Shown here piece by piece: positions 1-64,000 of a stretch of DNA of 64,000 nucleotides. The notes below the pieces were generated by a model, which was not told the origin of the DNA, did no database searches, and worked only from the letters and a program-made list of their open reading frames with translations. The position numbers and the translations under genes are program-made. The first letter of the stretch is position 1, and every line of letters begins with the position of its first letter. The stretch is from Dehalococcoidia bacterium (lineage in GTDB: Bacteria > Chloroflexota > Dehalococcoidia > Tepidiformales > Tepidiformaceae), in assembly GCA_007118095.1 (NCBI GenBank), contig SKSF01000102.1, forward strand, positions 531 to 64,530, given 5' to 3'.

Positions 1-351
1 CGACGCTGTCCATTCGTCCGCGTCGCGGAGCACGGCGACCCCGGTCGCAACGCGATGGGGACGCCCCTGGAGCGCGCTCAGCATCTCCCGCGCTTCATCC
101 GTGCCGGCCGGCTTCCCGACATCGCGCGAGCCATCGTGGACGACCGTATCGGCGCCGATGACGGTTGCCCCAGGGTAGCGGTCCGCGACAGCGCGGGCTT
201 TGCTTCGCGCGAGGTCAACGGCCCCGGCAGCGGGGTCGCCTGTGACCGGGTCTTCAGGCACATCGGATACGACTACGTCGAAATGCTCGATGAGGGCCGC
301 GAGGAGTTCCTTCCTTCGCGGCGACCCGGAAGCAAGGATGACGCGGCTCAT
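1..351 (-). CDS. maf: Maf-like nucleoside triphosphate pyrophosphatase (septum formation protein Maf), N-terminal part only; the gene runs off the left edge
   Basis: Not in the ORF track because no stop lies inside the window. The reverse complement of 351..241 reads MSRVILASGSPRRKELLAALIEHFDVVVSDVPEDPVT, the canonical Maf N-terminus (ASxSPRRxxLL). The ATG at 351..349 overlaps the TGA of the upstream methyltransferase (ATGA at 348..351). Confidence 0.8.
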   Translation of the reverse strand, partial: MSRVILASGSPRRKELLAALIEHFDVVVSDVPEDPVTGDPAAGAVDLARSKARAVADRYPGATVIGADTVVHDGSRDVGKPAGTDEAREMLSALQGRPHRVATGVAVLRDADEWTAS

Positions 352-1565
352 GCGCCGGGTTCCCCCGCGAGCGTGAGCCGCGACACCGACTCGACATGCC
401 CGGTCTGGGGGAACATGTCGACCGGGGTAACGCGCTCGAGCTGGTAGCCGCCTTCGACCAGTGCACGGAGGTCGCGGGCGAGGGTCGAGGGGTTGCAGGA
501 GACGTAAACGACCGTTCGTGGACGGTAATCGAGGATGGCGTCGAGGACGGGTGGCGCGCAGCCAGCACGGGGCGGGTCGAGCAGCACGACATCGGGGTCA
601 TCGTCCAATTCGGGCAGGACGTCTTCGACCTTGCCGGTGCGGATCTTGATGTTTCGCTGGTCCTGCGTGTTCGTCTTCGCGTCGCGGGTCGCGCTCTTTG
701 CTTCTTCAATGGCGACGACCTGGCGGAAGCGTTCGGCAAAGATGACGGCGAAGGTACCGACGCCGGCGAAGGCGTCGACGAGCAGCCCGCCCCGGGCAGG
801 CAGAGATTCGCCGACGAGCTGGACGAGCTTCTCGGCCTGCGGCGTGTTGACCTGAAAGAAGGCGGAGTCGGAGACGACAAAGCGATGGCCGGCAAGCTCT
901 TCGAGGTAGCTCGACTGGCCGGTCGGGAAATCCAGGTCTTCGATTTCCGGCTTGAGAAGGAAGCTGCCGGTCTTTTCGTTGTAGCGGATCTGCACCTGGT
1001 GCAGCCCTTTGGCGCGGTGTTGCAGCTTTGGCAGGAGGTTATTGATGAAGGGGTGGGCGATGGGGCAGTTGTTGACCGTGAGCAGACCGCGGCCGCGCCG
1101 CGAGATGAACCCGACGTCGCCGTGAGTGGGACCGGTGGAGAGGCGGACGTGGTTGCGATATTCCCACGGGTCGTCGGCGCCGACGGTTTCTTCCACTTCG
1201 ACTTCTTCGAAGCCACCGATGCGCTTGAGCTGTTCCTGGACCATGTGGCGCTTGGCGGCGAGCTGTGCCGGGTAGGCCATGTGTTGGAGCTGGCAGCCGC
1301 CGCAGCGGCCGAAGATCTCGCAGGGGGGCTCGACGCGGTCGGGCGAGGGCTCAATGACGTTCGTGGTGACCGCCTCGACATAGTCGCGGTGGTCGCGATC
1401 GATGGTGGCTTCAACGAGTTCGCCGGGCGCGGCGTAGGACACGAGCGCGACGCGGCCGTCTTCGAGGCGTGCGAGGCCCTGCCCGCCGAACACGAGGGAT
1501 TCGATGCGGACAGTGATGGGCGGGTAATCGGGCAGTTTCTTGCGCCGTCGAGCGCGGCTGGACAT
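348..1565 (-). CDS. rlmD: 23S rRNA (uracil-5-)-methyltransferase, RumA/RlmD family (TRAM domain, 4Fe-4S cysteines, SAM methyltransferase)
   Basis: 405-aa ORF. N-terminal TRAM-like segment (VTVRIESLVFGGQGLARLEDGRVALV). Cys cluster CEIFGRCGGCQLQH. C-terminal methyltransferase motifs (LLVDAFAGVGTFA, LLDPPRAG, VVYVSCNP). Confidence 0.9.
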   Translation of the reverse strand: MSSRARRRKKLPDYPPITVRIESLVFGGQGLARLEDGRVALVSYAAPGELVEATIDRDHRDYVEAVTTNVIEPSPDRVEPPCEIFGRCGGCQLQHMAYPAQLAAKRHMVQEQLKRIGGFEEVEVEETVGADDPWEYRNHVRLSTGPTHGDVGFISRRGRGLLTVNNCPIAHPFINNLLPKLQHRAKGLHQVQIRYNEKTGSFLLKPEIEDLDFPTGQSSYLEELAGHRFVVSDSAFFQVNTPQAEKLVQLVGESLPARGGLLVDAFAGVGTFAVIFAERFRQVVAIEEAKSATRDAKTNTQDQRNIKIRTGKVEDVLPELDDDPDVVLLDPPRAGCAPPVLDAILDYRPRTVVYVSCNPSTLARDLRALVEGGYQLERVTPVDMFPQTGHVESVSRLTLAGEPGA

Positions 1566-1668
1566 AGTTCGAGCTTAGGACGTGGGGATGGCACGCGCGA
1601 ACGAAGAAGATTGTGGGGTTGTTCGCTTGCGGGGAACGTCCACCACGCCTACCATCGAATTATTGAGC

Positions 1669-1745
1669 GGCCCCGTGGTGTAGAGGCCTAACACGCCACC
1701 CTGTCAAGGTGGAGATCGGCGGTTCGAATCCGCTCGGGGTCGCCA
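1669..1745 (+). tRNA. tRNA-Asp (anticodon GTC), CCA end encoded
   Basis: Cloverleaf folded by hand. Acceptor GGCCCCG/CGGGGTC (one G-U pair). D stem GTGT/ACAC. Anticodon stem CCACC/GGTGG with loop CTGTCAA (GTC). T stem GGCGG/CCGCT with loop TTCGAAT. Discriminator G followed by CCA. Confidence 0.9.
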
Positions 1746-1796
1746 TAACCCGCTATCGGCCAGCGCAGAGCCGCTGCGCGAGAGTTGACCAGAACG

Positions 1797-2388
1797 TTAG
1801 AGGGCAGCCCGCCGATTGGCGGGCTTTCTTGTGGGCTCGAACGTGCCAGCGACTGATCGCCATCTCAAAGTCACCGCAGGTCCGCGACCCGCGCGCACGG
1901 GCGAGCGGGCAATAGTCGGCTGGTACTTTTCCCAGGGCATTTCGAGCCGGTGCTTGTCTTGACCCTTCCGAATTCGGCTGTGGTGACCGCCCGCTACGCT
2001 CCCGTACCATCGGGCCGGCACTTTGACCATCCCCGGCGGGGCGACGAACAGACCTCCCGGGTTCGCGTGCGCCAAGGGGGACGCGCGCTACGGCTACCTG
2101 CGTGGCAGGCCGAAGCCGCGCCAGCGATAAAGACGGCTTCTGCGGCGGGACGCTACCATTCCGCTATCTCGACCGTGATGGCCGGTAATGCAGTCCCGGG
2201 GCGCCTTCGTGCTGCCAGCGACGCCACCAGCGGGAGGCTGTCTGACGAGCCACGCCCATCTCGCCTGCGACCTGGGCAATCGGGCCGCCAGCAGCAATGC
2301 GCTGCACGAGGAGCCGGCGTCCCGCTGGCATGAGTTTCGCGTTAGGTGCAAGAGGGACCTCCTGCGATCGGTACGTTCTGCAAACCAC
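1797..2388 (-). pseudogene. Remnant of an IS481-like (rve/DDE) transposase: N-terminal HTH ORF intact, the rest broken by stops and frameshifts
   Basis: The 74-aa ORF 2164..2388 (LMPAGRRLLVQRIAAGGPIAQVAGEMGVARQTASRWWRRWQHEGAPGLHYRPSRS) looks like the HTH/leucine-zipper N-terminus of IS481-family transposases. It stops after SRSR. Downstream frames carry only weak similarity (ANPGGLFVA..MVKVPAR versus the PGELxHxDxKKLGRI block) and no intact DDE core. Confidence 0.4.
1806..1830 (+). terminator. Rho-independent terminator after tRNA-Asp
   Basis: AGCCCGCC-GATT-GGCGGGCT gives an 8-bp GC-rich stem with a 4-nt loop, followed by TTCTT. Confidence 0.6.
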
Positions 2389-2612
2389 ACCTTCTCCCGG
2401 AGGTCCTCTTCAGTCACCGACTCCTGTCACCAACGTCTCTGGATGTCACAGCTAGACACCGGGAGCCGCGGAGGCCAGGCATCTGCCGCGGTCTGTGCGC
2501 GTCGATACACTCTTGATAGGACGCCCCGGGCCAGCGGGCTGGCTCGCGCGGTAGGATACGCGTGACGCCGCCGCTCTGATACGGACTGGCGTGGATGTTG
2601 CGAGGAGAGACG

Positions 2613-3041
2613 ATGGACCCTGTCACACGCGCGATAGAGCGCTATGACCGGCGCCAGCACGGGTGGGAGCTGCCAGCGGGGAAACGCGACGCAACCGGAC
2701 GGTGGAAACCAACCGGGTCAGAGCGGCAAGTTTGCTGCGAGGGATGGCGGACACCGCTCCCGGGGTTTCCGCTGACCCTCTGGAAGCACTGTCATTCCGT
2801 GACGCACGTCGCCCGTCTCGAACGCATCGCGCCAGCGAGCCTCCGTAGCGCCCTCGCTCGCCGGAGCCCTTTGGACCGGCCCGCGGCAACGGCGCCAGAC
2901 ATCTGTTTCCAGTGTTTTGTGCCTGGCTGTCCGCACCTCTCGCCCGCGGCTGTCGACGAGGGGCTTGTTCCCGTCCCGCACTATCGAAGTAGCCGGACCT
3001 CCGGCCGCCGGGCCGGCGACGATCTACGGTCGGTGCGGTGA
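2613..3041 (+). CDS. Hypothetical protein (Cys/His-containing, no family recognised)
   Basis: Start moved from the track's 2595 to the ATG at 2613, which follows GAGGAG by 5 nt. GC3-rich codons. Contains CCEGW...LWKHCHSVTHVARL. Sits in the tRNA-adjacent islet. Confidence 0.4.
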   Translation: MDPVTRAIERYDRRQHGWELPAGKRDATGRWKPTGSERQVCCEGWRTPLPGFPLTLWKHCHSVTHVARLERIAPASLRSALARRSPLDRPAATAPDICFQCFVPGCPHLSPAAVDEGLVPVPHYRSSRTSGRRAGDDLRSVR

Positions 3042-3047
3042 TACTTC

Positions 3048-3578
3048 TCAGGGATTCGCGGTTGATTCGTGCGCCATTGTTTCGGCGTGCTTGTTGAGTT
3101 CGGTGCCGAGATCGCCGGCTGACGCGGGGAAGGGTGCACCCTGGTGTTCGAGTCCGCGGGCAACCTTGACCACATCGGCCAGTACGGGGCCTTCGATGCG
3201 GTCTCCGCCTTGCATGCGATGTGCCAGCTCGTGCAGGGCCTTCCATGATCGCTCGGGAAGTTCGTCCCACAGGATGTCAGCGTCTTCGCGGGACACATGT
3301 TCGGCTGTGGGGACGCGCTCGCGGGATGCGGCGGGATGGGGGTCCCACTCGCGTGCGTTCGGCCCGATGTGTTTTATGTAGTCTTCGTAGAGCGTGCTGG
3401 CATCGAGCTCCAGGTGCAACTTGCCCGTCGAAACGGTCCCGGCAGCGGAGCGCGGAAGCGTCACCGCCGCATCGACGTCGCGGAGCTGTACGGTGAACTC
3501 GTCGCTACCAGTCGTTGTTACTTCACCCACTTCACGGCTATCGCTCGTGAACACGAACATTCCCTTCGGGATTTCCAT
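3048..3578 (-). CDS. Hypothetical protein (176 aa)
   Basis: The track ORF is 3048..3626. The internal ATG at 3578 (MEIPKGMFVFTSDSREVGEV...) is preceded by AAGGAG at 7-nt spacing. No family recognised. Confidence 0.55.
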   Translation of the reverse strand: MEIPKGMFVFTSDSREVGEVTTTGSDEFTVQLRDVDAAVTLPRSAAGTVSTGKLHLELDASTLYEDYIKHIGPNAREWDPHPAASRERVPTAEHVSREDADILWDELPERSWKALHELAHRMQGGDRIEGPVLADVVKVARGLEHQGAPFPASAGDLGTELNKHAETMAHESTANP

Positions 3579-3841
3579 ATGCAGTCTCCTTCGCCGCCGC
3601 CCGGCGGGGTGGCAACGTGGGGACATCGTAGCCGGATGGGCATATGTACCGGGAACGGCAGGTCAGTGTAGCCTTGCGGATGTGTATCAACAGCGCCACA
3701 GACCTGCCGCGAATTCGACGCACATGGCATCGCAGGAGCAGCATGGCGTGGTATCGTGGATCACTGAACAGGCGCAAGCACTGCGCTGTCGCGGCAACGG
3801 TTCCCATGATGAGGTGCAAGCGCCGGACAAAAGGAGCGTGA

Positions 3842-4060
3842 ATGGTTAAGAAAGACGCAATTGAGGTCGAGGGTGTGGTTACCAAAGCCCTTCCGAACGC
3901 GATGTTCCGGGTGGAGCTGGCGAATGGCCACGAAGTCCTTGCCCACGTGAGCGGCAAAATGCGCAAGAACTATATCCGCGTGCTTCCCGGCGACCGGGTG
4001 CTCGTCGAACTTTCGCCCTACGACCTCACCCGCGGGCGTTTGACCTTCCGCTTCAAGTAA
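3842..4060 (+). CDS. infA: Translation initiation factor IF-1
   Basis: 72 aa. [72 protein letters not shown] is near-canonical IF-1 (S1-like OB fold). AAAGGAG lies upstream. Confidence 0.97.
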
Positions 4061-4086
4061 TCCGCCACCGTCTTTGCCCCCGGGAG

Positions 4087-4107
4087 CCCGCCACGCCGCG
4101 GGTTTTT
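4087..4107 (+). terminator. Rho-independent terminator after infA
   Basis: CCCGC-CACGCC-GCGGG followed by TTTTT. Confidence 0.55.
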
Positions 4108-4149
4108 CGTATTGAGCTATGCCTCCCGGAAGTCGTTCCGAGCCGCAAC

Positions 4150-4185
4150 GAAAAGTGGCCCCGCACTGGTGCGGGGCCACTTTTC
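4150..4185. terminator. Bidirectional terminator hairpin between convergent infA and the DEAD-box helicase
   Basis: GAAAAGTGGCCCCGCA-CTGG-TGCGGGGCCACTTTTC is a perfect 16-bp stem. The A-run/T-run arms give a U-tract in either orientation. Confidence 0.75.
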
Positions 4186-4208
4186 TTGTGCTTGCGGATG
4201 GTGCCGCG

Positions 4209-5555
4209 TCAGCGCTGCTTGCCGCTGCCGGGGTGACGGGGCGCCTGCCGCTTCCTGCGGTGTGCCGGCGCGCCGGCACGGCCGCCTGACCGGTTCTCAG
4301 CGAAGTCCGGCTTGCGGCCACCACCCTTCGGGGCGGGTGACGGCGCCGGTGGGGCCCAAGCCCGGAGGTCGGTCAGCCGCTCGTCGCCCGGCTCCATCGG
4401 TACGGTCGAAAGGTGCACGCCTGCCTCGCGCTGGAGGTCGCGGACGTCACGTTCTTCGCCGGGCATCACCAGGGTGACGACGAGTCCATCGGCTCCCGCG
4501 CGGGCGGTCCTGCCCGAGCGGTGGAGATAGGTCTTGCCATCCTCGGGCAGGTCGAAGTGGAGGACGGTGTTCACATCGTCGATGTGGATACCGCGGGCCG
4601 CGACATTGGTCGCAACCAGCGCCCGCACCCGGCCGCGCGAGAATGCGCCAAGCGTGCGCTCGCGCTGCCGCTGGTTGAGGCCGCCGTGGATTGGCGCCGC
4701 TTCGAGGCCCTCGTTTCCGAGCTGCTTCGCGAGACGGTCGGCGCCGTGACGGGTCCGGACGAAGATGATGGAGCGTTCGACCGCGGAGCAGATCTCGGCT
4801 GCAACCCGCACCCTGGACGCATTACCGACGCCGATGAAGCGCTGGTCGAGCGTTTCGATGCTGACCTCGGCGCCGGGGGCTTCATGGGTCACCGGGTCGT
4901 GCTGATACTCGCGCACGAAGGTCCCAATGGAGCCGTCGAGCGTGGCGGAGAAGAGCAGGGTCTGGTGGTCGTTGCTGGCCTGGTTGAGGATAGCCCGGAC
5001 CTGCGGCATGAAGCCCATGTCCGCCATCTGGTCAGCTTCGTCGATAACGACGGATTCGACATCGGAGACGGACATCTCCTTGCGCTCGAGCAGGTCATTG
5101 AGCCGGCCGGGGGTTGCGACGACGAGGTCGACGCCGCTGTGGAGTTCTTTCACCTGCCGAATCAGCGATGCGCCGCCATAGATAGCGGCCAGCCGGAGCT
5201 CGGCGACGCGGGCGAAGGGGCGGAGCTCGGCGACAACCTGGAGCGCGAGCTCGCGGGTTGGCACAAGGATGAGGGACCGAGGCCGCCGCTTCCGCGCGGG
5301 ACTCGTGCGCTGGAGCAGTGGGAGGCCATAGGCAAGGGTCTTGCCGGAGCCAGTGCGTGCCTTGCCGGAGACGTCGCGGCCTGCGACGGCATCGGGGATG
5401 CACATGGCCTGGATGGGAAAGGGGTTCTCGAAGCCAGCCGCGTCGAGGGCTTTAACGAGATGTGGCGCCAGGCCAAGGTCATGAAACGTCGGGCCGCCGG
5501 GCAAGGCGGCAGAGTCGCCCGCGCTCGAGGCGGGCACTGTGGATGCAATAGACAA
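4209..5555 (-). CDS. DEAD-box ATP-dependent RNA helicase with a basic C-terminal tail
   Basis: Q motif (GFENPFPIQ), motif I ARTGSGKT, PTRELA, DEAD, SAT, HGG..QRER, HRSGRTAR. The maximal ORF reaches 5690. I prefer the TTG at 5555 (LSIASTVP...), which is preceded by GGGAGA. The start remains uncertain. Confidence 0.9.
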   Translation of the reverse strand: MSIASTVPASSAGDSAALPGGPTFHDLGLAPHLVKALDAAGFENPFPIQAMCIPDAVAGRDVSGKARTGSGKTLAYGLPLLQRTSPARKRRPRSLILVPTRELALQVVAELRPFARVAELRLAAIYGGASLIRQVKELHSGVDLVVATPGRLNDLLERKEMSVSDVESVVIDEADQMADMGFMPQVRAILNQASNDHQTLLFSATLDGSIGTFVREYQHDPVTHEAPGAEVSIETLDQRFIGVGNASRVRVAAEICSAVERSIIFVRTRHGADRLAKQLGNEGLEAAPIHGGLNQRQRERTLGAFSRGRVRALVATNVAARGIHIDDVNTVLHFDLPEDGKTYLHRSGRTARAGADGLVVTLVMPGEERDVRDLQREAGVHLSTVPMEPGDERLTDLRAWAPPAPSPAPKGGGRKPDFAENRSGGRAGAPAHRRKRQAPRHPGSGKQR

Positions 5556-5725
5556 AAAAGGATATCTCCCGTGGATTCGTGCGAGCGGTGCGGGCCACTT
5601 CGGGCGGGACTCCTCGCAAGCGATCGGACACGGGGAGGAGTAATGCGCGATGCGCGCGTGCGCTCTTGAATGAACGTAGCACAATGGCACCGCTCACGCC
5701 CGTCCGGGTGTCGTCCCCTTCACTC

Positions 5726-5749
5726 AGGGGTTCGTGCAGGGGTTCGTGC
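5726..5749. repeat. Perfect tandem duplication of a 12-mer (AGGGGTTCGTGC x2)
   Basis: Read directly from the sequence. It lies immediately 3' of the YqgE/AlgH stop codon (5751..5753 on the minus strand). Confidence 0.8.
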
Positions 5750-5750
5750 G

Positions 5751-6308
5751 CTAGTTCTGCCGCGGGTCCGAAGGGAAGTAGGCGAACGTGGCGAGCGCCC
5801 CAGGCTGCCGCTTGAGCACGTCGCGCCAGAGGTCCCCGGGCTCCTGGCTGAAGATGTCCGCGGCAAAAGCGTCGACGATGAACCAGGCGGATTCGTCCAC
5901 TTCCTGTTCGAGCTGCCCGGGAGACCACCCGGCATAGCCACTGAAGACCCGGACCGTTTCGAGGGTGGGCGCCGGTTCGTCGGCTGCGAGGTTGACGATG
6001 GCCACGCCCGGGAGGGCGGCGTCTCCCGGGTCGATGGCGTTCTCGGGAAAGCGGCCGAGTGCCAGTGCGACCGCGGGCTCAACCGGGCCGCCGCTGAAGA
6101 TGAGGGGGGGCGGGGCGCTTAGTTCGGCCCAGCCTGGAAGGTGCTCGGCGACGGACGCGTGCGAAAGGGGGCGGTTGAGGATGAGGCCGAACGCGCCTTC
6201 TTCTTCGTCGTGGCGAATGATGAAAACGACTGTCCGTTTGAAGTTCGGGTCGGTGAGCGCCGGGCTGGCGACGAGGAGTTTCCCCGCGAGTGTTTCGTCC
6301 GCGGTCAT
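5751..6308 (-). CDS. YqgE/AlgH family protein (UPF0301)
   Basis: LAGKLLVASPALTDPNFKRTVVFIIRHDEEEGAFGLILNRPL matches the family N-terminal signature. Confidence 0.85.
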   Translation of the reverse strand: MTADETLAGKLLVASPALTDPNFKRTVVFIIRHDEEEGAFGLILNRPLSHASVAEHLPGWAELSAPPPLIFSGGPVEPAVALALGRFPENAIDPGDAALPGVAIVNLAADEPAPTLETVRVFSGYAGWSPGQLEQEVDESAWFIVDAFAADIFSQEPGDLWRDVLKRQPGALATFAYFPSDPRQN

Positions 6309-6474
6309 GGGGTCATCATCGCAAGCTGCCGTGTGGAGGTGAAGCGGACGAAACGGGGGGACTGGCTGTAACGCTGCAATATCCGAAGCTGACGAACAGG
6401 CAACGTGCCCACAGACGCCGGCCAGGCGCCAGGGATAGACTCAAAGGGGCACAGGCTACGCACTTCGTGGGGGC

Positions 6475-7506
6475 ATGATGCAGGCGACTGGTGGCGCAGG
6501 GACAAGCTTCAGGGATTTCTTGCTCAGCGTGCGGGGCGGCTACTTGCTATTCGTGCTCGCCATCCTCGTACCGCTGATCGTGTTCATCATCGCCGGGGTC
6601 GATGCGCAGCAGTTCGGGCTCACCGGGTTTGCCGGGCCAATGGTGGCCTTCTCTGCCGGGGTGCTGTCGTTTCTTTCGCCATGCGTTCTTCCGCTGGTTC
6701 CCATTTACGTGACGAACCTTGCCGGGGCGAGCTTCGATGCCGAGGGGAAGGTCACCGCCTCGCGTGGACGGACCTTTTCGCATGCCGTCGCGTTCATGGT
6801 TGGGTTGAGCGTGGTGTTCATCGCCCTGGGGGCAAGCGTTGGACTCGTCGGCTTCGTGCTGGTGGACAACCTGCAAGCACTCGAGACAGCGGCGGGGCTC
6901 CTGCTCATCGTGCTTGGCATCCTGATCATCCCCGAGATCGGCCAGCGCTCCCTGATGCGGTCGGCGATCCTGTTGTTCGTTATGACGATCGTGCTCATTG
7001 GCACGGTGGAGCTGGCACAGATCCAGGGTGATGCGTCGCGGCTACTGCTGCTCGCCGGGGCACTCGGCGTTGCGTGGGCGAAGTTCTCAGGCCTGCTTCC
7101 TGTCGTGGGGCTGCTGCAGCGGACGTTCCAGTTCAATCCCGGTACGCAGAAGAAGGCAAGCTATTCGCGGTCGGCGCTCATTGGGAGCGCATTCGCGACG
7201 GGCTGGACGCCATGTGTCGGCCCGATCCTCGGTGGCATCCTGACGCTGGCAGCGGCCTCCGGGAGCGCCTGGACGGGGGCCTACCTGCTGAGCTTCTACG
7301 CGCTCGGATTCAGCATCCCCTTCTTGCTCGCCGGCCTGGCTGTGAGCGATGCAAGCCGGACCATCCGACGAATGCAGCGGTACATGCCATATTTCGAAGT
7401 GGCCAGCGCGCTGATGCTGCTCGGCATCGGGATGTTGCTCATCACCGGCCGGCTCACGCAGATCAACAACTGGTTTATCGGGCTCAGCGACTGGCAGGGG
7501 CTGTAG
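6475..7506 (+). CDS. ccdA: Cytochrome c biogenesis / thiol-disulfide transporter, CcdA (DsbD transmembrane domain) family, long form
   Basis: Polytopic membrane protein. Carries the signature LSFLSPCVLPLVPIY and a second Cys motif GWTPCVGPILGGIL. Confidence 0.8.
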   Translation: MMQATGGAGTSFRDFLLSVRGGYLLFVLAILVPLIVFIIAGVDAQQFGLTGFAGPMVAFSAGVLSFLSPCVLPLVPIYVTNLAGASFDAEGKVTASRGRTFSHAVAFMVGLSVVFIALGASVGLVGFVLVDNLQALETAAGLLLIVLGILIIPEIGQRSLMRSAILLFVMTIVLIGTVELAQIQGDASRLLLLAGALGVAWAKFSGLLPVVGLLQRTFQFNPGTQKKASYSRSALIGSAFATGWTPCVGPILGGILTLAAASGSAWTGAYLLSFYALGFSIPFLLAGLAVSDASRTIRRMQRYMPYFEVASALMLLGIGMLLITGRLTQINNWFIGLSDWQGL

Positions 7507-7514
7507 CGTAAGGC

Positions 7515-7646
7515 TCAGTTGCCAGGCTTCGTCCAGCCGTAGCACTGGGGGCATAGTTCGCCCAGCGGGAAGCGCGTCCCACACCGCGGGCAAAGCCGCG
7601 TGTGCGCGGGTGGGTTCTTCTCTTCGCCGGGTTTCGGCTCAGCCAT
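7515..7646 (-). CDS. 43-aa zinc-ribbon mini-protein (CxxC-x11-CxxC)
   Basis: Below the track cutoff; translated by hand as MAEPKPGEEKNPPAHTRLCPRCGTRFPLGELCPQCYGWTKPGN. AGGAG lies 8 nt upstream of the ATG. The ATG overlaps the end of the upstream gene by 8 nt. GC3-rich codons. Confidence 0.6.
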   Translation of the reverse strand: MAEPKPGEEKNPPAHTRLCPRCGTRFPLGELCPQCYGWTKPGN

Positions 7647-8793
7647 TGGCAAGCTCCTGCACGAGATGCGCTATCACCCGCGCCACAGCAGCAACGTCAG
7701 CCTCAGCGACCGCGCCAGGCCAGCGGTCCGACGGCAAGTGGAAGCGGTCATTTCCCCCGACCAGGGACAGGAAGCGGCCCCCATGGTCCGCGATGTCCGC
7801 GGCTTCCCCGGCGACCGGGCCGGGCGGGCTCGCAAGCGTCTCCGTCGTGGCGGAGTCGCGCTCTGCTGCCAGGTGCTCCGCAACGCGTTCGGCGAGCGTG
7901 GGGTCAGCTGCTCGTACCGCGAGGCGCCCGGGGGCCTGGGCGCCGATGTTGGCGCCCAGGTGGAGCCACATGTTTGCTTCGACAGGAAGTTCGAGACGCC
8001 GCTCGATATAGTCTTCGAGGCCCAGGTGGCCGAGCTCGTGCCCGGAGGTGGCGACGAAGTGGACCGTCCGGGCAGGCGGCGCCAGGAGCAGCGATTCCAT
8101 TGCCGCCAGCCAGCAGGCGAGCCCGCCACCGCGTTCGGATGCGCAATACCACCAGCCGCTCCGGGGCGTCATGACGACGAGCGGCTTGAGGTGCGGTTCG
8201 CTGCCGGGAATGTCGGCAACGACGTTCCACGCGTCCACACGTGTCCGCTGTGCGGCTGTGACGACGCGGACTGTGGCAGCATCGCGGACCGCAGATTGGA
8301 ACGCGGGTAGGGCCGCAGGCGGAACCTGGATGACCGGGGGGCCGCCAGGGGACGCAAACGCCGGGGCGTTGCGCGGCGCAACGTCGTCGTCTCCGCCCGT
8401 GACGGCGATGACCGCGGTTAGGTCGCGAGCCCGCGCCGCTTCCAGGGCAGGTGCGTCGCCTGCTGGCGATGTCTCGATAACCGCGATGCCGGCGGTGGCA
8501 TCTTCGCCGCCGGCCTGTCCCTGCACGCCGTCCTCGCCGGTGAGCGGGGCATCGAACAAGGGGACCCCGGCAATCTCGCCACCGGGAAAACAGACGCGCG
8601 CGTCCTCGACATCGATGCGGTCGAGGGGGAAATCCTCGAGGCGCGGCTCAAGCCCGGTTTCGCCGACGAGGCCGGCAAGCCATTCGGCCGAAGCGGTATC
8701 TACCGCGGAACCCGTGCGGTGCCAGCCCTGCGCGTCGTACGCAGAGATAACATCGGCGAGGCGATCTGCCCACGGGGCTATCCGCGCAGACAC
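7639..8793 (-). CDS. M28-peptidase-like protein with substituted metal-ligand positions (possible pseudo-peptidase)
   Basis: 384 aa. The block NVVADIPGSEPHLKPLVVMTPRSGWWYCASERGGGLACWLAAMESLL..TVHFVATSGHELGHLGLEDYI aligns by eye to the M28 core (NVIaeipG..vvgaHlDsw..GAxDnasG..fxgEExGLxGS). The His/Asp/Glu ligand positions appear replaced. Confidence 0.55.
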   Translation of the reverse strand: MSARIAPWADRLADVISAYDAQGWHRTGSAVDTASAEWLAGLVGETGLEPRLEDFPLDRIDVEDARVCFPGGEIAGVPLFDAPLTGEDGVQGQAGGEDATAGIAVIETSPAGDAPALEAARARDLTAVIAVTGGDDDVAPRNAPAFASPGGPPVIQVPPAALPAFQSAVRDAATVRVVTAAQRTRVDAWNVVADIPGSEPHLKPLVVMTPRSGWWYCASERGGGLACWLAAMESLLLAPPARTVHFVATSGHELGHLGLEDYIERRLELPVEANMWLHLGANIGAQAPGRLAVRAADPTLAERVAEHLAAERDSATTETLASPPGPVAGEAADIADHGGRFLSLVGGNDRFHLPSDRWPGAVAEADVAAVARVIAHLVQELANG

Positions 8794-8801
8794 CGGGGTT
8801 G

Positions 8802-8957
8802 CTACGCGGCCTTGTTCTTACCGAAGGGCCAGAACTTCCAGCGGGATGGCTTCTTCTCCTTTTGGAGCTCTTCGGGCGGATCGAATCCGCGCCCGCAGCT
8901 CTGGCAGTAGGCGTACACGTTCAGGTTCTTGGTCCCGCACCATGGGCATTCGCGCAT
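8802..8957 (-). CDS. 51-aa zinc-ribbon mini-protein (CxxC-x10-CxxC) with a basic C-terminal tail
   Basis: Below the track cutoff; translated by hand as MRECPWCGTKNLNVYAYCQSCGRGFDPPEELQKEKKPSRWKFWPFGKNKAA. A double SD (GGAGGTGAAGGAGG) lies upstream. The stop is 8 nt before the GTG of the M28-like gene. Confidence 0.65.
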   Translation of the reverse strand: MRECPWCGTKNLNVYAYCQSCGRGFDPPEELQKEKKPSRWKFWPFGKNKAA

Positions 8958-8979
8958 CACTGACCTCCTTCACCTCCAA

Positions 8980-9008
8980 AGTCTACGCAAAACCTCGCAA
9001 GCTTCGAA
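8980..9008 (-). promoter_or_regulatory. Candidate sigma-70-type promoter for the zinc-ribbon / M28-like operon
   Basis: On the minus strand: TTCGAA, a 17-nt spacer, then TAGACT, about 20 nt upstream of the SD. By-eye match only. Confidence 0.25.
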
Positions 9009-9011
9009 CCG

Positions 9012-10079
9012 CTATTTGAACTTTCGTGCAGCAAGGATGGGCCATTCGTCGACGACCTCGTCGCCGCGAACAACGTGGTAGCGGTCGTGCAGGTTGAGCG
9101 TCGTATCGCCATGACTCGGGACGACCTCGATGCGGTCGCCCGGCCGGAGACTGGCGATCCCCTCGCCAGTCAGGGTCGCATGTTCCTCGGAAAGGCGGGC
9201 AACCTTGACCCCGCCGTCGACGCTGAATGGCGGGCCGAATTCATTCGTGAGCGACTTCATGCCAGCGTCGGCAACGGCATACCGGTCGCGGACACTCAGG
9301 ACGGTCGTGAGGAGCGTCAGCGCGCCCTGGAAGCGCCGGGGAAGTACTTCCTGGTAGCGTCCGTCCATGAAAACGTACGAACCCGCCTGGAGTTCGGTTA
9401 CGTGCGGGTGCGTCGCTGCGATCTCGTGACTGCCGGTCCCGCCAACGGACACGATGCCGGCGGGAAGTCCAGCTTCGGCCAGCGCTTCCACGTGCTCCTG
9501 CACGATGGCGAGGGCAGCTTCCGTCTTTTCGCGGCGCTCCTCCTCGTCGGCGATGAGCACGGCATGGCCTTCGTAGCCCATGATGCCGCGGTACTCGATG
9601 CCGGCGTCGACGAGCGCGCGGGCAAGTTCGACCGTCTCGCGGGGTTCGGCGGTCCCGCAGCGGTGCATGCCGCTATCGACTTCGATGATCGCCGCGGGGC
9701 GCTGCCCGGAACGTTTGGCGCCGTCGGCCAGCTCCTGGATATTGAACGCGGATTCGACCGCGACGGTGATATCGACGCCGCGCGACAGCAACGCCATGAG
9801 CCGATCGATTTTCTGCGGCCCGACAACCTCGTTCGCCATGAGGATGGGGCCGAGCCCGGCGTCCGCCAGGACTTCGGCTTCGCCGAGCTTGGCGACCGTA
9901 ATGCCAATGGCGCCCGCTTCAAGCTGGCGGCGGGCGACTTCGGGACACTTTGGCGTCTTGAAATGGGGACGAAGCGAGGCCGGTTTCCCGGCGAGGAATT
10001 CCGCCATAGTGCGGATGTTGGTCTCGACAGCGTCGAGGTCGAGCAGGAGGGCGGGCGTATCGACGTCGTGCTTGTGCAT
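9012..10079 (-). CDS. PLP-dependent D-threonine aldolase / D-serine dehydratase-like protein (alanine racemase N-terminal fold, DSD1 family)
   Basis: DTPALLLDLDAVETNI..LRPHFKTPKCPEVARRQLEAGAIGITVAKLGEAEVLADAG includes the Lys of the HxK motif. C-terminal beta-domain (RLSEEHATL..GDRIEVVPSHGDTTLNLH). Confidence 0.8.
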   Translation of the reverse strand: MHKHDVDTPALLLDLDAVETNIRTMAEFLAGKPASLRPHFKTPKCPEVARRQLEAGAIGITVAKLGEAEVLADAGLGPILMANEVVGPQKIDRLMALLSRGVDITVAVESAFNIQELADGAKRSGQRPAAIIEVDSGMHRCGTAEPRETVELARALVDAGIEYRGIMGYEGHAVLIADEEERREKTEAALAIVQEHVEALAEAGLPAGIVSVGGTGSHEIAATHPHVTELQAGSYVFMDGRYQEVLPRRFQGALTLLTTVLSVRDRYAVADAGMKSLTNEFGPPFSVDGGVKVARLSEEHATLTGEGIASLRPGDRIEVVPSHGDTTLNLHDRYHVVRGDEVVDEWPILAARKFK

Positions 10080-10118
10080 GCGCGGTATTAGGCCACAGAC
10101 GCACGCGCTTGTCAGTCG

Positions 10119-11957
10119 TCAGCCGCTGGCCGTGGCGTATTTCGCTCGCTTTGCAGCGCGGGCGCGGGCATTCTCGTCGAGCTGGGCCTTCCGGATGCGG
10201 ATGGCTTTTGGCGTCACCTCGACCAATTCGTCATCGCCGATGAGCGAAAGGCTGCCTTCCAGGCTCGGGGGAGCCGGGGGCGTCAGCTTCACGGCAATGT
10301 CGGCCGTCGAACTGCGGATGTTCGTGAGCTTCTTCGCCTTGCAGACATTGACGGACAGGTCGTTCTCGCGGCTGTGGAGGCCCACGACCATACCCGCGTA
10401 GACCTCGTGCCCGGGTTCGATAAAGAGCGTGCCACGTTCCTGCGCGTTGGCGATGCCGAAGGCAAGCGCCGAACCGGTATCGGACGCCACCAGCGCGCCG
10501 TTGCGGGCGCGGGTGATAGGCCCGGACCACGGCCGGTAGCCGATCTGCTCGGTATTCATGATGCCTTCGCCGGCCGTCTGCGTGATGAACGTGTCGCGAT
10601 AGCCGATGAGGCCGCGAGTTGGGATCTCGAATTCGAGCCGGACGTCGCCGTCGTGGTCGCTGTGCATACCGATGAGGCGCGCCTTGCGGCCGGAGAGCGA
10701 CTCGATGAGCGTCCCGGTCGCCGCCTCTGGCGCTTCGATGAACAGCCGTTCATAGGGCTCTTCGACCCCGGATTCGCCCTGGCGCAGGATGACCTCGGGC
10801 CTGCTGACGGCGAATTCGTAGCCTTCGCGACGCATCGTTTCGACAAGGATGGCCAGGTGGAGCTCGCCGCGGCCGCTGACGACGAAGGACTCGGCCGAAT
10901 CACCGTCTTCGACGCGCAGCGCAACATTCGTCTCGACTTCGCGGAAGAGGCGTTCGCGGAGCTGCCGGCTTGTTACGTACTGTCCATCGCGGCCGGCAAA
11001 GGGGGAATCGTTCACGCGGAAGGTCATCTTGAGCGCGGGCTGCTCGACGGTGATAGGGGGAAGTGGTTCGGCGCCTTCGAGCTGGGCAATCGTCTCGCCG
11101 ATCTGGATCTCCGGGATGCCGGTCACGGCCACGATGTCGCCCGCGCTAGCTTCGGCGAGTTCGACGCGACCGAGGCCGCGGAAGCCATAGAGCTGGGCCA
11201 CGCGGTATTGCGACGGCTGGCCATCACGGTCGAAGCGCAGCACGTCCTGGCCGGTGCGGACGACGCCATCGCGGATGCGGCCAACAGCCGTACGGCCGCG
11301 GTAGTTGTCGTACTGGAGCGTCGTCGCAAGCATACGGAACGGGGTCGTGTCGTCGGCTGTGGGAGGCGGAGTGTGCGACAGGATGGTCTCGAAGAGCGGT
11401 TCCATCGTCCCCGATGTCGCGCCGGGCTCGAGCGACGCATAGCCGTCCCGCGCGTTGGCATAAACGACGGGGAAATCGAGCTGGTGATCCTCGGTCGCCA
11501 GGTCGAGGAAAAGGTCCTGGGTGGCGCTCACGACCTCGTCGATGCGAGCGTTGGGGCGGTCGATCTTGTTGACGACGACGATGGCGTGGAGGCCAATCTC
11601 GAGCGCCTTGCGCAGGACGAACTTGGTCTGTGGCATGGGACCTTCGACCGAGTCGATGAGCAGCAAGCAGCCGTCGGCCATGTTGAGTACCCGCTCAACT
11701 TCGCCGCCGAAATCCGCATGACCGGGGGTATCGAGGATGTTGATCCGTACGCCGCGGTATTCGATCGCAGCGTTCTTGGCCATGATGGTGATGCCCTTTT
11801 CGCGCTCGAGCGGATTCGAGTCGAGAATGAGCGAACCGACCTGCTCGTTTTCGCGGAAGACGTGCGATTGCTTGAGCAGGGCGTCGACAAGCGTGGTTTT
11901 CCCGTGGTCGACGTGGGCGATGATGGCGAGGTTGCGGATGTCGTTACGAACAGTCAT
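10119..11957 (-). CDS. typA: Translational GTPase TypA/BipA
   Basis: [41 protein letters not shown]-like domains and the BipA C-terminal domain. Start set at the ATG at 11957 (MTVRNDIRN) rather than the track's 12071. Confidence 0.95.
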
Positions 11958-12089
11958 GCGTGATCCCAGCGTAGCGGGTAGCAGCGTTACGGGACGGGAC
12001 GTCCTGCCCGAATGGGCAGGGCCTTTGCTTTGCCTGTTCCGGGGAGAAGGCCGCACACTGAGGAGAGACAAGCGCGAGGAGGCTGCACA

Positions 12090-12797
12090 ATGAGCCAGGC
12101 GAACGACTTAATCCAGGAACTGATGGCGGGAAAGAAGCCGGACGCCGACGTTGTGCAGCCGGAAAACATCATGCCGTTCGTCATCGAGTCGGACGGGCGG
12201 CGCGAGCGGGCGTACGACATCTATTCGCTATTGCTGAAGGAGCGGATCGTTTTCCTCGGCACGCCCATCGACGCGATGGTCGCGAACGTCATCATTGCGC
12301 AGCTCCTGTACCTGGCCCGCGAAGACGACGAGAAAGACATCATGATGTACATCAACTGCCCGGGCGGCAGTGTGACGGCGGGGCTGGCGATGTACGACAC
12401 GATGCGAATCATCCGGCCGGCGGTCTCCACGGTGTGCATCGGGCTGGCGGCGAGCATGGGCACTGTGTTGCTCACGGCAGGCGAACCGGGCAAGCGCTAC
12501 GCGCTCCCGCATGCGACCGTGCACCTGCACCAGGTCCTTGGTGGCGCACAGGGCCAGGCGTCGGACATCGAAATCCAAGCGCGCGAGACGCTCCGGCTTC
12601 AGCGCCTCCTTCGCAACATTATCCAGGAAACGACACAGCAGCCCATGGAGCGGATCGAACGCGACACTGACCGCGACTTCTGGCTCGACCCGGCAGGTGC
12701 GAAGGAATATGGCCTTATCGACGATATCCTCGACCGACCGGGCAGCGGGTCCATCGCGCACATCAACGGTGCGGGGACCAGTTCGGACACGATCTAA
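12090..12797 (+). CDS. clpP: ATP-dependent Clp protease proteolytic subunit with N- and C-terminal extensions
   Basis: [19 protein letters not shown], catalytic Ser in GLAASMG, His in [10 protein letters not shown], Asp in RDTDRDFWL. The ATG at 12090 follows GAGGAGG. No clpX is adjacent. Confidence 0.93.
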
Positions 12798-12833
12798 CCC
12801 GGGCACCGCTACTTCCCCGGCATGATGACGCGC

Positions 12834-12859
12834 AAGCGGCCTCCTCTGCGAGGCCGCTT
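12834..12859. terminator. Stem-loop between convergent clpP and the DUF2442 pseudogene (terminator-like, no clear U-tract)
   Basis: AAGCGGCCTC-CTCTGC-GAGGCCGCTT gives a perfect 10-bp stem. Confidence 0.4.
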
Positions 12860-12878
12860 ACGCATTCCGGGTCGAGCT

Positions 12879-13145
12879 CTACTTCTCTTGTGATTCGGCT
12901 AATGTGCGCAGGAATTCGGGGGCGAAGTTTGCCCCATTGGGCCACGTGATCGTGCGAGCCTCACTGTCGAAACGCCCTTGCTGTAAGTACCCGTGGTCGC
13001 GCAGGCTTCGAAAACGCCGTTTGCGAGGTGCCTGAGAAGATCGACGTCGCCCTCGTATCCATCGGCGACGTGGACATGGAGCCGATACCAGGCAGTGGAC
13101 GCGCATCGATCAGATGGAGCCGCTGCGGATAGGGCCCCGGACCAA
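12879..13145 (-). pseudogene. DUF2442-family gene disrupted by two frameshifts
   Basis: A hand translation across three frames reconstitutes ..RLHLIDARPLPG / YRLHVHVADGYEGDVDLLRHLANGVFEA / LRDHGYLQQGRFDSEARTITWPNGANFAPEFLRTLAESQEK. This is the typical DUF2442 pattern (..v.F.DG....vDl..l..G.vFe.Lrd...F.qv.vd...gti.WpnG.d..Pe.L). No single frame is open across it. Confidence 0.65.
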
Positions 13146-13281
13146 TCAGGTCAGCGGGTTGATTCGCCTGAGCGGCTTGTCGTTCTGTGCTGCTTCCCAT
13201 AGCTCCAGTAGCTCCTCCCGGTGCAGCATCACCCATTCAGCTGCGAGATTGGCGGCGCGCCTCGGGCTGACCTCTGGAACA
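13146..13281 (-). pseudogene. C-terminal remnant of a DUF4160-family gene (N-terminus missing, abuts the serS stop)
   Basis: One frame reads ..DVPEVSPRRAANLAAEWVMLHREELLELWEAAQNDKPLRRINPLT*. This resembles the C-terminal helix region of DUF4160, the usual partner of DUF2442. No start codon or HxH-containing N-terminal half remains. Confidence 0.45.
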
Positions 13282-14556
13282 TCAGGGGGCGGAGATGCGA
13301 TCCGTCTTCATATAGGGCTGTAGCGCTTCGGGAACGAGGATGCTGCCGTCAGCCTGCTGGTAGTTTTCCATCACAGCGATGAGGGTGCGGACGAGGCCCA
13401 GACCGGACGCGTTGAGCATGTGGGGGTGGCGCGGTGACGCGCCTTCCTCCGGCCGGTAGCGCACGTTCGCGCGGCGCGCCTGGAAGTCGAGCGTGTTGGA
13501 CGCAGAACTGACTTCGAGCCACTCCTGTCCACCCGGGGACCAGACCTCGATGTCGTACGTCTTCGTGGCGTTAAAGCCGACATCGGCGGAGCATAGCTCC
13601 AGCACGCGATAGGGCAGGTTGAGCGCCTCCGGCAATGCGCGGGCGCGCCGGACAAGGAGGTCGAGCTCCGCCTCGCTCTGTTCCGGCTCGCAATAGATGA
13701 ACATCTCGACCTTCTCGAACTGGTGGACGCGCTTTATGCCGCGGACGTCACGGCCCGCGCTCATCTTCTCGCGGCGAAAGCAGGGGGTGTGGCCGGTCAC
13801 GCGCAGCGGCAGCACACCTGGCGGGATGATCTCGTCACGGTAGAGGTTGACGAATGCGACTTCCGCCGTGGGGATGAAGAAGTAGTCTTCTTCGCCGTCG
13901 AAATAAAGGTTGTCGCGGAACTTGGGAAGCTGTCCGGAAGCGTAGAGCGACGCTTCCGTGAGCATGTAGGGCAGGTAGTGCTCTTCGAAGCCCTCGGCGG
14001 TGTGCGAGTCCAGCATCCACTGGATGAGGGCGCGGTGAAGGCGAGAGATGCCGTTGCGCATGACGAAGAAGCGGCTACCCGACATCTTTACGCCACGCTC
14101 GAAATCGATGCCACGCAGGGCCTCCGCAAGCTCCCAGTGGGGCTTTGGATCGAAGTCGAAGGAGGGCAGGTCGCCGGACGTTTCGACCACTACGTTGCTG
14201 GATTCGTCGTCGCCATCGGGGACAGAGGGGTCAAGGATGTTGGGGACCTCGGAGAGCGCTTCATTGAGGTCGTGTTCCACCTGGCGCAGCTGTTCTTCGC
14301 GGCCTTCGAGCCGGTCGCCAAGCTCCCGCATCTCGGCGATGCGCCGATTGCGCTCTTCTTCGTCTTTGGTCTTCCCTATTTCCTTGCTGGCGGTGTTGCG
14401 TTCGGCGCGCATCGCCTCGACCTCCTTGATGAGGTCGCGGCGCTGGTTGTCGAGTTCGAGGACGCGGTCGACCGGGGCTTCGCTGCGGCGGCGAGCAATG
14501 TCGTTCCGGACGCGGTCTTCGTTCTCGCGGATGAACTGGGCGGAAAGCATCCTCAA
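13282..14556 (-). CDS. serS: Seryl-tRNA synthetase
   Basis: 424 aa. N-terminal coiled-coil arm, then class II motifs (FRREKMSAGRDVRGIKRVHQFEKVE; TYDIEVWSPGGQEWLEVSSASN; LNASGLGLVRTLIAVMENYQ). Confidence 0.96.
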   Translation of the reverse strand: MRMLSAQFIRENEDRVRNDIARRRSEAPVDRVLELDNQRRDLIKEVEAMRAERNTASKEIGKTKDEEERNRRIAEMRELGDRLEGREEQLRQVEHDLNEALSEVPNILDPSVPDGDDESSNVVVETSGDLPSFDFDPKPHWELAEALRGIDFERGVKMSGSRFFVMRNGISRLHRALIQWMLDSHTAEGFEEHYLPYMLTEASLYASGQLPKFRDNLYFDGEEDYFFIPTAEVAFVNLYRDEIIPPGVLPLRVTGHTPCFRREKMSAGRDVRGIKRVHQFEKVEMFIYCEPEQSEAELDLLVRRARALPEALNLPYRVLELCSADVGFNATKTYDIEVWSPGGQEWLEVSSASNTLDFQARRANVRYRPEEGASPRHPHMLNASGLGLVRTLIAVMENYQQADGSILVPEALQPYMKTDRISAP

Positions 14557-15083
14557 GCCTCCAGTGCTGCTGCTGCATCGAGCGCCCGAACGCCGAGCAG
14601 GCGCACGTCTTCGGCCACGTCGACGAGCGTACCACCGGGCTCAGGGAGGGAGAATTGTTGGAGGAGCTCATCGCGGGCGACCCAGCGGTGAGCCCCATGC
14701 GGGATCGGCGCGTCGAAGTCGACGCGCTGCCGGGCGAGCGTGAAGTAGACGTGGTCGATGTGCTGATGGAAGGGCTGGTCCGGACGCACGATGTCTTCGA
14801 CGAGAATGACGGCCGGGGGCGGAAGGACCTTTGGCCCCGAGCACTGGATGAGGTCAGGTGGCGGAATGACATCCACATCGACTCCGGATTCTTCGAACGC
14901 TTCGCGCTCGGCGCCCTGGACAGGGTCTTCGTTAGGCTCGCAGTGCCCACCGGGGGGCAGCCACATCCGAAGGCGGTCGTGCCAGAGGAGCAGGGTCCGC
15001 GCCTGGCTCACGACGTAGGCTGTGGCGGTGTGGTGCCGTTCGAGGACACCTTCGATCGCCTGGTGCCGTTCTGCCGCGGTCAT
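14553..15083 (-). CDS. Nudix hydrolase
   Basis: Complete Nudix box GHCEPNEDPVQGAEREAFEESGV (Gx5Ex7REUxEExGU). 4-nt overlaps with lysS upstream and serS downstream. Confidence 0.85.
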   Translation of the reverse strand: MTAAERHQAIEGVLERHHTATAYVVSQARTLLLWHDRLRMWLPPGGHCEPNEDPVQGAEREAFEESGVDVDVIPPPDLIQCSGPKVLPPPAVILVEDIVRPDQPFHQHIDHVYFTLARQRVDFDAPIPHGAHRWVARDELLQQFSLPEPGGTLVDVAEDVRLLGVRALDAAAALEA

Positions 15084-16549
15084 GACTTCTCGCTGCGCAA
15101 CTGCGGAAACAGGATGACATCGCGGATGGTCGACTGGCCGGCCAGGATCATCACGAGCCGGTCGATCCCCACGCCGAGGCCCCCTGTTGGCGGCATGCCA
15201 TGTTCGAGCGCGAAGAGGAAGTCCTCGTCGATGAGCTCGGCCTCTTCGTCGCCGGCGGCGCGCAAGCGGAGCTGTTCTTCGAACCGGGCGCGCTGGTCGA
15301 GTGGGTCGTTGAGCTCTGTATAGGCATTCCCGACTTCGAAGCCGCCGATGAAGACTTCGAAACGCTCAACCAGCCGCGGGTTCTCCGGCTTGCGTTTCGC
15401 GAGGGGCGACAGCTCAACCGGGTAGTCGAGCAGGAAGGTCGGCTGGATGAGGTGCGGCTCCACGTAGTGCGACATCGCTTCGTCGGCGAGCTTCCCATAG
15501 CCGGCCCCATCCGGGATGGGAACACCCCGGCGGCGCAGCTCGGCGGACAGCGACGGTTCGTCGGGGAAGTCTTCGAGGTCGAGGCCGGCATAGTCCTTGA
15601 GCGCAGCGTGGAAGGTCAGGCGCTTCCAGGGCGGCGAGAGGTCGATCTCTTCGCCCTTGAAGGTCACCTTGAGCGAGCCGAGGGCGTCGCGGGCGATGGT
15701 CGTCACCATGTCTTCGACCATCTGCGCGACGTCGTGGTAGTCGGCGTAGGCCTGGTAGGTTTCGAGCATGGTGAACTCGGGATTGTGGCGCGCGTCGAAG
15801 CCTTCGTTGCGAAAGATGCGGCCGAGCTCATACACGCGGTCGAGCCCGCCGACGACGAGCCGCTTGAGATGCAGTTCGAGACTGATGCGCAGATACCGGT
15901 CTTCGCCGAGGGCATTGTGGTGCGTCTGGAAGGGCCGTGCAGCGGCGCCGCCAGCTTCTTCCTGCAGCACAGGAGTCTCAACTTCGAGGAATCCACGGTC
16001 GTCGAGGAAGCGGCGAATGCCGGAGATGAGGCGGCTCCGGGTGGCAAAGACCGTGCGCGTCTCCTCGTTGGACATGAGGTCGAGGTAGCGGCGGCGCTGG
16101 CGGGCCTCGGAATCGGCCAGGCCGTGGTACTTCTCGGGGGGCGCATGCAGTGCCTTCGCGAGCATGGTCCAGCTCTCGGCGCCGATTGTGGGCTGTCCTG
16201 TCCGGGTTCGCATGGGCTTCCCGTGAACACCGACGAAGTCGCCGAGGTCGACGGTCTTGAGATCTTCAAACAGGTCATCGCCGAGCACGTTCCGGCGCAT
16301 GAGCACCTGGATGCGGCCGGTGCCATCGAGGAGGTCGAGGAAGCGTGCTTTCCCCATGTCACGCTGGGCCACGACGCGGCCGGCGATATCGATGGGGTCG
16401 GTTTCGGGTTCGCTTTCAGCGAATGACTCAACCAGGCGCGTCGCGTCGTTTGCGGTGTGCGACCGCTCAACCCGGGGCGGATAGGGGTCGATCCCCTTCT
16501 CGCGGAGCTGGTCGAGCTTTGCGAGGCGGTGGGCCATCAATTCATCCAC
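15080..16549 (-). CDS. lysS: Lysyl-tRNA synthetase, class II
   Basis: OB anticodon-binding domain and class II core (FLEVETPVLQ, YLRISLELHLKRL, RIFRNEG, HNPEFTMLE, GMPPTGGLGVGIDRL). The track start at 16606 overlaps the greA terminator hairpin. I prefer the GTG at 16549 (VDELMAHRLAKL), 10 nt after GGAGG. Confidence 0.93.
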   Translation of the reverse strand: MDELMAHRLAKLDQLREKGIDPYPPRVERSHTANDATRLVESFAESEPETDPIDIAGRVVAQRDMGKARFLDLLDGTGRIQVLMRRNVLGDDLFEDLKTVDLGDFVGVHGKPMRTRTGQPTIGAESWTMLAKALHAPPEKYHGLADSEARQRRRYLDLMSNEETRTVFATRSRLISGIRRFLDDRGFLEVETPVLQEEAGGAAARPFQTHHNALGEDRYLRISLELHLKRLVVGGLDRVYELGRIFRNEGFDARHNPEFTMLETYQAYADYHDVAQMVEDMVTTIARDALGSLKVTFKGEEIDLSPPWKRLTFHAALKDYAGLDLEDFPDEPSLSAELRRRGVPIPDGAGYGKLADEAMSHYVEPHLIQPTFLLDYPVELSPLAKRKPENPRLVERFEVFIGGFEVGNAYTELNDPLDQRARFEEQLRLRAAGDEEAELIDEDFLFALEHGMPPTGGLGVGIDRLVMILAGQSTIRDVILFPQLRSEKS

Positions 16550-16575
16550 GCGATACGAACCTCCATCCGGGACAG

Positions 16576-16601
16576 GAAAGGCCGCCCGGTGGCGGCCTTT
16601 C
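16576..16601 (-). terminator. Terminator hairpin downstream of greA
   Basis: GAAAGGCCGCC-ACCG-GGCGGCCTTTC on the minus strand gives a perfect 11-bp stem, followed by a weak CTTTCCT tract. Confidence 0.6.
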
Positions 16602-16625
16602 GTCAATGCGTTTGCCCGGCCGCGA

Positions 16626-17093
16626 TCAGTCGATTTCGAGCACCTTGATCTTGATGATGCCCCGGGGGGCGCTCACCTCGACCTGGTCACCGACCTGCTT
16701 TCCAATCAGCGCGGCGCCGACCGGGGAATCGTTCGGAATTTTTCCGTTCACGACGTCCGCTTCCGGGGGGCCGACGATCTGATAGTGACGGGTCTTTCCG
16801 TCCTGTTCGACCCTGACGCCGCTGCCAACCACAACACGGGAGCCCTTGTGCGCTTCGTCTTCGTTGATGATGACAGCGCGGCGCAGCAGGTCCTCGATCT
16901 CGAGGATGCGCCCTTCGATGCGGCCCTGGTCGATTTTGGCGTCGTCGTATTCGGCATCGGTCTGGCTCGAGCCGAGTTCGCGAGCGTTGTGGATGCGCTC
17001 GGCGACAACCTTCCGTTCAGCACGCAGCTCGTCGAGCTCGTCGACAAGACGCTGCTTACCTTCAGGCGTGAGAGGAACGGGTTGATCGGGCAT
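16626..17093 (-). CDS. greA: Transcription elongation factor GreA
   Basis: LTPEGKQRLVDELDELR..coiled coil..YDDAKIDQGRIEGRILEIEDLL, C-terminal SPVGAALIGKQVGDQVEV. Start at the ATG at 17093 (MPDQPVPL). Confidence 0.93.
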   Translation of the reverse strand: MPDQPVPLTPEGKQRLVDELDELRAERKVVAERIHNARELGSSQTDAEYDDAKIDQGRIEGRILEIEDLLRRAVIINEDEAHKGSRVVVGSGVRVEQDGKTRHYQIVGPPEADVVNGKIPNDSPVGAALIGKQVGDQVEVSAPRGIIKIKVLEID

Positions 17094-17289
17094 AGTGATC
17101 CTCTGAACAAAGAAGAACCGAGGCGGGTGCCCCGGTTGATTGGCAGTATACCCGCTGGCGAAATTGGCGGGCAATGCTCATAGATGCAGACATGTGGGGC
17201 GAGTGTGTGGTTGTGCTCAGTGATGACGGAAGGATAATCGATGGGATGCGCCCTCAACCTATCGGGAACCTTTTGGGAGACGTGCGCGA

Positions 17290-18963
17290 ATGAACCGGCC
17301 GGGGAGGCGCCCCGCGCTGGGGGGCTCGGGTATGCGCGGGATCGGTGGCCCTTCGCAGTCCCGGGGATTTGCGCGTGTCGCCGTGATGGCGCTCATTGTG
17401 GTGGCCATGCTCGCGGGCGGATGGTTTGCGGTCACACAGTTCTTTGGTGGCGGCTGCGATGAAGGGTATTGCGCCACGAGCCTCGACGTGGATCCGCCGC
17501 AGGGCTTCGCCTTTGCAAGCGACGTGTACGAATACCGCGGCGACGCACCCCGGATACCGGAAGGCAGCAGCATCGAAATCGATATCCCGATCGCCGAGGG
17601 GAGTGAAGCCTCGACCGGGTTGAGCTTCTACCGCTTCCTGCCAGACGAAGGTGCGTGGGACCACATCACCACAGCGGAGTTCGATGAAACCGGCGAACGG
17701 GCAATCGGCGTCTTCGAAGAGGTGCCGGCGACGATCGTGCTCATGCAGCGTGATACGCCAGCGGGACACGCGGCTGCGTTTCTCAACCCCGGCGACACAC
17801 TGCATCCGCAAGCGCGAGACGACCTGACAATGGTCCACACGCGAGACCTCACACCCACCGGCGGTGGGGGAGTCAGCGGCGAGGTATCGAACGTCGAGCT
17901 GCGCGCAGACCAGGAGCATTTCCCTGTCCTGATGGCAAACGAAGAGATTGAAGGGGCTATCGCGAATCTCGACGCGATCCTTGAATCCAGCAGTTCCCGG
18001 ACGAGCCATGTCCAGCAAATCGTGGAGTTCGTTTCGGACGCGGGCGTCGATGGTGTGAACCTGGCCTTCGTGGATCTCCGGGACGACCAGCGCACGTCGT
18101 ACGCGTTGCTCGTCGAAGAGCTGGGCACCGAGCTCGACCGGGCGGGGCTGCGCCTGGCTGTCACGCTTCCACCGCCGGAGCGCACGCAGGAAGGCATCGA
18201 CCCGGGGCCATACGACTGGGACGTGATTGGCCAGGCGGCAGACCTTGTGGTGATGCAGCCGATACTCGATCAGAGTAGCTACCGGAGCGACATGCCGCAC
18301 ATTTTGGAGTACCTGTCCGAGCAGATGCCGTTGAACAAGCTCCTGCTCTCGATTACTCCCTACGCAGTGGAGAAGGGCGAAGAGGTCCGGCGGCTCCAGC
18401 TTGTGGAAGCGATGCGCATCGCGACACAGATTGAGGTGGAGGACGGCAAACCGGCCACGAACGATAACGTTGCGCTCATCGCCCGTAACCTGGACCAGAC
18501 TGAGGGGCTGAGCGGGATGCTGTGGGACGAGAGCACGGCGACCGTTGCGTTCACCTACCGGGATGACGGTGGCCGGACGGTGTGGCTCGAGAACCAGTAC
18601 AGTGCAGGATTCAAACTGGAATTCGTCACGGCATACAACCTCGGCGGGTTCGCGGTCGACGATGCGAGCGATGACGAGATGCACGGGAACCTGTGGCCGG
18701 CGCTCGTCGATTTCATCCAGACGGGTGAACCTGACCTTGCCCGGCCCGATTCCGACACGCTCTCGCCCCAATGGGAGGTGACGGGCGGCAGCATCGAAGG
18801 CGGGCAGCGTGGCGTGGCGCGCTGGACGACGCCTTCGGAACCGGGGACCTATACGGTCGAGCTCCGGGTCAGCGACGGTGTCTTCACCTTCCAGAGCCAG
18901 ACCGAGGTCACCGTTGAACAGCGTGAGGAACCGGACGACGCCGACGACGCGGAAGGCGAGTAA
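17290..18963 (+). CDS. Membrane-anchored GH18 (chitinase/YaaH)-like protein lacking the catalytic DxDxE motif, with a C-terminal PKD-like domain
   Basis: N-terminal TM helix (VAVMALIVVAMLAGGWFAV). GH18-like core with VDGVNLAFVDL where DGxDxDxE is expected. The tail ARWTTPSEPGTYTVELRVSDGVFTF is PKD-like. Acidic end. Confidence 0.6.
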   Translation: MNRPGRRPALGGSGMRGIGGPSQSRGFARVAVMALIVVAMLAGGWFAVTQFFGGGCDEGYCATSLDVDPPQGFAFASDVYEYRGDAPRIPEGSSIEIDIPIAEGSEASTGLSFYRFLPDEGAWDHITTAEFDETGERAIGVFEEVPATIVLMQRDTPAGHAAAFLNPGDTLHPQARDDLTMVHTRDLTPTGGGGVSGEVSNVELRADQEHFPVLMANEEIEGAIANLDAILESSSSRTSHVQQIVEFVSDAGVDGVNLAFVDLRDDQRTSYALLVEELGTELDRAGLRLAVTLPPPERTQEGIDPGPYDWDVIGQAADLVVMQPILDQSSYRSDMPHILEYLSEQMPLNKLLLSITPYAVEKGEEVRRLQLVEAMRIATQIEVEDGKPATNDNVALIARNLDQTEGLSGMLWDESTATVAFTYRDDGGRTVWLENQYSAGFKLEFVTAYNLGGFAVDDASDDEMHGNLWPALVDFIQTGEPDLARPDSDTLSPQWEVTGGSIEGGQRGVARWTTPSEPGTYTVELRVSDGVFTFQSQTEVTVEQREEPDDADDAEGE

Positions 18964-19019
18964 CGTGAGGAACGACCTGCCGGGACACCACGGCTGCCAA
19001 GAAAGGCACAATTAACACA

Positions 19020-19580
19020 ATGGCAAGCAGCCGGCTTCGAATCGCGGGTGGTGCAGCCCGGGGCGTCCCGATCACGGAACCGCGTGGGCACCGGCTGCGC
19101 CCCACGGCTGGCCGGGTCCGGGAGGCCATCTTCAACATCATCGGGGACGAGGTGAGCGGCGCCCGTGTGCTCGACTGCTATGCGGGTACCGGCGCGATGG
19201 GACTCGAAGCGCTGAGCCGGGGCGCGAGCGAGGCAATATTCCTCGAGTCACACCCCGCGGCCTGCAAGGCGATCCTGGACACGCTCGTCCGGACCGAGTT
19301 TCGCGACCGGGCGCAGGTGCTGCGGGGAAAGCTCCCGGCAGCGCTCAAGGCCGTAGTGCCACCGTTCGACCTGATCTTCCTCGACCCGCCATATGACGAT
19401 GAGTTCGCGCCGGAGCTGCTCGCCGACCTCGGTGCGTTGCTTTCGAGCGGTGGAACTGTCGTCTACGAACACCGCAGCCGCTACAATCCGCCGGAACGTG
19501 TGGGTGGACTCTCGCTGTCGGAACGCCGCGAGTACGGGGACAGCGCAATCGCCATCTACCACGGAGAGGAGAGCGCATGA
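19020..19580 (+). CDS. rsmD: 16S rRNA (guanine966-N2)-methyltransferase RsmD
   Basis: RIAGGAARGVPI..LRPTAGRVREAIFNII, LDCYAGTGAMGLEALSRGA, FLDPPY. Confidence 0.9.
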   Translation: MASSRLRIAGGAARGVPITEPRGHRLRPTAGRVREAIFNIIGDEVSGARVLDCYAGTGAMGLEALSRGASEAIFLESHPAACKAILDTLVRTEFRDRAQVLRGKLPAALKAVVPPFDLIFLDPPYDDEFAPELLADLGALLSSGGTVVYEHRSRYNPPERVGGLSLSERREYGDSAIAIYHGEESA

Positions 19581-20065
19581 GGATCGCGGTTTTTCCCGGG
19601 GGATTCGACCCGGTCACGAACGGGCACCTGGACCTGGTGAAGCGCATGACGCACCTGTTCGACCGGGTGATCGTGGCGGTGGTGAAAGGGCGCGACAAGG
19701 GTGCACTCTTTAGCTGGGACGAACGCATTGAGCTCTTCAAGAAGGCGGTCGAGCACATGCCCAACGTCGAAGTCGAAGGCTTCGATGAGATGACCGTGGA
19801 GTACGCAACGCGGAAGGGCGCCATCGCCATCGTGCGGGGTATCCGCGCCGTCAGCGACTTCGAGGCAGAGTTCGACATGGCGCTCATGAACCGGAAGATG
19901 GCGCCGAACCTTGAGTCCGTGTACCTCATGACGAACCAGGAGTTCCTCTACATCAGTGCGAGCCGCATCCGCGAGGTCTCGCGGCTTGGCTATGATGTAG
20001 CGGACCTGGTGCCACCCCATGTGCGCACCGCGATACGCGAGCGGCTCGGCCAGACCGACGAATAA
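19577..20065 (+). CDS. coaD: Phosphopantetheine adenylyltransferase
   Basis: MRIAVFPGGFDPVTNGHLDLVKR, RGIRAVSDFEAEFDMALMNR, ISASRIREV. 4-nt overlap with rsmD. Confidence 0.96.
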   Translation: MRIAVFPGGFDPVTNGHLDLVKRMTHLFDRVIVAVVKGRDKGALFSWDERIELFKKAVEHMPNVEVEGFDEMTVEYATRKGAIAIVRGIRAVSDFEAEFDMALMNRKMAPNLESVYLMTNQEFLYISASRIREVSRLGYDVADLVPPHVRTAIRERLGQTDE

Positions 20066-20082
20066 GGGAACGGACGCGACCT

Positions 20083-20598
20083 GTGGAGCTTCCCGAGCTG
20101 ATCGATAGCCTCGAAGACCTTGTGGTCCAGGCGCGCCGGCTCCCGGTCGGCGGCAACCTGGTGGTCGACCGCAAACGTATGCTCGACCTCATCGATCAGT
20201 TCAGGCTCGCCGTGCCCGAAGACCTCCAACAGGCACAGCAGATGCTGGAGGCGCGCGAACAGATCATCCAGGAGGCGCGTGACACGGCGAAGCAGATCGT
20301 GGAACAGGCGGAAACGGAGCGGGAACGGCTCCTGGAGCAGAACGCGATCGTGGTGGACGCGCGAGAACGCGGACACGCTATCCTGGCTGACGCCGAACAG
20401 CGGGCACAGCAAACCATCGCCGAGGCAGATTCTACGGCGGCGGCACACCTGAGCGAGGCCGCGGACGCGGCGAAGCAGCAGATGGATGACGCCGACCAGT
20501 ACGCGCTCGAGGTGCTCCGCCGCCTGCAATCGCAGATGCAGAGCTACCTCGAGTCGGTGCGTACCAGTATCAACAGCCTGGAGCAGGATCGCTCCTGA
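20083..20598 (+). CDS. Coiled-coil protein (ATP-synthase-b / DivIVA-like heptad-rich, function unknown)
   Basis: 171 aa with a GTG start. Long Q/E/A/R-rich helical stretch (AQQMLEAREQIIQEARDTAKQIVEQAETERERLLEQ...). No catalytic motifs. Confidence 0.6.
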   Translation: MELPELIDSLEDLVVQARRLPVGGNLVVDRKRMLDLIDQFRLAVPEDLQQAQQMLEAREQIIQEARDTAKQIVEQAETERERLLEQNAIVVDARERGHAILADAEQRAQQTIAEADSTAAAHLSEAADAAKQQMDDADQYALEVLRRLQSQMQSYLESVRTSINSLEQDRS

Positions 20599-20605
20599 CT
20601 GACTG

Positions 20606-21337
20606 CTAGGAGGAGCGGCTCTCCCGGCTGTCGGCAGCGCTATCGTCAGACGACACAAGCGCGAACGAGGGCGCCTCACGGCCACGGTTGCCCGAACCAC
20701 CCTTGCGGTTGCCACCGCTGGATTTCTCTTCTTCGGGTTCCGCGTCGCGTGCTTCAGCCGCAGGCTCTTCGTTCTTGCGGCTGCCGCGGCGCCGGTTGCT
20801 AGCGGCGCTTGTGACCTCGCCGGTGTAGTTCGTTTCGACCGAACCCGAGATCGAAGCTCCCTCTTCGACCACGAGCGAACCGGCCCGGATGGTGGCGTTT
20901 ACGACGGCGGTCGATGCAAGGCGGAGCCGCCCCGAGCATGTGATGTCGCCATCGATGGTGCCGAGGATCTCGCATTCCTGCGCCTGGATCTGGGCGCGGG
21001 CGGTTGCGGTCCGTTCGACCGTGAGGACGCCGCGGCAGGTGATCTCGCCGGAGATGGTGCCCTGGATGCGGAGGTCGTTGTCAGCCTGGAAATGGCCTTC
21101 GACGACCGCGCCGCTGTCGACAACGCTTTCTACCGCGGATGAGGGCGGCGGCGCCGGTTCTTCAGCGGGCTGGCCCCCTTCCTGGGGACGTGGAGCGCCG
21201 CCACGTTCGTGGCGGGCGAAGGAAAACGGAGACCGTGATTCCTGTCCACCAGCCTGGTTTGTGTCAGCGTCCATATGTTCCTCACGATCTTCGTACTCGG
21301 GTGTGCGGCGTTCTGTTCCGCCACGCTTAAACTGCAT
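20606..21337 (-). CDS. Bactofilin-family polymer-forming cytoskeletal protein with long disordered termini
   Basis: Central beta-helical repeat pattern (VVEGHFQADNDLRIQGTISGEITCRGVLTVERTATARAQIQAQECEILGTIDGDITCSGRLRLASTAVVNATIRAGSLVVEEGASISGSV). The ATG at 21337 is 5 nt after AAAGGAGG. Confidence 0.85.
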   Translation of the reverse strand: MQFKRGGTERRTPEYEDREEHMDADTNQAGGQESRSPFSFARHERGGAPRPQEGGQPAEEPAPPPSSAVESVVDSGAVVEGHFQADNDLRIQGTISGEITCRGVLTVERTATARAQIQAQECEILGTIDGDITCSGRLRLASTAVVNATIRAGSLVVEEGASISGSVETNYTGEVTSAASNRRRGSRKNEEPAAEARDAEPEEEKSSGGNRKGGSGNRGREAPSFALVSSDDSAADSRESRSS

Positions 21338-21366
21338 CACGGCCTCCTTTTCCGCGTATGCGGGGT

Positions 21367-21387
21367 TTCGATTACGCGGTAATCGAA
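21367..21387. promoter_or_regulatory. Perfect palindrome TTCGATTAC-GCG-GTAATCGAA upstream of the bactofilin gene (operator or 5'-UTR hairpin)
   Basis: 9-bp arms read directly, about 30 nt upstream of the ATG. A related half-site GGTTTCGAATC recurs about 32 nt away (around 21399). Confidence 0.3.
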
Positions 21388-21508
21388 TGCACGGTTGCGG
21401 TTTCGAATCTGGTCGGAACCGTATCCCGGCCCCCAGACCCTGTCTAGGCAGGGTGCTGAGGGATTACCCACATTTTACGGAAGACGTTTTACCCGCCACA
21501 CGTGGTCA

Positions 21509-23947
21509 TTAGACCACAATATTGACGAGTTTGCCCGGCACGTAGATGACTTTCCTGGGGGTTTTTTGGCCGACGGAGGCTCCGACCTTCTCCAATGCGA
21601 GCGCTGCTTCCTTCGCCTGGCCTTCTTCGGCGTCCACCGCAAGCATCATGCGGTCGCGGACCTTACCGTTCACCTGGACGACGATCTCGACCTCGTCGTC
21701 GCGTGCAAGCTCCTCGTCGAACTCGGGCCATGGCTGCTGGTGGATGCTGTAGCTGTTGCCACGACGGGCCCAGAGTTCTTCGCTGATGTGCGGCGCCAGC
21801 GGGGCGACCAACAGGAGCAGGGAATCGCGGGCCTCGGTCCAGGCGGCGTCGTCCACCGGACCAGCGTCGCGCGCCTTTTGCATCGCGGTTGTGAACTCCA
21901 TGAGCCGCGCAATCAGCGTGTTGAACCGGAAGGACTCGATGTCCTGGGTGACTTCCCGGATCGTCTTATGCGTGAGACGGCGCAGGTCGCGGGTGGAAGG
22001 CTCGCCCGGCATGGACGCTGTCTCGACGGGGTCGACGATGAGCGACCAGATGCGGTTGAGCCATCGGACGATGCCGGCCATGCCAGTCGGGTTGTACGGG
22101 CCGCCCTGGTCCCACGGGCCGATGAACATGAGCTGGCAACGGAATGCATCGGCGCCGTGTTCGCGCACCTGGTCGTCGGGTGCGACGACGTTGCCACGGC
22201 TCTTGGACATGCGGTTCCCATCGGGGCCGAGGATGACGCCCTGGTTGAACAGCCGCAGCATCGGCTCGGGCCCTTCGACCTTGCCCATGTCCCGCGCTGC
22301 CTTCCAGAAGAAGCGGGTGTAGAGCAGGTGCATCACCGCGTGTTCGGCGCCGCCGGTGTACTGGTCCACGGGCAGCCATTTCCGGCCCAGCTCCGGGTCG
22401 AAGGGCGCTTCGTCGTTCTGCGAATCGACGAAGCGCATCTGGTACCAGCTCGAACACATGAACGTGTCCAGCGTGTCGGTCTCCCGCCTGGCCGGGCTTT
22501 CGCACTGCGGGCATTGGACACTGACCCACTCTTCCGCCTCGGTGAGTGGTGACTTGCCACTCGACTGGAAGGTCACGTTTTCTGGCAGCAACACGGGAAG
22601 CTGCGATTCCGGCACCGGCACCGCGCCGCACGTATCGCAATGGATCATGGGGATAGGGGCGCCCCAGAACCGCTGGCGGGAGATGATCCAGTCGCGGAGG
22701 CGATAGGAGACGGTCCGTTCGCCCAGGCCGCGCTCTTCAACCGCTTTGGTTAGCCTTGCTTTTGCTTGCTCGAAGGGTGTGCCGTCGAACTCGCCGGAGT
22801 TGATCATGACGCGGCCTTCAATGAAGGCGGCTTCCAGCGGCTTCGAGGTGTCTACCTCGTCGCTATCGAAGACGGGGATGATGGGCAGGCCAAACTGCTG
22901 CGCAAATTCGAAGTCGCGTTCGTCGTGTGCTGGCACGGCCATGATGGCGCCGGTCCCATAGGTCACCAGTACGTAGTCGGCGATCCAGATGGGGATACGC
23001 TCGCCATTGAACGGGTTGATGGCATATCCGCCGGTGAAAACGCCGGTCTTTTCGCGCTCGGTGGACATGCGCTCGATCTCAGTCTGGTGCGAAGCCTGGG
23101 TGCAGTAGGCTTCGACCTCTTCGCGGTGCTCCGGTGTCGTGACGCGCTGGACCAGCCGGTGTTCGGGCGCCAGGACCATGAAGGTCGCACCAAAGATGGT
23201 ATCCGGGCGCGTGGTGAAGACGGGCAGATCTTCGTCGACGCCTTCGACCTCGAAGCTGATGGTCGCGCCCTCGGAACGGCCAATCCAGTTCGTCTGCATG
23301 GTCTTGATGCGCTCGGGCCAGTCGATGCCGTCGAAGTTGAGCAGCTCTTCGGCATATTCGGTGATGCGGAAGAACCACTGTGTGAGGAACTGACGTTCGA
23401 CCACAGAGTCGCAGCGCTCACAACGCCCGTCGAGCACCTGCTCGTTTGCCAGGACGGTATTGCAGCCGGGGCACCAATTGGCGAGCGCTTCGTCGCGGTA
23501 GGCGAGGCCCTGCTCCCACAGTTTGAGGAACCACCACTGGCTCCACTTGTAATAGGAGGGGTCGCTGGTGACGATCTCGCGGTCCCAGTCGAAGCCGGCA
23601 CCCATCATTCGGAGCTGGGAGCGCATTTGCTCGATGTTTCCATAGGTCCACGCGCGCGGGTCGACGCCGCGCTTGATGGCCGCGTTTTCGGCCGGCAGGC
23701 CGAAGGAGTCGAAGCCCATGGGGAACATGACGTTGTATCCGCGCATGCGTCGATAGCGCGCGGCGGCGTCGCTGGGTGCCATCGCGTACCAGTGGCCGGT
23801 GTGCAGGTCCCCCGAAGGGTAGGGAAACATGGTGAGCGCATACCATTTCGGCCGCGGGTCGTCGTCGGGGGCGTGGTAGAGGCGGTCGGCCTCCCAGCGT
23901 TCACGCCAGCGCGGCTCGATGGTGTGTGGGTCGTAGCGGTCGGACAT
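21509..23947 (-). CDS. leuS: Leucyl-tRNA synthetase
   Basis: 812 aa. HIGH-type motif (PYPSGDLHTGH), CP1 editing domain, KMSKS (NRMSKSRGN). Confidence 0.97.
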   Translation of the reverse strand: MSDRYDPHTIEPRWRERWEADRLYHAPDDDPRPKWYALTMFPYPSGDLHTGHWYAMAPSDAAARYRRMRGYNVMFPMGFDSFGLPAENAAIKRGVDPRAWTYGNIEQMRSQLRMMGAGFDWDREIVTSDPSYYKWSQWWFLKLWEQGLAYRDEALANWCPGCNTVLANEQVLDGRCERCDSVVERQFLTQWFFRITEYAEELLNFDGIDWPERIKTMQTNWIGRSEGATISFEVEGVDEDLPVFTTRPDTIFGATFMVLAPEHRLVQRVTTPEHREEVEAYCTQASHQTEIERMSTEREKTGVFTGGYAINPFNGERIPIWIADYVLVTYGTGAIMAVPAHDERDFEFAQQFGLPIIPVFDSDEVDTSKPLEAAFIEGRVMINSGEFDGTPFEQAKARLTKAVEERGLGERTVSYRLRDWIISRQRFWGAPIPMIHCDTCGAVPVPESQLPVLLPENVTFQSSGKSPLTEAEEWVSVQCPQCESPARRETDTLDTFMCSSWYQMRFVDSQNDEAPFDPELGRKWLPVDQYTGGAEHAVMHLLYTRFFWKAARDMGKVEGPEPMLRLFNQGVILGPDGNRMSKSRGNVVAPDDQVREHGADAFRCQLMFIGPWDQGGPYNPTGMAGIVRWLNRIWSLIVDPVETASMPGEPSTRDLRRLTHKTIREVTQDIESFRFNTLIARLMEFTTAMQKARDAGPVDDAAWTEARDSLLLLVAPLAPHISEELWARRGNSYSIHQQPWPEFDEELARDDEVEIVVQVNGKVRDRMMLAVDAEEGQAKEAALALEKVGASVGQKTPRKVIYVPGKLVNIVV

Positions 23948-24233
23948 CTCGGTACTCCTGGCTTCACTGCGCGCACGGACGCGCGCCGGACGTCGTTCGG
24001 TGCGTGCCTTCGAGGACTGCCCCGCCGGCTATGCGCCGCGGGGCAGTCCAAGTGCGAGTGTAAGGGGAGATAGCTTTCCGGCCATGCGGAGGCCAGGTGC
24101 GCGCAGGTGCACCTGGCGTGGCGACGGGATCACGGGCGTGCATCTGTGCACGGCGCGGCTCCTGGTGAGGCCGCGATCTCTTGTGCGCACGGCCTCTCGT
24201 TTGACAAAGCCTAGCAGGGGACCGGATGTCCCG
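23948..24233 (-). promoter_or_regulatory. Long, hairpin-rich 5' leader of leuS (regulatory RNA candidate, class not established)
   Basis: The 285-nt gap has no credible ORF. It contains a perfect 12-bp stem at 24014..24049, an 8-bp stem at 24093..24116 with an overlapping AGGTGCACCT palindrome, and a 7-bp stem at 24167..24196 whose loop carries AGAGA. AGGAG SD lies just before the ATG. Confidence 0.4.
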
Positions 24234-24878
24234 TCACGATGACGGGCTGGGCTGTTCGCGATAGTGGGCAATGAACAGGGTCTCGTATTCACGTTCGCCC
24301 GAGCAGTCGTTGCAGGTGAGGTACCACATCCAGACCGCGTCGGGTTTCTTGCCATAGCGCTCGATCGCGGCGTCGGTGGTTGCCTGGGCCTGTTTGCCAA
24401 TCTCCCCCCACGGTGCGGGCAGGAGCTTGCTGTACGCGATGCCACCCGGCATGACGACGCCTTTGTCGCCCGGGTCGGCCTTCTCAACTTCGAGCAACAC
24501 AGGCCGCCGGAAGCGCCCGGGGCCGAGCAAGACCATGGCATCTTCGGGGACGGTGGCGCCGGCGGCGTCGGCGGCGTCGCGGAGGTCGTCACGCAGCTTT
24601 GCGAACCCGAGCGGGACACCCATGAGGGCCTTCGCATGGACCTGCACGAACTGGATATCGCCCCAGTCGCTTTCGATGTCGTCCCATTCCTCCGGGTCGA
24701 GTCTCGGGCAGTCGCATTCTGCGGGCGCGGCTTCGTCTGCCGGCTCGTCATCGACAGCTTCGGCTGTGGAAGCGGCGGCGGCATCGGATTCCCCGGGCGC
24801 AGCCCCTGGCGCTTGCTGCTTTGATTTGGACGGTTTTCCCTTGTTGTCCAGGCGGGTCCGTCGTTTGCGTCGTGCCAT
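24234..24878 (-). CDS. Hypothetical protein (214 aa) with a basic/acidic disordered N-terminus and a Cys-containing globular C-terminal domain
   Basis: MARRKRRTRLDNKGKPSKSKQQ.. is followed by an acidic stretch. The domain begins CDCPRLDPEEWDD and ends WMWYLTCNDCSGEREYETLFIAHY. No family recognised. Confidence 0.6.
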   Translation of the reverse strand: MARRKRRTRLDNKGKPSKSKQQAPGAAPGESDAAAASTAEAVDDEPADEAAPAECDCPRLDPEEWDDIESDWGDIQFVQVHAKALMGVPLGFAKLRDDLRDAADAAGATVPEDAMVLLGPGRFRRPVLLEVEKADPGDKGVVMPGGIAYSKLLPAPWGEIGKQAQATTDAAIERYGKKPDAVWMWYLTCNDCSGEREYETLFIAHYREQPSPSS

Positions 24879-24914
24879 AGCCCAAGGATATCAGCGGGAG
24901 GCCAACCGGGCCTG

Positions 24915-25253
24915 TCAGGCGTACTTCGCGCGAACCTCTTCGAGGATGGTCGGGTCGTCGGTGAGGGCTTTCTTTCCCACGAAAGTCACGGGGTCGATGC
25001 GCGACGCCCGCACCTTGCGCTCGATGATGGCGCGGCCAAGGTGCTCCATGAGCTTCTGGCGGTTGTCCGGGGTGTCCTCGATTCCAAGCTCGCCCATGAC
25101 ATATTCGAGGGTGGGGATATTAATGAAGACGCCGAACTCCCGTTCGAGGCCGGGCGCGTAGAAGTTTGCCTGCTCGGCGCCCATGAGTTCAGCACCTTCG
25201 CCCGGTCCCTCGTAGAGGATCGGCGCGCTCGGTGTGTCCATCTCTGCAATCAT
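24915..25253 (-). CDS. Hypothetical protein (112 aa), translationally coupled to argG
   Basis: The ATG overlaps the argG stop (4-nt overlap at 25250..25253). GC3-rich codons. No family recognised. Confidence 0.6.
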   Translation of the reverse strand: MIAEMDTPSAPILYEGPGEGAELMGAEQANFYAPGLEREFGVFINIPTLEYVMGELGIEDTPDNRQKLMEHLGRAIIERKVRASRIDPVTFVGKKALTDDPTILEEVRAKYA

Positions 25254-26491
25254 TCTGTGCGCTCCTGCGGGGTCGCGATCCTGAGCGTCTCTTCGGGGGC
25301 ACCGAGGAGTTGCCTGCGAGCCTGGACGCGGCTCTGCAGACCCCAGATGTTGATGAAACCTACAGCGGCGGACTGATCGTAAGCATCGTCTGCATCATAG
25401 GTCGCCAGCGCGTGTTCGTAGAGTGACTTCTCGGCATGGCGGCCGACGGGTGTCGCGCGGCCGCGGCCGACGCGCATGCGCACTGTGCCGGTCACGTGGC
25501 GCTGGGTGCTGGCGACGTAGGCGGCGATGTCCTGGTGATGGGCACTGAACCAGAGGCCGTTGTAGATGAGTTCGGCGTATTCCTCGGCGACGTGGCGCTT
25601 GAGCTTGACCTGTTGCTTCGACAGGGTCATCGCTTCGAGTGCTCGATGTGCCGCGAAGAGGATCATGGCGGCGGGCGCTTCGTAGACTTCGCGGCTCTTG
25701 ATGCCGACGAGCCGGTCCTCAATCAGGTCGATGCGGCCGACGCCGTGCTCGCCACCCAGCGCATTGAGCCGTTCGACCATGGTGACCGGGTCGAGCTCCT
25801 GGCCATCGATACTCACCGGCATGCCGTGCTCGAAACCGACCTCGATGTACTCGGGCTGCGCGGTCACGGTGTCCGGGTCCTGCGTCCACTCGAATGCCTC
25901 GGCTGGGGGTTCAACCCACGGGTCTTCGAGCACTCCAGCCTCGGCACTGCGGCCCCAGAGGTTCTCGTCGATACTAAACGGCCCCTTGTCGGTCCACGGG
26001 ATGTGGACGCCGTGCTGCGCCAGGTACTCCATCTGTGTTTCGCGCGCCATCGACTTTTCTCGCGTCGGCGCGACGATCTCGATTGAGGGGTCGAGGGTCT
26101 GGATGCCGATGTCGAAACGCACCTGGTCGTTGCCCTTGCCGGTACAGCCGTGGGCCACGGCGGTGGCGCCTTCTTCGTGCGCGACATCCACCAGCAGCTT
26201 TGCCATGAGCGGGCGCGCCAGCGCGGTGGCGAGTGGATAGCCGTCCTGGTAGAGCGCGCCAGCGGCGAGCGCCGGGAACGCGAAATAACGGAGGAAGTCT
26301 TCGCGCGCGTCGACGACACGGACTTTGACCGCGCCAGCGGCCATGCCGCGTTCCTCGAGCAGCGCCTGCTCACGGCTGGCGCCGACATCGATGTTCAGGG
26401 CGATGATCTCGTAGCCGCGTTCAACAGTGAGCCATTTGATGGCGGTGGTGGTGTCGAGCCCGCCTGAATACGCGAGAATGAGTTTCGGCAC
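25250..26491 (-). CDS. argG: Argininosuccinate synthase
   Basis: MPKLILAYSGGLDTTTAIKWL (AYSGGLDTS-type P-loop), GCTGKGNDQVRF, and the rest typical of ArgG. Confidence 0.96.
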   Translation of the reverse strand: MPKLILAYSGGLDTTTAIKWLTVERGYEIIALNIDVGASREQALLEERGMAAGAVKVRVVDAREDFLRYFAFPALAAGALYQDGYPLATALARPLMAKLLVDVAHEEGATAVAHGCTGKGNDQVRFDIGIQTLDPSIEIVAPTREKSMARETQMEYLAQHGVHIPWTDKGPFSIDENLWGRSAEAGVLEDPWVEPPAEAFEWTQDPDTVTAQPEYIEVGFEHGMPVSIDGQELDPVTMVERLNALGGEHGVGRIDLIEDRLVGIKSREVYEAPAAMILFAAHRALEAMTLSKQQVKLKRHVAEEYAELIYNGLWFSAHHQDIAAYVASTQRHVTGTVRMRVGRGRATPVGRHAEKSLYEHALATYDADDAYDQSAAVGFINIWGLQSRVQARRQLLGAPEETLRIATPQERTE

Positions 26492-26560
26492 GGAACCCCC
26501 GGTCAGCTTGTGGTGTACCTGCGTGTGAGTATGGACTGCACGGCGCGTGCGGGAAACTGG

Positions 26561-26917
26561 CTACTGGCCTTCGCGCCCCTGGGCATATCGCACGCCAGAA
26601 AGGGCCGCCTGAAGGACGGTGAAAATGAGGATCGTGGCCGAAGCGACGGTGACGATGATCCCCAGGGTCGCCGGGATGTCACCCATGATGCCGAAGGGCA
26701 GGAAGGCGAGGTTCACCGATGCGACGGCGATGCCGCCAAAGACCAGCACGGGGCCAGCGCCCCGGTGAACCTCATACCATCGCTCGTCGCTGGACAGGGT
26801 GTAGGGAAGCCGGATACCGAGCCAGCTCCCGGGTGGAAGCCGCCCGAGCAGGCCAAGGACACCAACCACCGCGATGAGAACGCTGACGAGGAAGAGCAGC
26901 AAGAACGATATGGCCAT
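26561..26917 (-). CDS. SdpI/YhfL-family small membrane protein
   Basis: 118 aa with about 4 TM segments. Signature-like LPPGSWLGIRLPYTLSSDERWYEVHRGAG. Confidence 0.6.
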   Translation of the reverse strand: MAISFLLLFLVSVLIAVVGVLGLLGRLPPGSWLGIRLPYTLSSDERWYEVHRGAGPVLVFGGIAVASVNLAFLPFGIMGDIPATLGIIVTVASATILIFTVLQAALSGVRYAQGREGQ

Positions 26918-26927
26918 GGGCTAGCGA

Positions 26928-28127
26928 CTAGCCGCCCCCTTCGGTTACCGCGGTTATTGCTTCGGCAAGGATATCGCAGGCACGGTCGATCTCCTGTTCC
27001 GAAACGGTGAGGGGAGGCATTAGCCGGACAGCGTTTGGGCGCACGTTGTTCACGAGGAGGCCCCGTTCGCGGCAGGCTGCGACCACCTGGGGCGCTACAT
27101 CGCTCGAAAGACCCAGCGCAACGAGGAGGCCGCGGCCACGTACGCCAGTGACGCCGGGCACGCTATCTTCCATGGCATTGAGCCGGGCGGCGAGCTGATT
27201 GCCGCGTTCGGCCGCGGTGGCGGGCAGGTTGTTGTCAATGATGTGGCGCATGGTGGCGATACCAGCCGCGCAGGCGAGCGGGTTCGCACCGAATGTGGTG
27301 CCGTGGTCGCCGGGGATCATGTGGCGTGCGAGGGCGTCGCTGGCCAGGACTGCGCCAATGGGCACGCCGCCCGCGAGGCCCTTCGCGATGCAGACGATAT
27401 CTGGCGAGACACCTTCCTGCTCGTAGGCGAAGAGCGTCCCGGTGCGGCCATTGCCGGTCTGGATCTCGTCGAGGATGAGGAGCAGGTTCTTCTCGCGGCA
27501 CCAGGCTTCGACAGCGGCGAGGTAGCCTTCGGAGGGCATGTTCACCCCGCCTTCGCCCTGGATGGGCTCGAGGAGGACAGCGACAGTCTTGTCCGTCGTG
27601 GCAGACTTGATGGCCTCGACGTCGTCCCATTGCACATGGGTAAACCCGGGGACCATCGGCTGGAAGGGCTCCTGGTAACGCTCGTTGCCGGTGGCAGCGA
27701 GGGAGCCCATGGTCCGGCCGTGAAAGCCATCGTGCGCGGCGATGATCTCGTATGCACCATCGCGTTCGTCGTGGCCCCAGCGGCGTGCCAGCTTGATTGC
27801 GCCTTCGATAGCCTCGGCGCCGGAGTTCACAAAGAGCACGCGGTCGAGCGTCGAGTTTTCGACCAGCAGCTTCGCCAGCTCCACCATCGGCTTCGTGTAG
27901 TAGAGGTTCGACATGTGGATGAGCGTGCGCGACTGTTCAGCCACAGCGTCGGCGACAACCTTCGGGGCGTGGCCGAGCACGTTGACCGCGAGCCCCCCAA
28001 CGAAGTCGAGGTACTCGTTGCCGCCGGTATCCCAGCAGCGCGTCCCTTCGCCACGTTCGATGACGATCGGCTGGCGGCCGTAGTTCTGGAAGAGGTAGCG
28101 CTGGTCGTCATCGATTATCGATTGCAT
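26928..28127 (-). CDS. argD: Acetylornithine aminotransferase (class III PLP aminotransferase)
   Basis: Start at the ATG at 28127 (MQSIIDDDQRYLFQNYGRQPIVIERGEG). Contains FVNSGAEAIEGAIKLAR, LILDEIQTGNGRTG and CIAKGLAGG (PLP Lys). Confidence 0.93.
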   Translation of the reverse strand: MQSIIDDDQRYLFQNYGRQPIVIERGEGTRCWDTGGNEYLDFVGGLAVNVLGHAPKVVADAVAEQSRTLIHMSNLYYTKPMVELAKLLVENSTLDRVLFVNSGAEAIEGAIKLARRWGHDERDGAYEIIAAHDGFHGRTMGSLAATGNERYQEPFQPMVPGFTHVQWDDVEAIKSATTDKTVAVLLEPIQGEGGVNMPSEGYLAAVEAWCREKNLLLILDEIQTGNGRTGTLFAYEQEGVSPDIVCIAKGLAGGVPIGAVLASDALARHMIPGDHGTTFGANPLACAAGIATMRHIIDNNLPATAAERGNQLAARLNAMEDSVPGVTGVRGRGLLVALGLSSDVAPQVVAACRERGLLVNNVRPNAVRLMPPLTVSEQEIDRACDILAEAITAVTEGGG

Positions 28128-28228
28128 GCGAGCTCCACGGGCAGAGTGTTTCGCCGCGCATCGTACGACCCTGGCGGCTGTGGGGAAACGGATGGGCGGT
28201 GCAGGTGCCGCTGGCTGCACCTGCCGGC

Positions 28229-28990
28229 CTAATCGAAGCGGGTACCGGTATCGAGCCCCGTCACCAGGATGTTGGGCTGCCGACCGTCGATGACCTGCGC
28301 CGGGACGCCCAAGTCGACAGCGTGCAGGCACGCTTCGATCTTGGGGATCATGCCGCCGGATGCAACGCCGTCGTCGATGAGCTTGCGCGCCTCGATGGCC
28401 GAGAGGTGAGGTATCACGCTACCGTCCGCGCCGTGGACCCCGTCGATATCGGTGAGGAACACGAGACGCTCCGCGCCGACTGCGGCGGCGATAGTGCCAG
28501 CGACGGTATCGGCATTCACATTCACGAGCTGATCCTGCGTTTCGCCGGGGACCACCCCAATCGAACTGATAACCGGGACGATACCAGCCTCGCGCAACGC
28601 CAGCACCGAGTCGGGGTTCGCCCGGACGGGTTCTCCGACGAAGCCCATTTCGGGCTCGCGTATTGCGCACTCAAGGAGGCGGCCATCGGCCCCGGAGAGG
28701 CCGACGGCGCGGCCGCCAGCGGCATTGATGGCGGTCACAATCCGCTTGTTCACCAGGCCGGCGAATACCGCTACGACCACCGGGAGCACGCGCTCATCGG
28801 TGACGCGACGGCCTTGCTCGAAGCGGGATTCGATGCCGAGCTGGTCGAGCCATTTCGTGGCCTCGGCGCCGCCCCCATGCACGACGATGGGGACTTCGCC
28901 CCGCACGCCCAGTGCCGCGATGTCCTGGAAACTGGTGTCTGACGAGCCGAGGGTGCTCCCGCCGATCTTTATGACTATCGGTTTGCTCAT
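28229..28990 (-). CDS. argB: Acetylglutamate kinase
   Basis: MSKPIVIKIGGSTLGS.., VVHGGG, GLVNKRIV. Amino-acid kinase fold. 4-nt overlap with argJ. Confidence 0.93.
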   Translation of the reverse strand: MSKPIVIKIGGSTLGSSDTSFQDIAALGVRGEVPIVVHGGGAEATKWLDQLGIESRFEQGRRVTDERVLPVVVAVFAGLVNKRIVTAINAAGGRAVGLSGADGRLLECAIREPEMGFVGEPVRANPDSVLALREAGIVPVISSIGVVPGETQDQLVNVNADTVAGTIAAAVGAERLVFLTDIDGVHGADGSVIPHLSAIEARKLIDDGVASGGMIPKIEACLHAVDLGVPAQVIDGRQPNILVTGLDTGTRFD

Positions 28991-30183
28991 GTGTGGTAGT
29001 CAGCATTGATGGAGACGTAGTCAGCGGTGAGGTCGCAGCCCCAACCGCGCGCCTCGCCGAGCCCAATCCCCAGGTCCACAGCGATCGTGACTTCGCTCGC
29101 CTCCATCGCTTTCGAAACCTGCGCCGGGTCGAACTCGGTCGGCTCTTCGTGTTCGAAGACGCGATAGCCGCAGAGGTCGACCGTCACCTTCTCGTCGATG
29201 AGTTCAACACCGGAGCGGCCGATGACGGAGATGATGCGGCCCCAGTTGGGGTCGGCTCCATGCACCGCGCTTTTGAGCAGGTACGACGTCGTCATGAGCC
29301 GGGCCAGCTTCCGCGCGTCGTCGGTGGATGCAGCGCCGCTGACGGACACATCGATCAGCTTTGTCGCGCCCTCACCGTCACGGGCGATTTCCCGTGCGAG
29401 GTAGACGCAGAGCGTTTCGAGCGCGTCGATGAAGGGGCCGGCCTGCGGGGAATCCGCGGTTATCGGTTCTCCGCCTGCGACACCGTTCGCCATGAGAAAG
29501 ACCGTGTCGCTCGGACTGGTGTCGCCGTCAATGGAGACCAGGTTGAAGGAGCGGTCGGACACTTCCGCGAGGGCACGCTGGAGAAAGCGCTGTTCGACGG
29601 GCGCGTCAGTCGTGAGGAAGGCGAGCATGGTCGCCATGTTGGGGTGGATCATCCCGGCGCCCTTGGCGCAGCCGCCAATCGTGTAGTTGCCGAAGCGGAT
29701 GGAGGCATGCTTGGGACGCGTGTCGGTGGTCATGATGGCCTGCGCGAACTCGCGGCCACCGTCCTCCTGCAAGTTCACCGAGAGAACGCCCTGCTCCATG
29801 AGATCCAGCGGCAGGAAGTGGCCGATGACGCCGGTGGAACAGATCAGGACATCGTCCTGGGGCACATCGAAGCGGCTGGCGACCCAGCCGGTGACCCGGC
29901 GGGCGTCGTTGAGGCCGCGCTCGCCGGTGCTGGCGTTGGCGATGCCAGCGTTGACGACGACCGCCTGGGCGCGCCCGTCGCGGAGATGCTCACGGTCGAT
30001 GTCGATGGATGCTGCGTGGAGGCGGCTTTTCGTGAAGACGGCGGCGGTTTCGCAGGGTTGATCGGAGTAGAGGATGCCGAGGTCGAGCTTGCCTTCGCCG
30101 TAGGTCTTCATGCCGGCATAGGTGGCGCCGGCATGGAACCCGCGGGAGCTGGTCGCCGTGCCGTTGGTATCGAGGTCAGCCAT
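28987..30183 (-). CDS. argJ: Bifunctional ornithine acetyltransferase / N-acetylglutamate synthase
   Basis: GFHAGATYAGMK, GVVGNANASTG-like block, autoprocessing site ATMLAFLTTDA. Confidence 0.94.
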   Translation of the reverse strand: MADLDTNGTATSSRGFHAGATYAGMKTYGEGKLDLGILYSDQPCETAAVFTKSRLHAASIDIDREHLRDGRAQAVVVNAGIANASTGERGLNDARRVTGWVASRFDVPQDDVLICSTGVIGHFLPLDLMEQGVLSVNLQEDGGREFAQAIMTTDTRPKHASIRFGNYTIGGCAKGAGMIHPNMATMLAFLTTDAPVEQRFLQRALAEVSDRSFNLVSIDGDTSPSDTVFLMANGVAGGEPITADSPQAGPFIDALETLCVYLAREIARDGEGATKLIDVSVSGAASTDDARKLARLMTTSYLLKSAVHGADPNWGRIISVIGRSGVELIDEKVTVDLCGYRVFEHEEPTEFDPAQVSKAMEASEVTIAVDLGIGLGEARGWGCDLTADYVSINADYHT

Positions 30184-31208
30184 CAGGGGAACACCGCCGG
30201 GAGGTTGAGCCCGTCATCCTGGGGGAGACCGAGCATGAGGTTCATGTTTTCGATTGCCTGGCCCGCCGCGCCCTTCACCAGGTTATCGAGCACGCCGGTA
30301 GCGACGAGCATGCCGTTCCGCGCATCGATGACCGGGTGGACCAGGCACATGTTGTTGCCGGCCGTGTGCTTCGTGTGCGGCGGCGCATCGACGACCGCGG
30401 TAAATGGCGCATCGCCATAGAACTCGCGGTAGAGCGCGAAAATCTCGTCGCGGGAAACATCGCGCCGCAGCGGCGCGTAGCAGGTGGCATGGATGCCCCG
30501 GGTCATGGGCACGAGGTGCGGGACGAAGGTGACGCGTGGCTGCGGCCCTTCGCGGAGCGCACCCAACTCCTGTGCGATCTCGGGCTGGTGGTTGTGCGCG
30601 GCGATCTTGTACGCGGAGACGTCTTCGTTCACGTCCGCGTAGCTGAAGCCGCCACCACTCCCTCGTCCGGCGCCGGAAATGCCGGACTTCGCATCCACGA
30701 TGACCGTGTCTTCGACCAGGCCATCGGCAATGGCGGGCGCGAGTGCGAGCACCGACGTCGCCGGGTAGCAGCCGGGGTTTGCGACCAGCTTTGTCTTCTT
30801 GATGCGGTCGCGATTGAGCTCGGGGAGGCCATAGACGGCCTGGTCGAGCAGGGCAGGCGCCGGGTGCGGCCGGCCAAACCACTCTTCAAAGGCAGCCGGG
30901 TCGCGGAGCCGGAAGTCGGCGGCGATATCGATGACCGGGACGCCCTGTTTGACCCAGGGTTCGCATGCCTCGGCGCTCTCGGCGGTCGGGAGCGCCGACA
31001 TGACGATATCGACTTCTTCTTCGATCGACTCGCCGATGACCAGGTCACGATAGACCGCCAGGTGCGGAAACGCCTCGCCGAGCTTCTTGCCCGCGAGCGA
31101 GCGGCCGGTCGCCGCCGCCAGGTGCGCGTTCGGGTGGTTCCAGAGGAGGCGTGCGGCCTCCATACCGGCGAAGCCGGTGACATTGATGATGCCGACGCGA
31201 TAAGTCAC
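30183..31208 (-). CDS. argC: N-acetyl-gamma-glutamyl-phosphate reductase
   Basis: VGIINVTGFAGMEAARLL.NHP, active-site region LVANPGCYPTS, GISGAGR. Start placed at the GTG at 31208. The longer track ORF (to 31421) would overlap the divergent gene. The stop overlaps the argJ ATG (TGATG). Confidence 0.9.
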   Translation of the reverse strand: MTYRVGIINVTGFAGMEAARLLWNHPNAHLAAATGRSLAGKKLGEAFPHLAVYRDLVIGESIEEEVDIVMSALPTAESAEACEPWVKQGVPVIDIAADFRLRDPAAFEEWFGRPHPAPALLDQAVYGLPELNRDRIKKTKLVANPGCYPATSVLALAPAIADGLVEDTVIVDAKSGISGAGRGSGGGFSYADVNEDVSAYKIAAHNHQPEIAQELGALREGPQPRVTFVPHLVPMTRGIHATCYAPLRRDVSRDEIFALYREFYGDAPFTAVVDAPPHTKHTAGNNMCLVHPVIDARNGMLVATGVLDNLVKGAAGQAIENMNLMLGLPQDDGLNLPAVFP

Positions 31209-31290
31209 CGGGCCATTGTGACGGGGACGCGGCCAGCAATCCACCGTCCTGGTTCGCCGCTGGCCAATCTCGTCATGTACATTTGCGGAC

Positions 31291-32022
31291 ATGCAACCTT
31301 TGGAGCTCGGATTCGTCGGCACAGGAAACGCGTTCGCGCCCGAGGGGTTGTGCTGGAACGGGTTCGTGGCCGGTGGCCGGTACCTGTTCGAAGCACCGCC
31401 GAGCGGACTCATGGCGCTCAACCGGCTGGGTGTTGACCCGAATGCGCTTGAGGCGGTGATCCTGAGCCACCATCATGGCGACCACTTCCTGGGGTTGCCG
31501 TCGCTTCTGCTGCACTGGAAGTACCAGGGTCGCGAGCGGCCGATTACCATCGTCGGCCCACCCAGGACGATGCACCTCGCACAAACCATCGGCGAAGCGG
31601 TCTATCCCGGACTGTTCGAAGGAAACTACGAGATTCAGTGGCACGAAGCCGAGCCAGGGAAGAGCCTGCAGGTCGGCGAACTGCTGATTGAACCCGTCGA
31701 GGTGGAACACGATAGCCGCCTGTCATTGAACCTGGGATACCAGTGCGAGCTGCGCGGGCGGCGGTTTGCGTACACCGGCGACACGGCGATGTGTGACGCA
31801 GTGCTCGACCTTGCGCGCGCGAGCGAGGTGTTGGTGAGCGAATGCGCCTCTCGGGATGCGCACATCCCGATCCACATGAACCTGGTGGACGACATCCCGA
31901 AGGTGCGGGAGGCAATGAAGGGGGACGCGACGCTGATCCTGACGCACCTCACGCCCGATGTGGACGACAACGGGTTCGCGAACACGATCGTGGCATCGGA
32001 CCTGGAGACGTACCGGTTCTGA
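31291..32022 (+). CDS. MBL-fold metallo-hydrolase (RNase Z-like)
   Basis: LSHHHGDHFLGLP (HxHxDH) and downstream His/Asp ligands. Confidence 0.85.
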   Translation: MQPLELGFVGTGNAFAPEGLCWNGFVAGGRYLFEAPPSGLMALNRLGVDPNALEAVILSHHHGDHFLGLPSLLLHWKYQGRERPITIVGPPRTMHLAQTIGEAVYPGLFEGNYEIQWHEAEPGKSLQVGELLIEPVEVEHDSRLSLNLGYQCELRGRRFAYTGDTAMCDAVLDLARASEVLVSECASRDAHIPIHMNLVDDIPKVREAMKGDATLILTHLTPDVDDNGFANTIVASDLETYRF

Positions 32023-32093
32023 GTGCTTGACGACGCCCTACCACAGTAAAGAACGGGCCCCTAGAATCGGGCGCACGACCTGGAGGACAGAAC

Positions 32094-33281
32094 ATGGCTC
32101 ACCCCTTGCGCGGTTCGGCGGCCATCACCGGGCTCGGCATGACGCCGATGGGCCGCATCTACAAGAGCGCGAATGAACTTGCCGCCGACGCAGTCCGCGA
32201 CGCTATCGCGGATGCGGGGCTCGGCAAGGAAGAAATTGACGGCTTGCTGATCAACCCGGGCATCACCGGGTTCACCGGCGGCGGCATCGGCCTTGGGCTG
32301 CAGAACTACCTGGGTATGACGAATCTGCGCCTCATGAACCACATGAACGGCGCCGGTTCGACGGCGGCGCAAATGGTGCAGTACGCAACGATGGCCATCA
32401 ACGCGGGCATGGCGACACACGTCGTCTGCGTCTTCGCCGACACCCCCTTGCAAGATGGCAGCCGGAGCGGCGCCGCATATGGCGGCGCGAACCGGCTCCC
32501 GCCGCGGCCCAAGGGCATGTCCGGGCTGGCGCCCGCGGCCGGCTTCTTCGGTCCGAACACGCAATACGCGTTGGCCGCGAGCCGGCACATGTCGATGTAC
32601 GGCACCACACACGACCAGCTCGGCACGATTGCTGTCGGGCAGCGGGCATGGGCCGGGAAGAACCCGCATGCGCAGAAGCAAGACCCCATCACGCTCGAGG
32701 ACTACCACAACTCGCGGTGGATCGTTGAGCCGCTGCACCTGCTGGACTGCTGCCTTGTCTCCAACGGCGCGGTGGCGGTGGTCGTGAGCCCAGCCGAACA
32801 GGCGAAGGATATGCCGCAGCCGCCGGTGTATGTGCTTGGTATGGGCCAGGGTCACCCCGGGGACCGCGGCAAGGCCGGGTCTGACTGGGAAACTGAGACC
32901 GGCGCGAAGATCGCTGCGAAGACCGTCTTTTCGATGGCAGGTGTTGGCCCGGGCGACGTGACGCAGACCCAGCTCTATGACTGCTACACCTATACGGTGC
33001 TCGTGACGCTCGAGGACTACGGGTTCTGCAAGAAGGGCGAAGGTGGCCCATTTGTGGAAGACGGCAAGCTCGGACCGGGCGGCAGCCTCCCGACGAACAC
33101 CGGGGGTGGCGAACTCTCCGGGTATTACATGTGGGGTATGACTCCATTGAGCGAGGCGGTCATCCAGGGCCGGGGGCACGGCGGCGAGCGCCAGGCGAAC
33201 AACGATGTCATCCTGTGCACCGGCAACGGCGGTGCGCTGTCATATCACGCGGCGCTCGTCCTGAGCCCGCACCGGAATTAA
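32094..33281 (+). CDS. Thiolase-fold protein (SCP-x / nonspecific lipid-transfer type)
   Basis: AAITGLGMTPMGR..ANELAADAVRDAIADAGL, the C-terminal NTGGGELSG block and overall thiolase-like layout. Confidence 0.8.
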   Translation: MAHPLRGSAAITGLGMTPMGRIYKSANELAADAVRDAIADAGLGKEEIDGLLINPGITGFTGGGIGLGLQNYLGMTNLRLMNHMNGAGSTAAQMVQYATMAINAGMATHVVCVFADTPLQDGSRSGAAYGGANRLPPRPKGMSGLAPAAGFFGPNTQYALAASRHMSMYGTTHDQLGTIAVGQRAWAGKNPHAQKQDPITLEDYHNSRWIVEPLHLLDCCLVSNGAVAVVVSPAEQAKDMPQPPVYVLGMGQGHPGDRGKAGSDWETETGAKIAAKTVFSMAGVGPGDVTQTQLYDCYTYTVLVTLEDYGFCKKGEGGPFVEDGKLGPGGSLPTNTGGGELSGYYMWGMTPLSEAVIQGRGHGGERQANNDVILCTGNGGALSYHAALVLSPHRN

Positions 33282-33283
33282 CC

Positions 33284-33697
33284 ATGAGCGAAACGACCGA
33301 AGTACCGAAGCCGATCCCGGAGCCCGACGACGAGTCCAGGCCCTTCTGGGAAGGGACGCTGGAGGGCAAGCTGCTGCTTATGAAATGCAGTGACTGCGGC
33401 GAGTTCCGGATCCCATCGCGCCAGCACTGTGACAACTGCCTTTCGGACAACTACACGTGGGCCGAGTCGAGCGGCCGCGGGGTTGTCCGCTCGCTGGGGG
33501 TGATGCACCAGAAGTATCACCCGGCGTTCGAGCCTGAGATCCCCTATACGCTCGCTATGGTGGAGCTCGAAGAAGGCCCGCGAATGCCGACGAACATCGT
33601 TGAATTGAACGGCCGCGAGGTGCAGGTGGGCATGCCTGTCGAGGTAACGTGGGAGCGCCACGAAGACGTGGCGGTGCCGAAATTCCGGCCGCGTTAA
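33284..33697 (+). CDS. Zn-ribbon / OB-fold protein (DUF35 family), usual partner of SCP-x-type thiolases
   Basis: FWEGTLEGKLLLMKCSDCGEFRIPSRQHCDNCLS (rubredoxin-like CxxC..CxxC) followed by an OB-fold segment. The ATG lies 3 nt after the thiolase stop. Confidence 0.8.
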   Translation: MSETTEVPKPIPEPDDESRPFWEGTLEGKLLLMKCSDCGEFRIPSRQHCDNCLSDNYTWAESSGRGVVRSLGVMHQKYHPAFEPEIPYTLAMVELEEGPRMPTNIVELNGREVQVGMPVEVTWERHEDVAVPKFRPR

Positions 33698-33780
33698 CGC
33701 TGCGCCAAGTTTATGTCGTATTCACACCTTGACACTTGACATCTGGTTATACATTCCGAGGCGGGGACATCGGAGGCCTC

Positions 33781-34176
33781 ATGGAGCAAAGCCGGTTTAG
33801 CCTCGTACTCTGGGCCACGGACATCCCGGCGCTGGCCCATTTTCTTGCCGAAGCGGCCGGGATGGAGCTGGAGGACCAGCATCCCGGCTACGCAATCCTG
33901 AGCGCAGACGGGTTCTGGGTGATGGTGCACGGGGACGAATCGTACCGTGGCCACCCCTGGTATGACGCGCTCCAACAGGAAGGACTCGCGCGCGGCGTTG
34001 GCGCGGAACTGCGGGTCCGTGTGACCGACGTTGCGGCTGCCTACCGGCGTGCGCTGCGCTTGGGGGCGATTACCATGTATGCGCCGTTCCAGGACGAGGG
34101 CTTCATGGAATGCCAGGTGCTGGGTCCGGACGGGTACCTCTTCTCGCTGTGGGCGCCGAGCGCCAAGAATAGGTGA
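33781..34176 (+). CDS. VOC (glyoxalase/bleomycin-resistance) family protein
   Basis: Start at the ATG at 33781 after GGAGG. Beta-alpha-beta-beta-beta-type pattern with the C-terminal ECQVLGPDGYLFSLW typical of VOC proteins. Confidence 0.65.
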   Translation: MEQSRFSLVLWATDIPALAHFLAEAAGMELEDQHPGYAILSADGFWVMVHGDESYRGHPWYDALQQEGLARGVGAELRVRVTDVAAAYRRALRLGAITMYAPFQDEGFMECQVLGPDGYLFSLWAPSAKNR

Positions 34177-34478
34177 CATCGAAGTTCACATTACGTTGCC
34201 GTCGTAACAGACCGTGAGCGCCGCGCTTGTGAATCTTGGCACAAGACCTTTTCAAACGAGGTGTGCCAATGGATGCACAAACCAACGGCCGGCGGCTCGA
34301 GGGACTTGCCAAGGAACCAACGCTTGAGCAGCATCAGCGCGCCGAGGCGAACCACCAGGAAGAACCCCGCGACGAGGATCCCGGATACGTCCACCCGCTT
34401 GACCGGCAGGAAGCGAAGCTCCTCCGGGCGCAGCGAGAGGCCGACATGGCAAGCGGGTTCCGGCTTATCTAACCGGAT

Positions 34479-35261
34479 TCACCAGGCCGTCCAGCCGCCA
34501 TCGACCAGGAGTGATTGCCCCGTGACGAAGTTGCTGGCATCGCTCGCGAGGAAGACGACGGCACCGGCGAGTTCGTGCGGTTGTCCCCAGCGGCCCATGG
34601 GCGTGCGGCCAGTGATGAACGCATTGCGTTCCGGGTCTTCGAAGAGGGGACGAGTGAGCTCGGTTTCGAAGTAGGTCGGGCCGAGCGCATTCACCTGGAC
34701 GTTCGCAGTAGCCCATTCGAGTGCGAGAACTTTGGTGAGCTGTTCGATGCCGCCTTTCGAGCTTGCGTAGGCGGTCTGCCCGGGGAGGGCGACCTGGCCC
34801 ATGATGCTGGACACGTTGATGACCTTGCCCGACCCTCGTTCGACCATGTGCCGTCCCGCAGCACGGGCGTAGAGGAAATAGCCCTTCAAGTTCGTATTGA
34901 TGACCTGTTCGAACTCCTCGACGGGAAGTTCGAGGATCGGCTTCCGGATGTTGATCCCGGCGTTATTGACCAGGATGTCGATACGGCCGAGCTGGTCGAT
35001 GACAGCCTTGACCGCCGCTTCGACTGATTCTTCGCTGGTGGTGTCCGCGGTAACCGCAGCGCCAGTGCGCCCGAGGCTTTCGACTTCTTCTTTCAAGCTG
35101 AGGAGTTCGGGCTCGGTCCGGGCGGTGCCGGCGATGTCGGCGCCGGCGGCTGCCAGTGCGAGCGCCATTGAGCGCCCAAGCCCCCGGCCTGCGCCGGTAA
35201 CGAGGGCGACGCGGCCAGTGAGGTCGAATATTTGGGTTCCACGTAGTTCTTGCCGTTCCAC
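34479..35261 (-). CDS. SDR-family oxidoreductase (FabG / gluconate-5-dehydrogenase-like)
   Basis: TGAGRGLG (TGxxxGxG), NNAG, catalytic YASSK. Confidence 0.9.
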   Translation of the reverse strand: MERQELRGTQIFDLTGRVALVTGAGRGLGRSMALALAAAGADIAGTARTEPELLSLKEEVESLGRTGAAVTADTTSEESVEAAVKAVIDQLGRIDILVNNAGINIRKPILELPVEEFEQVINTNLKGYFLYARAAGRHMVERGSGKVINVSSIMGQVALPGQTAYASSKGGIEQLTKVLALEWATANVQVNALGPTYFETELTRPLFEDPERNAFITGRTPMGRWGQPHELAGAVVFLASDASNFVTGQSLLVDGGWTAW

Positions 35262-35386
35262 GTTCCGGGAGTCTACGGGGGTCCGTGATGAGCGTCACGC
35301 GGCGGGGCGGATGCATACAAGGGCCGCGCTGCGCAGAATAGGTACCAACGGGAGCGACGAGCATCCGATCGCCCGGAGGGAGACCG

Positions 35387-35545
35387 ATGGCTGATTCGCA
35401 CGACAACGAAGATCCGAATGCGGCGCCGATGCGCCAGTACATCGACGAGAACTTCAGCGAGTTCCAAGTTGGTGCGGCGTGGGTGCTGGGCATCGTGGCA
35501 CTGGCGCTTGGCATCGTCTTTGGCATCACGATGGCAAACAATTAG
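35387..35545 (+). CDS. 52-aa single-pass membrane mini-protein
   Basis: Below the track cutoff; translated by hand as MADSHDNEDPNAAPMRQYIDENFSEFQVGAAWVLGIVALALGIVFGITMANN. GGAGGGAG lies 4-5 nt upstream of the ATG. Acidic N-terminus plus one hydrophobic helix. Confidence 0.5.
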   Translation: MADSHDNEDPNAAPMRQYIDENFSEFQVGAAWVLGIVALALGIVFGITMANN

Positions 35546-35629
35546 GCCAGCGCATCACACCCGGAAATACCGCATATCGAGAGATGATCTACAAGTTCAC
35601 GTAATCGCGACGTTAACGTTGGCTCATCT

Positions 35630-36148
35630 TTGTATGATTTGAGGATGGAGCAGGCAACGGAGACCAGGGCCCTCCCGGGTGCACGCATTCTTCTCCGGGC
35701 GACGAAGTACGACGGCGCTGCGCACTGGATCCAGCCCTTCACCGTCGTCTCGGACGACGGCAACCTGCTGGTGGCGCGTTACCGCGCGCGCACGCCGATC
35801 TTCACGAGCCGGGGCGAGTTTCGTTCGCCGTACGATAGCTACGTGTACTTCTGGCGCGACCGCTGGTTCAACGTTTTCCGACTGGCGCGTCCGCAGTGCG
35901 GGCTGGCGTTGTGGTACTGCAACGTGACCACACCGCCGGTGCTGGAAGGCAACCAGTTGCGCTATGTCGACCTCGACCTCGACGTCGCAGTGCGGCCCGA
36001 CGGGTGCATTGAGCTCCTGGACGCGGACGAGTTCGAAGAGCACAAGAAGAAGTACGGGTATCCGGGACACGTTGTGGACGCCGCAAAACGGGCGGCGGAG
36101 CGGGTTTCGGTGCTGGCAAGCCGCGGGGAGTTCCCGTTTAACCAGTAA
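35630..36148 (+). CDS. DUF402 (FAU-1 / nucleoside di-triphosphatase Ntdp-like) protein
   Basis: WYCNVTTPPVLEGNQLRYVDLDLDVAVRPDG..ELLDADEFEEH matches the DUF402 core. The start is ambiguous (35630 or 35645). Confidence 0.75.
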   Translation: MYDLRMEQATETRALPGARILLRATKYDGAAHWIQPFTVVSDDGNLLVARYRARTPIFTSRGEFRSPYDSYVYFWRDRWFNVFRLARPQCGLALWYCNVTTPPVLEGNQLRYVDLDLDVAVRPDGCIELLDADEFEEHKKKYGYPGHVVDAAKRAAERVSVLASRGEFPFNQ

Positions 36149-36202
36149 CGGGCGCCGGATCCTCCTTCTCCTCTGCCCGCTGGAGGCATAGGCTATAGGT
36201 CT

Positions 36203-37903
36203 ATGCTCGATGCACGTGATATTCGCCCCCACCTCGAAGGTTTAATTGAGGGCGCCGTCCGGTCGGCCATCCAGGCGGGCGAGCTGCCCGATGTCGCCGT
36301 CCCGTCGGTGCCGATTGAGCGGCCGAAGGACCCGTCGCACGGGGATTTCGCCACGACGTTGCCTCTACGTATGGCGCGCAGCGCGATGAAGAAGCCGCTC
36401 GAGATAGCCGAAGCAGTCGCCAAGCACCTGCCAGCCGATGAAGCCATCGAGGCGCCGGAAGTTGCGCCGCCCGGCTTCATCAACATGCGGCTCAGCGACG
36501 TGTTCCTCCAGCAGCAGATTGTGCGCGTGATCGAGCATGGGCCGGCCTTTGCAGACATGCCGCTGGGGACGGGCAAGAAGGCGCAGGTCGAGTTCGTATC
36601 AGCCAATCCCACCGGGCCGCTTCACGTGGGGAACGGCCGGGGCGCGGCGATTGGCGATGCGCTGGCCGCAGTGCTCGAAGCCGCCGGATACGAGACCGAG
36701 CGGGAATATTACGTCAACGATGCCGGGACGCAGACTGACACGTTCTCGGAGACGCTCTACGCGCGCTATCAGCAGCTGTTCGGGCGCGATGTGGATATCC
36801 CGAAGGATGGCTACCCGGGCGACTACATGATCGAGCTTGCCCAGACGCTGAAGAAGGACCACGGCGATGGTTTGCTGCGGCCCGAAGGGGAGCGGCCGCC
36901 CGAAAACCTGAACCAGATCGGCATGGACGCGATGGTCGGACACATCCGCGAGAGCCTGCGGAAGCTCGGGGTCGAATATAACGTCTGGTTTAGCGAACGG
37001 TCGCTGTACGCAGGCGAAAAGGTATTCGATACGGCGATGGCAATTCTGAAGGAGAATGGCCAGCTCACCGAGCGCGAGGGGGCGCTCTGGTTCACATCGA
37101 GTGACCTGGGCGAGAGCAAGGACAATGTGGTCGTCCGCTCGAACGGCAAGCCGACCTACTATGCCAGCGATATCGCCTACCACTACGACAAATTTGTCCG
37201 GCGCGGATTCGACCTGGTCATTGACGTATGGGGCGCGGACCATCACGGGCACGTGTCGCGGCTGAAGACGGCGACACAGGCGCTTGGCGCCAACCCCGAA
37301 GCACTGCATATCCTGCTCTACCAGCTCGTGACCTTGAAGCGGGGCGGCGAAACGGTCCGCCTTTCGAAGCGCGGCGGTGACCTGATCACGCTCGATGAGC
37401 TTGTGGACGAAGTCGGCCCGGACGCGACGCGCTTCTTCTTCCTGATGCGCTCGCCGGGCGCACAGATGGACTTCGATATCGACCTCGCAGTGAAGCAGTC
37501 GAACGAAAACCCTGTCTACTACGTCCAGTACGCCCACGCGCGGCTGTCACAGATCCTTGCGCGAGCGGCGGAACAGGGGATCGATGCGAGCGGCGGCGAC
37601 GTCTCGTTGCTCACGCAACCGCACGAGCTCGGGCTGGTCCGCGAGATGCTGCGGCTTGTCGACGTAATCGAACAGTCGGCGACGGAGCTCGAGGTACACC
37701 AGTTGCCGCACTATGCGATGGCGCTCGCGACGGCGTTCCACGCATTCAACGACGCATTCCGGCAGCAGAGCGATTCGAGCCTCAAGGTTATCACCGACGA
37801 CGAAGACCTCACCCGCGCGCGGCTGCGGCTCGTGCAAGCGGCCCAGATTGCGCTTGCGCGGGTGCTGGGGCTCATGGGCGTCTCTGCTCCCGAGCGGATG
37901 TGA
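36203..37903 (+). CDS. argS: Arginyl-tRNA synthetase
   Basis: 566 aa. SANPTGPLHVGNGR (HIGH-type), class I core, DALR anticodon-binding C-terminus ending in M. Confidence 0.96.
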   Translation: MLDARDIRPHLEGLIEGAVRSAIQAGELPDVAVPSVPIERPKDPSHGDFATTLPLRMARSAMKKPLEIAEAVAKHLPADEAIEAPEVAPPGFINMRLSDVFLQQQIVRVIEHGPAFADMPLGTGKKAQVEFVSANPTGPLHVGNGRGAAIGDALAAVLEAAGYETEREYYVNDAGTQTDTFSETLYARYQQLFGRDVDIPKDGYPGDYMIELAQTLKKDHGDGLLRPEGERPPENLNQIGMDAMVGHIRESLRKLGVEYNVWFSERSLYAGEKVFDTAMAILKENGQLTEREGALWFTSSDLGESKDNVVVRSNGKPTYYASDIAYHYDKFVRRGFDLVIDVWGADHHGHVSRLKTATQALGANPEALHILLYQLVTLKRGGETVRLSKRGGDLITLDELVDEVGPDATRFFFLMRSPGAQMDFDIDLAVKQSNENPVYYVQYAHARLSQILARAAEQGIDASGGDVSLLTQPHELGLVREMLRLVDVIEQSATELEVHQLPHYAMALATAFHAFNDAFRQQSDSSLKVITDDEDLTRARLRLVQAAQIALARVLGLMGVSAPERM

Positions 37904-37904
37904 G

Positions 37905-38516
37905 ATGGATGCGCTGCTCCCGGCGCTGACCGGGCGGCGAGCTACGCGCGCCTTCGCGGCAACGCCCGTCAACCCCGGTGCGCTCGACCTTCTCTGTCGC
38001 GCCGTTTCGATCGCACCGAGCCATGGGAACACGCAGCCGACCCGCATCCTTGTGCCGTCCACCGCCAGGCAGCAACAGGAGCTGCTCGACGCGCTGTCCG
38101 AAGGGAACCGATCATGGGCCGGGACGGCGCCGCTGCTTTTCGCCCTGGCAGCGGTCCCGTCGCATGACCGACTGGCGCAGGACCGGGATGGGACCGAGCG
38201 CGAGCTCTGGGCTTTTCATGCCGGGATCGCGCTGGGGAACCTGCTGGCGCAGGGCACGGCGATGGGCCTGGTCGTGCACCCGATGGCGGGGTTCGACGAA
38301 CCGTCGGTCCGCGCCGTCTTTTCAGCCCCGGGCGATGTGCGGATCATGACGGTCATTGCCGCGGGGTATCCTGGCGATCCTGGTGCGTTGCCAACCGACC
38401 TCCAGCAACGCGAGGCTGCGCCACAAGAGCGCCTGCCGCTCGAGCGGCTGGTTGTGCGCGGCACCTGGACCGGGGAGCACGGCGAAAGCGCACGTTCATT
38501 ACGGAGGAAGACATGA
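37905..38516 (+). CDS. Nitroreductase-family protein
   Basis: The ATG lies 2 nt after the argS stop. RRATRAF....L..LL.A...APS..N.QP signature (TGRRATRAFAATPV..LLCRAVSIAPSHGNTQP). Confidence 0.8.
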   Translation: MDALLPALTGRRATRAFAATPVNPGALDLLCRAVSIAPSHGNTQPTRILVPSTARQQQELLDALSEGNRSWAGTAPLLFALAAVPSHDRLAQDRDGTERELWAFHAGIALGNLLAQGTAMGLVVHPMAGFDEPSVRAVFSAPGDVRIMTVIAAGYPGDPGALPTDLQQREAAPQERLPLERLVVRGTWTGEHGESARSLRRKT

Positions 38517-39361
38517 GCGACGTAACGGCGGAGGAACCACCGTCCCTCCCTGTCGGGCAAAGCGGGCGGCCCGCAGCGCAAATCCTGGAGGCGTGCGCCG
38601 AGGAGGCGCGCGGCATCCTGCTCGAGCAATTCGGCCGGGCTGTCGTTTCGGGAGTGAAGGGGCGCGGCAACGTGGTCACGGAGACAGATGTCGCCATCGA
38701 ACAGGCAGTCACCCGGCACCTGCTCGACGAGTTCCCGGACCATGCCATCCTCGGCGAAGAAGAAGGTTCCGCCGTCCGCTCGGAAGGGTGGATGTGGGTC
38801 ATCGACCCTGTGGACGGGACGAAGAACTTTTCCCGGGGCATCCCGCACTTCTGCTTTGCGGCGGCGCTCTGTTATGGCAACGAGCCCCAGCTCGCCCTGA
38901 CGCTGCAGCCCATGACCGGGGACGTGTTCATGGCGCAGAAGGGGCAGGGCACCTCGCTGAACGGGCGCTCTACCAGCGTCAGCAACACAACAACCATCGA
39001 GGACTCCGTCGTTGGCCTCGACCTGGGTTATGACAACGCACGCGGGAAGATTCAGCTCGGCCTGGGGTACGAACTGTGGCCCGGGCTCGAGAGCCTTCGC
39101 GTCAACGGCTCTGCCGCGCTGGGATTCGCCTATGTCGCCTGCGGCCGCTGGGACCTGTACCTGCATTCGAACTTGCAACCGTGGGACAGTGCCGGCGGAC
39201 TGCTGCTGATCCGCGAAGCAGGCGGCGTGGTCTCGGACCGCGACGGCGGGGAGGCGACGCTCTGGAGTGAAGGGATCGTCGGGGGACCGCAGGCGGTGCA
39301 TGACGAGTTCCAGCGCCGGTTTGGTTCACACCCGTGGCGCGGGGAGGACGAGGAACTATGA
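38513..39361 (+). CDS. Inositol monophosphatase family protein (SuhB-like)
   Basis: ILGEEEG, WVIDPVDGTKNF, WDSAGGLLLIREAGG. 4-nt overlaps on both sides. Confidence 0.9.
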   Translation: MSDVTAEEPPSLPVGQSGRPAAQILEACAEEARGILLEQFGRAVVSGVKGRGNVVTETDVAIEQAVTRHLLDEFPDHAILGEEEGSAVRSEGWMWVIDPVDGTKNFSRGIPHFCFAAALCYGNEPQLALTLQPMTGDVFMAQKGQGTSLNGRSTSVSNTTTIEDSVVGLDLGYDNARGKIQLGLGYELWPGLESLRVNGSAALGFAYVACGRWDLYLHSNLQPWDSAGGLLLIREAGGVVSDRDGGEATLWSEGIVGGPQAVHDEFQRRFGSHPWRGEDEEL

Positions 39362-41037
39362 CATCCGAGGTGTACGGCATCGCCGACCGTTACGTCGAAG
39401 AGCTGGCGGCACTTGACCCTGTAGCAGCCACGGGGCTCGGTATCGCCGGCCACGACGAAGCGATGACCGACTACTCGCCGGCCGGGTACGAGGCGCTGCA
39501 GGGGTTGCGGACAGATACGCGCGTGGCGCTCGACGGGGCGGCGCTGAGCGGCGACCGCGACCGGGTCGCCCGCGAAGTGATGACGAACGCGCTGGGCGCG
39601 CAGTCGGCGGCGTACGATGCCGAGGACCATCTGCGCGGGCTGGGAATCCTGGGCACGCCCGTGCAGGCCATGCGGATGACCTTTGACCAGATGCCCCGCG
39701 ACACGCGGGAAGAGTGGGAGCGGATTGTCACGCGGCTTCGCAAGGTAGGCGATGGGCTCGCGAGCTACCGCGAGACGCTCGATCTTGGCGTAGAGCGCGG
39801 CAAGCCTGCCGCCGGGCGGCAGGCGGTCGAGGTTGCCCGCCAGTGCGACACGTGGAGCGGGCGCACCGGGGGAACGCCGTTCTTCGACCGGTTGATAGAC
39901 GCATTTGATGCGGCGGGAATTGGCGATGACATCCTGCGCGGCCGGCTGACGGATGCAGTGACCGCGGCGAACAGCGCCTTCGCGGAGATGGGCCAGTACC
40001 TGGCGGGCGAGCTCGCGCCGCGCGCGGACGAAACCGACGCCGTGGGGCCGGAGCGCTATCAGCGTTCGTCGCTGCTCTACAACGGCGCCGAACTCGAGCT
40101 CGAAGAGACGTATGCGTGGGGATGGGACGAGCTCTACCGGATCGAGGAAGAGATGCGAGCGACGGCGCACCGGATCGTCCCCGGGGGAAGCGTCGCCGAG
40201 GCCCGCGAGCTGCTGGAAACGGACCCGGAGCGATGCATCGAGGGCGAGGAGCGGTTCCAGCAGTGGATGCAGGACCTGCAGGAGCGCACCATCGCCGAGC
40301 TGAACGGCGTGCACTTCGACATCCCCGAGCCGATACAGCGCATCGAGGCGAAGATCGCGCCGCCGGGCGGCGCGCTGGCGATGTACTACACGGCACCATC
40401 GGAAGACTTCTCGCGCCCCGGGCGCACCTGGTACCCGACCGGCGGGAAGACGCGGTTCCCACTCTGGGGGGAAGTTTCGATTGCCTACCACGAAGGCGTG
40501 CCGGGGCACCACCTGGAGCGGGCGAGCGTGCGGTACAAGGCGGATACGCTGTCCCGCTTCCAGCGCCTCTTCGCGCTGTCTGGCTACGTGGAAGGCTGGG
40601 GGCTCTATGCAGAGCGTTTGATGAGCGAGCTCGGCTACCTGGAGAACCCGGACTACTACCTGGGGATGCTGCGTGCGCAGGCGCTGCGGTGTGTCCGGGT
40701 TGTCGTGGACATCGGGATGCACCTGCAGCTACGCATCCCGGAACGTGAGCCCTTCCACGGCGGCGAGACATGGACGCCGGAGCTGGGGCAAGCGTTTGCC
40801 GACGAGCGCAGCCAGTTCCCGCCGGAGTTCATGGCCAGCGAGATCACGCGGTACCTCGGGCGGCCGGGGCAGGCCATCAGCTACAAGGTGGGCGAGCGGG
40901 CCTGGCTCGAAGCGCGCGAGGCTGCGAAACAGGTGCAGGGCGGGGCGTTCGACCTCAAGGCGTTTCACGCAAATGCGTTCGAGGTAGGCCCAATGGGGCT
41001 GTCACAGATGCAACGGGAGCTGGGCGCGACTTCCTAG
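39358..41037 (+). CDS. DUF885-family protein (HExxH-like metallopeptidase fold)
   Basis: Start at the ATG at 39358 (ATGA overlap). YHEGVPGHHLE motif and the typical length and layout of DUF885. Confidence 0.75.
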   Translation: MTSEVYGIADRYVEELAALDPVAATGLGIAGHDEAMTDYSPAGYEALQGLRTDTRVALDGAALSGDRDRVAREVMTNALGAQSAAYDAEDHLRGLGILGTPVQAMRMTFDQMPRDTREEWERIVTRLRKVGDGLASYRETLDLGVERGKPAAGRQAVEVARQCDTWSGRTGGTPFFDRLIDAFDAAGIGDDILRGRLTDAVTAANSAFAEMGQYLAGELAPRADETDAVGPERYQRSSLLYNGAELELEETYAWGWDELYRIEEEMRATAHRIVPGGSVAEARELLETDPERCIEGEERFQQWMQDLQERTIAELNGVHFDIPEPIQRIEAKIAPPGGALAMYYTAPSEDFSRPGRTWYPTGGKTRFPLWGEVSIAYHEGVPGHHLERASVRYKADTLSRFQRLFALSGYVEGWGLYAERLMSELGYLENPDYYLGMLRAQALRCVRVVVDIGMHLQLRIPEREPFHGGETWTPELGQAFADERSQFPPEFMASEITRYLGRPGQAISYKVGERAWLEAREAAKQVQGGAFDLKAFHANAFEVGPMGLSQMQRELGATS

Positions 41038-41873
41038 ACAGCGGCCATGAACACGAGCGCGATGAGCGCCGATCCTGCGGCAAACGCGACGAAGAGCCCG
41101 TCGCGGCCGAGCACGCGCGGGGCACGCAGGGCTGCAATGGCGGTCGCGAAACCAGCGGCGGCCATGACGAAGGCGTGTTCGGGGCTGGACGGCAGCACTA
41201 CGAAGACAGCGAGTGACGCGGCGAGACCAAATGTCCCGAAGGCGATGCGTGTGGCCTGTCGTGGCCCCACCCGGTGGGCGGCGCCGCGGACGCTTTCAGA
41301 TTCGGCGGCGATGTCGGGGAGCTGGTTCGCGAAATGGAGCGAAAGGCCGAGGAGAATGCCGAGCGGGACGACCCACCAGAGCATGGGATCCCAGGCGTCG
41401 GCGGCCGTATACGTCCAGACGGGGATGAGGGGGATAGCGACAGCATAGGGGAGCCAGCTCAGCATGGTCCGCTTGAGCGCGGCGTTGTAGATGAGTCCAC
41501 ATGCCAAGCCCAGGATGCCAACGAGCCACGCGAGCAACGGCAGCGGCATGCTGATGACCAGCCCGGCGAAAACGAAAGCGCTTGCCAGGATCGACGCGGT
41601 CCGGCGCTGCACAGCACCGGCGGCCAGCGGCTTCCACGGCTTCTGTTCGCGGTCGAGCTCGGCGTCGCTGATGTCGTTGGTGATGCCGATGGCGAACTGG
41701 TAGCAGAGCATCGTTATGCCAAGCCACGCGGCCAGCACCGAGCGGTCTTCGCCGGCAGCAAGCGCCGCAAGGACGGCTGTGAGGCCCGCGACGAGGAATG
41801 ACGGGAACGGGTGCAGGATGCGTACCGCTGTGAGCGGGCCCCGGTGTGTTTGCGACGCGGTCTGTGAGGACAT
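41034..41873 (-). CDS. UbiA-family prenyltransferase
   Basis: Polytopic membrane protein with NDISDAELD (NDxxDxxxD). Its stop overlaps the DUF885 stop (CTAG). Confidence 0.8.
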   Translation of the reverse strand: MSSQTASQTHRGPLTAVRILHPFPSFLVAGLTAVLAALAAGEDRSVLAAWLGITMLCYQFAIGITNDISDAELDREQKPWKPLAAGAVQRRTASILASAFVFAGLVISMPLPLLAWLVGILGLACGLIYNAALKRTMLSWLPYAVAIPLIPVWTYTAADAWDPMLWWVVPLGILLGLSLHFANQLPDIAAESESVRGAAHRVGPRQATRIAFGTFGLAASLAVFVVLPSSPEHAFVMAAAGFATAIAALRAPRVLGRDGLFVAFAAGSALIALVFMAAV

Positions 41874-41935
41874 GTGACTGTCCGAGTGTAGCTGTTTGCG
41901 CGGCCAACCCCTACCGAACGAGCGCCGACAGGCAT

Positions 41936-43186
41936 ATGCTTGCGCCCGTGAAAGCGGAAATTATTGCCATCGGCACCGAGATCTTGCTCGGGGAGATTAT
42001 CGATACGAACAGCGCGCACATTGCGCAACAGCTCCCGGAGCTTGGAATCGACCTCTATTACAAGACGGTGGTCGGCGATAACCCGAACCGCCTGACGGAG
42101 ACCATTGAGCGAGCATGGGGCCGCTCCGACCTTACCATTGCGACCGGCGGACTCGGGCCTACGGACGACGACCAGACCCGTGAGTCGATCGCGAAGGTGC
42201 TGGGCGAGGAGCTGCACGTCGACCCGGCGCTGGAAGAGCGCGTCCGGAACTTCTTCGCGGCGCGCGGCTATCCGATGCCGGAGTCAAACATCAAGCAGGC
42301 GTGGCTTATTCCGAGCGCTCGGGCGCTCGAAAACCCCCGGGGCACTGCGCCGGGGTGGTGGGTCGAGCGCGATGGCCGCGTGATTGTCTGCATGCCCGGT
42401 GTGCCGCCCGAGATGGAGCACATGTGGGTAAACGAGGTGCGGCCCGAGCTGGAACGCCGATCAGGCGGCGAAGTGCTGGTGACCCGAACGCTGAAGACGC
42501 TGGGGATCGGCGAAGGGACCGTGGACGAGATGGCGCGTCCGGTCTATTCCATGCCTGGCATCGGCATCGGCACGTACGCGCGGCAAGACGGCGTGCACAT
42601 GCGCATCGGAGCGAAGGGCACGACGCGCGAAGAAGCCTGGTCGCGCATCCATCCCGCGGAGGAAGAGCTGCGCAGCATCTTTGGCGCTGCCATCTGGGGC
42701 GCGGACGAAGACACGCTCGAAGCGGCTATCGCCGACATGCTGCACAAGCGGCGGGAGTCGGTCGCGACGATGGAATCGGGCACGGGCGGACTGCTGGCAA
42801 GCACGCTCACGGATGTGCCGGGGGCGACCCAGCACTTTGCGGGCGGTGTCGTCGCCTACCACGCGCAGCAGAAGATCGACGCGGGCGTGCCTGCCGAGGT
42901 CATCACGTCGGAAGGGGTTGTCTCGCCCGAGACGGCGAAGGCGATGGCACGTGCCGCGCGTGAGCGTTTCGGAGCCGAGTACGGCATCGGGACAACTGGC
43001 GTGATGGGCCCCGAACCGATGGAGGGCGTCCCGCCGGGAACGGTGCATATCGGGCTGTCGAGCGCCACAGGCGCTGAACACTCGGTTTCGATGACCTTCA
43101 ACCAGGGTCGGGCCGCGGTGAAGCGCCGGGCGGTAACAACGTCGCTTCTGCTCCTGCGGCGCGCGATGCTCGGGGAACTCGGCTAG
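41936..43186 (+). CDS. cinA: CinA (competence/damage-inducible protein; NMN amidohydrolase PncC domain)
   Basis: AEIIAIGTEILLGEIIDTNSAHIAQQL, TGGLGPTDDDQTRE, C-terminal ESGTGGLL PncC-type domain. Start at the ATG at 41936. Confidence 0.92.
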   Translation: MLAPVKAEIIAIGTEILLGEIIDTNSAHIAQQLPELGIDLYYKTVVGDNPNRLTETIERAWGRSDLTIATGGLGPTDDDQTRESIAKVLGEELHVDPALEERVRNFFAARGYPMPESNIKQAWLIPSARALENPRGTAPGWWVERDGRVIVCMPGVPPEMEHMWVNEVRPELERRSGGEVLVTRTLKTLGIGEGTVDEMARPVYSMPGIGIGTYARQDGVHMRIGAKGTTREEAWSRIHPAEEELRSIFGAAIWGADEDTLEAAIADMLHKRRESVATMESGTGGLLASTLTDVPGATQHFAGGVVAYHAQQKIDAGVPAEVITSEGVVSPETAKAMARAARERFGAEYGIGTTGVMGPEPMEGVPPGTVHIGLSSATGAEHSVSMTFNQGRAAVKRRAVTTSLLLLRRAMLGELG

Positions 43187-43765
43187 CTACGGCGCGTCAG
43201 CCTCTGCGGCGGGCTCGACATGGCGCTCCGTATCGAATGCGGCCGCGAGCGCGGGCAGTGCCTCGCTGACGCGGCTGATGCGGGTGATATTCGGCCCTTC
43301 GAGCCAGCGGTTGCGGGCCCAGTCGACCAGGAGCACCTTCGGGAGGAACTCGGAGAGCCACTCGGCCGTGTGCGGGTCGTCTTCGAAGTGCGCCACCGGC
43401 CCGAGCTCCTGCAGCTTTCGGACCTTGAACTGCGCCGAGGTCTCTCGCCACGAGGGGCGCAGATGCAGTTCGGGGACGAATCCGAAGTACCGGGCAAACC
43501 AGCGTTCGGTCAACCCGCGAGCGTGCTCGGCGCGGGCCGAGACGACGATGCATTCGGCGAATTCGGCAACGGAGAGAAAGCCGGGGCGCGCGCCCGGCAT
43601 TGGCTTGCGCCCGAAGTAGCGCCAGCGTTCGGTGAACCAGAGGATGTTTCGGCGACCGGGCCGGTCACGGCGCTTCCCGTGGCCCTTGCCCGGGTTGATG
43701 CCGAAGGGCTGCCGGCACAGGACACCGTCCATGTCGAACGTAACGATCGGGCGTTCGCCATCCAT
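43187..43765 (-). CDS. HAD-superfamily-like hydrolase (5'-nucleotidase-like)
   Basis: N-terminal FDMDGVL (DxDG motif I). The remainder is poorly conserved. Abuts the cinA stop with zero gap. Confidence 0.55.
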   Translation of the reverse strand: MDGERPIVTFDMDGVLCRQPFGINPGKGHGKRRDRPGRRNILWFTERWRYFGRKPMPGARPGFLSVAEFAECIVVSARAEHARGLTERWFARYFGFVPELHLRPSWRETSAQFKVRKLQELGPVAHFEDDPHTAEWLSEFLPKVLLVDWARNRWLEGPNITRISRVSEALPALAAAFDTERHVEPAAEADAP

Positions 43766-43819
43766 GCGGAGATGGTACCGGGTGGCGCATACCGGTCGAA
43801 CGGATGATCGTGTGGCGCG

Positions 43820-44581
43820 ATGGACCTGGCGGAGCTCGCCTTTCTTGCCGCTGCCGCGTTTGCGGCCGGTGCTGTCAACGCGGTCGCGGGCGGCGGCTCG
43901 CTGATTAGCTTCCCCGCGCTCATCGCGGCGGGATACCCGGCGAAGACAGCAAACGTGACCAATACGGTGGCGCTCTGGCCTGGCTACCTGAGCGGCACGA
44001 TCGCGTACCGGCGTGAGCTCGTCGGACAGCGGAAGCGGGCGACCGCGCTCCTACTGCCGTCGCTCTCCGGCGCGCTGGGTGGGTCGGCATTGTTGCTCGC
44101 CACGCCGGAGGAAACGTTCAGCGCGGTCGTGCCATACCTGATCCTGTTTGCCTGCGCATTGATGGCCTTCCAGCGCCCGCTCTCGGACTTCACCGTGCGG
44201 CACCGGCTCGGTGTGCAGCATGCCGACCATATGCCTGCGACGCTCTATGGCGGCGTGTTCCTGATGTCGATCTACGGGGCGTACTTCGGCGCGGGCCTGG
44301 GCATCATGTTGCTGGCCGTGCTCGCGGTCTTGCTACCGGACGACCTGCACCGGTGCAACGCCATGAAGGGGCTGCTGTCATTCATGATCAACGCGATGGC
44401 GGTCGCCTACTTCGCGGCGTTCGGCCCGGTGGAGTGGGCGCCGGCGCTCGTCATGGCCGTGGGCGCCATCGGCGGGGGCTATCTCGGCGTGGGTGTTGTC
44501 CGTCATGTCCCGCCAGCGGGGTTGCGCGCCGGGGTCGTGGCGTATGGAGTATTTGTTGCTGTGTTTCTTCTCGTGAACTAA
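43820..44581 (+). CDS. TauE/SafE (DUF81) family anion exporter
   Basis: About 7-8 TM segments with GAVNAVAGGGSLISFPALI near the N-terminus and a repeated G-rich motif in the second half. Confidence 0.85.
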   Translation: MDLAELAFLAAAAFAAGAVNAVAGGGSLISFPALIAAGYPAKTANVTNTVALWPGYLSGTIAYRRELVGQRKRATALLLPSLSGALGGSALLLATPEETFSAVVPYLILFACALMAFQRPLSDFTVRHRLGVQHADHMPATLYGGVFLMSIYGAYFGAGLGIMLLAVLAVLLPDDLHRCNAMKGLLSFMINAMAVAYFAAFGPVEWAPALVMAVGAIGGGYLGVGVVRHVPPAGLRAGVVAYGVFVAVFLLVN

Positions 44582-44709
44582 GGGCGATCCGGGACCTTCC
44601 GATGATGTGAGCGGGAAACGCCCGGAGCACTTACGGGAACGGCCTCGTTCCGGGACCAAACGCTTCCGATAATTCCGGCAGGCGTTGTACGCACACGAAG
44701 AGGAACGGC

Positions 44710-45648
44710 ATGGAAATTCTTGTCGCTGAGGACGACCCGGTTTCGGCGCTCGTGTTACGCAGGACCCTGGAAAAGCGTGGCCACCGGGTCGAGACCGTCA
44801 GCACTGGCCTTGAGGCGCTGGATGCATTCGAGCGCGGCTGTTACCGGGTGGTGATCTCGGACTGGATGATGCCGGGGATGGATGGCATCGAGCTGTGCAA
44901 CGCGATCCGGGGCATGGGGCTGGACTGGTACACGTACTTCATCCTGCTCACGGCGCGCACCGACCGCGAAGAACGGCTGACGGCTCTGGAATCGGGCATC
45001 GACGACTACCTGGAGAAGCCGCTGGACGTCGCGGAGCTCACATCGCGGTTGCGGGTGGCGGACCGGTTGCTTTCGTGGGAGCTGAAACTACGCGAGGCGA
45101 ACGCGGAGCTTCAGCAGAAGCATGCCGAGGTGGAATACCTGGCACGGCACGACAGCCTCACGGGTGCGCTGAACCGGGGCGCCTGGTTCCATGCCGCGAC
45201 CTCCATGCGGCCGGCCGCCATGGCAATCTTCGACATCGACCACTTCAAGCCGATCAACGACGAACTCGGGCACCCGGCGGGCGATGTCGTGCTGAAGGAG
45301 GTCGCGCGCCGGATCCAGGATGTGGCCGGGGCAAATGCGCCGCTCGGGCGGGTCGGCGGCGAGGAGTTTGGCATTCTGCTGGCCGACGGAGGCGAGGAGG
45401 CGATGCGGATTTGCAAACGGGCCGTCCGGGCTATTGCTGACGCGCCCTTTGAGGTCTCTGATACTGCCCACGTCTGGGTCACCGTGAGCGCAGGTGTTGC
45501 CGACCGCGTTTCCGGGGGTCTCACACGGGAAGATTCCGTCGCGGAGACGTATGAAGCCGCGGACCGCGCGCTCTACCGAGCGAAAGAAGCTGGCCGCAAC
45601 CGTGCCTGCCTTGCGACCGCCGGGGAGTTCCGGCGGTCGGCAGCCTAA
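44710..45648 (+). CDS. Response regulator with GGDEF output (diguanylate cyclase, REC-GGDEF)
   Basis: REC domain (ILVAEDD..., phospho-acceptor in VVISDWMMPGMDG, LTAR, K at EKPL). GGDEF domain with DSLTGALNR and active site GGEEFGILL. Confidence 0.9.
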   Translation: MEILVAEDDPVSALVLRRTLEKRGHRVETVSTGLEALDAFERGCYRVVISDWMMPGMDGIELCNAIRGMGLDWYTYFILLTARTDREERLTALESGIDDYLEKPLDVAELTSRLRVADRLLSWELKLREANAELQQKHAEVEYLARHDSLTGALNRGAWFHAATSMRPAAMAIFDIDHFKPINDELGHPAGDVVLKEVARRIQDVAGANAPLGRVGGEEFGILLADGGEEAMRICKRAVRAIADAPFEVSDTAHVWVTVSAGVADRVSGGLTREDSVAETYEAADRALYRAKEAGRNRACLATAGEFRRSAA

Positions 45649-46829
45649 CCGCTTACGAACAGTCCGCGCAGGTACGGATTGAGCATGACACCGCCGGGGT
45701 CGAGCCGGTCCCGGACGCGTTCGAACGTATCCCACTGCGGATAAAGGGAGCGGAGCTCATCACGGCCGAGCGAATTGACCTTGCCCCAGTGGGGGCGGCC
45801 ACCGTACTCGCGGAAGATCGGCTCGATATCGAAGAAGAAGTCCTCATAGGGGAGCCGCGCCGCCTGGTGGATGGAGATAGTCACGGAATCGCGGCCGCCG
45901 TGCGGGCTGAGATAGGCGTCATCAGGTGCAACGGTCCGGTATTCGACGGGCCAGCCGACATCGGGATGCTTGTCTCGCATGCGTTCGCGGACACGGGCAA
46001 AACACTCCGGGCCGTGCTCCGCGGGAATGGCATACTCCATCTCATGGAATCGGCGCTCGCGCACCGAGGGGATGATGTGGGGGCTCCAACCGATGCGTTC
46101 GCCCTCCCGGTCCGCTACAGCTTCCGGCCCGTCCTCGGTCGGGTTCAGCATCTTCATCTCGGCGACGTCCTCCGGCGGGTGCCAGAAGAACTCGAAATGC
46201 CGGTTAGAGGCGATGTGCTCCTCCAGCTTCGCCATGCAGGTGTCCATGGGCACGCGTTCGACCTTTTCGTGCAGCCGGTAGGCCGGAAGGACGCGGATGG
46301 TCGCCGCGGTGATGATGCCAAGGGCGCCGAGCGAAACGCGGATGGCTGGAAACGTCTCCGGGTCGCTCTCCGCGTCGAACTCGATGAGTTCGCCTGAACC
46401 GGTGACCATCCGCACATGCACCAGGGCGCTGGAGATGTTTCCGAGCGACCGCCCCGTGCCATGGGTCGCCGTACCGAGCGCGCCCGCAATCGCCTGGCGG
46501 TCGATGTCGCCCATGGTAATCATGCTGTAGCCGCGTTCGAGGAGCGGGTCGCCGATGGTCCAGATCTTGGTGCCGCCGCGGAAGGTGGCGGCAGGTATCG
46601 TTTCGTCGACGCCGAGCAGGCCATGCATGCGCGCCAGGGACACCATGATGCCGCCGTCGGTCGTGACAAGCGGCATCGACGAATGGCCGGTCCCCACCAC
46701 CCGCACTGTTTGCCCGCTGGCAGCGGCCAGCCGGACGAGGCCGAGCACCTCTGCTTCGTGGGCGGGCGCCGCGATCGAGCCCGGCTCGCAGGCGATTCCG
46801 CCGGACCAGTTCTTCCAGGATTCGGGCAT
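45645..46829 (-). CDS. FAD-linked oxidase of the D-arabinono-/L-gulono-1,4-lactone oxidase family
   Basis: NWSGG.., FAD-binding VVGTGHS, C-terminal GGRPHWGK motif. The ATG at 46829 is 6 nt after GGAGG. Confidence 0.85.
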   Translation of the reverse strand: MPESWKNWSGGIACEPGSIAAPAHEAEVLGLVRLAAASGQTVRVVGTGHSSMPLVTTDGGIMVSLARMHGLLGVDETIPAATFRGGTKIWTIGDPLLERGYSMITMGDIDRQAIAGALGTATHGTGRSLGNISSALVHVRMVTGSGELIEFDAESDPETFPAIRVSLGALGIITAATIRVLPAYRLHEKVERVPMDTCMAKLEEHIASNRHFEFFWHPPEDVAEMKMLNPTEDGPEAVADREGERIGWSPHIIPSVRERRFHEMEYAIPAEHGPECFARVRERMRDKHPDVGWPVEYRTVAPDDAYLSPHGGRDSVTISIHQAARLPYEDFFFDIEPIFREYGGRPHWGKVNSLGRDELRSLYPQWDTFERVRDRLDPGGVMLNPYLRGLFVSG

Positions 46830-46927
46830 GGGCAACCTCCGCCAGGCAGCTCCAGGGGATTTCACCGCCGGGCCGCAGGACGCGGCCTATCGTACGCTGC
46901 CACGGCAAGCGATGCCGACGGCACCCA

Positions 46928-47782
46928 TCAGCCTTCTTCGAGGCGCTCGAGAAACCGCACAAGGTGGGACGCGAGCGCGTCCGGGGCGCTGAGCGGGATG
47001 TTGTGACCGACGCCGGGGATTTCGACGAACCCAGGACGCGAGTTGCGGCGCTGCATCGCTTCGTACACGTGCGGCCGGAGCTCCCGGGAGCGCTCGCCGC
47101 GCATGAGGAGCGCGGGAGGTTCGATACGCTCCCACTCGCGCCAGTAGTTGCGTGAGCGCTGGGAGCGCACGGCGGCGCAGAGCGCGTCGACATCTGCCCG
47201 CCAAATGAGCGCGCCATCCGGCGCCGGGCCAAGGCGCGCGAGGAATACGCGGCGGGCATCCGGGCTGAGCTCGCGGCCACGCGACGCGTAGGCAATGGCT
47301 TCTTGCTCGCCCTGGAAGGCGCGTGGCATCGACATGAAGCCATCGACGGCGTCTTCCCAGTTCGCCTTCCACGCCTCTGGCCCGATATCCACCATCACAA
47401 CGCCGGCGAGGGCGCCCGGGTTCCGGGCCGCCAGAACCATGGCGATGCGCGCGCCCATCGAATGCCCGGCGAGGACCGGGCGGCTCAGCTCGAGCACATC
47501 GACGAAGGCAAGGGTGTCGTCCACATAGGCATCGATGTCGTAGCGGCGCCCGGCGGGATGGCTCTGGCCGTGTGCCCGCAGGTCAGGTGCGATGATGCGA
47601 CGGCCGGTATCGCCGAGTTCGCGTATGAGTGGCTCCCATGCTTCTGCGACCATCGCGAGGCCATGCAGGAGCAGCAGCGGTGGGCCGCTGCCTGGCCACT
47701 CGAGGTACCGGAATCTCCCGGCGGGCAGGTCGACGAAGCGTTCTTCGGCCTGTGGGCCCGGTGCCGCGTGCGTGGCGGTCAC
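46928..47782 (-). CDS. Alpha/beta hydrolase
   Basis: LLLLHGLA oxyanion region, nucleophile elbow GHSMGA, C-terminal GHNIP His. Confidence 0.85.
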   Translation of the reverse strand: MTATHAAPGPQAEERFVDLPAGRFRYLEWPGSGPPLLLLHGLAMVAEAWEPLIRELGDTGRRIIAPDLRAHGQSHPAGRRYDIDAYVDDTLAFVDVLELSRPVLAGHSMGARIAMVLAARNPGALAGVVMVDIGPEAWKANWEDAVDGFMSMPRAFQGEQEAIAYASRGRELSPDARRVFLARLGPAPDGALIWRADVDALCAAVRSQRSRNYWREWERIEPPALLMRGERSRELRPHVYEAMQRRNSRPGFVEIPGVGHNIPLSAPDALASHLVRFLERLEEG

Positions 47783-47797
47783 AGCAGGGTCTGGCGC

Positions 47798-48151
47798 CTA
47801 GTCGTCGCCGGTCGCGTAACCGGCTTCGACCCATGCGACGGTGCCGCCTTCGACGTTGTAGAGGCCGCGGTCACTGAGGCCAGCGGCTGTCGCAAACTCG
47901 GCGGCGAGTGCACTGCGCTGGCCGGACTTGCAGATGAAGAGGACTTCCTTGTCGCCGGCGAAGTCGCGGATCTGCTGGACTTCGTTCATGACGCTGTTCA
48001 CGGGGACGAGGCGGACGCCGGATGCGTGGACTTCGGCGTATTCGTCCGGCTCGCGCACGTCCACCATCACGGCCTCGCCGGCTTCGAGCTTCTTCTTTGC
48101 TTCTTCGACGGATATGCGGGTGAACGGTTCCTGTTCGTTTTTCGTTGCCAT
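47798..48151 (-). CDS. Rhodanese-domain sulfurtransferase
   Basis: Start at the ATG at 48151 (MATKNEQ). VDVREPDEY, active-site loop CKSGQRS. Confidence 0.85.
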   Translation of the reverse strand: MATKNEQEPFTRISVEEAKKKLEAGEAVMVDVREPDEYAEVHASGVRLVPVNSVMNEVQQIRDFAGDKEVLFICKSGQRSALAAEFATAAGLSDRGLYNVEGGTVAWVEAGYATGDD

Positions 48152-48272
48152 CTTGTCCTGGTGCACCTGGGTGGGATTTTCTGCGAGCGTAGCACAGGAA
48201 CCGCAGGAGCCGGCAGGCGTGCAATACACGCTATGACACCGCTTGTGACGCCGCAGCGTAGAATCGCCCATT

Positions 48273-49121
48273 ATGCATGATCCATTGCGGCCGACGGCCG
48301 ACGAAGCAACAGCGGCGTGGGCCGACCGGGTACGTGCGAATGCCGACCAGGTGGCCCGCTTTCGAGAGGTCCCGGACGGCCAGGACTTCTATGGGCCGGT
48401 GGCCGGCGCGTTCCGTGACGACCCCCGGCGGACAGGCGACGGCGTGTTGGATACCGTCCTGTCGCTGGTGGAGCCCGGGGAGACATGGCTCGACATTGGC
48501 GCCGGGGGTGGACGGTATACATTGCCCATCGCGCTGAAGGCCGGAGAAGTGACCGCCGTCGACCCCTCCAGCGGGATGCTGGACGTGATGCGCGGGGGGA
48601 TGGCGGAGCACGGCATCGAGAACGTCCGCATCATCAACGACCGCTGGCCGATGGCGGAGCCACCGACTGCCGACGTCGCCTTTATCGCGAACGTGGGCAT
48701 GGATATCGAAGCGTTCGGCGCGTTTCTCGACGCCATGGAGGCGTCGGCACGGCGGCTGTGCGTCTGCGTGATGGGTTATCAGCAAGCCACGGTGCTGTTC
48801 GACCGGTTGTGGCCTGAAGTCCACGGAGAGGCGCGGGCGACGCTGCCAGCGCTGCCGGACTTCCTGGTTTTGCTGCTGGCCCGGGGCCGGGTATTCGAGG
48901 TGCGTTTAAGCACCCGCCCGGCGATGTCTTACGAGTCGAAGGATGACCTGCGAACGTTTCTGCGGCGGCAGACGTGGGTGAATCCCGGCGGCGAGAAGGA
49001 TCAAAAGCTCGAACGGCTCATCGACGAGGTGGTGACCGAACGGGACGGGCGTTTCGCGCTCTCGTGGGAGCCCGTCACCGTCGGGATCGTGAGCTGGGAG
49101 CCGCGCCCGCCGTCGCGGTAG
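48273..49121 (+). CDS. Class I SAM-dependent methyltransferase
   Basis: WLDIGAGGGRYTLPIA (motif I), VTAVDPSSGML (motif II). Confidence 0.8.
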   Translation: MHDPLRPTADEATAAWADRVRANADQVARFREVPDGQDFYGPVAGAFRDDPRRTGDGVLDTVLSLVEPGETWLDIGAGGGRYTLPIALKAGEVTAVDPSSGMLDVMRGGMAEHGIENVRIINDRWPMAEPPTADVAFIANVGMDIEAFGAFLDAMEASARRLCVCVMGYQQATVLFDRLWPEVHGEARATLPALPDFLVLLLARGRVFEVRLSTRPAMSYESKDDLRTFLRRQTWVNPGGEKDQKLERLIDEVVTERDGRFALSWEPVTVGIVSWEPRPPSR

Positions 49122-49143
49122 GTTTCCCGCAAGGACACTTCGC

Positions 49144-49740
49144 TCAGGCGTCGAGTTGGCGTGCTTTCACCGCGAGCTGATCCCATGTCGCTGCGTTGAC
49201 CAGGTGCAGGGCCGGGGCAAACAGGTCGTCCTCTTCGTCACCGAAATGGCCCTGGAGCATCCAGTCGAGTCGTTTCACGCGGTCGAGGATATCCTCGGCC
49301 TGGTTCGCTTCGAGACGGGCTGCGCCCGCGGTGGCGGCGATCCCATCGCGCACTGCTTCCAACGATGCGTCGACTTCGACATGCGCTGCATCAAGCCTGT
49401 GCAACGCTTCTTCCACGGCATCCTGGTACCGGCGCACCTCGTCATGCTGCTCAACCATTTCGCGGACGACCTGGTCGATTTCACCGGTGAAGCCGCGCAA
49501 AGCGGGGAAGAGGACGTCCTCCTCCTTCGCGATGTGAATCACCAGGTCTTCCTCGACAAAGCTGTCGAGCTCCCACAACGTGCGCAAGACGCGCTCCTGC
49601 GTGTCGCTGTCGGCGGGATCCGCGATGGCCTGCTCCAGGACTTCGCGGGTGCGTGACATGAGCTCATAGGTCTCCGCGTGCTCGCGCATGAGGCTGACGA
49701 GGATTTCAACGTCCGTTTCCAGGCTTCCAAAGGCAACCAT
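49144..49740 (-). CDS. Hemerythrin (HHE cation-binding) domain protein
   Basis: Two-lobed helical layout with H/E ligand motifs (MREHAE, HIAKEEDVLFPAL, VEQHDEV, GHFGDEEDDLF). Confidence 0.75.
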   Translation of the reverse strand: MVAFGSLETDVEILVSLMREHAETYELMSRTREVLEQAIADPADSDTQERVLRTLWELDSFVEEDLVIHIAKEEDVLFPALRGFTGEIDQVVREMVEQHDEVRRYQDAVEEALHRLDAAHVEVDASLEAVRDGIAATAGAARLEANQAEDILDRVKRLDWMLQGHFGDEEDDLFAPALHLVNAATWDQLAVKARQLDA

Positions 49741-49818
49741 GCGCCCAGCCTACGGGCGCCCCATAGCGCCCTGATGTGATAAAAGTTTCGTCACCCGGGG
49801 CGCTGTGGGTCTGAGCGG

Positions 49819-52287
49819 CTACCCGTTGCGGACCAGGTGCACCGGCTCTTCGCCGTCGCGCTGCCACTTCTTCGCAGGGCTCAGGACGATGGGTTCGAGC
49901 TCGCCGGCGGCGAAGGAGGTTTCGCGCCGCTCCTCGGGTGCGTCTTCGTACGCGGTGAGGCGCTGGCGCGGCGTGCGGCCGATCTCACGGATGATGCGCT
50001 CCATCTCCTGGGGCGGCAGCTCCTGCCCGTGTTGCGTCCCGGCAGCGCGCGTGATGCTTTCGTTCATGAGCGTGCCACCAAGGTCGTTGCACCCGGCCTG
50101 GAGGCAGGCCTTGACCCCGGCTTCGCCCATCTTCACCCACGACACCTGGATATTCGTGATCTGCGGGTGAAGCACCAGACGCGCGACAGCGTGCATGAGC
50201 ACGGCCTCACGGAATGTGGGGCCACGGCGGGCGCGGCCCTTGAGATAGATGGGCGCTTCCATATGGACGAACGGCAGCGGCACGAATTCGGTGAAGCCGC
50301 CCGTGCGTTCCTGGAGGCCACGCAGAGCGAGCAGATGCCGCGCCCAATTCACCGGGCCATCGACATGGCCGTACATGATGGTCGTGGTGGTCTGGAAGCC
50401 GACCGAGTGCGCGGCCTCCATCACTTCGAGCCACTGGGCCGTGTTGATCTTGTCCGGGCAAATCACGGCACGGACTTCGTCGTCGAGTACCTCGGCAGCG
50501 GTACCGGGGAGGGTCCCCAGCCCGGCATCGCGCAATTCGCGCAGATAGTCACGCACGCTCATACCGAGTGTCTCGGCGCCCTGCCACACCTCTAGCGGCG
50601 AGAACGCGTGGACGTGCATGGAAGGCAGCGCCTCCTTCACGGCGGAGACGATTTCCAGGTACTTGTTGCCCGTGTATTCCGGATGAATGCCGCCCTGCAT
50701 GCAGACTTCGGTGCCGCCGCGCTCCCAGGCTTCGCGGGCGCGCCGGAGGATCTCTTCGGTTTCGAGGTCGTAGGGCGTGCCGCGCAGGTTTTCGCTGAGC
50801 TTGCCCTTGCTGAAGGCGCAGAACTGGCACTTGAAGTAGCAAACGTTCGTGTAGTTGATGTTGCGGTTGACGACGTAGCTCACGGTGTCGCCGCAGACCT
50901 CCTGGCGGAGGGCGTCCGCGGCATCGCAAATGTGTTCGAAGTCGGCGCCACGGGCACGGAAGAGCGTTGCGATCTCGGACTCGCCGAGGGACTCGCCACT
51001 GCGAGCGCGGTCGACAATTGTGCGGACCTCCGGGCTCACCGGTTCCGATGCAGCGCGCGGCGCACGGGTGGGGCCGAAGTCGTATCCAGCAGGGACGTCG
51101 ACCACCAGGCCCGGCGACCAGTCTTCCATGCGCGCGAGGCCGTCGGCATCGATGCATTCCAGCACATCCGGCGCGAGTTTCGGGTCTTGCCAGCGGGCGC
51201 TATCGAGCGCGTAGGAGGGGTAGACCGCCAGGCGCTCTGCCAGGTGCTTGCCCGCGTCGGCAGTGCGTTCGCGGAGCTCTTCCAGGTGGGGCCAGGGGGC
51301 TTCCGGGTTCACGTGGTCGGGCGTGACAGGAGACACACCACCCCAGTCGTTGAGCCCGGCGCCCACGATGCGCTGATAGACACCGGGGCTGAGGTTGGGC
51401 GGCGCCTGGATGTTCATCTCGCCGCCGAAGAGCAGCCGGGCGGTGGCGATGGTCCAGAGGAGGTCGTCGAGATCCGGGTCGGGCCAGTTCGCCATCTTCG
51501 TGCCGGGCTTGGCGCGAAAGTTCTGGACGATGATCTCCTGGATGTGACCGTATTGCTCGTGGAGATCGCGGAGCGCGAGCAACGAATCGATGCGCTCGGC
51601 ACGGTTCTCACCGATGCCGATGAGGATGCCGGAGGTGAACGGCACCTGGAGTTCGCCGGCGTGGCGCATGGTTTCGAGCCGGACTTCGGGCTTCTTATCG
51701 GGGGACCCGTGGTGCGCCATCCCCTTGTCGAGGAGCCGCTCGGAGATGTTCTCGAGCATGATCCCCTGGGACACGGAGACCTCGCGCAGGCCAGCTATCT
51801 CGTCCCGGGTCATCACGCCGGGGTTGGCATGGGGCAGGAGGCCGGTTTCTTCGTGGACGAGGCGCGACATGGCGACCAGGTATTCGATGGTGGTCGAATA
51901 GCCGAGCGCGTCAAGCTCCTCACGGGCCACTTTGTACCGCTGCTCGGGCTTGTCGCCGAGTGTGAAGAGCGCTTCGCGGCATCCCTGTGCCGCGCCCTGC
52001 CGGGCGATTTCGAGCACTTCGTCCGGCGTGAGGTAGGCTCGTTCGCCGGGTTTCGGGGGCTGGGCGAAGGTGCAGTAGTGGCACACGTCGCGGCAGAGGT
52101 GCGTCAGCGGGATGAAGACCTTGCGCGAATAGGTGATGACCTTCCCGTGGGCTTCGTCCCGAAGTGGCGCGGCGGCATGCATGAGCCCGTCGAGGTCGTG
52201 ATGGTCGGCAAGCGCATGTGCTTCGTCCGCAGAGAGCCGGGCGCCACGGCGGGCGCGTTCGATGATGTTGTCAGTTGCTGGAGCCAT
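49819..52287 (-). CDS. fbiC: Bifunctional FO synthase (7,8-didemethyl-8-hydroxy-5-deazariboflavin synthase), CofG+CofH fusion
   Basis: 822 aa with two radical-SAM CxxxCxxC sites (CRDVCHYCTF and CYFKCQFCAF). Typical FbiC length and order. Confidence 0.93.
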   Translation of the reverse strand: MAPATDNIIERARRGARLSADEAHALADHHDLDGLMHAAAPLRDEAHGKVITYSRKVFIPLTHLCRDVCHYCTFAQPPKPGERAYLTPDEVLEIARQGAAQGCREALFTLGDKPEQRYKVAREELDALGYSTTIEYLVAMSRLVHEETGLLPHANPGVMTRDEIAGLREVSVSQGIMLENISERLLDKGMAHHGSPDKKPEVRLETMRHAGELQVPFTSGILIGIGENRAERIDSLLALRDLHEQYGHIQEIIVQNFRAKPGTKMANWPDPDLDDLLWTIATARLLFGGEMNIQAPPNLSPGVYQRIVGAGLNDWGGVSPVTPDHVNPEAPWPHLEELRERTADAGKHLAERLAVYPSYALDSARWQDPKLAPDVLECIDADGLARMEDWSPGLVVDVPAGYDFGPTRAPRAASEPVSPEVRTIVDRARSGESLGESEIATLFRARGADFEHICDAADALRQEVCGDTVSYVVNRNINYTNVCYFKCQFCAFSKGKLSENLRGTPYDLETEEILRRAREAWERGGTEVCMQGGIHPEYTGNKYLEIVSAVKEALPSMHVHAFSPLEVWQGAETLGMSVRDYLRELRDAGLGTLPGTAAEVLDDEVRAVICPDKINTAQWLEVMEAAHSVGFQTTTTIMYGHVDGPVNWARHLLALRGLQERTGGFTEFVPLPFVHMEAPIYLKGRARRGPTFREAVLMHAVARLVLHPQITNIQVSWVKMGEAGVKACLQAGCNDLGGTLMNESITRAAGTQHGQELPPQEMERIIREIGRTPRQRLTAYEDAPEERRETSFAAGELEPIVLSPAKKWQRDGEEPVHLVRNG

Positions 52288-52342
52288 GGTTTTGCCCCCG
52301 TGATCGGCCAGGTCCGATGGTGTATGTTGCTTTTATAAGCCA

Positions 52343-52355
52343 AGTGACTTTCACT
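52343..52355. promoter_or_regulatory. Inverted repeat AGTGA-CTT-TCACT in the divergent fbiC / hxlR control region (candidate HxlR operator)
   Basis: Read directly. It lies in the only AT-rich stretch of the 95-nt intergenic region, next to a TATAAG hexamer (52334..52339). Confidence 0.3.
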
Positions 52356-52382
52356 GTGCAACGAAGGGGTGCGTTCGACGTC

Positions 52383-52850
52383 ATGGCAGCAACAACACGA
52401 GCTTCGCGCACAGCGCTTGACCGGCAGGTCCGGTGCCCGGTGGCGACAGCCCTCGACGTGGTGGGCGACCGGTGGACCTTGCTTATCGTCCGCGATTTGC
52501 TGCGAGGCATGACACGGTTCAGCCAGCTCCGGCAGTCGGTCGAAGGCGTGACGACAAGCCTGCTGTCGGACCGCCTGAAGCTGTTGGAGCGGGAAGGCAT
52601 CATCGAACGGCGCTTCTACAGTGACCATCCGCCGCGAGCCGAATACATCCTGACGCCGAAAGGCCACGGGCTGGGCGTCATTGTGGGCGCACTATCGACC
52701 TGGGGACAGCAGCACGCGGAACATGACCTGTCGCTCATCGACAAGGAGTGCGGTCACCCGGTGCGCGTGACCTATGAGTGCGATACATGCGAGCGGCCAG
52801 TGCCACGGTCGCGCATTCGCATCGTCGAATCGGCGGACCCGTCCGGCTGA
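52383..52850 (+). CDS. HxlR-family (winged-helix) transcriptional regulator
   Basis: CPVATALDVVGDRWTLLIVRDLLRGMTRFSQL..LLSDRLKLLEREGIIERR is the classic HxlR signature. A C-terminal CGH..C..C cluster is also present. The start at 52383 is chosen, not proven. Confidence 0.88.
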   Translation: MAATTRASRTALDRQVRCPVATALDVVGDRWTLLIVRDLLRGMTRFSQLRQSVEGVTTSLLSDRLKLLEREGIIERRFYSDHPPRAEYILTPKGHGLGVIVGALSTWGQQHAEHDLSLIDKECGHPVRVTYECDTCERPVPRSRIRIVESADPSG

Positions 52851-52931
52851 TTGTGCGGGTGGTTTGCGGGGCACGAAGTGGCACGGCTATCATGAAGTTT
52901 CGCGCAGCCAGCGCCAAGACCGGAGATTCGC

Positions 52932-53549
52932 TTGTACGTCATCGGCCTCACGGGCGGCATTGCCAGCGGCAAGTCAACCGTCACGCAGTTTTTCCGCGAC
53001 CACGACGTCCCGGTGATCGATGCAGATTTGCTCGGTCACCGCACATACGACCCCGGTACCGAAACGTTTGACCAGGTGGTCGCCGCGTTTGGCGAGGACC
53101 TCGTGGCAAGCGACGGCACCATCGACCGGAAGGTCCTGGGCAGCAAGGTATTCGGGAAGCCGGAAGAGATGGAACGGCTCACGGGTATCGTTTGGCCGGG
53201 CATCCGCAAACTGGCGACAGAGAAGATTGCCGAGTTCGAAGCTGCCGGGAATACCCTGGTCGTCCTCGAGGCGGCGGTGCTGTTCGAGGCAGGCTGGGAA
53301 GACCTGACGGACGAGATCTGGGTGGTGACGGTGGAACCGGAACAGGCAATCGCCCGGCTGGCCGAGCGCAACGGGCTGGACGAAGAAGCCGCGCGGGCAC
53401 GCATCGATTCGCAGCTCAGCAATGAGGAGCGCACGTCCCGAGCGGACGTCATCATCGAAAACAACGGGACGCTGGACGAGCTACAGGCAACCATCCAGCG
53501 TGAATGGGACGCACTGCAAGCACGGCACAAGGCCGGGACGGGGAGGTAG
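52932..53549 (+). CDS. coaE: Dephospho-CoA kinase
   Basis: IGLTGGIASGKSTV P-loop and the rest typical of CoaE. TTG start 5 nt after GGAGA. Confidence 0.92.
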   Translation: MYVIGLTGGIASGKSTVTQFFRDHDVPVIDADLLGHRTYDPGTETFDQVVAAFGEDLVASDGTIDRKVLGSKVFGKPEEMERLTGIVWPGIRKLATEKIAEFEAAGNTLVVLEAAVLFEAGWEDLTDEIWVVTVEPEQAIARLAERNGLDEEAARARIDSQLSNEERTSRADVIIENNGTLDELQATIQREWDALQARHKAGTGR

Positions 53550-53555
53550 TCCGCT

Positions 53556-54425
53556 TTGTCAGAGACGTCAACGCGACAAGAAGCCACGATCTGGCAGGCC
53601 GAGGAATATTCGGTCACGGAGGAGCCCTATTACCTCCCGATCGGCGACGAGATTCCCCTCTTCGAGGCGGCCTATGAGCAACGCATCCCGGTGCTCCTGA
53701 AAGGGCCGACGGGGTGCGGGAAGACCCGCTTCGTCGAGTACATGGCGCACCGGCTGGGCAAGCCGATGAACGGCGCGGGCGACAACGCACCGCGCCCGCT
53801 GATTACGGTGGCCTGCCACGAGGACCTGACGGCCAGCGACCTGGTCGGCCGCTACTTGCTAGATGCCGAGGGCACGCGCTGGATCGACGGCCCGCTCACG
53901 CGCTCGGTGAAGGTGGGCGCGATCTGCTACCTGGACGAGGTGGTGGAAGCGCGGAAGGACACCACGGTGCTCATCCACCCGCTGACGGACTACCGGCGCT
54001 TGCTGCCTGTTGAGAAACAGGGGCAGGTAGTGGAGGCCGCCGACGGGTTCCTGCTGGTGATTTCGTATAACCCGGGCTACCAGAGCGCGCTGAAGGACCT
54101 GAAACATTCGACGCGGCAGCGGTTCATCTCAATCGAGTTCGACTACCCGCCGCGCGAGCACGAGATGGAGATTATCCAGCACGAGGCCGCTATCGACGCC
54201 GGGCTCGCTGGCGACCTCGCGAAGCTGGGCGAGAAGGTGCGAAACCTCCGGGAGCACGGCCTCGGCGAGGGCGTGAGTACGCGCCTGCTGATCTATGCGG
54301 GCAAGTTGATGGCGAAGGGCATCTCGCCGCGCCGCGCATGCCAGGTGGCTGTGACCTGGTCGCTCACGGACGACCACGAGGTACAGCGAAGCATCGAGGA
54401 GGTCGTAACCTCGATCTTCGAGTAA
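53556..54425 (+). CDS. CbbQ/NirQ/NorQ/GvpN-type (AAA_5, MoxR-class) AAA+ ATPase
   Basis: Walker [12 protein letters not shown], Walker B AICYLDEV, sensor region [24 protein letters not shown]. 289 aa, the typical size of the Q-type activases. Confidence 0.88.
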
Positions 54426-54428
54426 ACG

Positions 54429-55046
54429 ATGCGCGCAGGAATCGTCTCGGACATCCACTGCAACATCGGCGGACTGGAAGGTGCGCTCGAAGTCATGGGC
54501 GACATCGACGCCCTCTTCTGTGCGGGCGATTCGGTGTTCCAGTTCCGCTGGTCGAACGAGGTGATCGAGCGGCTGCGAGACCTCGGCGCCTATGTGATCC
54601 TCGGGAACCACGAAGAGATCCTGCTGGGCCCGGACGGCAAGCGGGCGCTTTCGTCGCCCAAGGTACGGCAGGACCTGGTGGAGTGGCTGCGAGAGCAGCC
54701 CTACAGCATGGACGTCGAGTTCGACGGCAAGCTGGTCCACATGACGCATTCGTCACCATGGGAGCCGTGGCGCGACTATCACTACCCGCACGAGGCTATC
54801 TGGCAACGGGCGGCCGAACTCGAATGCGATACGCTGATCGTGGGCCACACGCATTTCCAGATGGCGGACCGATTCGGCTCGACACTGGTCATCAATCCTG
54901 GTTCGGCGGGGGACCCGCGGGACCACCGGAACGAGTTCGCGCTTTCGTGCGCGGTGTGGGACACGACGGACGATTCCGTGACGTTCTACGATTACCCGGA
55001 TCCGACCCGGAACTTCCGGAGCCATTCCGGGCAGCTCACAGGCTGA
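54429..55046 (+). CDS. Calcineurin-like metallophosphoesterase (YfcE / MJ0936-type)
   Basis: Motifs in order: SDIHCN (DxH), CAGD (GD), LGNHEE (GNHE), MTH, VGHTH (GHxH), INPGS. Confidence 0.88.
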   Translation: MRAGIVSDIHCNIGGLEGALEVMGDIDALFCAGDSVFQFRWSNEVIERLRDLGAYVILGNHEEILLGPDGKRALSSPKVRQDLVEWLREQPYSMDVEFDGKLVHMTHSSPWEPWRDYHYPHEAIWQRAAELECDTLIVGHTHFQMADRFGSTLVINPGSAGDPRDHRNEFALSCAVWDTTDDSVTFYDYPDPTRNFRSHSGQLTG

Positions 55047-55092
55047 GATATGTGCGGGACAGCCGGGACTCCCGGCCAGGAAGCGAGGGCGC

Positions 55093-58000
55093 ATGAGCAT
55101 CGCCGGCGAATTACTAGCACGACACCGTGACCGGCTCGCGGGCTTCCCGGGGCCACTGACCGAACACTTCGAAGCGGGGCTGAAGGCGCTTTCACCACGG
55201 TTCAGCCCGACCCAGCTGCAGCAGTGGGCCGAGACGGGCGTGGAGCTCACGGCCCTGAACCTGCGCTCGTGGGAAGCGGCGGCCGAGTACTTCAAGGCGG
55301 GGCCGGAATTTGACCCGGCGACGCCGTGGTCGGCCATCGAACACCTGGGAAATGAAGCCATGTCAATGGCGGGCGACTCGACACCGCTGGCCATCTCGTT
55401 CGTCCGCTCGGCGCCAGCGACGCTCCGGATGATCGGCCCAGACCATGTCCGGCAGTGGGCTGACCTCGGACGGCGACTCTACAAGGGCAACTGGAAGAGC
55501 TCGGCGCTCGCCGCGCAGTTCTATGACCTGAGCCCCGATCTTTTCGGCGTGCTCCGCCTCAGCCAGGCGTCCCGGCTCGCGGTCTTTGTCGACGAGCTTT
55601 CGCGGCACAGCTACGAGCTGGCTTCGGCCTGCCTGACGGCCGCGCCGCAGGTGCTCAGTGACCTGGAGCCGGACGACCGGCTCCCGTTCATCACCTACGC
55701 CGTGGAGCTTGCGCAGTCGAGCTGGGCCGATTCACGGCTGTACTTCGAGCGCGGCACGCCGCTGGTACACAAGGTGCACCAGCCGTTGCGCGAACGGTTC
55801 CTTCTCCTGGCGGCGCAGGTGGCGCGCGGGCACAACCGGAGCGCATTCCAGTACCTGGAAGAAGCGGCGAACTCGATGGCCCAGCTCGACCCGGCGACGC
55901 ACCACCGCGTGGTGGAGATGAGCGAGAAGCTCGCGGTCTACTCTCCCTACGCGGCAATGGACTTCATCATCAACACGCCGACAGTGCTCGAGGTGGTACG
56001 GCTCGATGAGCTGGACCCGTGGCACGAGGGAGGCCTGCAGATCCTGAAGTCGAGCCGGGATGGCGGCGAGGCATATTTCCGCCTGCAGTCGACGCGCGGC
56101 GAGGACGTGCTCGAGAACCTTTCCGCCCGGGTCGAATTGACCAGGGTGGGCGAAGTGCTGCGCATGTACTGCAAGGCACTGACGGGGCGCGATGTCCACG
56201 TCCACGCGACAGCCCAGCTCGCCGAGAAGGGCATTGGCTGGTCGGATGAGCAGCGCGCGAGCACGGAAGGCACGACCATCTATCTCCCGGAGATGATGGA
56301 GCGCTACCACGACAAAGACGAAAATTTCGCGGCATTCAAGGTCTTTGCGACGCACCAGGCCGGGCGCCTGGAGTTCGGCAGTTTCGATTTTGACTTCGAC
56401 CGGCCGGCGGTGGTGCTCGAACGGCAACGGCCTGCGCGGGAGGAGACAAGCAGCGGCTTCGTAACGGACATGGAGCGGTTCTTCGACCTCATGCCGAACC
56501 GGAAGCTTGCGTCGGACCTGTTCACCATTACGGAAGACACGCGGATTGACGCGTCCGTAAAGCGCGAATATGGGGGCATCCGCAAGCCCCTCTACCGGAT
56601 GCAGGAGGAAGAACTGGAACGGCGTCCCTCGCCGCGCCAGATGCCGTTGCGCGATGCATTCGTCGAAAACATGGTGCGTGTGAGCCTTGGCGGATCCGAC
56701 TTCATCGAGTGGCCGATGGAGCACAGCCAGCCGATGGCGCTGGCGCTCGGGATCATGGAGCTGATGCTGCGGCCGGAGGCAACAGTCGAGGACGCGGCAG
56801 AGGCGACGATGCGCCTGTACACGCTGGCGTCGTCGATCCCGAACGTCGCGACACAGGAGCTCGCCGAGGGCGAATGGGGCAACGTTGAGCCGATGGAGAG
56901 CAGCGGCCAGGCGATGCCGATGGAAGGCGGCGAGATGGGCGGCGAAGGCGGCCAGCCGCAGTTCGGCGATGTGGGCGAAGGTGAGGGCCAGGAAGGCGAG
57001 GAAGGCGAAGCCGACTACAGCAGCCCTGAACCGGTCGACTTCCGCGGTGACTTCAAGCCAGAGCTGGTGCAGCTCCTGATGAAGCTGCGGGACGGCGCTG
57101 AGGGCGGCGACGCAGGTGAGATGTCGCCGGCGGATCTGACACCGGAACAGCTCGCGGAGCTGATGGAGAAGAGCGCCGAAATCGACCTCGATTCGCTCAT
57201 GGAAGGCGACATCGACAGCAGCTCGGGAATGTTCCTTTCGAACCTGATGAAAGAGGCTGGCACGCCGGCCTCCGAGAAGGACCATGAAAAGGGCGAGGGC
57301 GAGCCGACCAGCGACAGCAGCACGGGCGAGGGAGAAGGCGAAGAGCCGCTGCAGCCCATCGTCACGGTGTATTACTACGACGAGTGGGACTTCCGCGCGC
57401 AGGACTACAAACCACGCTGGTGCGCCGTGAAGGAGTCGAAGCTGCAGGCGGGTGAGGAGAACTTCTACGAAAACACGCTCCGGGAGCATGCCGGCCTCGT
57501 CCAGCAGACGCGCAAGCAGTTCGAGCTCCTGAAGCCCGAAATGTTCCGGAAGATCAAGCGGCTGCCAGACGGTGAGGACATCGACCTTGACCAGGCCATC
57601 GAGTGGATGGTGGAGCACAAGGCGGGCGTGAACCCGAACGAAAAGCTGTACTGGCGGCGGAACAAGGTCGAGCGGGATGTCGCAGTCGCATTCCTCATCG
57701 ATATGTCGGCGAGTACGGATGAAGAGATCAACAAGCGCGACCGGCAGCAGGACGACGGGGATTATGACGACGATCCGCGGAAGTACCTGAGCTGGTGGGT
57801 TTCGAAGCGCCGGCAGGAGCTCGCAACGCCGCCGAAGCGCATCATCGACCTCGAAAAGGAGTCGGCGGTGCTGTTGATGACGGCGCTGGAGACCATCGGC
57901 GACCAGTACGGCATCTACGGGTTTAGCGGATACGGGCGTGACAATGTCGAGTTCTTTGTGATCAAGGATTTCGACGAGCGGCTGGACCAGCCAATCAAGC

Positions 58001-58362
58001 AGCGGCTGGATAACATCACGCCTATTCGTTCGACACGTATGGGCCCGGCGCTGCGTCACGCGACCCACAAGCTCAACTTGACCGAAGCGAAGGTGAAGAT
58101 CCTGGTGCTGTTGAGCGACGGGCGGCCGCAGGACCACGGTTATGGGCGAGACCGAACAGAGAAAGAGTACGCGATCCACGACACGAAGCAGGCACTCAAC
58201 GAGGCCAAGCGCGACGGGATCACACCCTTTGCCCTGACGGTCGACCGTGCGGGCCATGACTACCTGAAGACCATGTGCGAAGACATGGGGTATGAGGTGG
58301 TCGCGGACATCGAGGCGCTGCCGAGCCGCCTGCCAACGCTGTATCGACGCCTCACCGAGTAA
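55093..58362 (+). CDS. Giant CbbO/NorD-like protein: N-terminal helical repeats, NorD/CbbO-like core, acidic low-complexity linker, C-terminal VWA domain with MIDAS
   Basis: 1089 aa. The TIYLPEMMERY..FKVFATHQAGRLEFGSFDF block resembles NorD/CbbO. E/G/D-rich stretch at about 56880..57370. VWA with MIDAS DMSAS (57700..57714) and LLSDGRPQD. Confidence 0.85.
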   Translation: MSIAGELLARHRDRLAGFPGPLTEHFEAGLKALSPRFSPTQLQQWAETGVELTALNLRSWEAAAEYFKAGPEFDPATPWSAIEHLGNEAMSMAGDSTPLAISFVRSAPATLRMIGPDHVRQWADLGRRLYKGNWKSSALAAQFYDLSPDLFGVLRLSQASRLAVFVDELSRHSYELASACLTAAPQVLSDLEPDDRLPFITYAVELAQSSWADSRLYFERGTPLVHKVHQPLRERFLLLAAQVARGHNRSAFQYLEEAANSMAQLDPATHHRVVEMSEKLAVYSPYAAMDFIINTPTVLEVVRLDELDPWHEGGLQILKSSRDGGEAYFRLQSTRGEDVLENLSARVELTRVGEVLRMYCKALTGRDVHVHATAQLAEKGIGWSDEQRASTEGTTIYLPEMMERYHDKDENFAAFKVFATHQAGRLEFGSFDFDFDRPAVVLERQRPAREETSSGFVTDMERFFDLMPNRKLASDLFTITEDTRIDASVKREYGGIRKPLYRMQEEELERRPSPRQMPLRDAFVENMVRVSLGGSDFIEWPMEHSQPMALALGIMELMLRPEATVEDAAEATMRLYTLASSIPNVATQELAEGEWGNVEPMESSGQAMPMEGGEMGGEGGQPQFGDVGEGEGQEGEEGEADYSSPEPVDFRGDFKPELVQLLMKLRDGAEGGDAGEMSPADLTPEQLAELMEKSAEIDLDSLMEGDIDSSSGMFLSNLMKEAGTPASEKDHEKGEGEPTSDSSTGEGEGEEPLQPIVTVYYYDEWDFRAQDYKPRWCAVKESKLQAGEENFYENTLREHAGLVQQTRKQFELLKPEMFRKIKRLPDGEDIDLDQAIEWMVEHKAGVNPNEKLYWRRNKVERDVAVAFLIDMSASTDEEINKRDRQQDDGDYDDDPRKYLSWWVSKRRQELATPPKRIIDLEKESAVLLMTALETIGDQYGIYGFSGYGRDNVEFFVIKDFDERLDQPIKQRLDNITPIRSTRMGPALRHATHKLNLTEAKVKILVLLSDGRPQDHGYGRDRTEKEYAIHDTKQALNEAKRDGITPFALTVDRAGHDYLKTMCEDMGYEVVADIEALPSRLPTLYRRLTE

Positions 58363-58369
58363 CCGGGCG

Positions 58370-58699
58370 ATGGCGGCCTTCCCTTGCCCGGCGCTGGGGA
58401 CGACTGTCGCCCTGGACGATGAACGCGAACGTACGGTGCTGACGTGGCACCCGGAGTTTGACGGGCGTCTGCACACGCTCGCGGGCGCGACCATCACAGA
58501 TCCGGATTTGGTCGACCAGCGGGCTGACCGCCCGGAGATCGGGCTGGTACGTTTCTGGCCGGATTTCCGGGACGGGTGCTTCGTCTGTGTCGTCGTCCGC
58601 GCGGACCGGGTGCCAGGGTTGGCCGGGTACCGCTACTGGGTGGTGACGGTGTACGCGTCCCAAAAGGTGGACACGTGGAAGAGCATGTGGGAACGCTGA
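58370..58699 (+). CDS. 109-aa hypothetical protein, toxin-like position in a two-gene overlapping pair
   Basis: The ATG at 58370 lies 7 nt after the VWA gene stop. It ends ..GYRYWVVTVYASQKV.., weakly reminiscent of DUF4258-type toxins that pair with DUF2283. The family assignment is not secure. Confidence 0.5.
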   Translation: MAAFPCPALGTTVALDDERERTVLTWHPEFDGRLHTLAGATITDPDLVDQRADRPEIGLVRFWPDFRDGCFVCVVVRADRVPGLAGYRYWVVTVYASQKVDTWKSMWER

Positions 58700-58920
58700 T
58701 GATGGCGTACGATCGGGACGGCGACGTGCTCTGGCTCTGTACAGCACCACCATATCCGGCCCAGCTATCGGAAGAAATTGATGACGGCGTGATTGCTCGC
58801 AAGCATCCGCACTCCGGCGATATCGAGGGGATGGAAATCCTGTTCTTCGGGAACCGCTTCGCGGATGGCTGGGAATTGCGCGTGCCGATGCCTGTCAGGC
58901 GCACGGGGACAGGAGCGTAG
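58699..58920 (+). CDS. DUF2283-family protein (antitoxin-like)
   Basis: MMAYDRDGDVLWLCTA....SEEIDDGVIARKHPHSGDIEGMEILFFGNR follows the DUF2283 pattern (YD.e.D.Lyi.l...e....vi.d.d..G.ivGiEil). The start overlaps the upstream stop (TGATG). Confidence 0.65.
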   Translation: MMAYDRDGDVLWLCTAPPYPAQLSEEIDDGVIARKHPHSGDIEGMEILFFGNRFADGWELRVPMPVRRTGTGA

Positions 58921-58922
58921 CC

Positions 58923-59564
58923 ATGCCTATTCTGCTCATCCGGCACGGCGAGTCCGAAGGCAACGCGAGCGGCGTCATCCAGGGCCGGCTCGACGTCGGG
59001 CTGACCGCACTGGGGCGCCAGCAGGCGGGCCAGACGGCCGAGGCGCTCGCGTACGCGGAACCGCCCATCGAGGGGGTCGTTTCAAGCGTCCTCCAGCGGG
59101 CGAGGATGACCGCGGACATCATCGCGGAACGCCTTGGGATTCCAGTCGAGCTGGACGAGGACCTTGTGGAATACGACCACGGGGAGCTGAGCGGGCTGAC
59201 ACGGCAACAGATCGGAGAGCGGTTCCCGCATCTCTCGCAGTCTGGCATCGCGGTCACGCGCGATGGGACCTGGCCATCTATACCCGGCGAAGAGGGGCGC
59301 GACGTCCTGTTCGCCCGGGCACAGCGCGCGCTTGAACGGCTGCAGGCGGACGGGCGGAACGTGGCCGTGGTGACACACGGGGGTTTCATCAACGCGGCAT
59401 GCCATGCGGTGCTGGGCCTGGATTACGTCAACAAGCCACAGGGGTTCCGCTCGGGAAACGCCGGTGTCAGCGAAATCCGCCTGGACCGCCAGGGACGGCC
59501 GATCCTGCACCGACACAACGATGCCTGCCACTTGAAGATCCGGACGCAACCGCTCGAAGCCTAA
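58923..59564 (+). CDS. Histidine phosphatase family protein (phosphoglycerate mutase-like)
   Basis: LLIRHGESEGN (RHG catalytic motif), downstream E and THGG. Confidence 0.88.
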   Translation: MPILLIRHGESEGNASGVIQGRLDVGLTALGRQQAGQTAEALAYAEPPIEGVVSSVLQRARMTADIIAERLGIPVELDEDLVEYDHGELSGLTRQQIGERFPHLSQSGIAVTRDGTWPSIPGEEGRDVLFARAQRALERLQADGRNVAVVTHGGFINAACHAVLGLDYVNKPQGFRSGNAGVSEIRLDRQGRPILHRHNDACHLKIRTQPLEA

Positions 59565-59896
59565 CCGACGACCATATTGATCCAGCCGTTCACCGATACG
59601 AACAGGAACCCTTTGAACCCGACCGGGCGGAACACCACTTCGACGCCGCTGATGACTTCCACGTGACCGACGGACTTCATCACCCAGGCGTGGTCGCCGA
59701 CGCTCGCCACGTCGACGCGGTGGAGTGACGGCCAGAGGATGATCTTGACGCCATCGGCCGGGCCGCCGGGCTCGACGCGGTAGACAGGCGAGCCGTCGGG
59801 CGTATAGGGCTCAACCACGGGTTCGACGCCAAACAGCCTGGCGATGGCCGCGACGGCGTCCGCATCGAGCTGCTCAAAAACCTGTCTTGCGGCCAC
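59561..59896 (-). CDS. Hypothetical protein (111 aa)
   Basis: GC3-rich ORF with no family recognised. Its stop overlaps the convergent histidine phosphatase stop. Confidence 0.5.
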   Translation of the reverse strand: MAARQVFEQLDADAVAAIARLFGVEPVVEPYTPDGSPVYRVEPGGPADGVKIILWPSLHRVDVASVGDHAWVMKSVGHVEVISGVEVVFRPVGFKGFLFVSVNGWINMVVG

Positions 59897-59939
59897 AACC
59901 GCCTCCTGCCCGCATGTCAGCCCAACGAGCCCGCGTGGG

Positions 59940-60269
59940 CTATGCCGGCTTCTCCCTGTCGAGCACTTCCAGGATGGTGTTGGCGATAAGGCGGGCGTGG
60001 GGGTACGGTTTCCAGCCTTCCGGCGTGTTGTAGTAGCGCGAGCCGGCCTGGTATTCCTCGGGCGGGCGGTCGCCGTACTCTACATCGATACCGTTGACGC
60101 GGATCGTGGGGGAACCCAGGAATTTTGCCCGGTGGGCCGCTTCCGAGTCGGTTATTTCGATGTAGTCGACGTCGGCCTCGACGCCGGTGGCTTCGAGCGC
60201 GAGTTTGACGGCCTCTTCAACTTCGGGCTGGCGGCCGACGGATGTGGAATAGAGGTATTCGATCTTCAC
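59940..60269 (-). CDS. Thioredoxin-fold protein of the DUF2703-like type, lacking the usual cysteines
   Basis: MKIEYLYSTSVGRQPE...IEITDSEAAHRAKFLGSPTIRVNGIDVE...AGSRYY follows the pattern I recall as MKIE.LYFeGCP.......v.d.e.A...rFlGSPTiRvdG.Dve......l.CRvY. Ser replaces Cys at both positions. GTG start after GGAG. Confidence 0.55.
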   Translation of the reverse strand: MKIEYLYSTSVGRQPEVEEAVKLALEATGVEADVDYIEITDSEAAHRAKFLGSPTIRVNGIDVEYGDRPPEEYQAGSRYYNTPEGWKPYPHARLIANTILEVLDREKPA

Positions 60270-60374
60270 CGGTCACTCCGCGGTGGTGTTTACGTTTGGC
60301 GGGCGCACCGTTGTGGGTTCGCGCAGCCCCCGGAAGTCTCGCGCCCGGGACGCCAAGCGGCAAGCGCGAGCCGT

Positions 60375-61724
60375 TTAAGACGATTCGTCTTCGCCGCGAA
60401 CCTGGCGCCATCGCTGCACGAGTTCGACTTCTGTGCCAAGCCGTCCGGGACGGTAGAACGGGCCGCGCGAGGCCGCCGGCCCCGGCAGGTAGGTTTCGCC
60501 GCGGGCGACGTGACCGGGTTCGTCGTGTGCGTAGCGGTATCCCTGTCCATAGCCGAACGACTGCATGAGCCCCGTGACCGCGTTCCGCAGGTGCATCGGG
60601 ACCGGCTCATCGGCAGTCGCGGCGGCGGCTTCGCGTGCCGCCAGGTAGCCAAGGTAGGCGCTGTTGCTCTTCGGGGCGAGCGCCAGGTAGGCGGCGCACT
60701 CGGCCATGGGAAGGTAGCCCTCGGGCAGGCCAATGAAATGGACCGCCTGCTGACACGCCGTGGCAACGCTCAGCGCGTGCGGGTCGGCCAGGCCGACGTC
60801 TTCGGCTGCCAGGATGACCATGCGGCGCACGATGAAGAGGGGGTCTTCGCCGGCTTCGAGCATGCGGGCAAGCCAGTAGAGCGCGGCATCCGGGTCGGAG
60901 CCGCGGATGGACTTGATGAAAGCTGAAACGGTGTCGTAATGGGCGTCGCCGGCACGGTCGTGATAGGGTCGGCGATCCTGCAGGGCCTGGCGGACATGCG
61001 GGGCGATGATGACGGCCTCGGCTTCGGATTCGGCCATCCCGGCCGCGAGGTCGAGCACAGTGAGCGCTGCCCGGGCGTCGCTGCCGGCTCCTGCGAGGAG
61101 TGCCTCGCGTGCATCCGCTGCAATCGAAAAGCCGCGCCCCCCGAGACCGTGCTGTTCGTCCGCCAGCGCGCGGTCGACAAGCGACCCGAGTGCGTCTTCG
61201 CCGAGCGGCTGAAGGCGGACAACACGCACACGGCTGAGCAGCGGCGCGATGACTTCAAACGACGGGTTTTCGGTGGTCGCGCCGATGAGGGTGACCGTGC
61301 CGTCTTCCACGTGGGGGAGCACGACATCCTGTTGCGCCTTGTTGAACCGGTGGATCTCATCAATGAAGAGGACGGTGCGCTTGCCGGCCTTGCGTTCGGC
61401 TTTCGCGCCGGCGATGACCTGGCGGAGTTCGGCCACGCCGGAACCGACAGCCGAGACGCTTTCGAACCGGGCGTCGATGTGGTTGGCGAGGACCCGCGCG
61501 AGTGTCGTCTTCCCGCATCCTGGCGGGCCCCAGAGGATGACCGACGGCAGCCGGCCCGTTTCAATCGCTTTGCGCAGCAGAGTACCGGGCCCGACAACCT
61601 CGTCCTGGCCGACGATGTCGTCCACCGTCTGCGGGCGCATCCGGGCGGCGAGCGGCGCATCGGCGGGCAGCGTGTCGTCCTCTCCGAAGTCGAAACCGCC
61701 CTGGTACGCGCCTTTCCGGGCCAT
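60375..61724 (-). CDS. rarA: Replication-associated recombination protein A (RarA/MgsA AAA+ ATPase)
   Basis: Start at the ATG at 61724 (MARKGAYQGG..). LAARMRPQTVDDIVGQ, Walker A WGPPGCGKTT, Walker B VLFIDEIHRFNK, ATTENP, C-terminal MgsA domain (DAALYWLARML..GEDP). Confidence 0.94.
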   Translation of the reverse strand: MARKGAYQGGFDFGEDDTLPADAPLAARMRPQTVDDIVGQDEVVGPGTLLRKAIETGRLPSVILWGPPGCGKTTLARVLANHIDARFESVSAVGSGVAELRQVIAGAKAERKAGKRTVLFIDEIHRFNKAQQDVVLPHVEDGTVTLIGATTENPSFEVIAPLLSRVRVVRLQPLGEDALGSLVDRALADEQHGLGGRGFSIAADAREALLAGAGSDARAALTVLDLAAGMAESEAEAVIIAPHVRQALQDRRPYHDRAGDAHYDTVSAFIKSIRGSDPDAALYWLARMLEAGEDPLFIVRRMVILAAEDVGLADPHALSVATACQQAVHFIGLPEGYLPMAECAAYLALAPKSNSAYLGYLAAREAAAATADEPVPMHLRNAVTGLMQSFGYGQGYRYAHDEPGHVARGETYLPGPAASRGPFYRPGRLGTEVELVQRWRQVRGEDESS

Positions 61725-61725
61725 G

Positions 61726-64000
61726 TCAGCCTGCCAGTGCAGCGATGGTGACGCCGTCGCCGCCTTCGTTCGGTTTGCCCGCTTCGTAGTGGCGGACGAG
61801 CGGATTGCTTGCGAGCGCTTCGCGGATGGCGGAGCGGAGGGCGCCGGTCCCCTTGCCGTGAATGATACGTACCGACGGAAGCCCTGCACGAAATGCGTCG
61901 TCCAGGTAGGACTCGCAGCGGAGCACTGCCTCCTCGGCCCGCTGACCACGGAGGTCGAGCTCGACCGAAACGGGCGGACCAGCCGGTTCGGATCGGGGGA
62001 GTTCCACGCGTTCGCCGGCTGTTTTCGATTCGACGCCGGTGATGCGGTCAACGCTGACTTTCATGCGGAGCCCGCCGAACTGCACTTCGACACGGCCGTC
62101 TTCGCCGACGGGGCCGTTGACTTCGCCTTCCTGCGGGATATCGCGGACGCGGACGCGGTCACCTGGCTGCAGCTCACGCACCTGCGGGGGCGTCTCGACC
62201 GCCTTGCGCCGGGGTTTTTCGCGGGTGCGCATGTTGCCGATCTGCGAATCGATGCGCTTCAGCGTCTCGTCGGCGGCCTGGGGGTCGAAGCCAGAACGTG
62301 CCTGCCGGCGCTTCAATGATTCGATTTCGCCCCGGATCGCGGCAAGCTCCCGCTCGGCGTCGCGGCGGGCGTCTTCGAGGACCGAAATGCGTTCTTCGTC
62401 GATCTGATCGCGGTCGGCGGCCAGGCTGCGGCGGAGCTCTTCGCTTTCTTCGCGCGCCTGGCGTTCGCGGCGGTGGGCATCGGCAGCGGCGGCACGCTCG
62501 GACCGGATCTCGTCGAGCAGCCGTTCCATTTCGAAGTGCTCAGGGCCGAGCTGGTCCTCCGCCACCTGCAGAACCTCTTCGGAGAGGCCGAGCTGGCGCG
62601 CAATCGCCAGGGCGTTCGACTGGCCGGGAAGTCCGATCGTGAGCTTGTAGGTCGGGCTCAGCGACGCCACATCAAATTCCACATTGGCATTGCGCAGACG
62701 TGGCTCGTTGTGGGCGAAGACCTTGAGTTCGCCGTGATGGGTGGTAGCTACGAAAACGCATCCCCGGTCGAGCAAGGTCTGGATGACAGAGCGCGCGAGC
62801 GCCGCACCTTCAGCCGGGTCGGTGCCCGCGCCAAGCTCATCGAGGAGGACGAGCGTGTCTTCGCGGGCAACATCGAGGATGCCGATGATGTTGCTCATGT
62901 GCGACGAGAAGGTGGACAGGGACTGTTCGATCGACTGCTCGTCGCCGATGTCGGCATAGATATGTTCGAAAATGCGGAAGGTACTGCCACGGTCGCAGGG
63001 CACAGGGATTCCCGACTGGGCCATGAGCGTGTGCAGGCCCAGCGTCTTGAGCGCGACCGTTTTCCCGCCCGTGTTTGGCCCCGTGATGAGAATGCCCTGG
63101 AAGTCTCCGCCGACCTCCAGGTCGATGGGAACGACATTGCCAGTGAGCAGGGGATGGCGGCCACGGACGATGCGCGTGGCGCCGGTGTCGCTGAGCCAGG
63201 CGGCATCGTCAGCCGGTGCGGGCAGCTCGGCGTCTGCCCTGGCACCGTAACGCGCCTTGGCTGCGAGCTCATCGAGCTCGGCAAGCGCGCCCAGCGCCAT
63301 AGTGGCGTCTTCACCCATCCTGCCCAGGGTGTCGGTGAGACGCTGGAGGACACGGCGGACCTCGCGTTCCTCGGTCACCTGCAACTCTCGGACCTCGTTG
63401 CCGGACTCGACCACGCCCATCGGCTCGATGAACACGGTCGCGCCGCTCGACGAAACGTCATGGACAATGCCGGCGAGCTGCCCGCGCTGCTCGGCGCGCA
63501 CGGGGATGACTTTGCGGCCATTGCGCTCGGTGAGGACGGCGTCCTGCACAATACCGCGGCGGACAGCGTCCTGCATCGCGGACTGTGCACGCTGGTCGAG
63601 GCGTGCCTGGGCCTGGCGCAGCTCGCGGCGGGCGGTCGCCAACGCCTCGCTGGCGCTGTCGGCCACTTCGCCGCGGTCGGTGATGGCGGAATCGACGCCG
63701 TCGGTGAACAGGAAGAAGTCGGCAATGCGCTCGGCAATGGTGGCGAGGCGAGGCACGCGGTCGCGCAGCGGTTCGAGCAGGCGGCGGGCGCGAACACAGG
63801 TCTTGAGCGTGTTCGCCGTTTCGAGCAGCGCGCCCGGTTCCTGGATTTGACCTATTTCCGCAGCGCGCAGGGTTGGGCGGAGGTCGCGGGCGCCAGCGAA
63901 GGACACTTCAAGGCCCATCTCGTGGAGGCGCAGCATTTCGGCGGTTGCTGCCTGCATTTCGCGCACATCGCGTACACTTGTCCGGGGTGCGAGCGCGAGC
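61726..64000 (-). CDS. mutS2: Endonuclease MutS2 (MutS domain V ATPase plus C-terminal Smr), N-terminal ~45 aa beyond the right edge
   Basis: Walker A ITGPNTGGKT, STFSSHM, DELGAGTDP, long coiled coil, Smr domain (LDLRGQRAEEA...IIHGKGTGALR). The frame stays open from 63966 to the window end, and the alignment to MutS2 N-termini implies missing residues. Confidence 0.93.
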   Translation of the reverse strand, partial: LALAPRTSVRDVREMQAATAEMLRLHEMGLEVSFAGARDLRPTLRAAEIGQIQEPGALLETANTLKTCVRARRLLEPLRDRVPRLATIAERIADFFLFTDGVDSAITDRGEVADSASEALATARRELRQAQARLDQRAQSAMQDAVRRGIVQDAVLTERNGRKVIPVRAEQRGQLAGIVHDVSSSGATVFIEPMGVVESGNEVRELQVTEEREVRRVLQRLTDTLGRMGEDATMALGALAELDELAAKARYGARADAELPAPADDAAWLSDTGATRIVRGRHPLLTGNVVPIDLEVGGDFQGILITGPNTGGKTVALKTLGLHTLMAQSGIPVPCDRGSTFRIFEHIYADIGDEQSIEQSLSTFSSHMSNIIGILDVAREDTLVLLDELGAGTDPAEGAALARSVIQTLLDRGCVFVATTHHGELKVFAHNEPRLRNANVEFDVASLSPTYKLTIGLPGQSNALAIARQLGLSEEVLQVAEDQLGPEHFEMERLLDEIRSERAAAADAHRRERQAREESEELRRSLAADRDQIDEERISVLEDARRDAERELAAIRGEIESLKRRQARSGFDPQAADETLKRIDSQIGNMRTREKPRRKAVETPPQVRELQPGDRVRVRDIPQEGEVNGPVGEDGRVEVQFGGLRMKVSVDRITGVESKTAGERVELPRSEPAGPPVSVELDLRGQRAEEAVLRCESYLDDAFRAGLPSVRIIHGKGTGALRSAIREALASNPLVRHYEAGKPNEGGDGVTIAALAG

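Follow-up and report, generated by a model that had tools for sequence, protein, structure and literature searches.

In the class I chelatase pairs CobS-CobT and BchI-BchD, an AAA+ motor is combined with a VWA/MIDAS partner in which an acidic linker lies between the N-domain and the VWA. The closest described systems are NorQ-NorD, the chaperone for FeB insertion into cNOR (PDB 9qh4-9qhg), and CbbQ-CbbO, the Rubisco activase of chemoautotrophs (5c3c, 6l1q), whose adaptor CbbO has a poorly conserved pre-VWA region of ~550 residues and a perfect MIDAS (PMC4660213). In a 64,000-nt stretch of a Dehalococcoidia contig (SKSF01000102.1; hereafter the window), a sequence-only reading had proposed an orphan cassette of a CbbQ/NorQ-type ATPase (Q), a metallophosphoesterase (MPE) and a giant VWA adaptor (O), and we compared this locus with the above systems.

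The coordinates and sizes of the three co-directional + strand genes and the gaps between them were found to be exactly as that reading had given them, and the domain motifs it quoted are all contained in the Q, MPE and O translations and conserved in orthologues. Its three-gene extent was too short, as it omitted the upstream coaE, a near-universal partner of the family. The locus coaE-Q-MPE-O is a four-gene operon, with all genes on the + strand and intergenic gaps of 6, 3 and 46 nt, and it is kept throughout Dehalococcoidia (Table 1). Q, MPE and O show a clear coding signal (GC3 of 0.83-0.87 versus GC2 of 0.42), the ribosome-binding sites GGAGG and GAGGG precede Q and O, and an intergenic scan found no terminator-like sites between the operon genes. 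A His_Phos_1 gene, with a CobC-like alpha-ribazole phosphatase as its top match (3e-29, under the cutoff), lies directly 3′ of O in Tepidiformaceae-type loci only, and in this window two small ORFs separate it from O.

Table 1. Features of the coaE-Q-MPE-O locus (positions in the window).
Feature	Position	Strand	Basis or remark
coaE, dephospho-CoA kinase, 205 aa	52932..53549	+	TIGR00152; Pfam CoaE; opens the conserved unit
Q, CbbQ/NorQ-type MoxR AAA+ ATPase, 289 aa, TTG start	53556..54425	+	AAA_5 + CbbQ_C
Q insertion, residues 70-80	53763..53795	+	family-specific, after Walker-A helix
Slot gene, calcineurin-like metallophosphoesterase (MPE), 205 aa	54429..55046	+	Metallophos_2
O, VWA adaptor, 1089 aa	55093..58362	+	Pfam VWA
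O residues 1-335, α-helical hairpin solenoid	55093..56097	+	AlphaFold2
O residues 338-600, α/β domain	56104..56892	+	AlphaFold2
O residues ~601-755, acidic low-complexity linker	56893..57357	+	composition scan
FRGDFKPEL island, O residues 650-658, within linker	57040..57066	+	conservation among O proteins
Predicted VWA finger, O residues ~815-862	57535..57678	+	alignment to NorD
VWA domain and C-terminal tail, O residues 863-1089	57679..58362	+	Pfam VWA; NorD alignment
His_Phos_1 histidine-phosphatase gene	58923..59564	+	downstream companion in Tepidiformaceae-type loci; unit membership uncertain

Profile searches returned the expected domains, namely AAA_5 (1e-30) and CbbQ_C (1e-28) in Q, Metallophos_2 (2e-23) in MPE, and in O only a VWA (residues 932-1066, Pfam/NCBIfam). 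Q contains the Walker A motif GPTGCGKT (residues 50-57, nt 53703-53726), the Walker B motif ICYLDE (ICYLDEV in the translation) and the helix-2-insert motif GRxLLxxxxT, all conserved in 73 orthologues. NorQ shares the same two domains and GRxLLxxxxT at 57% identity (9qh4, 7e-92), while CbbQ is the closest solved relative (5c3c, 59% identity, 1.8e-104, 352 bits); Q carries CbbQ_C and its matches are to CbbQ/NorQ rather than to CobS or BchI. In a neighbour-joining tree with four labelled references and without support values, Q and all long-O-linked Qs were monophyletic, sister to CbbQ and outside both the NorQ and CbbQ reference clades. A Walker-A-proximal insert of variable length (11-25 aa) occurs in all long-O-linked Qs, and that of Q (residues 70-80) was not found in four solved CbbQ/NorQ proteins. 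The Qs of the long-O family appear to form a clade separate from NorQ and CbbQ.

The "NorD/CbbO-like core" ascribed to O was borne out for the finger, VWA and C-tail (~755-1089), and not for the solenoid, the α/β domain or the acidic linker. Residues 752-1087 align to NorD 341-646 (7e-35), up to the extreme C-terminus. O and NorD have in common the pore finger, the DxSxS-T-D MIDAS, the C-terminal tail and the layout of N-domain, disordered linker and VWA. The predicted finger, which aligns without large gaps to 9qhd_G/9qh6_G at the counterpart of PdNorD 403-448, the stretch named the finger in PMC13036017, is predicted to enter the Q pore. The MIDAS is formed by D870-x-S872-x-S874, T981 and D1009 (DMSAS and SDG in the translation), with a family-variable insert after DxSxS (residues ~876-915) that is extra compared with NorD. 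The conserved C-terminal tail reads LPSRLPTLYRRLTE; its residues and those of the MIDAS vary little or not at all among 25 diverse homologues, and in NorD the tail is indispensable for binding NorQ (PMC13036017). Judged by motifs, Q has every CbbQ/NorQ motor element and O keeps the three elements by which NorD docks on, and is driven by, its motor (finger, MIDAS and tail); the domain calls and alignments support the proposed pair of CbbQ/NorQ-type motor and VWA/MIDAS adaptor.

The remainder of O differs from NorD. As the sequence-only reading had stated, O is unusually long, exceeding NorD by ~400-450 residues (solved NorD, 638-646 aa; canonical operon NorD, 683 aa) and CbbO, ~770 aa by published description, by ~320 (PMC4660213). 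The O body (338-1089) is about the size of CbbO, to which a solenoid of 335 residues is added; a 754-aa relative aligns from residue 338 onward only, the solenoid being an extension relative to ~750-aa relatives. Structure prediction of the first 600 residues gave a solenoid of about 20 helices (AlphaFold2 pLDDT mostly 90-97), for which the PDB search gave no more than generic repeat proteins, designed or natural, and an α/β domain (pLDDT 91, pTM 0.89), conserved across phyla and with invariant residues H421-Q422, E481, R484 and D486, for which no fold relative was found in the PDB (Foldseek best E 0.7; profile search nothing). Both are dissimilar to the NorD N-domain, and the N-domain of O is not AAA-like as in BchD. 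Overall, although the models are confident, the first 750 residues are without a relative in Pfam, NCBIfam or the PDB. The linker, whose net charge falls as low as −11 per 40 aa, matches the position of the disordered linker that NorD needs for its function (PMC13036017), but differs from it in being strongly acidic and in carrying a conserved RGDF island, (Y/F)RG(D/E)FKPE(L/M), present in about 112/118 long-form O proteins with P656 invariant.

These comparisons bear on the explanation that the locus encodes a NorQD or CbbQO activase of the ordinary kind, acting on a cNOR or Rubisco whose genes lie in another part of the genome. Many homologues are auto-annotated as "NorD", Q is about equally identical to NorQ and CbbQ, and O resembles NorD in its finger, VWA and tail; nevertheless, we consider this explanation very unlikely, because Q falls outside both reference clades and the N-terminal region of O is unrelated to NorD, the N-domain being the part to which client specificity is attributed (PMC9976466). 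A true norCBQD operon, retrieved as a control, bears little resemblance to this locus, its 683-aa NorD scoring 275 bits on the O profile compared with >1100 for family members. Genes for Rubisco, NOR, CODH, Gvp and CobN were not found in the window among GC3-supported genes of at least 250 aa and the Pfam-annotated flank, which upholds the earlier statement that no client gene is present; norCB genes were not found nearby, nor a CobN/BchH-type subunit in the window. Across the family, NorB was not found beside long-form O in the Pfam-annotated subset of about 160 loci, nor Rubisco in a crude motif screen of all of them. The hosts are Dehalococcoidia (Tepidiformaceae-type, SAR202), and the Tepidiforma isolate paper makes no mention of Rubisco, the Calvin cycle, NOR or CODH. 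The view that the pair departs from canonical NorQD and CbbQO was therefore supported.

The phosphoesterase does not define the cassette, since the slot between Q and O is interchangeable: it contains MPE in 23 genome loci and a NudL/NUDT7-type NUDIX in 27-28, and is empty in 13 (13/68), where O is still conserved. With about 20% of loci lacking a slot gene and a few (L032, L033, L050 and L102) having O apart from Q and CoaE, neither hydrolase is obligatory. MPE is YfcE-like, slightly under the TIGR00040 cutoff, and carries SDIH, CAGD, GNHE and GHTH, with D.H/GD/GNH.E/H/GHTH kept in 23 orthologues; by these motifs it is catalytically intact. The solved structures closest to it belong to uncharacterised or Ap4A-type enzymes, and no CoA-specific signature was found in it. 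The slot NUDIX of the sister clades matches the entire NudL CoA pyrophosphatase profile (2e-30) at 105 bits, below the equivalog cutoff of 134, and its solved relatives are CoA pyrophosphatases only (1nqy at 1e-21, NUDT7 and AtNUDT11). It has an intact NUDIX box after R(S/T)x5HxGx3FPGG, with an acidic residue at one of the basic positions of the NuCoA motif. The likeness to NudL, NUDT7 and DR1184 thus belongs to this NUDIX, whereas the window's slot holds the non-homologous MPE.

Small MPE and NUDIX enzymes normally load their metals themselves, which argues against Q-O being a NorQD-like metal-insertion chaperone for the adjacent metallo-hydrolase (the dinuclear MPE, the Mg/Mn NUDIX, or an MBL-fold protein in another lineage). 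Such a role would fit the insertion of non-haem iron by NorQD (PMC13036017) and the observation that most of the variable neighbours need a metal for hydrolysis (MPE, NUDIX, Lactamase_B) and are tightly or translationally coupled to O. It is made distinctly doubtful by the conservation of O beside empty slots and by α/β hydrolases, needing no metal, as the neighbours in some lineages, and it leaves CoaE unexplained.

Instead of an orphan, the cassette turned out to belong to a large, conserved family, in which CoaE-Q-(slot)-O persists even where O identity has fallen to ~41% (80 genome loci; ~160 related loci overall). The gene that near-universally co-occurs with Q and O is CoaE, not the phosphoesterase. 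With 175 bits on TIGR00152 (cutoff 65.6), CoaE is a bona fide dephospho-CoA kinase, and it lies directly upstream and co-directional in 60/62 genome loci with enough flank, a count that includes one locus recovered by HMM (L049), and likewise in 25 metagenome loci. The unit persists while the outer flanks differ by clade, and the orders O-CoaE and Q-O-CoaE occur in Nitrospinae/Tectomicrobia and in one metagenome contig (L106), respectively, although outside Chloroflexota the O-CoaE cases, 74% identical, amount in effect to a single lineage.

Since coaE is a housekeeping gene found in mixed operons in many bacteria, its linkage, like that of the small hydrolases, could reflect operon history or co-regulation only rather than shared biochemistry, and Q-O could be a housekeeping MoxR/VWA remodeller of an unrelated client encoded elsewhere (e.g. 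a respiratory or metallo-enzyme). The purely housekeeping surroundings, the dispensable slot gene, the occasional detachment of O and the lack of CoaE in other retrieved Q-O subfamilies all fit this view. We regard it as rather unlikely, given that CoaE and a CoA pyrophosphatase, which are independent CoA enzymes, share one tight cluster, that CoaE adjacency persists where every outer flank has changed, and that it recurs in rearranged order in other lineages; the same three observations support a CoA link.

Comparative genomics has also proposed conflict systems with MoxR+vWA pairs at their core (PMC7159879), and in such a system a phosphoesterase could be an effector. The sequence-only reading had ranked this low, rightly in our view: PADLOC gave no significant matches, the base composition of the cassette is that of its flanks, no effector, sensor or mobile-element neighbours were found in the window, and the unit is inherited vertically in housekeeping synteny next to essential genes across the whole class, with Q 70-80% conserved, which is not a diversifying pattern. 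A defence role is hardly probable at all.

The first interpretation was thus partly supported, and we place a probability of about one half on the reading that coaE-Q-MPE-O encodes a distinct, Chloroflexota-wide lineage of CbbQO/NorQD-class ATP-driven remodellers linked to CoA/nucleotide-cofactor metabolism. By homology, one O would bind per Q hexamer, with its finger inserted into the pore of Q and a carboxylate gripped by its MIDAS; the solenoid and α/β domain would choose the client, and ATP hydrolysis would twist and stretch the acidic linker and thereby open the client. The tie to CoA appears from gene context, which suggests that the process may concern coenzyme A or a CoA-like nucleotide ligand, that the slot hydrolase may split this ligand at a pyrophosphate or phosphoester bond, MPE being a non-homologous stand-in for the NUDIX, and that CoaE may supply or re-make CoA or itself be the client.

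In Rubisco activase and CbbY/CA1Pase, a remodeller ejects a phosphorylated dead-end ligand and a small hydrolase destroys it; CA1Pase belongs to the histidine-phosphatase superfamily, as does the His_Phos_1 product encoded downstream of O. The CbbQO concept, a motor freeing a tightly bound phosphorylated ligand, is shared. By this functional analogy, which is without homology, Q-O might, most speculatively, free an enzyme of a CoA-derived dead-end ligand, which the hydrolase might then degrade. On the best reading, Q-O is a third CbbQO/NorQD-type lineage, not described before.

The three co-directional genes of the sequence-only reading, an AAA+ ATPase (Q), a metallophosphoesterase (MPE) and a giant VWA adaptor (O), were recovered with exactly the coordinates and spacing given there (gaps of 3 nt for Q/MPE and 46 nt for MPE/O), and HMM searches bore out the domain identity of each product. 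The genes and their spacing are real; the cassette as delimited, however, proved too small, since a dephospho-CoA kinase gene (coaE) ending 6 nt upstream of Q belongs to the unit. CoaE was identified by its score on the TIGR00152 equivalog model, and its GLTGGIxxGK motif is kept in 65 orthologues. MPE scored 83 bits on the Pfam Metallophos_2 profile (cutoff 27), with five metal/catalytic motifs conserved in orthologues, and 53.9 against 56.25 on the TIGR00040 subfamily model, which makes it a superfamily member only. By its AAA_5 domain and CbbQ_C lid, intact Walker A/B motifs and adjoining VWA/MIDAS partner, Q is of the MoxR class (CbbQ/NorQ/GvpN subgroup). The GC3 of Q, MPE and O (0.83-0.87) is the coding signature of a 65% GC genome, and Shine-Dalgarno-like GGAGG and GAGGG sequences lie ahead of Q and O, respectively; a promoter/terminator scan was uninformative, with terminator-like matches found within genes only.

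Features of the window and of related loci (L-numbers, loci fetched from genomes or metagenomes); segments of Q and O are given by residue
Feature	Position	Strand	Description
CinA gene	41846-43186	+	~12 kb upstream of the cassette
FO synthase gene	49819-52287	-	fused CofG/CofH, 822 aa, F420 pathway
Regulator gene	52440-52850	+	HxlR-type
coaE	52932-53549	+	TIGR00152, 175 bits (cutoff 65.6)
Q	53556-54425	+	289 aa; AAA_5 + CbbQ_C
Q 70-80	53763-53795		11-residue insertion after the Walker-A helix
MPE	54429-55046	+	205 aa; Metallophos_2, all catalytic motifs
O	55093-58362	+	1089 aa; sole domain call C-terminal VWA (Pfam, NCBIfam)
O 1-335			regular helical-hairpin solenoid; pLDDT mostly >90 (model)
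O 338-600			α/β domain (model; pLDDT 91, pTM 0.89); H421-Q422, E481, R484 and D486 invariant across phyla
O ~601-755			strongly acidic low-complexity linker
O 650-658	57040-57066		FRGDFKPEL
O ~755-1089			NorD-aligned: finger, MIDAS (D870/S872/S874/T981/D1009), C-terminal tail
Small ORF 1	58370-58699	+	109 aa
Small ORF 2	58675-58920	+	81 aa; weakly DUF2283-like
Histidine-phosphatase gene	58923-59564	+	closest model (score below cutoff): CobC-like alpha-ribazole phosphatase
CinA gene, L072	11388-12695	-	convergent, just downstream of O
O-like, L124	2252-4744		beside Mo hydroxylase large subunit
O-like, L110	10625-12862		beside Mo hydroxylase large subunit
O-like, L150	83-2458		beside Mo hydroxylase large subunit
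Small hydrolase, L088	6429-7952		coupled to O-like protein
Small hydrolase, L089	3077-4546		coupled to O-like protein
Small hydrolase, L091	44-883		coupled to O-like protein
Small hydrolase, L162	2784-3467		coupled to O-like protein
Q and split O, L173	5407-9117		Miltoncostaea oceani plasmid NZ_CP064358 (actinobacterial)

An exhaustive search at E<1e-3 returned 4269 50%-identity representatives of the O family, dozens of which align over the full ~1000-1130 residues (long-form O) with 30-50% identity; the named full-length relatives are Chloroflexota, SAR202 included. By the names of its homologues, the source organism belongs to Dehalococcoidia/Tepidiformaceae within the phylum Chloroflexota. 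Gene neighbourhoods in 80 species-representative genomes (80 loci, O identity 41-73%) were compared by BLAST and HMM analysis. Q adjoins O in 68 of 75 genome loci, and the gene that nearly always accompanies the pair, which the sequence-only reading had not included, is coaE: among the 68 loci with both Q and O, it lies immediately upstream of Q and co-directional in 60, with six genome loci having too little flank to judge, one apparent exception (L049) being an ORF-overlap artefact, and one locus (L044) carrying an insertion between Q and O. The phosphoesterase itself is not a constant neighbour. Between Q and O, the slot is filled by this MPE in 23 genome loci (Tepidiformaceae and a ~50% clade) and by a ~200-aa NUDIX protein in 27-28 (41-45% clades); in 13 it is empty. 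A separate metagenome scan gave the same pattern, with 25 long-form loci arranged as CoaE, Q, a slot with NUDIX, MPE or nothing, and O; the order is Q-O-CoaE in L106, where CoaE was confirmed by Pfam, and O is detached in a few metagenome loci. In three genome loci (L032, L033, L050) and one metagenome locus (L102), long O is isolated: the 6-8 kb upstream contain neither Q nor CoaE. Outside coaE-Q-slot-O, no neighbour common to different clades was found in the genome loci, an internal control that speaks against synteny by simple inheritance. The alternative to which we give most weight, that Q-O is a housekeeping remodeller and its linkage to CoaE incidental, has to be set against this control and beside the remainder of the window, which consists of core housekeeping genes (aminoacyl-tRNA synthetases, arginine biosynthesis, ClpP, BipA, MutS2, RarA and a fused CofG/H FO synthase).

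The slot NUDIX protein matched, by far best among NCBIfam models, the NudL CoA pyrophosphatase (2e-30 over the whole profile; 105 bits, below the cutoff of 134), and every relative of known structure is a CoA pyrophosphatase: 1nqy of D. radiodurans (1e-21), NUDT7 of human and NUDT11 of plants. Conservation extends over the NUDIX box and the R(S/T)x5HxGx3FPGG stretch ahead of it. Judged by sequence, the protein is a CoA pyrophosphatase homologue, so that two different enzymes of CoA metabolism, CoaE and the NUDIX protein, accompany Q-O. The MPE of the window occupies the exact position held by this homologue in sister clades. Metallophosphoesterases and NUDIX enzymes repeatedly swap on NDP-X substrates, as in ApaH versus Nudix Ap4A hydrolases, LpxH and ADPRibase-Mn, and because such swaps recur, it is plausible that MPE is a non-homologous replacement for the slot NUDIX. 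Q-O is persistently linked to CoaE and an interchangeable small hydrolase, in many lineages the CoA pyrophosphatase homologue; in the literature library searched, no paper connects MoxR or CbbQ systems with either CoaE or CoA pyrophosphatase. Second in weight among the alternatives is that Q-O acts as a metal-insertion chaperone for the neighbouring metallo-hydrolase, a reading that can call on the metal motifs of MPE and has also to accommodate the loci with an empty slot.

As the sequence-only reading had supposed, O is longer than its known counterparts, with 1089 aa against 638-646 for solved NorDs, 683 for an operon-encoded NorD and ~770 for CbbO (PMC4660213), in which the region preceding the VWA domain is poorly conserved even among CbbOs (PMC4660213). 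A 754-aa deltaproteobacterial relative is collinear with O 338-1088 at 37% identity, and since it aligns with that part only, the extra length of O is accounted for by a solenoid joined to a body the size of CbbO. O 1-750 lies outside all Pfam and NCBIfam models. The structure search proposed earlier for residues 1-600 gave nothing but generic helical repeats from the PDB, the sole kind of neighbour of the solenoid; the model of the α/β domain had no PDB neighbour, and the profile search gave no match to it. A degenerate zincin metallopeptidase (conserved THQxxHxE and EDxRxD motifs) was considered for residues 338-600 and rejected in view of a confident model lacking a PDB neighbour and the empty profile search. 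The N-terminal modules of O are novel. Within the linker, a near-invariant island of the form (Y/F)RG(D/E)FKPE(L/M) is present in ~112/118 long-form O proteins; because the metal of a MIDAS is classically bound by an RGD-type aspartate, FRGDFKPEL may be an intramolecular MIDAS pseudo-ligand.

To our knowledge, CbbQ/NorQ-type motor-adaptor pairs have only two firmly established clients, Rubisco and cNOR, and the N-terminal region of the adaptor is thought to set client specificity in both systems. The unit resembles NorQ-NorD in that O has the NorD pore finger, DxSxS-T-D MIDAS and C-terminal tail, whose residues are invariant in homologues and whose alignment to 9qhd_G/9qh6_G reaches the last residues, and in that a ten-residue helix-2 insert of Q fits the NorQ-type GRxLL/IxxxxT. 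In the cryo-EM of NorQD, docking is through the finger, the tail and the helix-2 insert (GRxLL/IxxxxT), and the linker is indispensable (PMC13036017). Both parts of the machine are encoded by the conserved operon: a CbbQ/NorQ-type motor that is complete, and a VWA adaptor in which every motor-docking element is retained. The unit differs from NorQ-NorD in that O 1-750 had no match to NorD entries (phmmer, profile, Foldseek), annotated plasmid NorDs match O ~755-1088 only, and norC/norB are absent from the window and from Pfam-annotated relative loci, and from CbbQ-CbbO in that neither a Pfam match nor a motif of RbcL was found in the window or any fetched locus, the motif screen being crude. 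Motif screens of fetched loci for RbcL, NorB and CoxL were all crude, and the NorB regex over ~160 loci was uninformative, missing the known COX1 in the control locus L090, so that solid negatives are confined to Pfam-annotated loci.

Pfam scans of the window showed no Rubisco, NOR, CODH, gas-vesicle or CobN/BchH gene, which upholds the earlier observation that a client gene is missing there; canonical clients go unmentioned in the Tepidiforma genome paper, an absence of mention and not proof of absence. That the unit is an ordinary NorQD or CbbQO whose client is encoded at a distance, third in weight among the alternatives, would be compatible with the identity of Q to solved CbbQs (59% and 57%) and solved NorQs (57%). 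The sequence-only reading had tied this to Q falling firmly inside the NorQD or CbbQO clades, and such a placement was not seen, less clearly so for CbbQ than for NorQ: in an NJ tree, indicative only as it carries no support values, all long-O-paired Qs formed one clade, sister to and outside a group of CbbQ (two references) and the Miltoncostaea plasmid Q, and separate from NorQ (two references) and the other Q-O subfamilies. A variable insert of 11-25 residues after the Walker-A helix is present in all long-O-linked Qs and absent from solved CbbQ and NorQ. Class I chelatases (CobST, BchID) differ in possessing a CobN/BchH/ChlH-type large subunit, no gene for which lies in the window, and a CobS/BchI-type motor, the match of Q being to CbbQ/NorQ; the chelatase reading was accordingly rejected. 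A defence system, ranked less likely already in the sequence-only reading on the model of vWA-MoxR conflict systems, carries the least weight of all and was likewise rejected: PADLOC gave only P-loop-level matches (E >= 1e-3), composition is uniform, synteny is vertical, and the unit showed a housekeeping context and no association with effectors, mobile elements or variable islands.

Several genes around the unit are restricted in distribution. The FO synthase gene is divergent to the HxlR-type regulator gene directly preceding coaE, an arrangement kept only within Tepidiformaceae-type loci. Two small overlapping ORFs separate O from the histidine-phosphatase gene; because most relatives have His_Phos directly after O, they represent a local insertion, possibly a toxin-antitoxin-like pair. 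The histidine phosphatase is found downstream of O in Tepidiformaceae-type loci only and would be a second phosphohydrolase tied to the operon in that clade. CinA (MoCF_biosynth, CinA_KH and CinA domains), of the NMN deamidase/ADP-ribose pyrophosphatase family, is another nucleotide-cofactor enzyme near O, its gene being convergent to O and just downstream of it in L072 and 27 other NUDIX-clade loci.

The last homology search, with relatives outside Chloroflexota, returned six proteins only, with few long-form loci from beyond the phylum sampled. Nitrospinae and Tectomicrobia MAGs encode ~1030-aa O relatives with CoaE immediately downstream of O, two α/β hydrolases upstream and no adjoining Q; another O relative is preceded by a translationally coupled MBL-fold hydrolase, and the 683-aa control relative (L090) belongs to a classical norC-norB-norQ-norD operon. 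Q-O pairs that score lower on the O profile (600-880 bits) are without CoaE and represent other subfamilies; lower-scoring O subfamilies keep RGx(F/L)xP(E/D)L in the linker, minus the acidic residue, and in several of the other subfamilies the insert after the Walker-A helix of Q is shorter. Some lower-scoring O-like proteins stand beside xanthine-dehydrogenase/CoxL-type Mo hydroxylase large subunits, the Mo-enzyme being a plausible client there. Small hydrolases of other folds, among them two α/β hydrolases and an MBL-fold protein whose gene overlaps the start of O, are coupled to O-like proteins, and one α/β type (~210 aa, Peptidase_S15/Hydrolase_4-like) recurs in six loci; the pairing of Q/O with a small hydrolase may hold generally across lineages. 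On the Miltoncostaea oceani plasmid, Q precedes two genes that encode the O body in separate parts (363 and 549 aa; 40% identity to O 338-1089), with thiolase, OB-fold (DUF35-like) and AMP-binding acyl-CoA-type genes as neighbours.

Q-O belongs to the same machine class as CbbQO and NorQD, with new adaptor modules and a new context. By homology, it would assemble as Q6:O1 with the O finger in the Q pore, the MIDAS would capture a client carboxylate, and remodelling would be passed on through the linker (PMC4660213, PMC9976466, PMC13036017). From gene context entirely, we infer that the process concerns CoA or a CoA-like nucleotide. Speculatively, the logic would be that of an activase plus a ligand hydrolase, by analogy with the way CbbY or CA1Pase complements Rubisco activase, combined with an RGD-type intramolecular MIDAS ligand in O. 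In the most far-reaching reading, improbable at about 15%, Q-O would be a cofactor-site activase removing, at the expense of ATP, a dead-end or damaged CoA-type nucleotide from an enzyme that depends on CoA, with CoaE itself as one possibility; the released ligand would be destroyed by the interchangeable hydrolase of the slot, be it metallophosphoesterase or CoA pyrophosphatase NUDIX or, elsewhere, an MBL or α/β hydrolase, and the RG(D/E)F island would keep O autoinhibited as MIDAS pseudo-ligand until a client binds. The idea of a functional CoA link is open to direct test, as Tepidiforma species are cultured and the NorQD/CbbQO toolkits (Walker-B traps, MIDAS, finger and tail mutants) transfer readily.

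These results define a third CbbQ/NorQ-type lineage, a large one that shows vertical conservation across the Dehalococcoidia (Tepidiformaceae-type lineages, SAR202) and has relatives in Nitrospinota/Tectomicrobia. Its N-terminal modules are without a solved or curated relative, and its reproducible gene context points to coenzyme A metabolism. O homologues are publicly annotated as 'NorD' or 'VWA domain-containing'; if the CoA link is functional, it would supply a function for proteins that are at present wrongly named 'NorD' in hundreds of genomes, and the lineage would provide the first AAA+ remodeller with a tie to CoA or a nucleotide cofactor site. Should the cofactor-site activase be true, the repair principle of Rubisco activase would extend to a universal cofactor.
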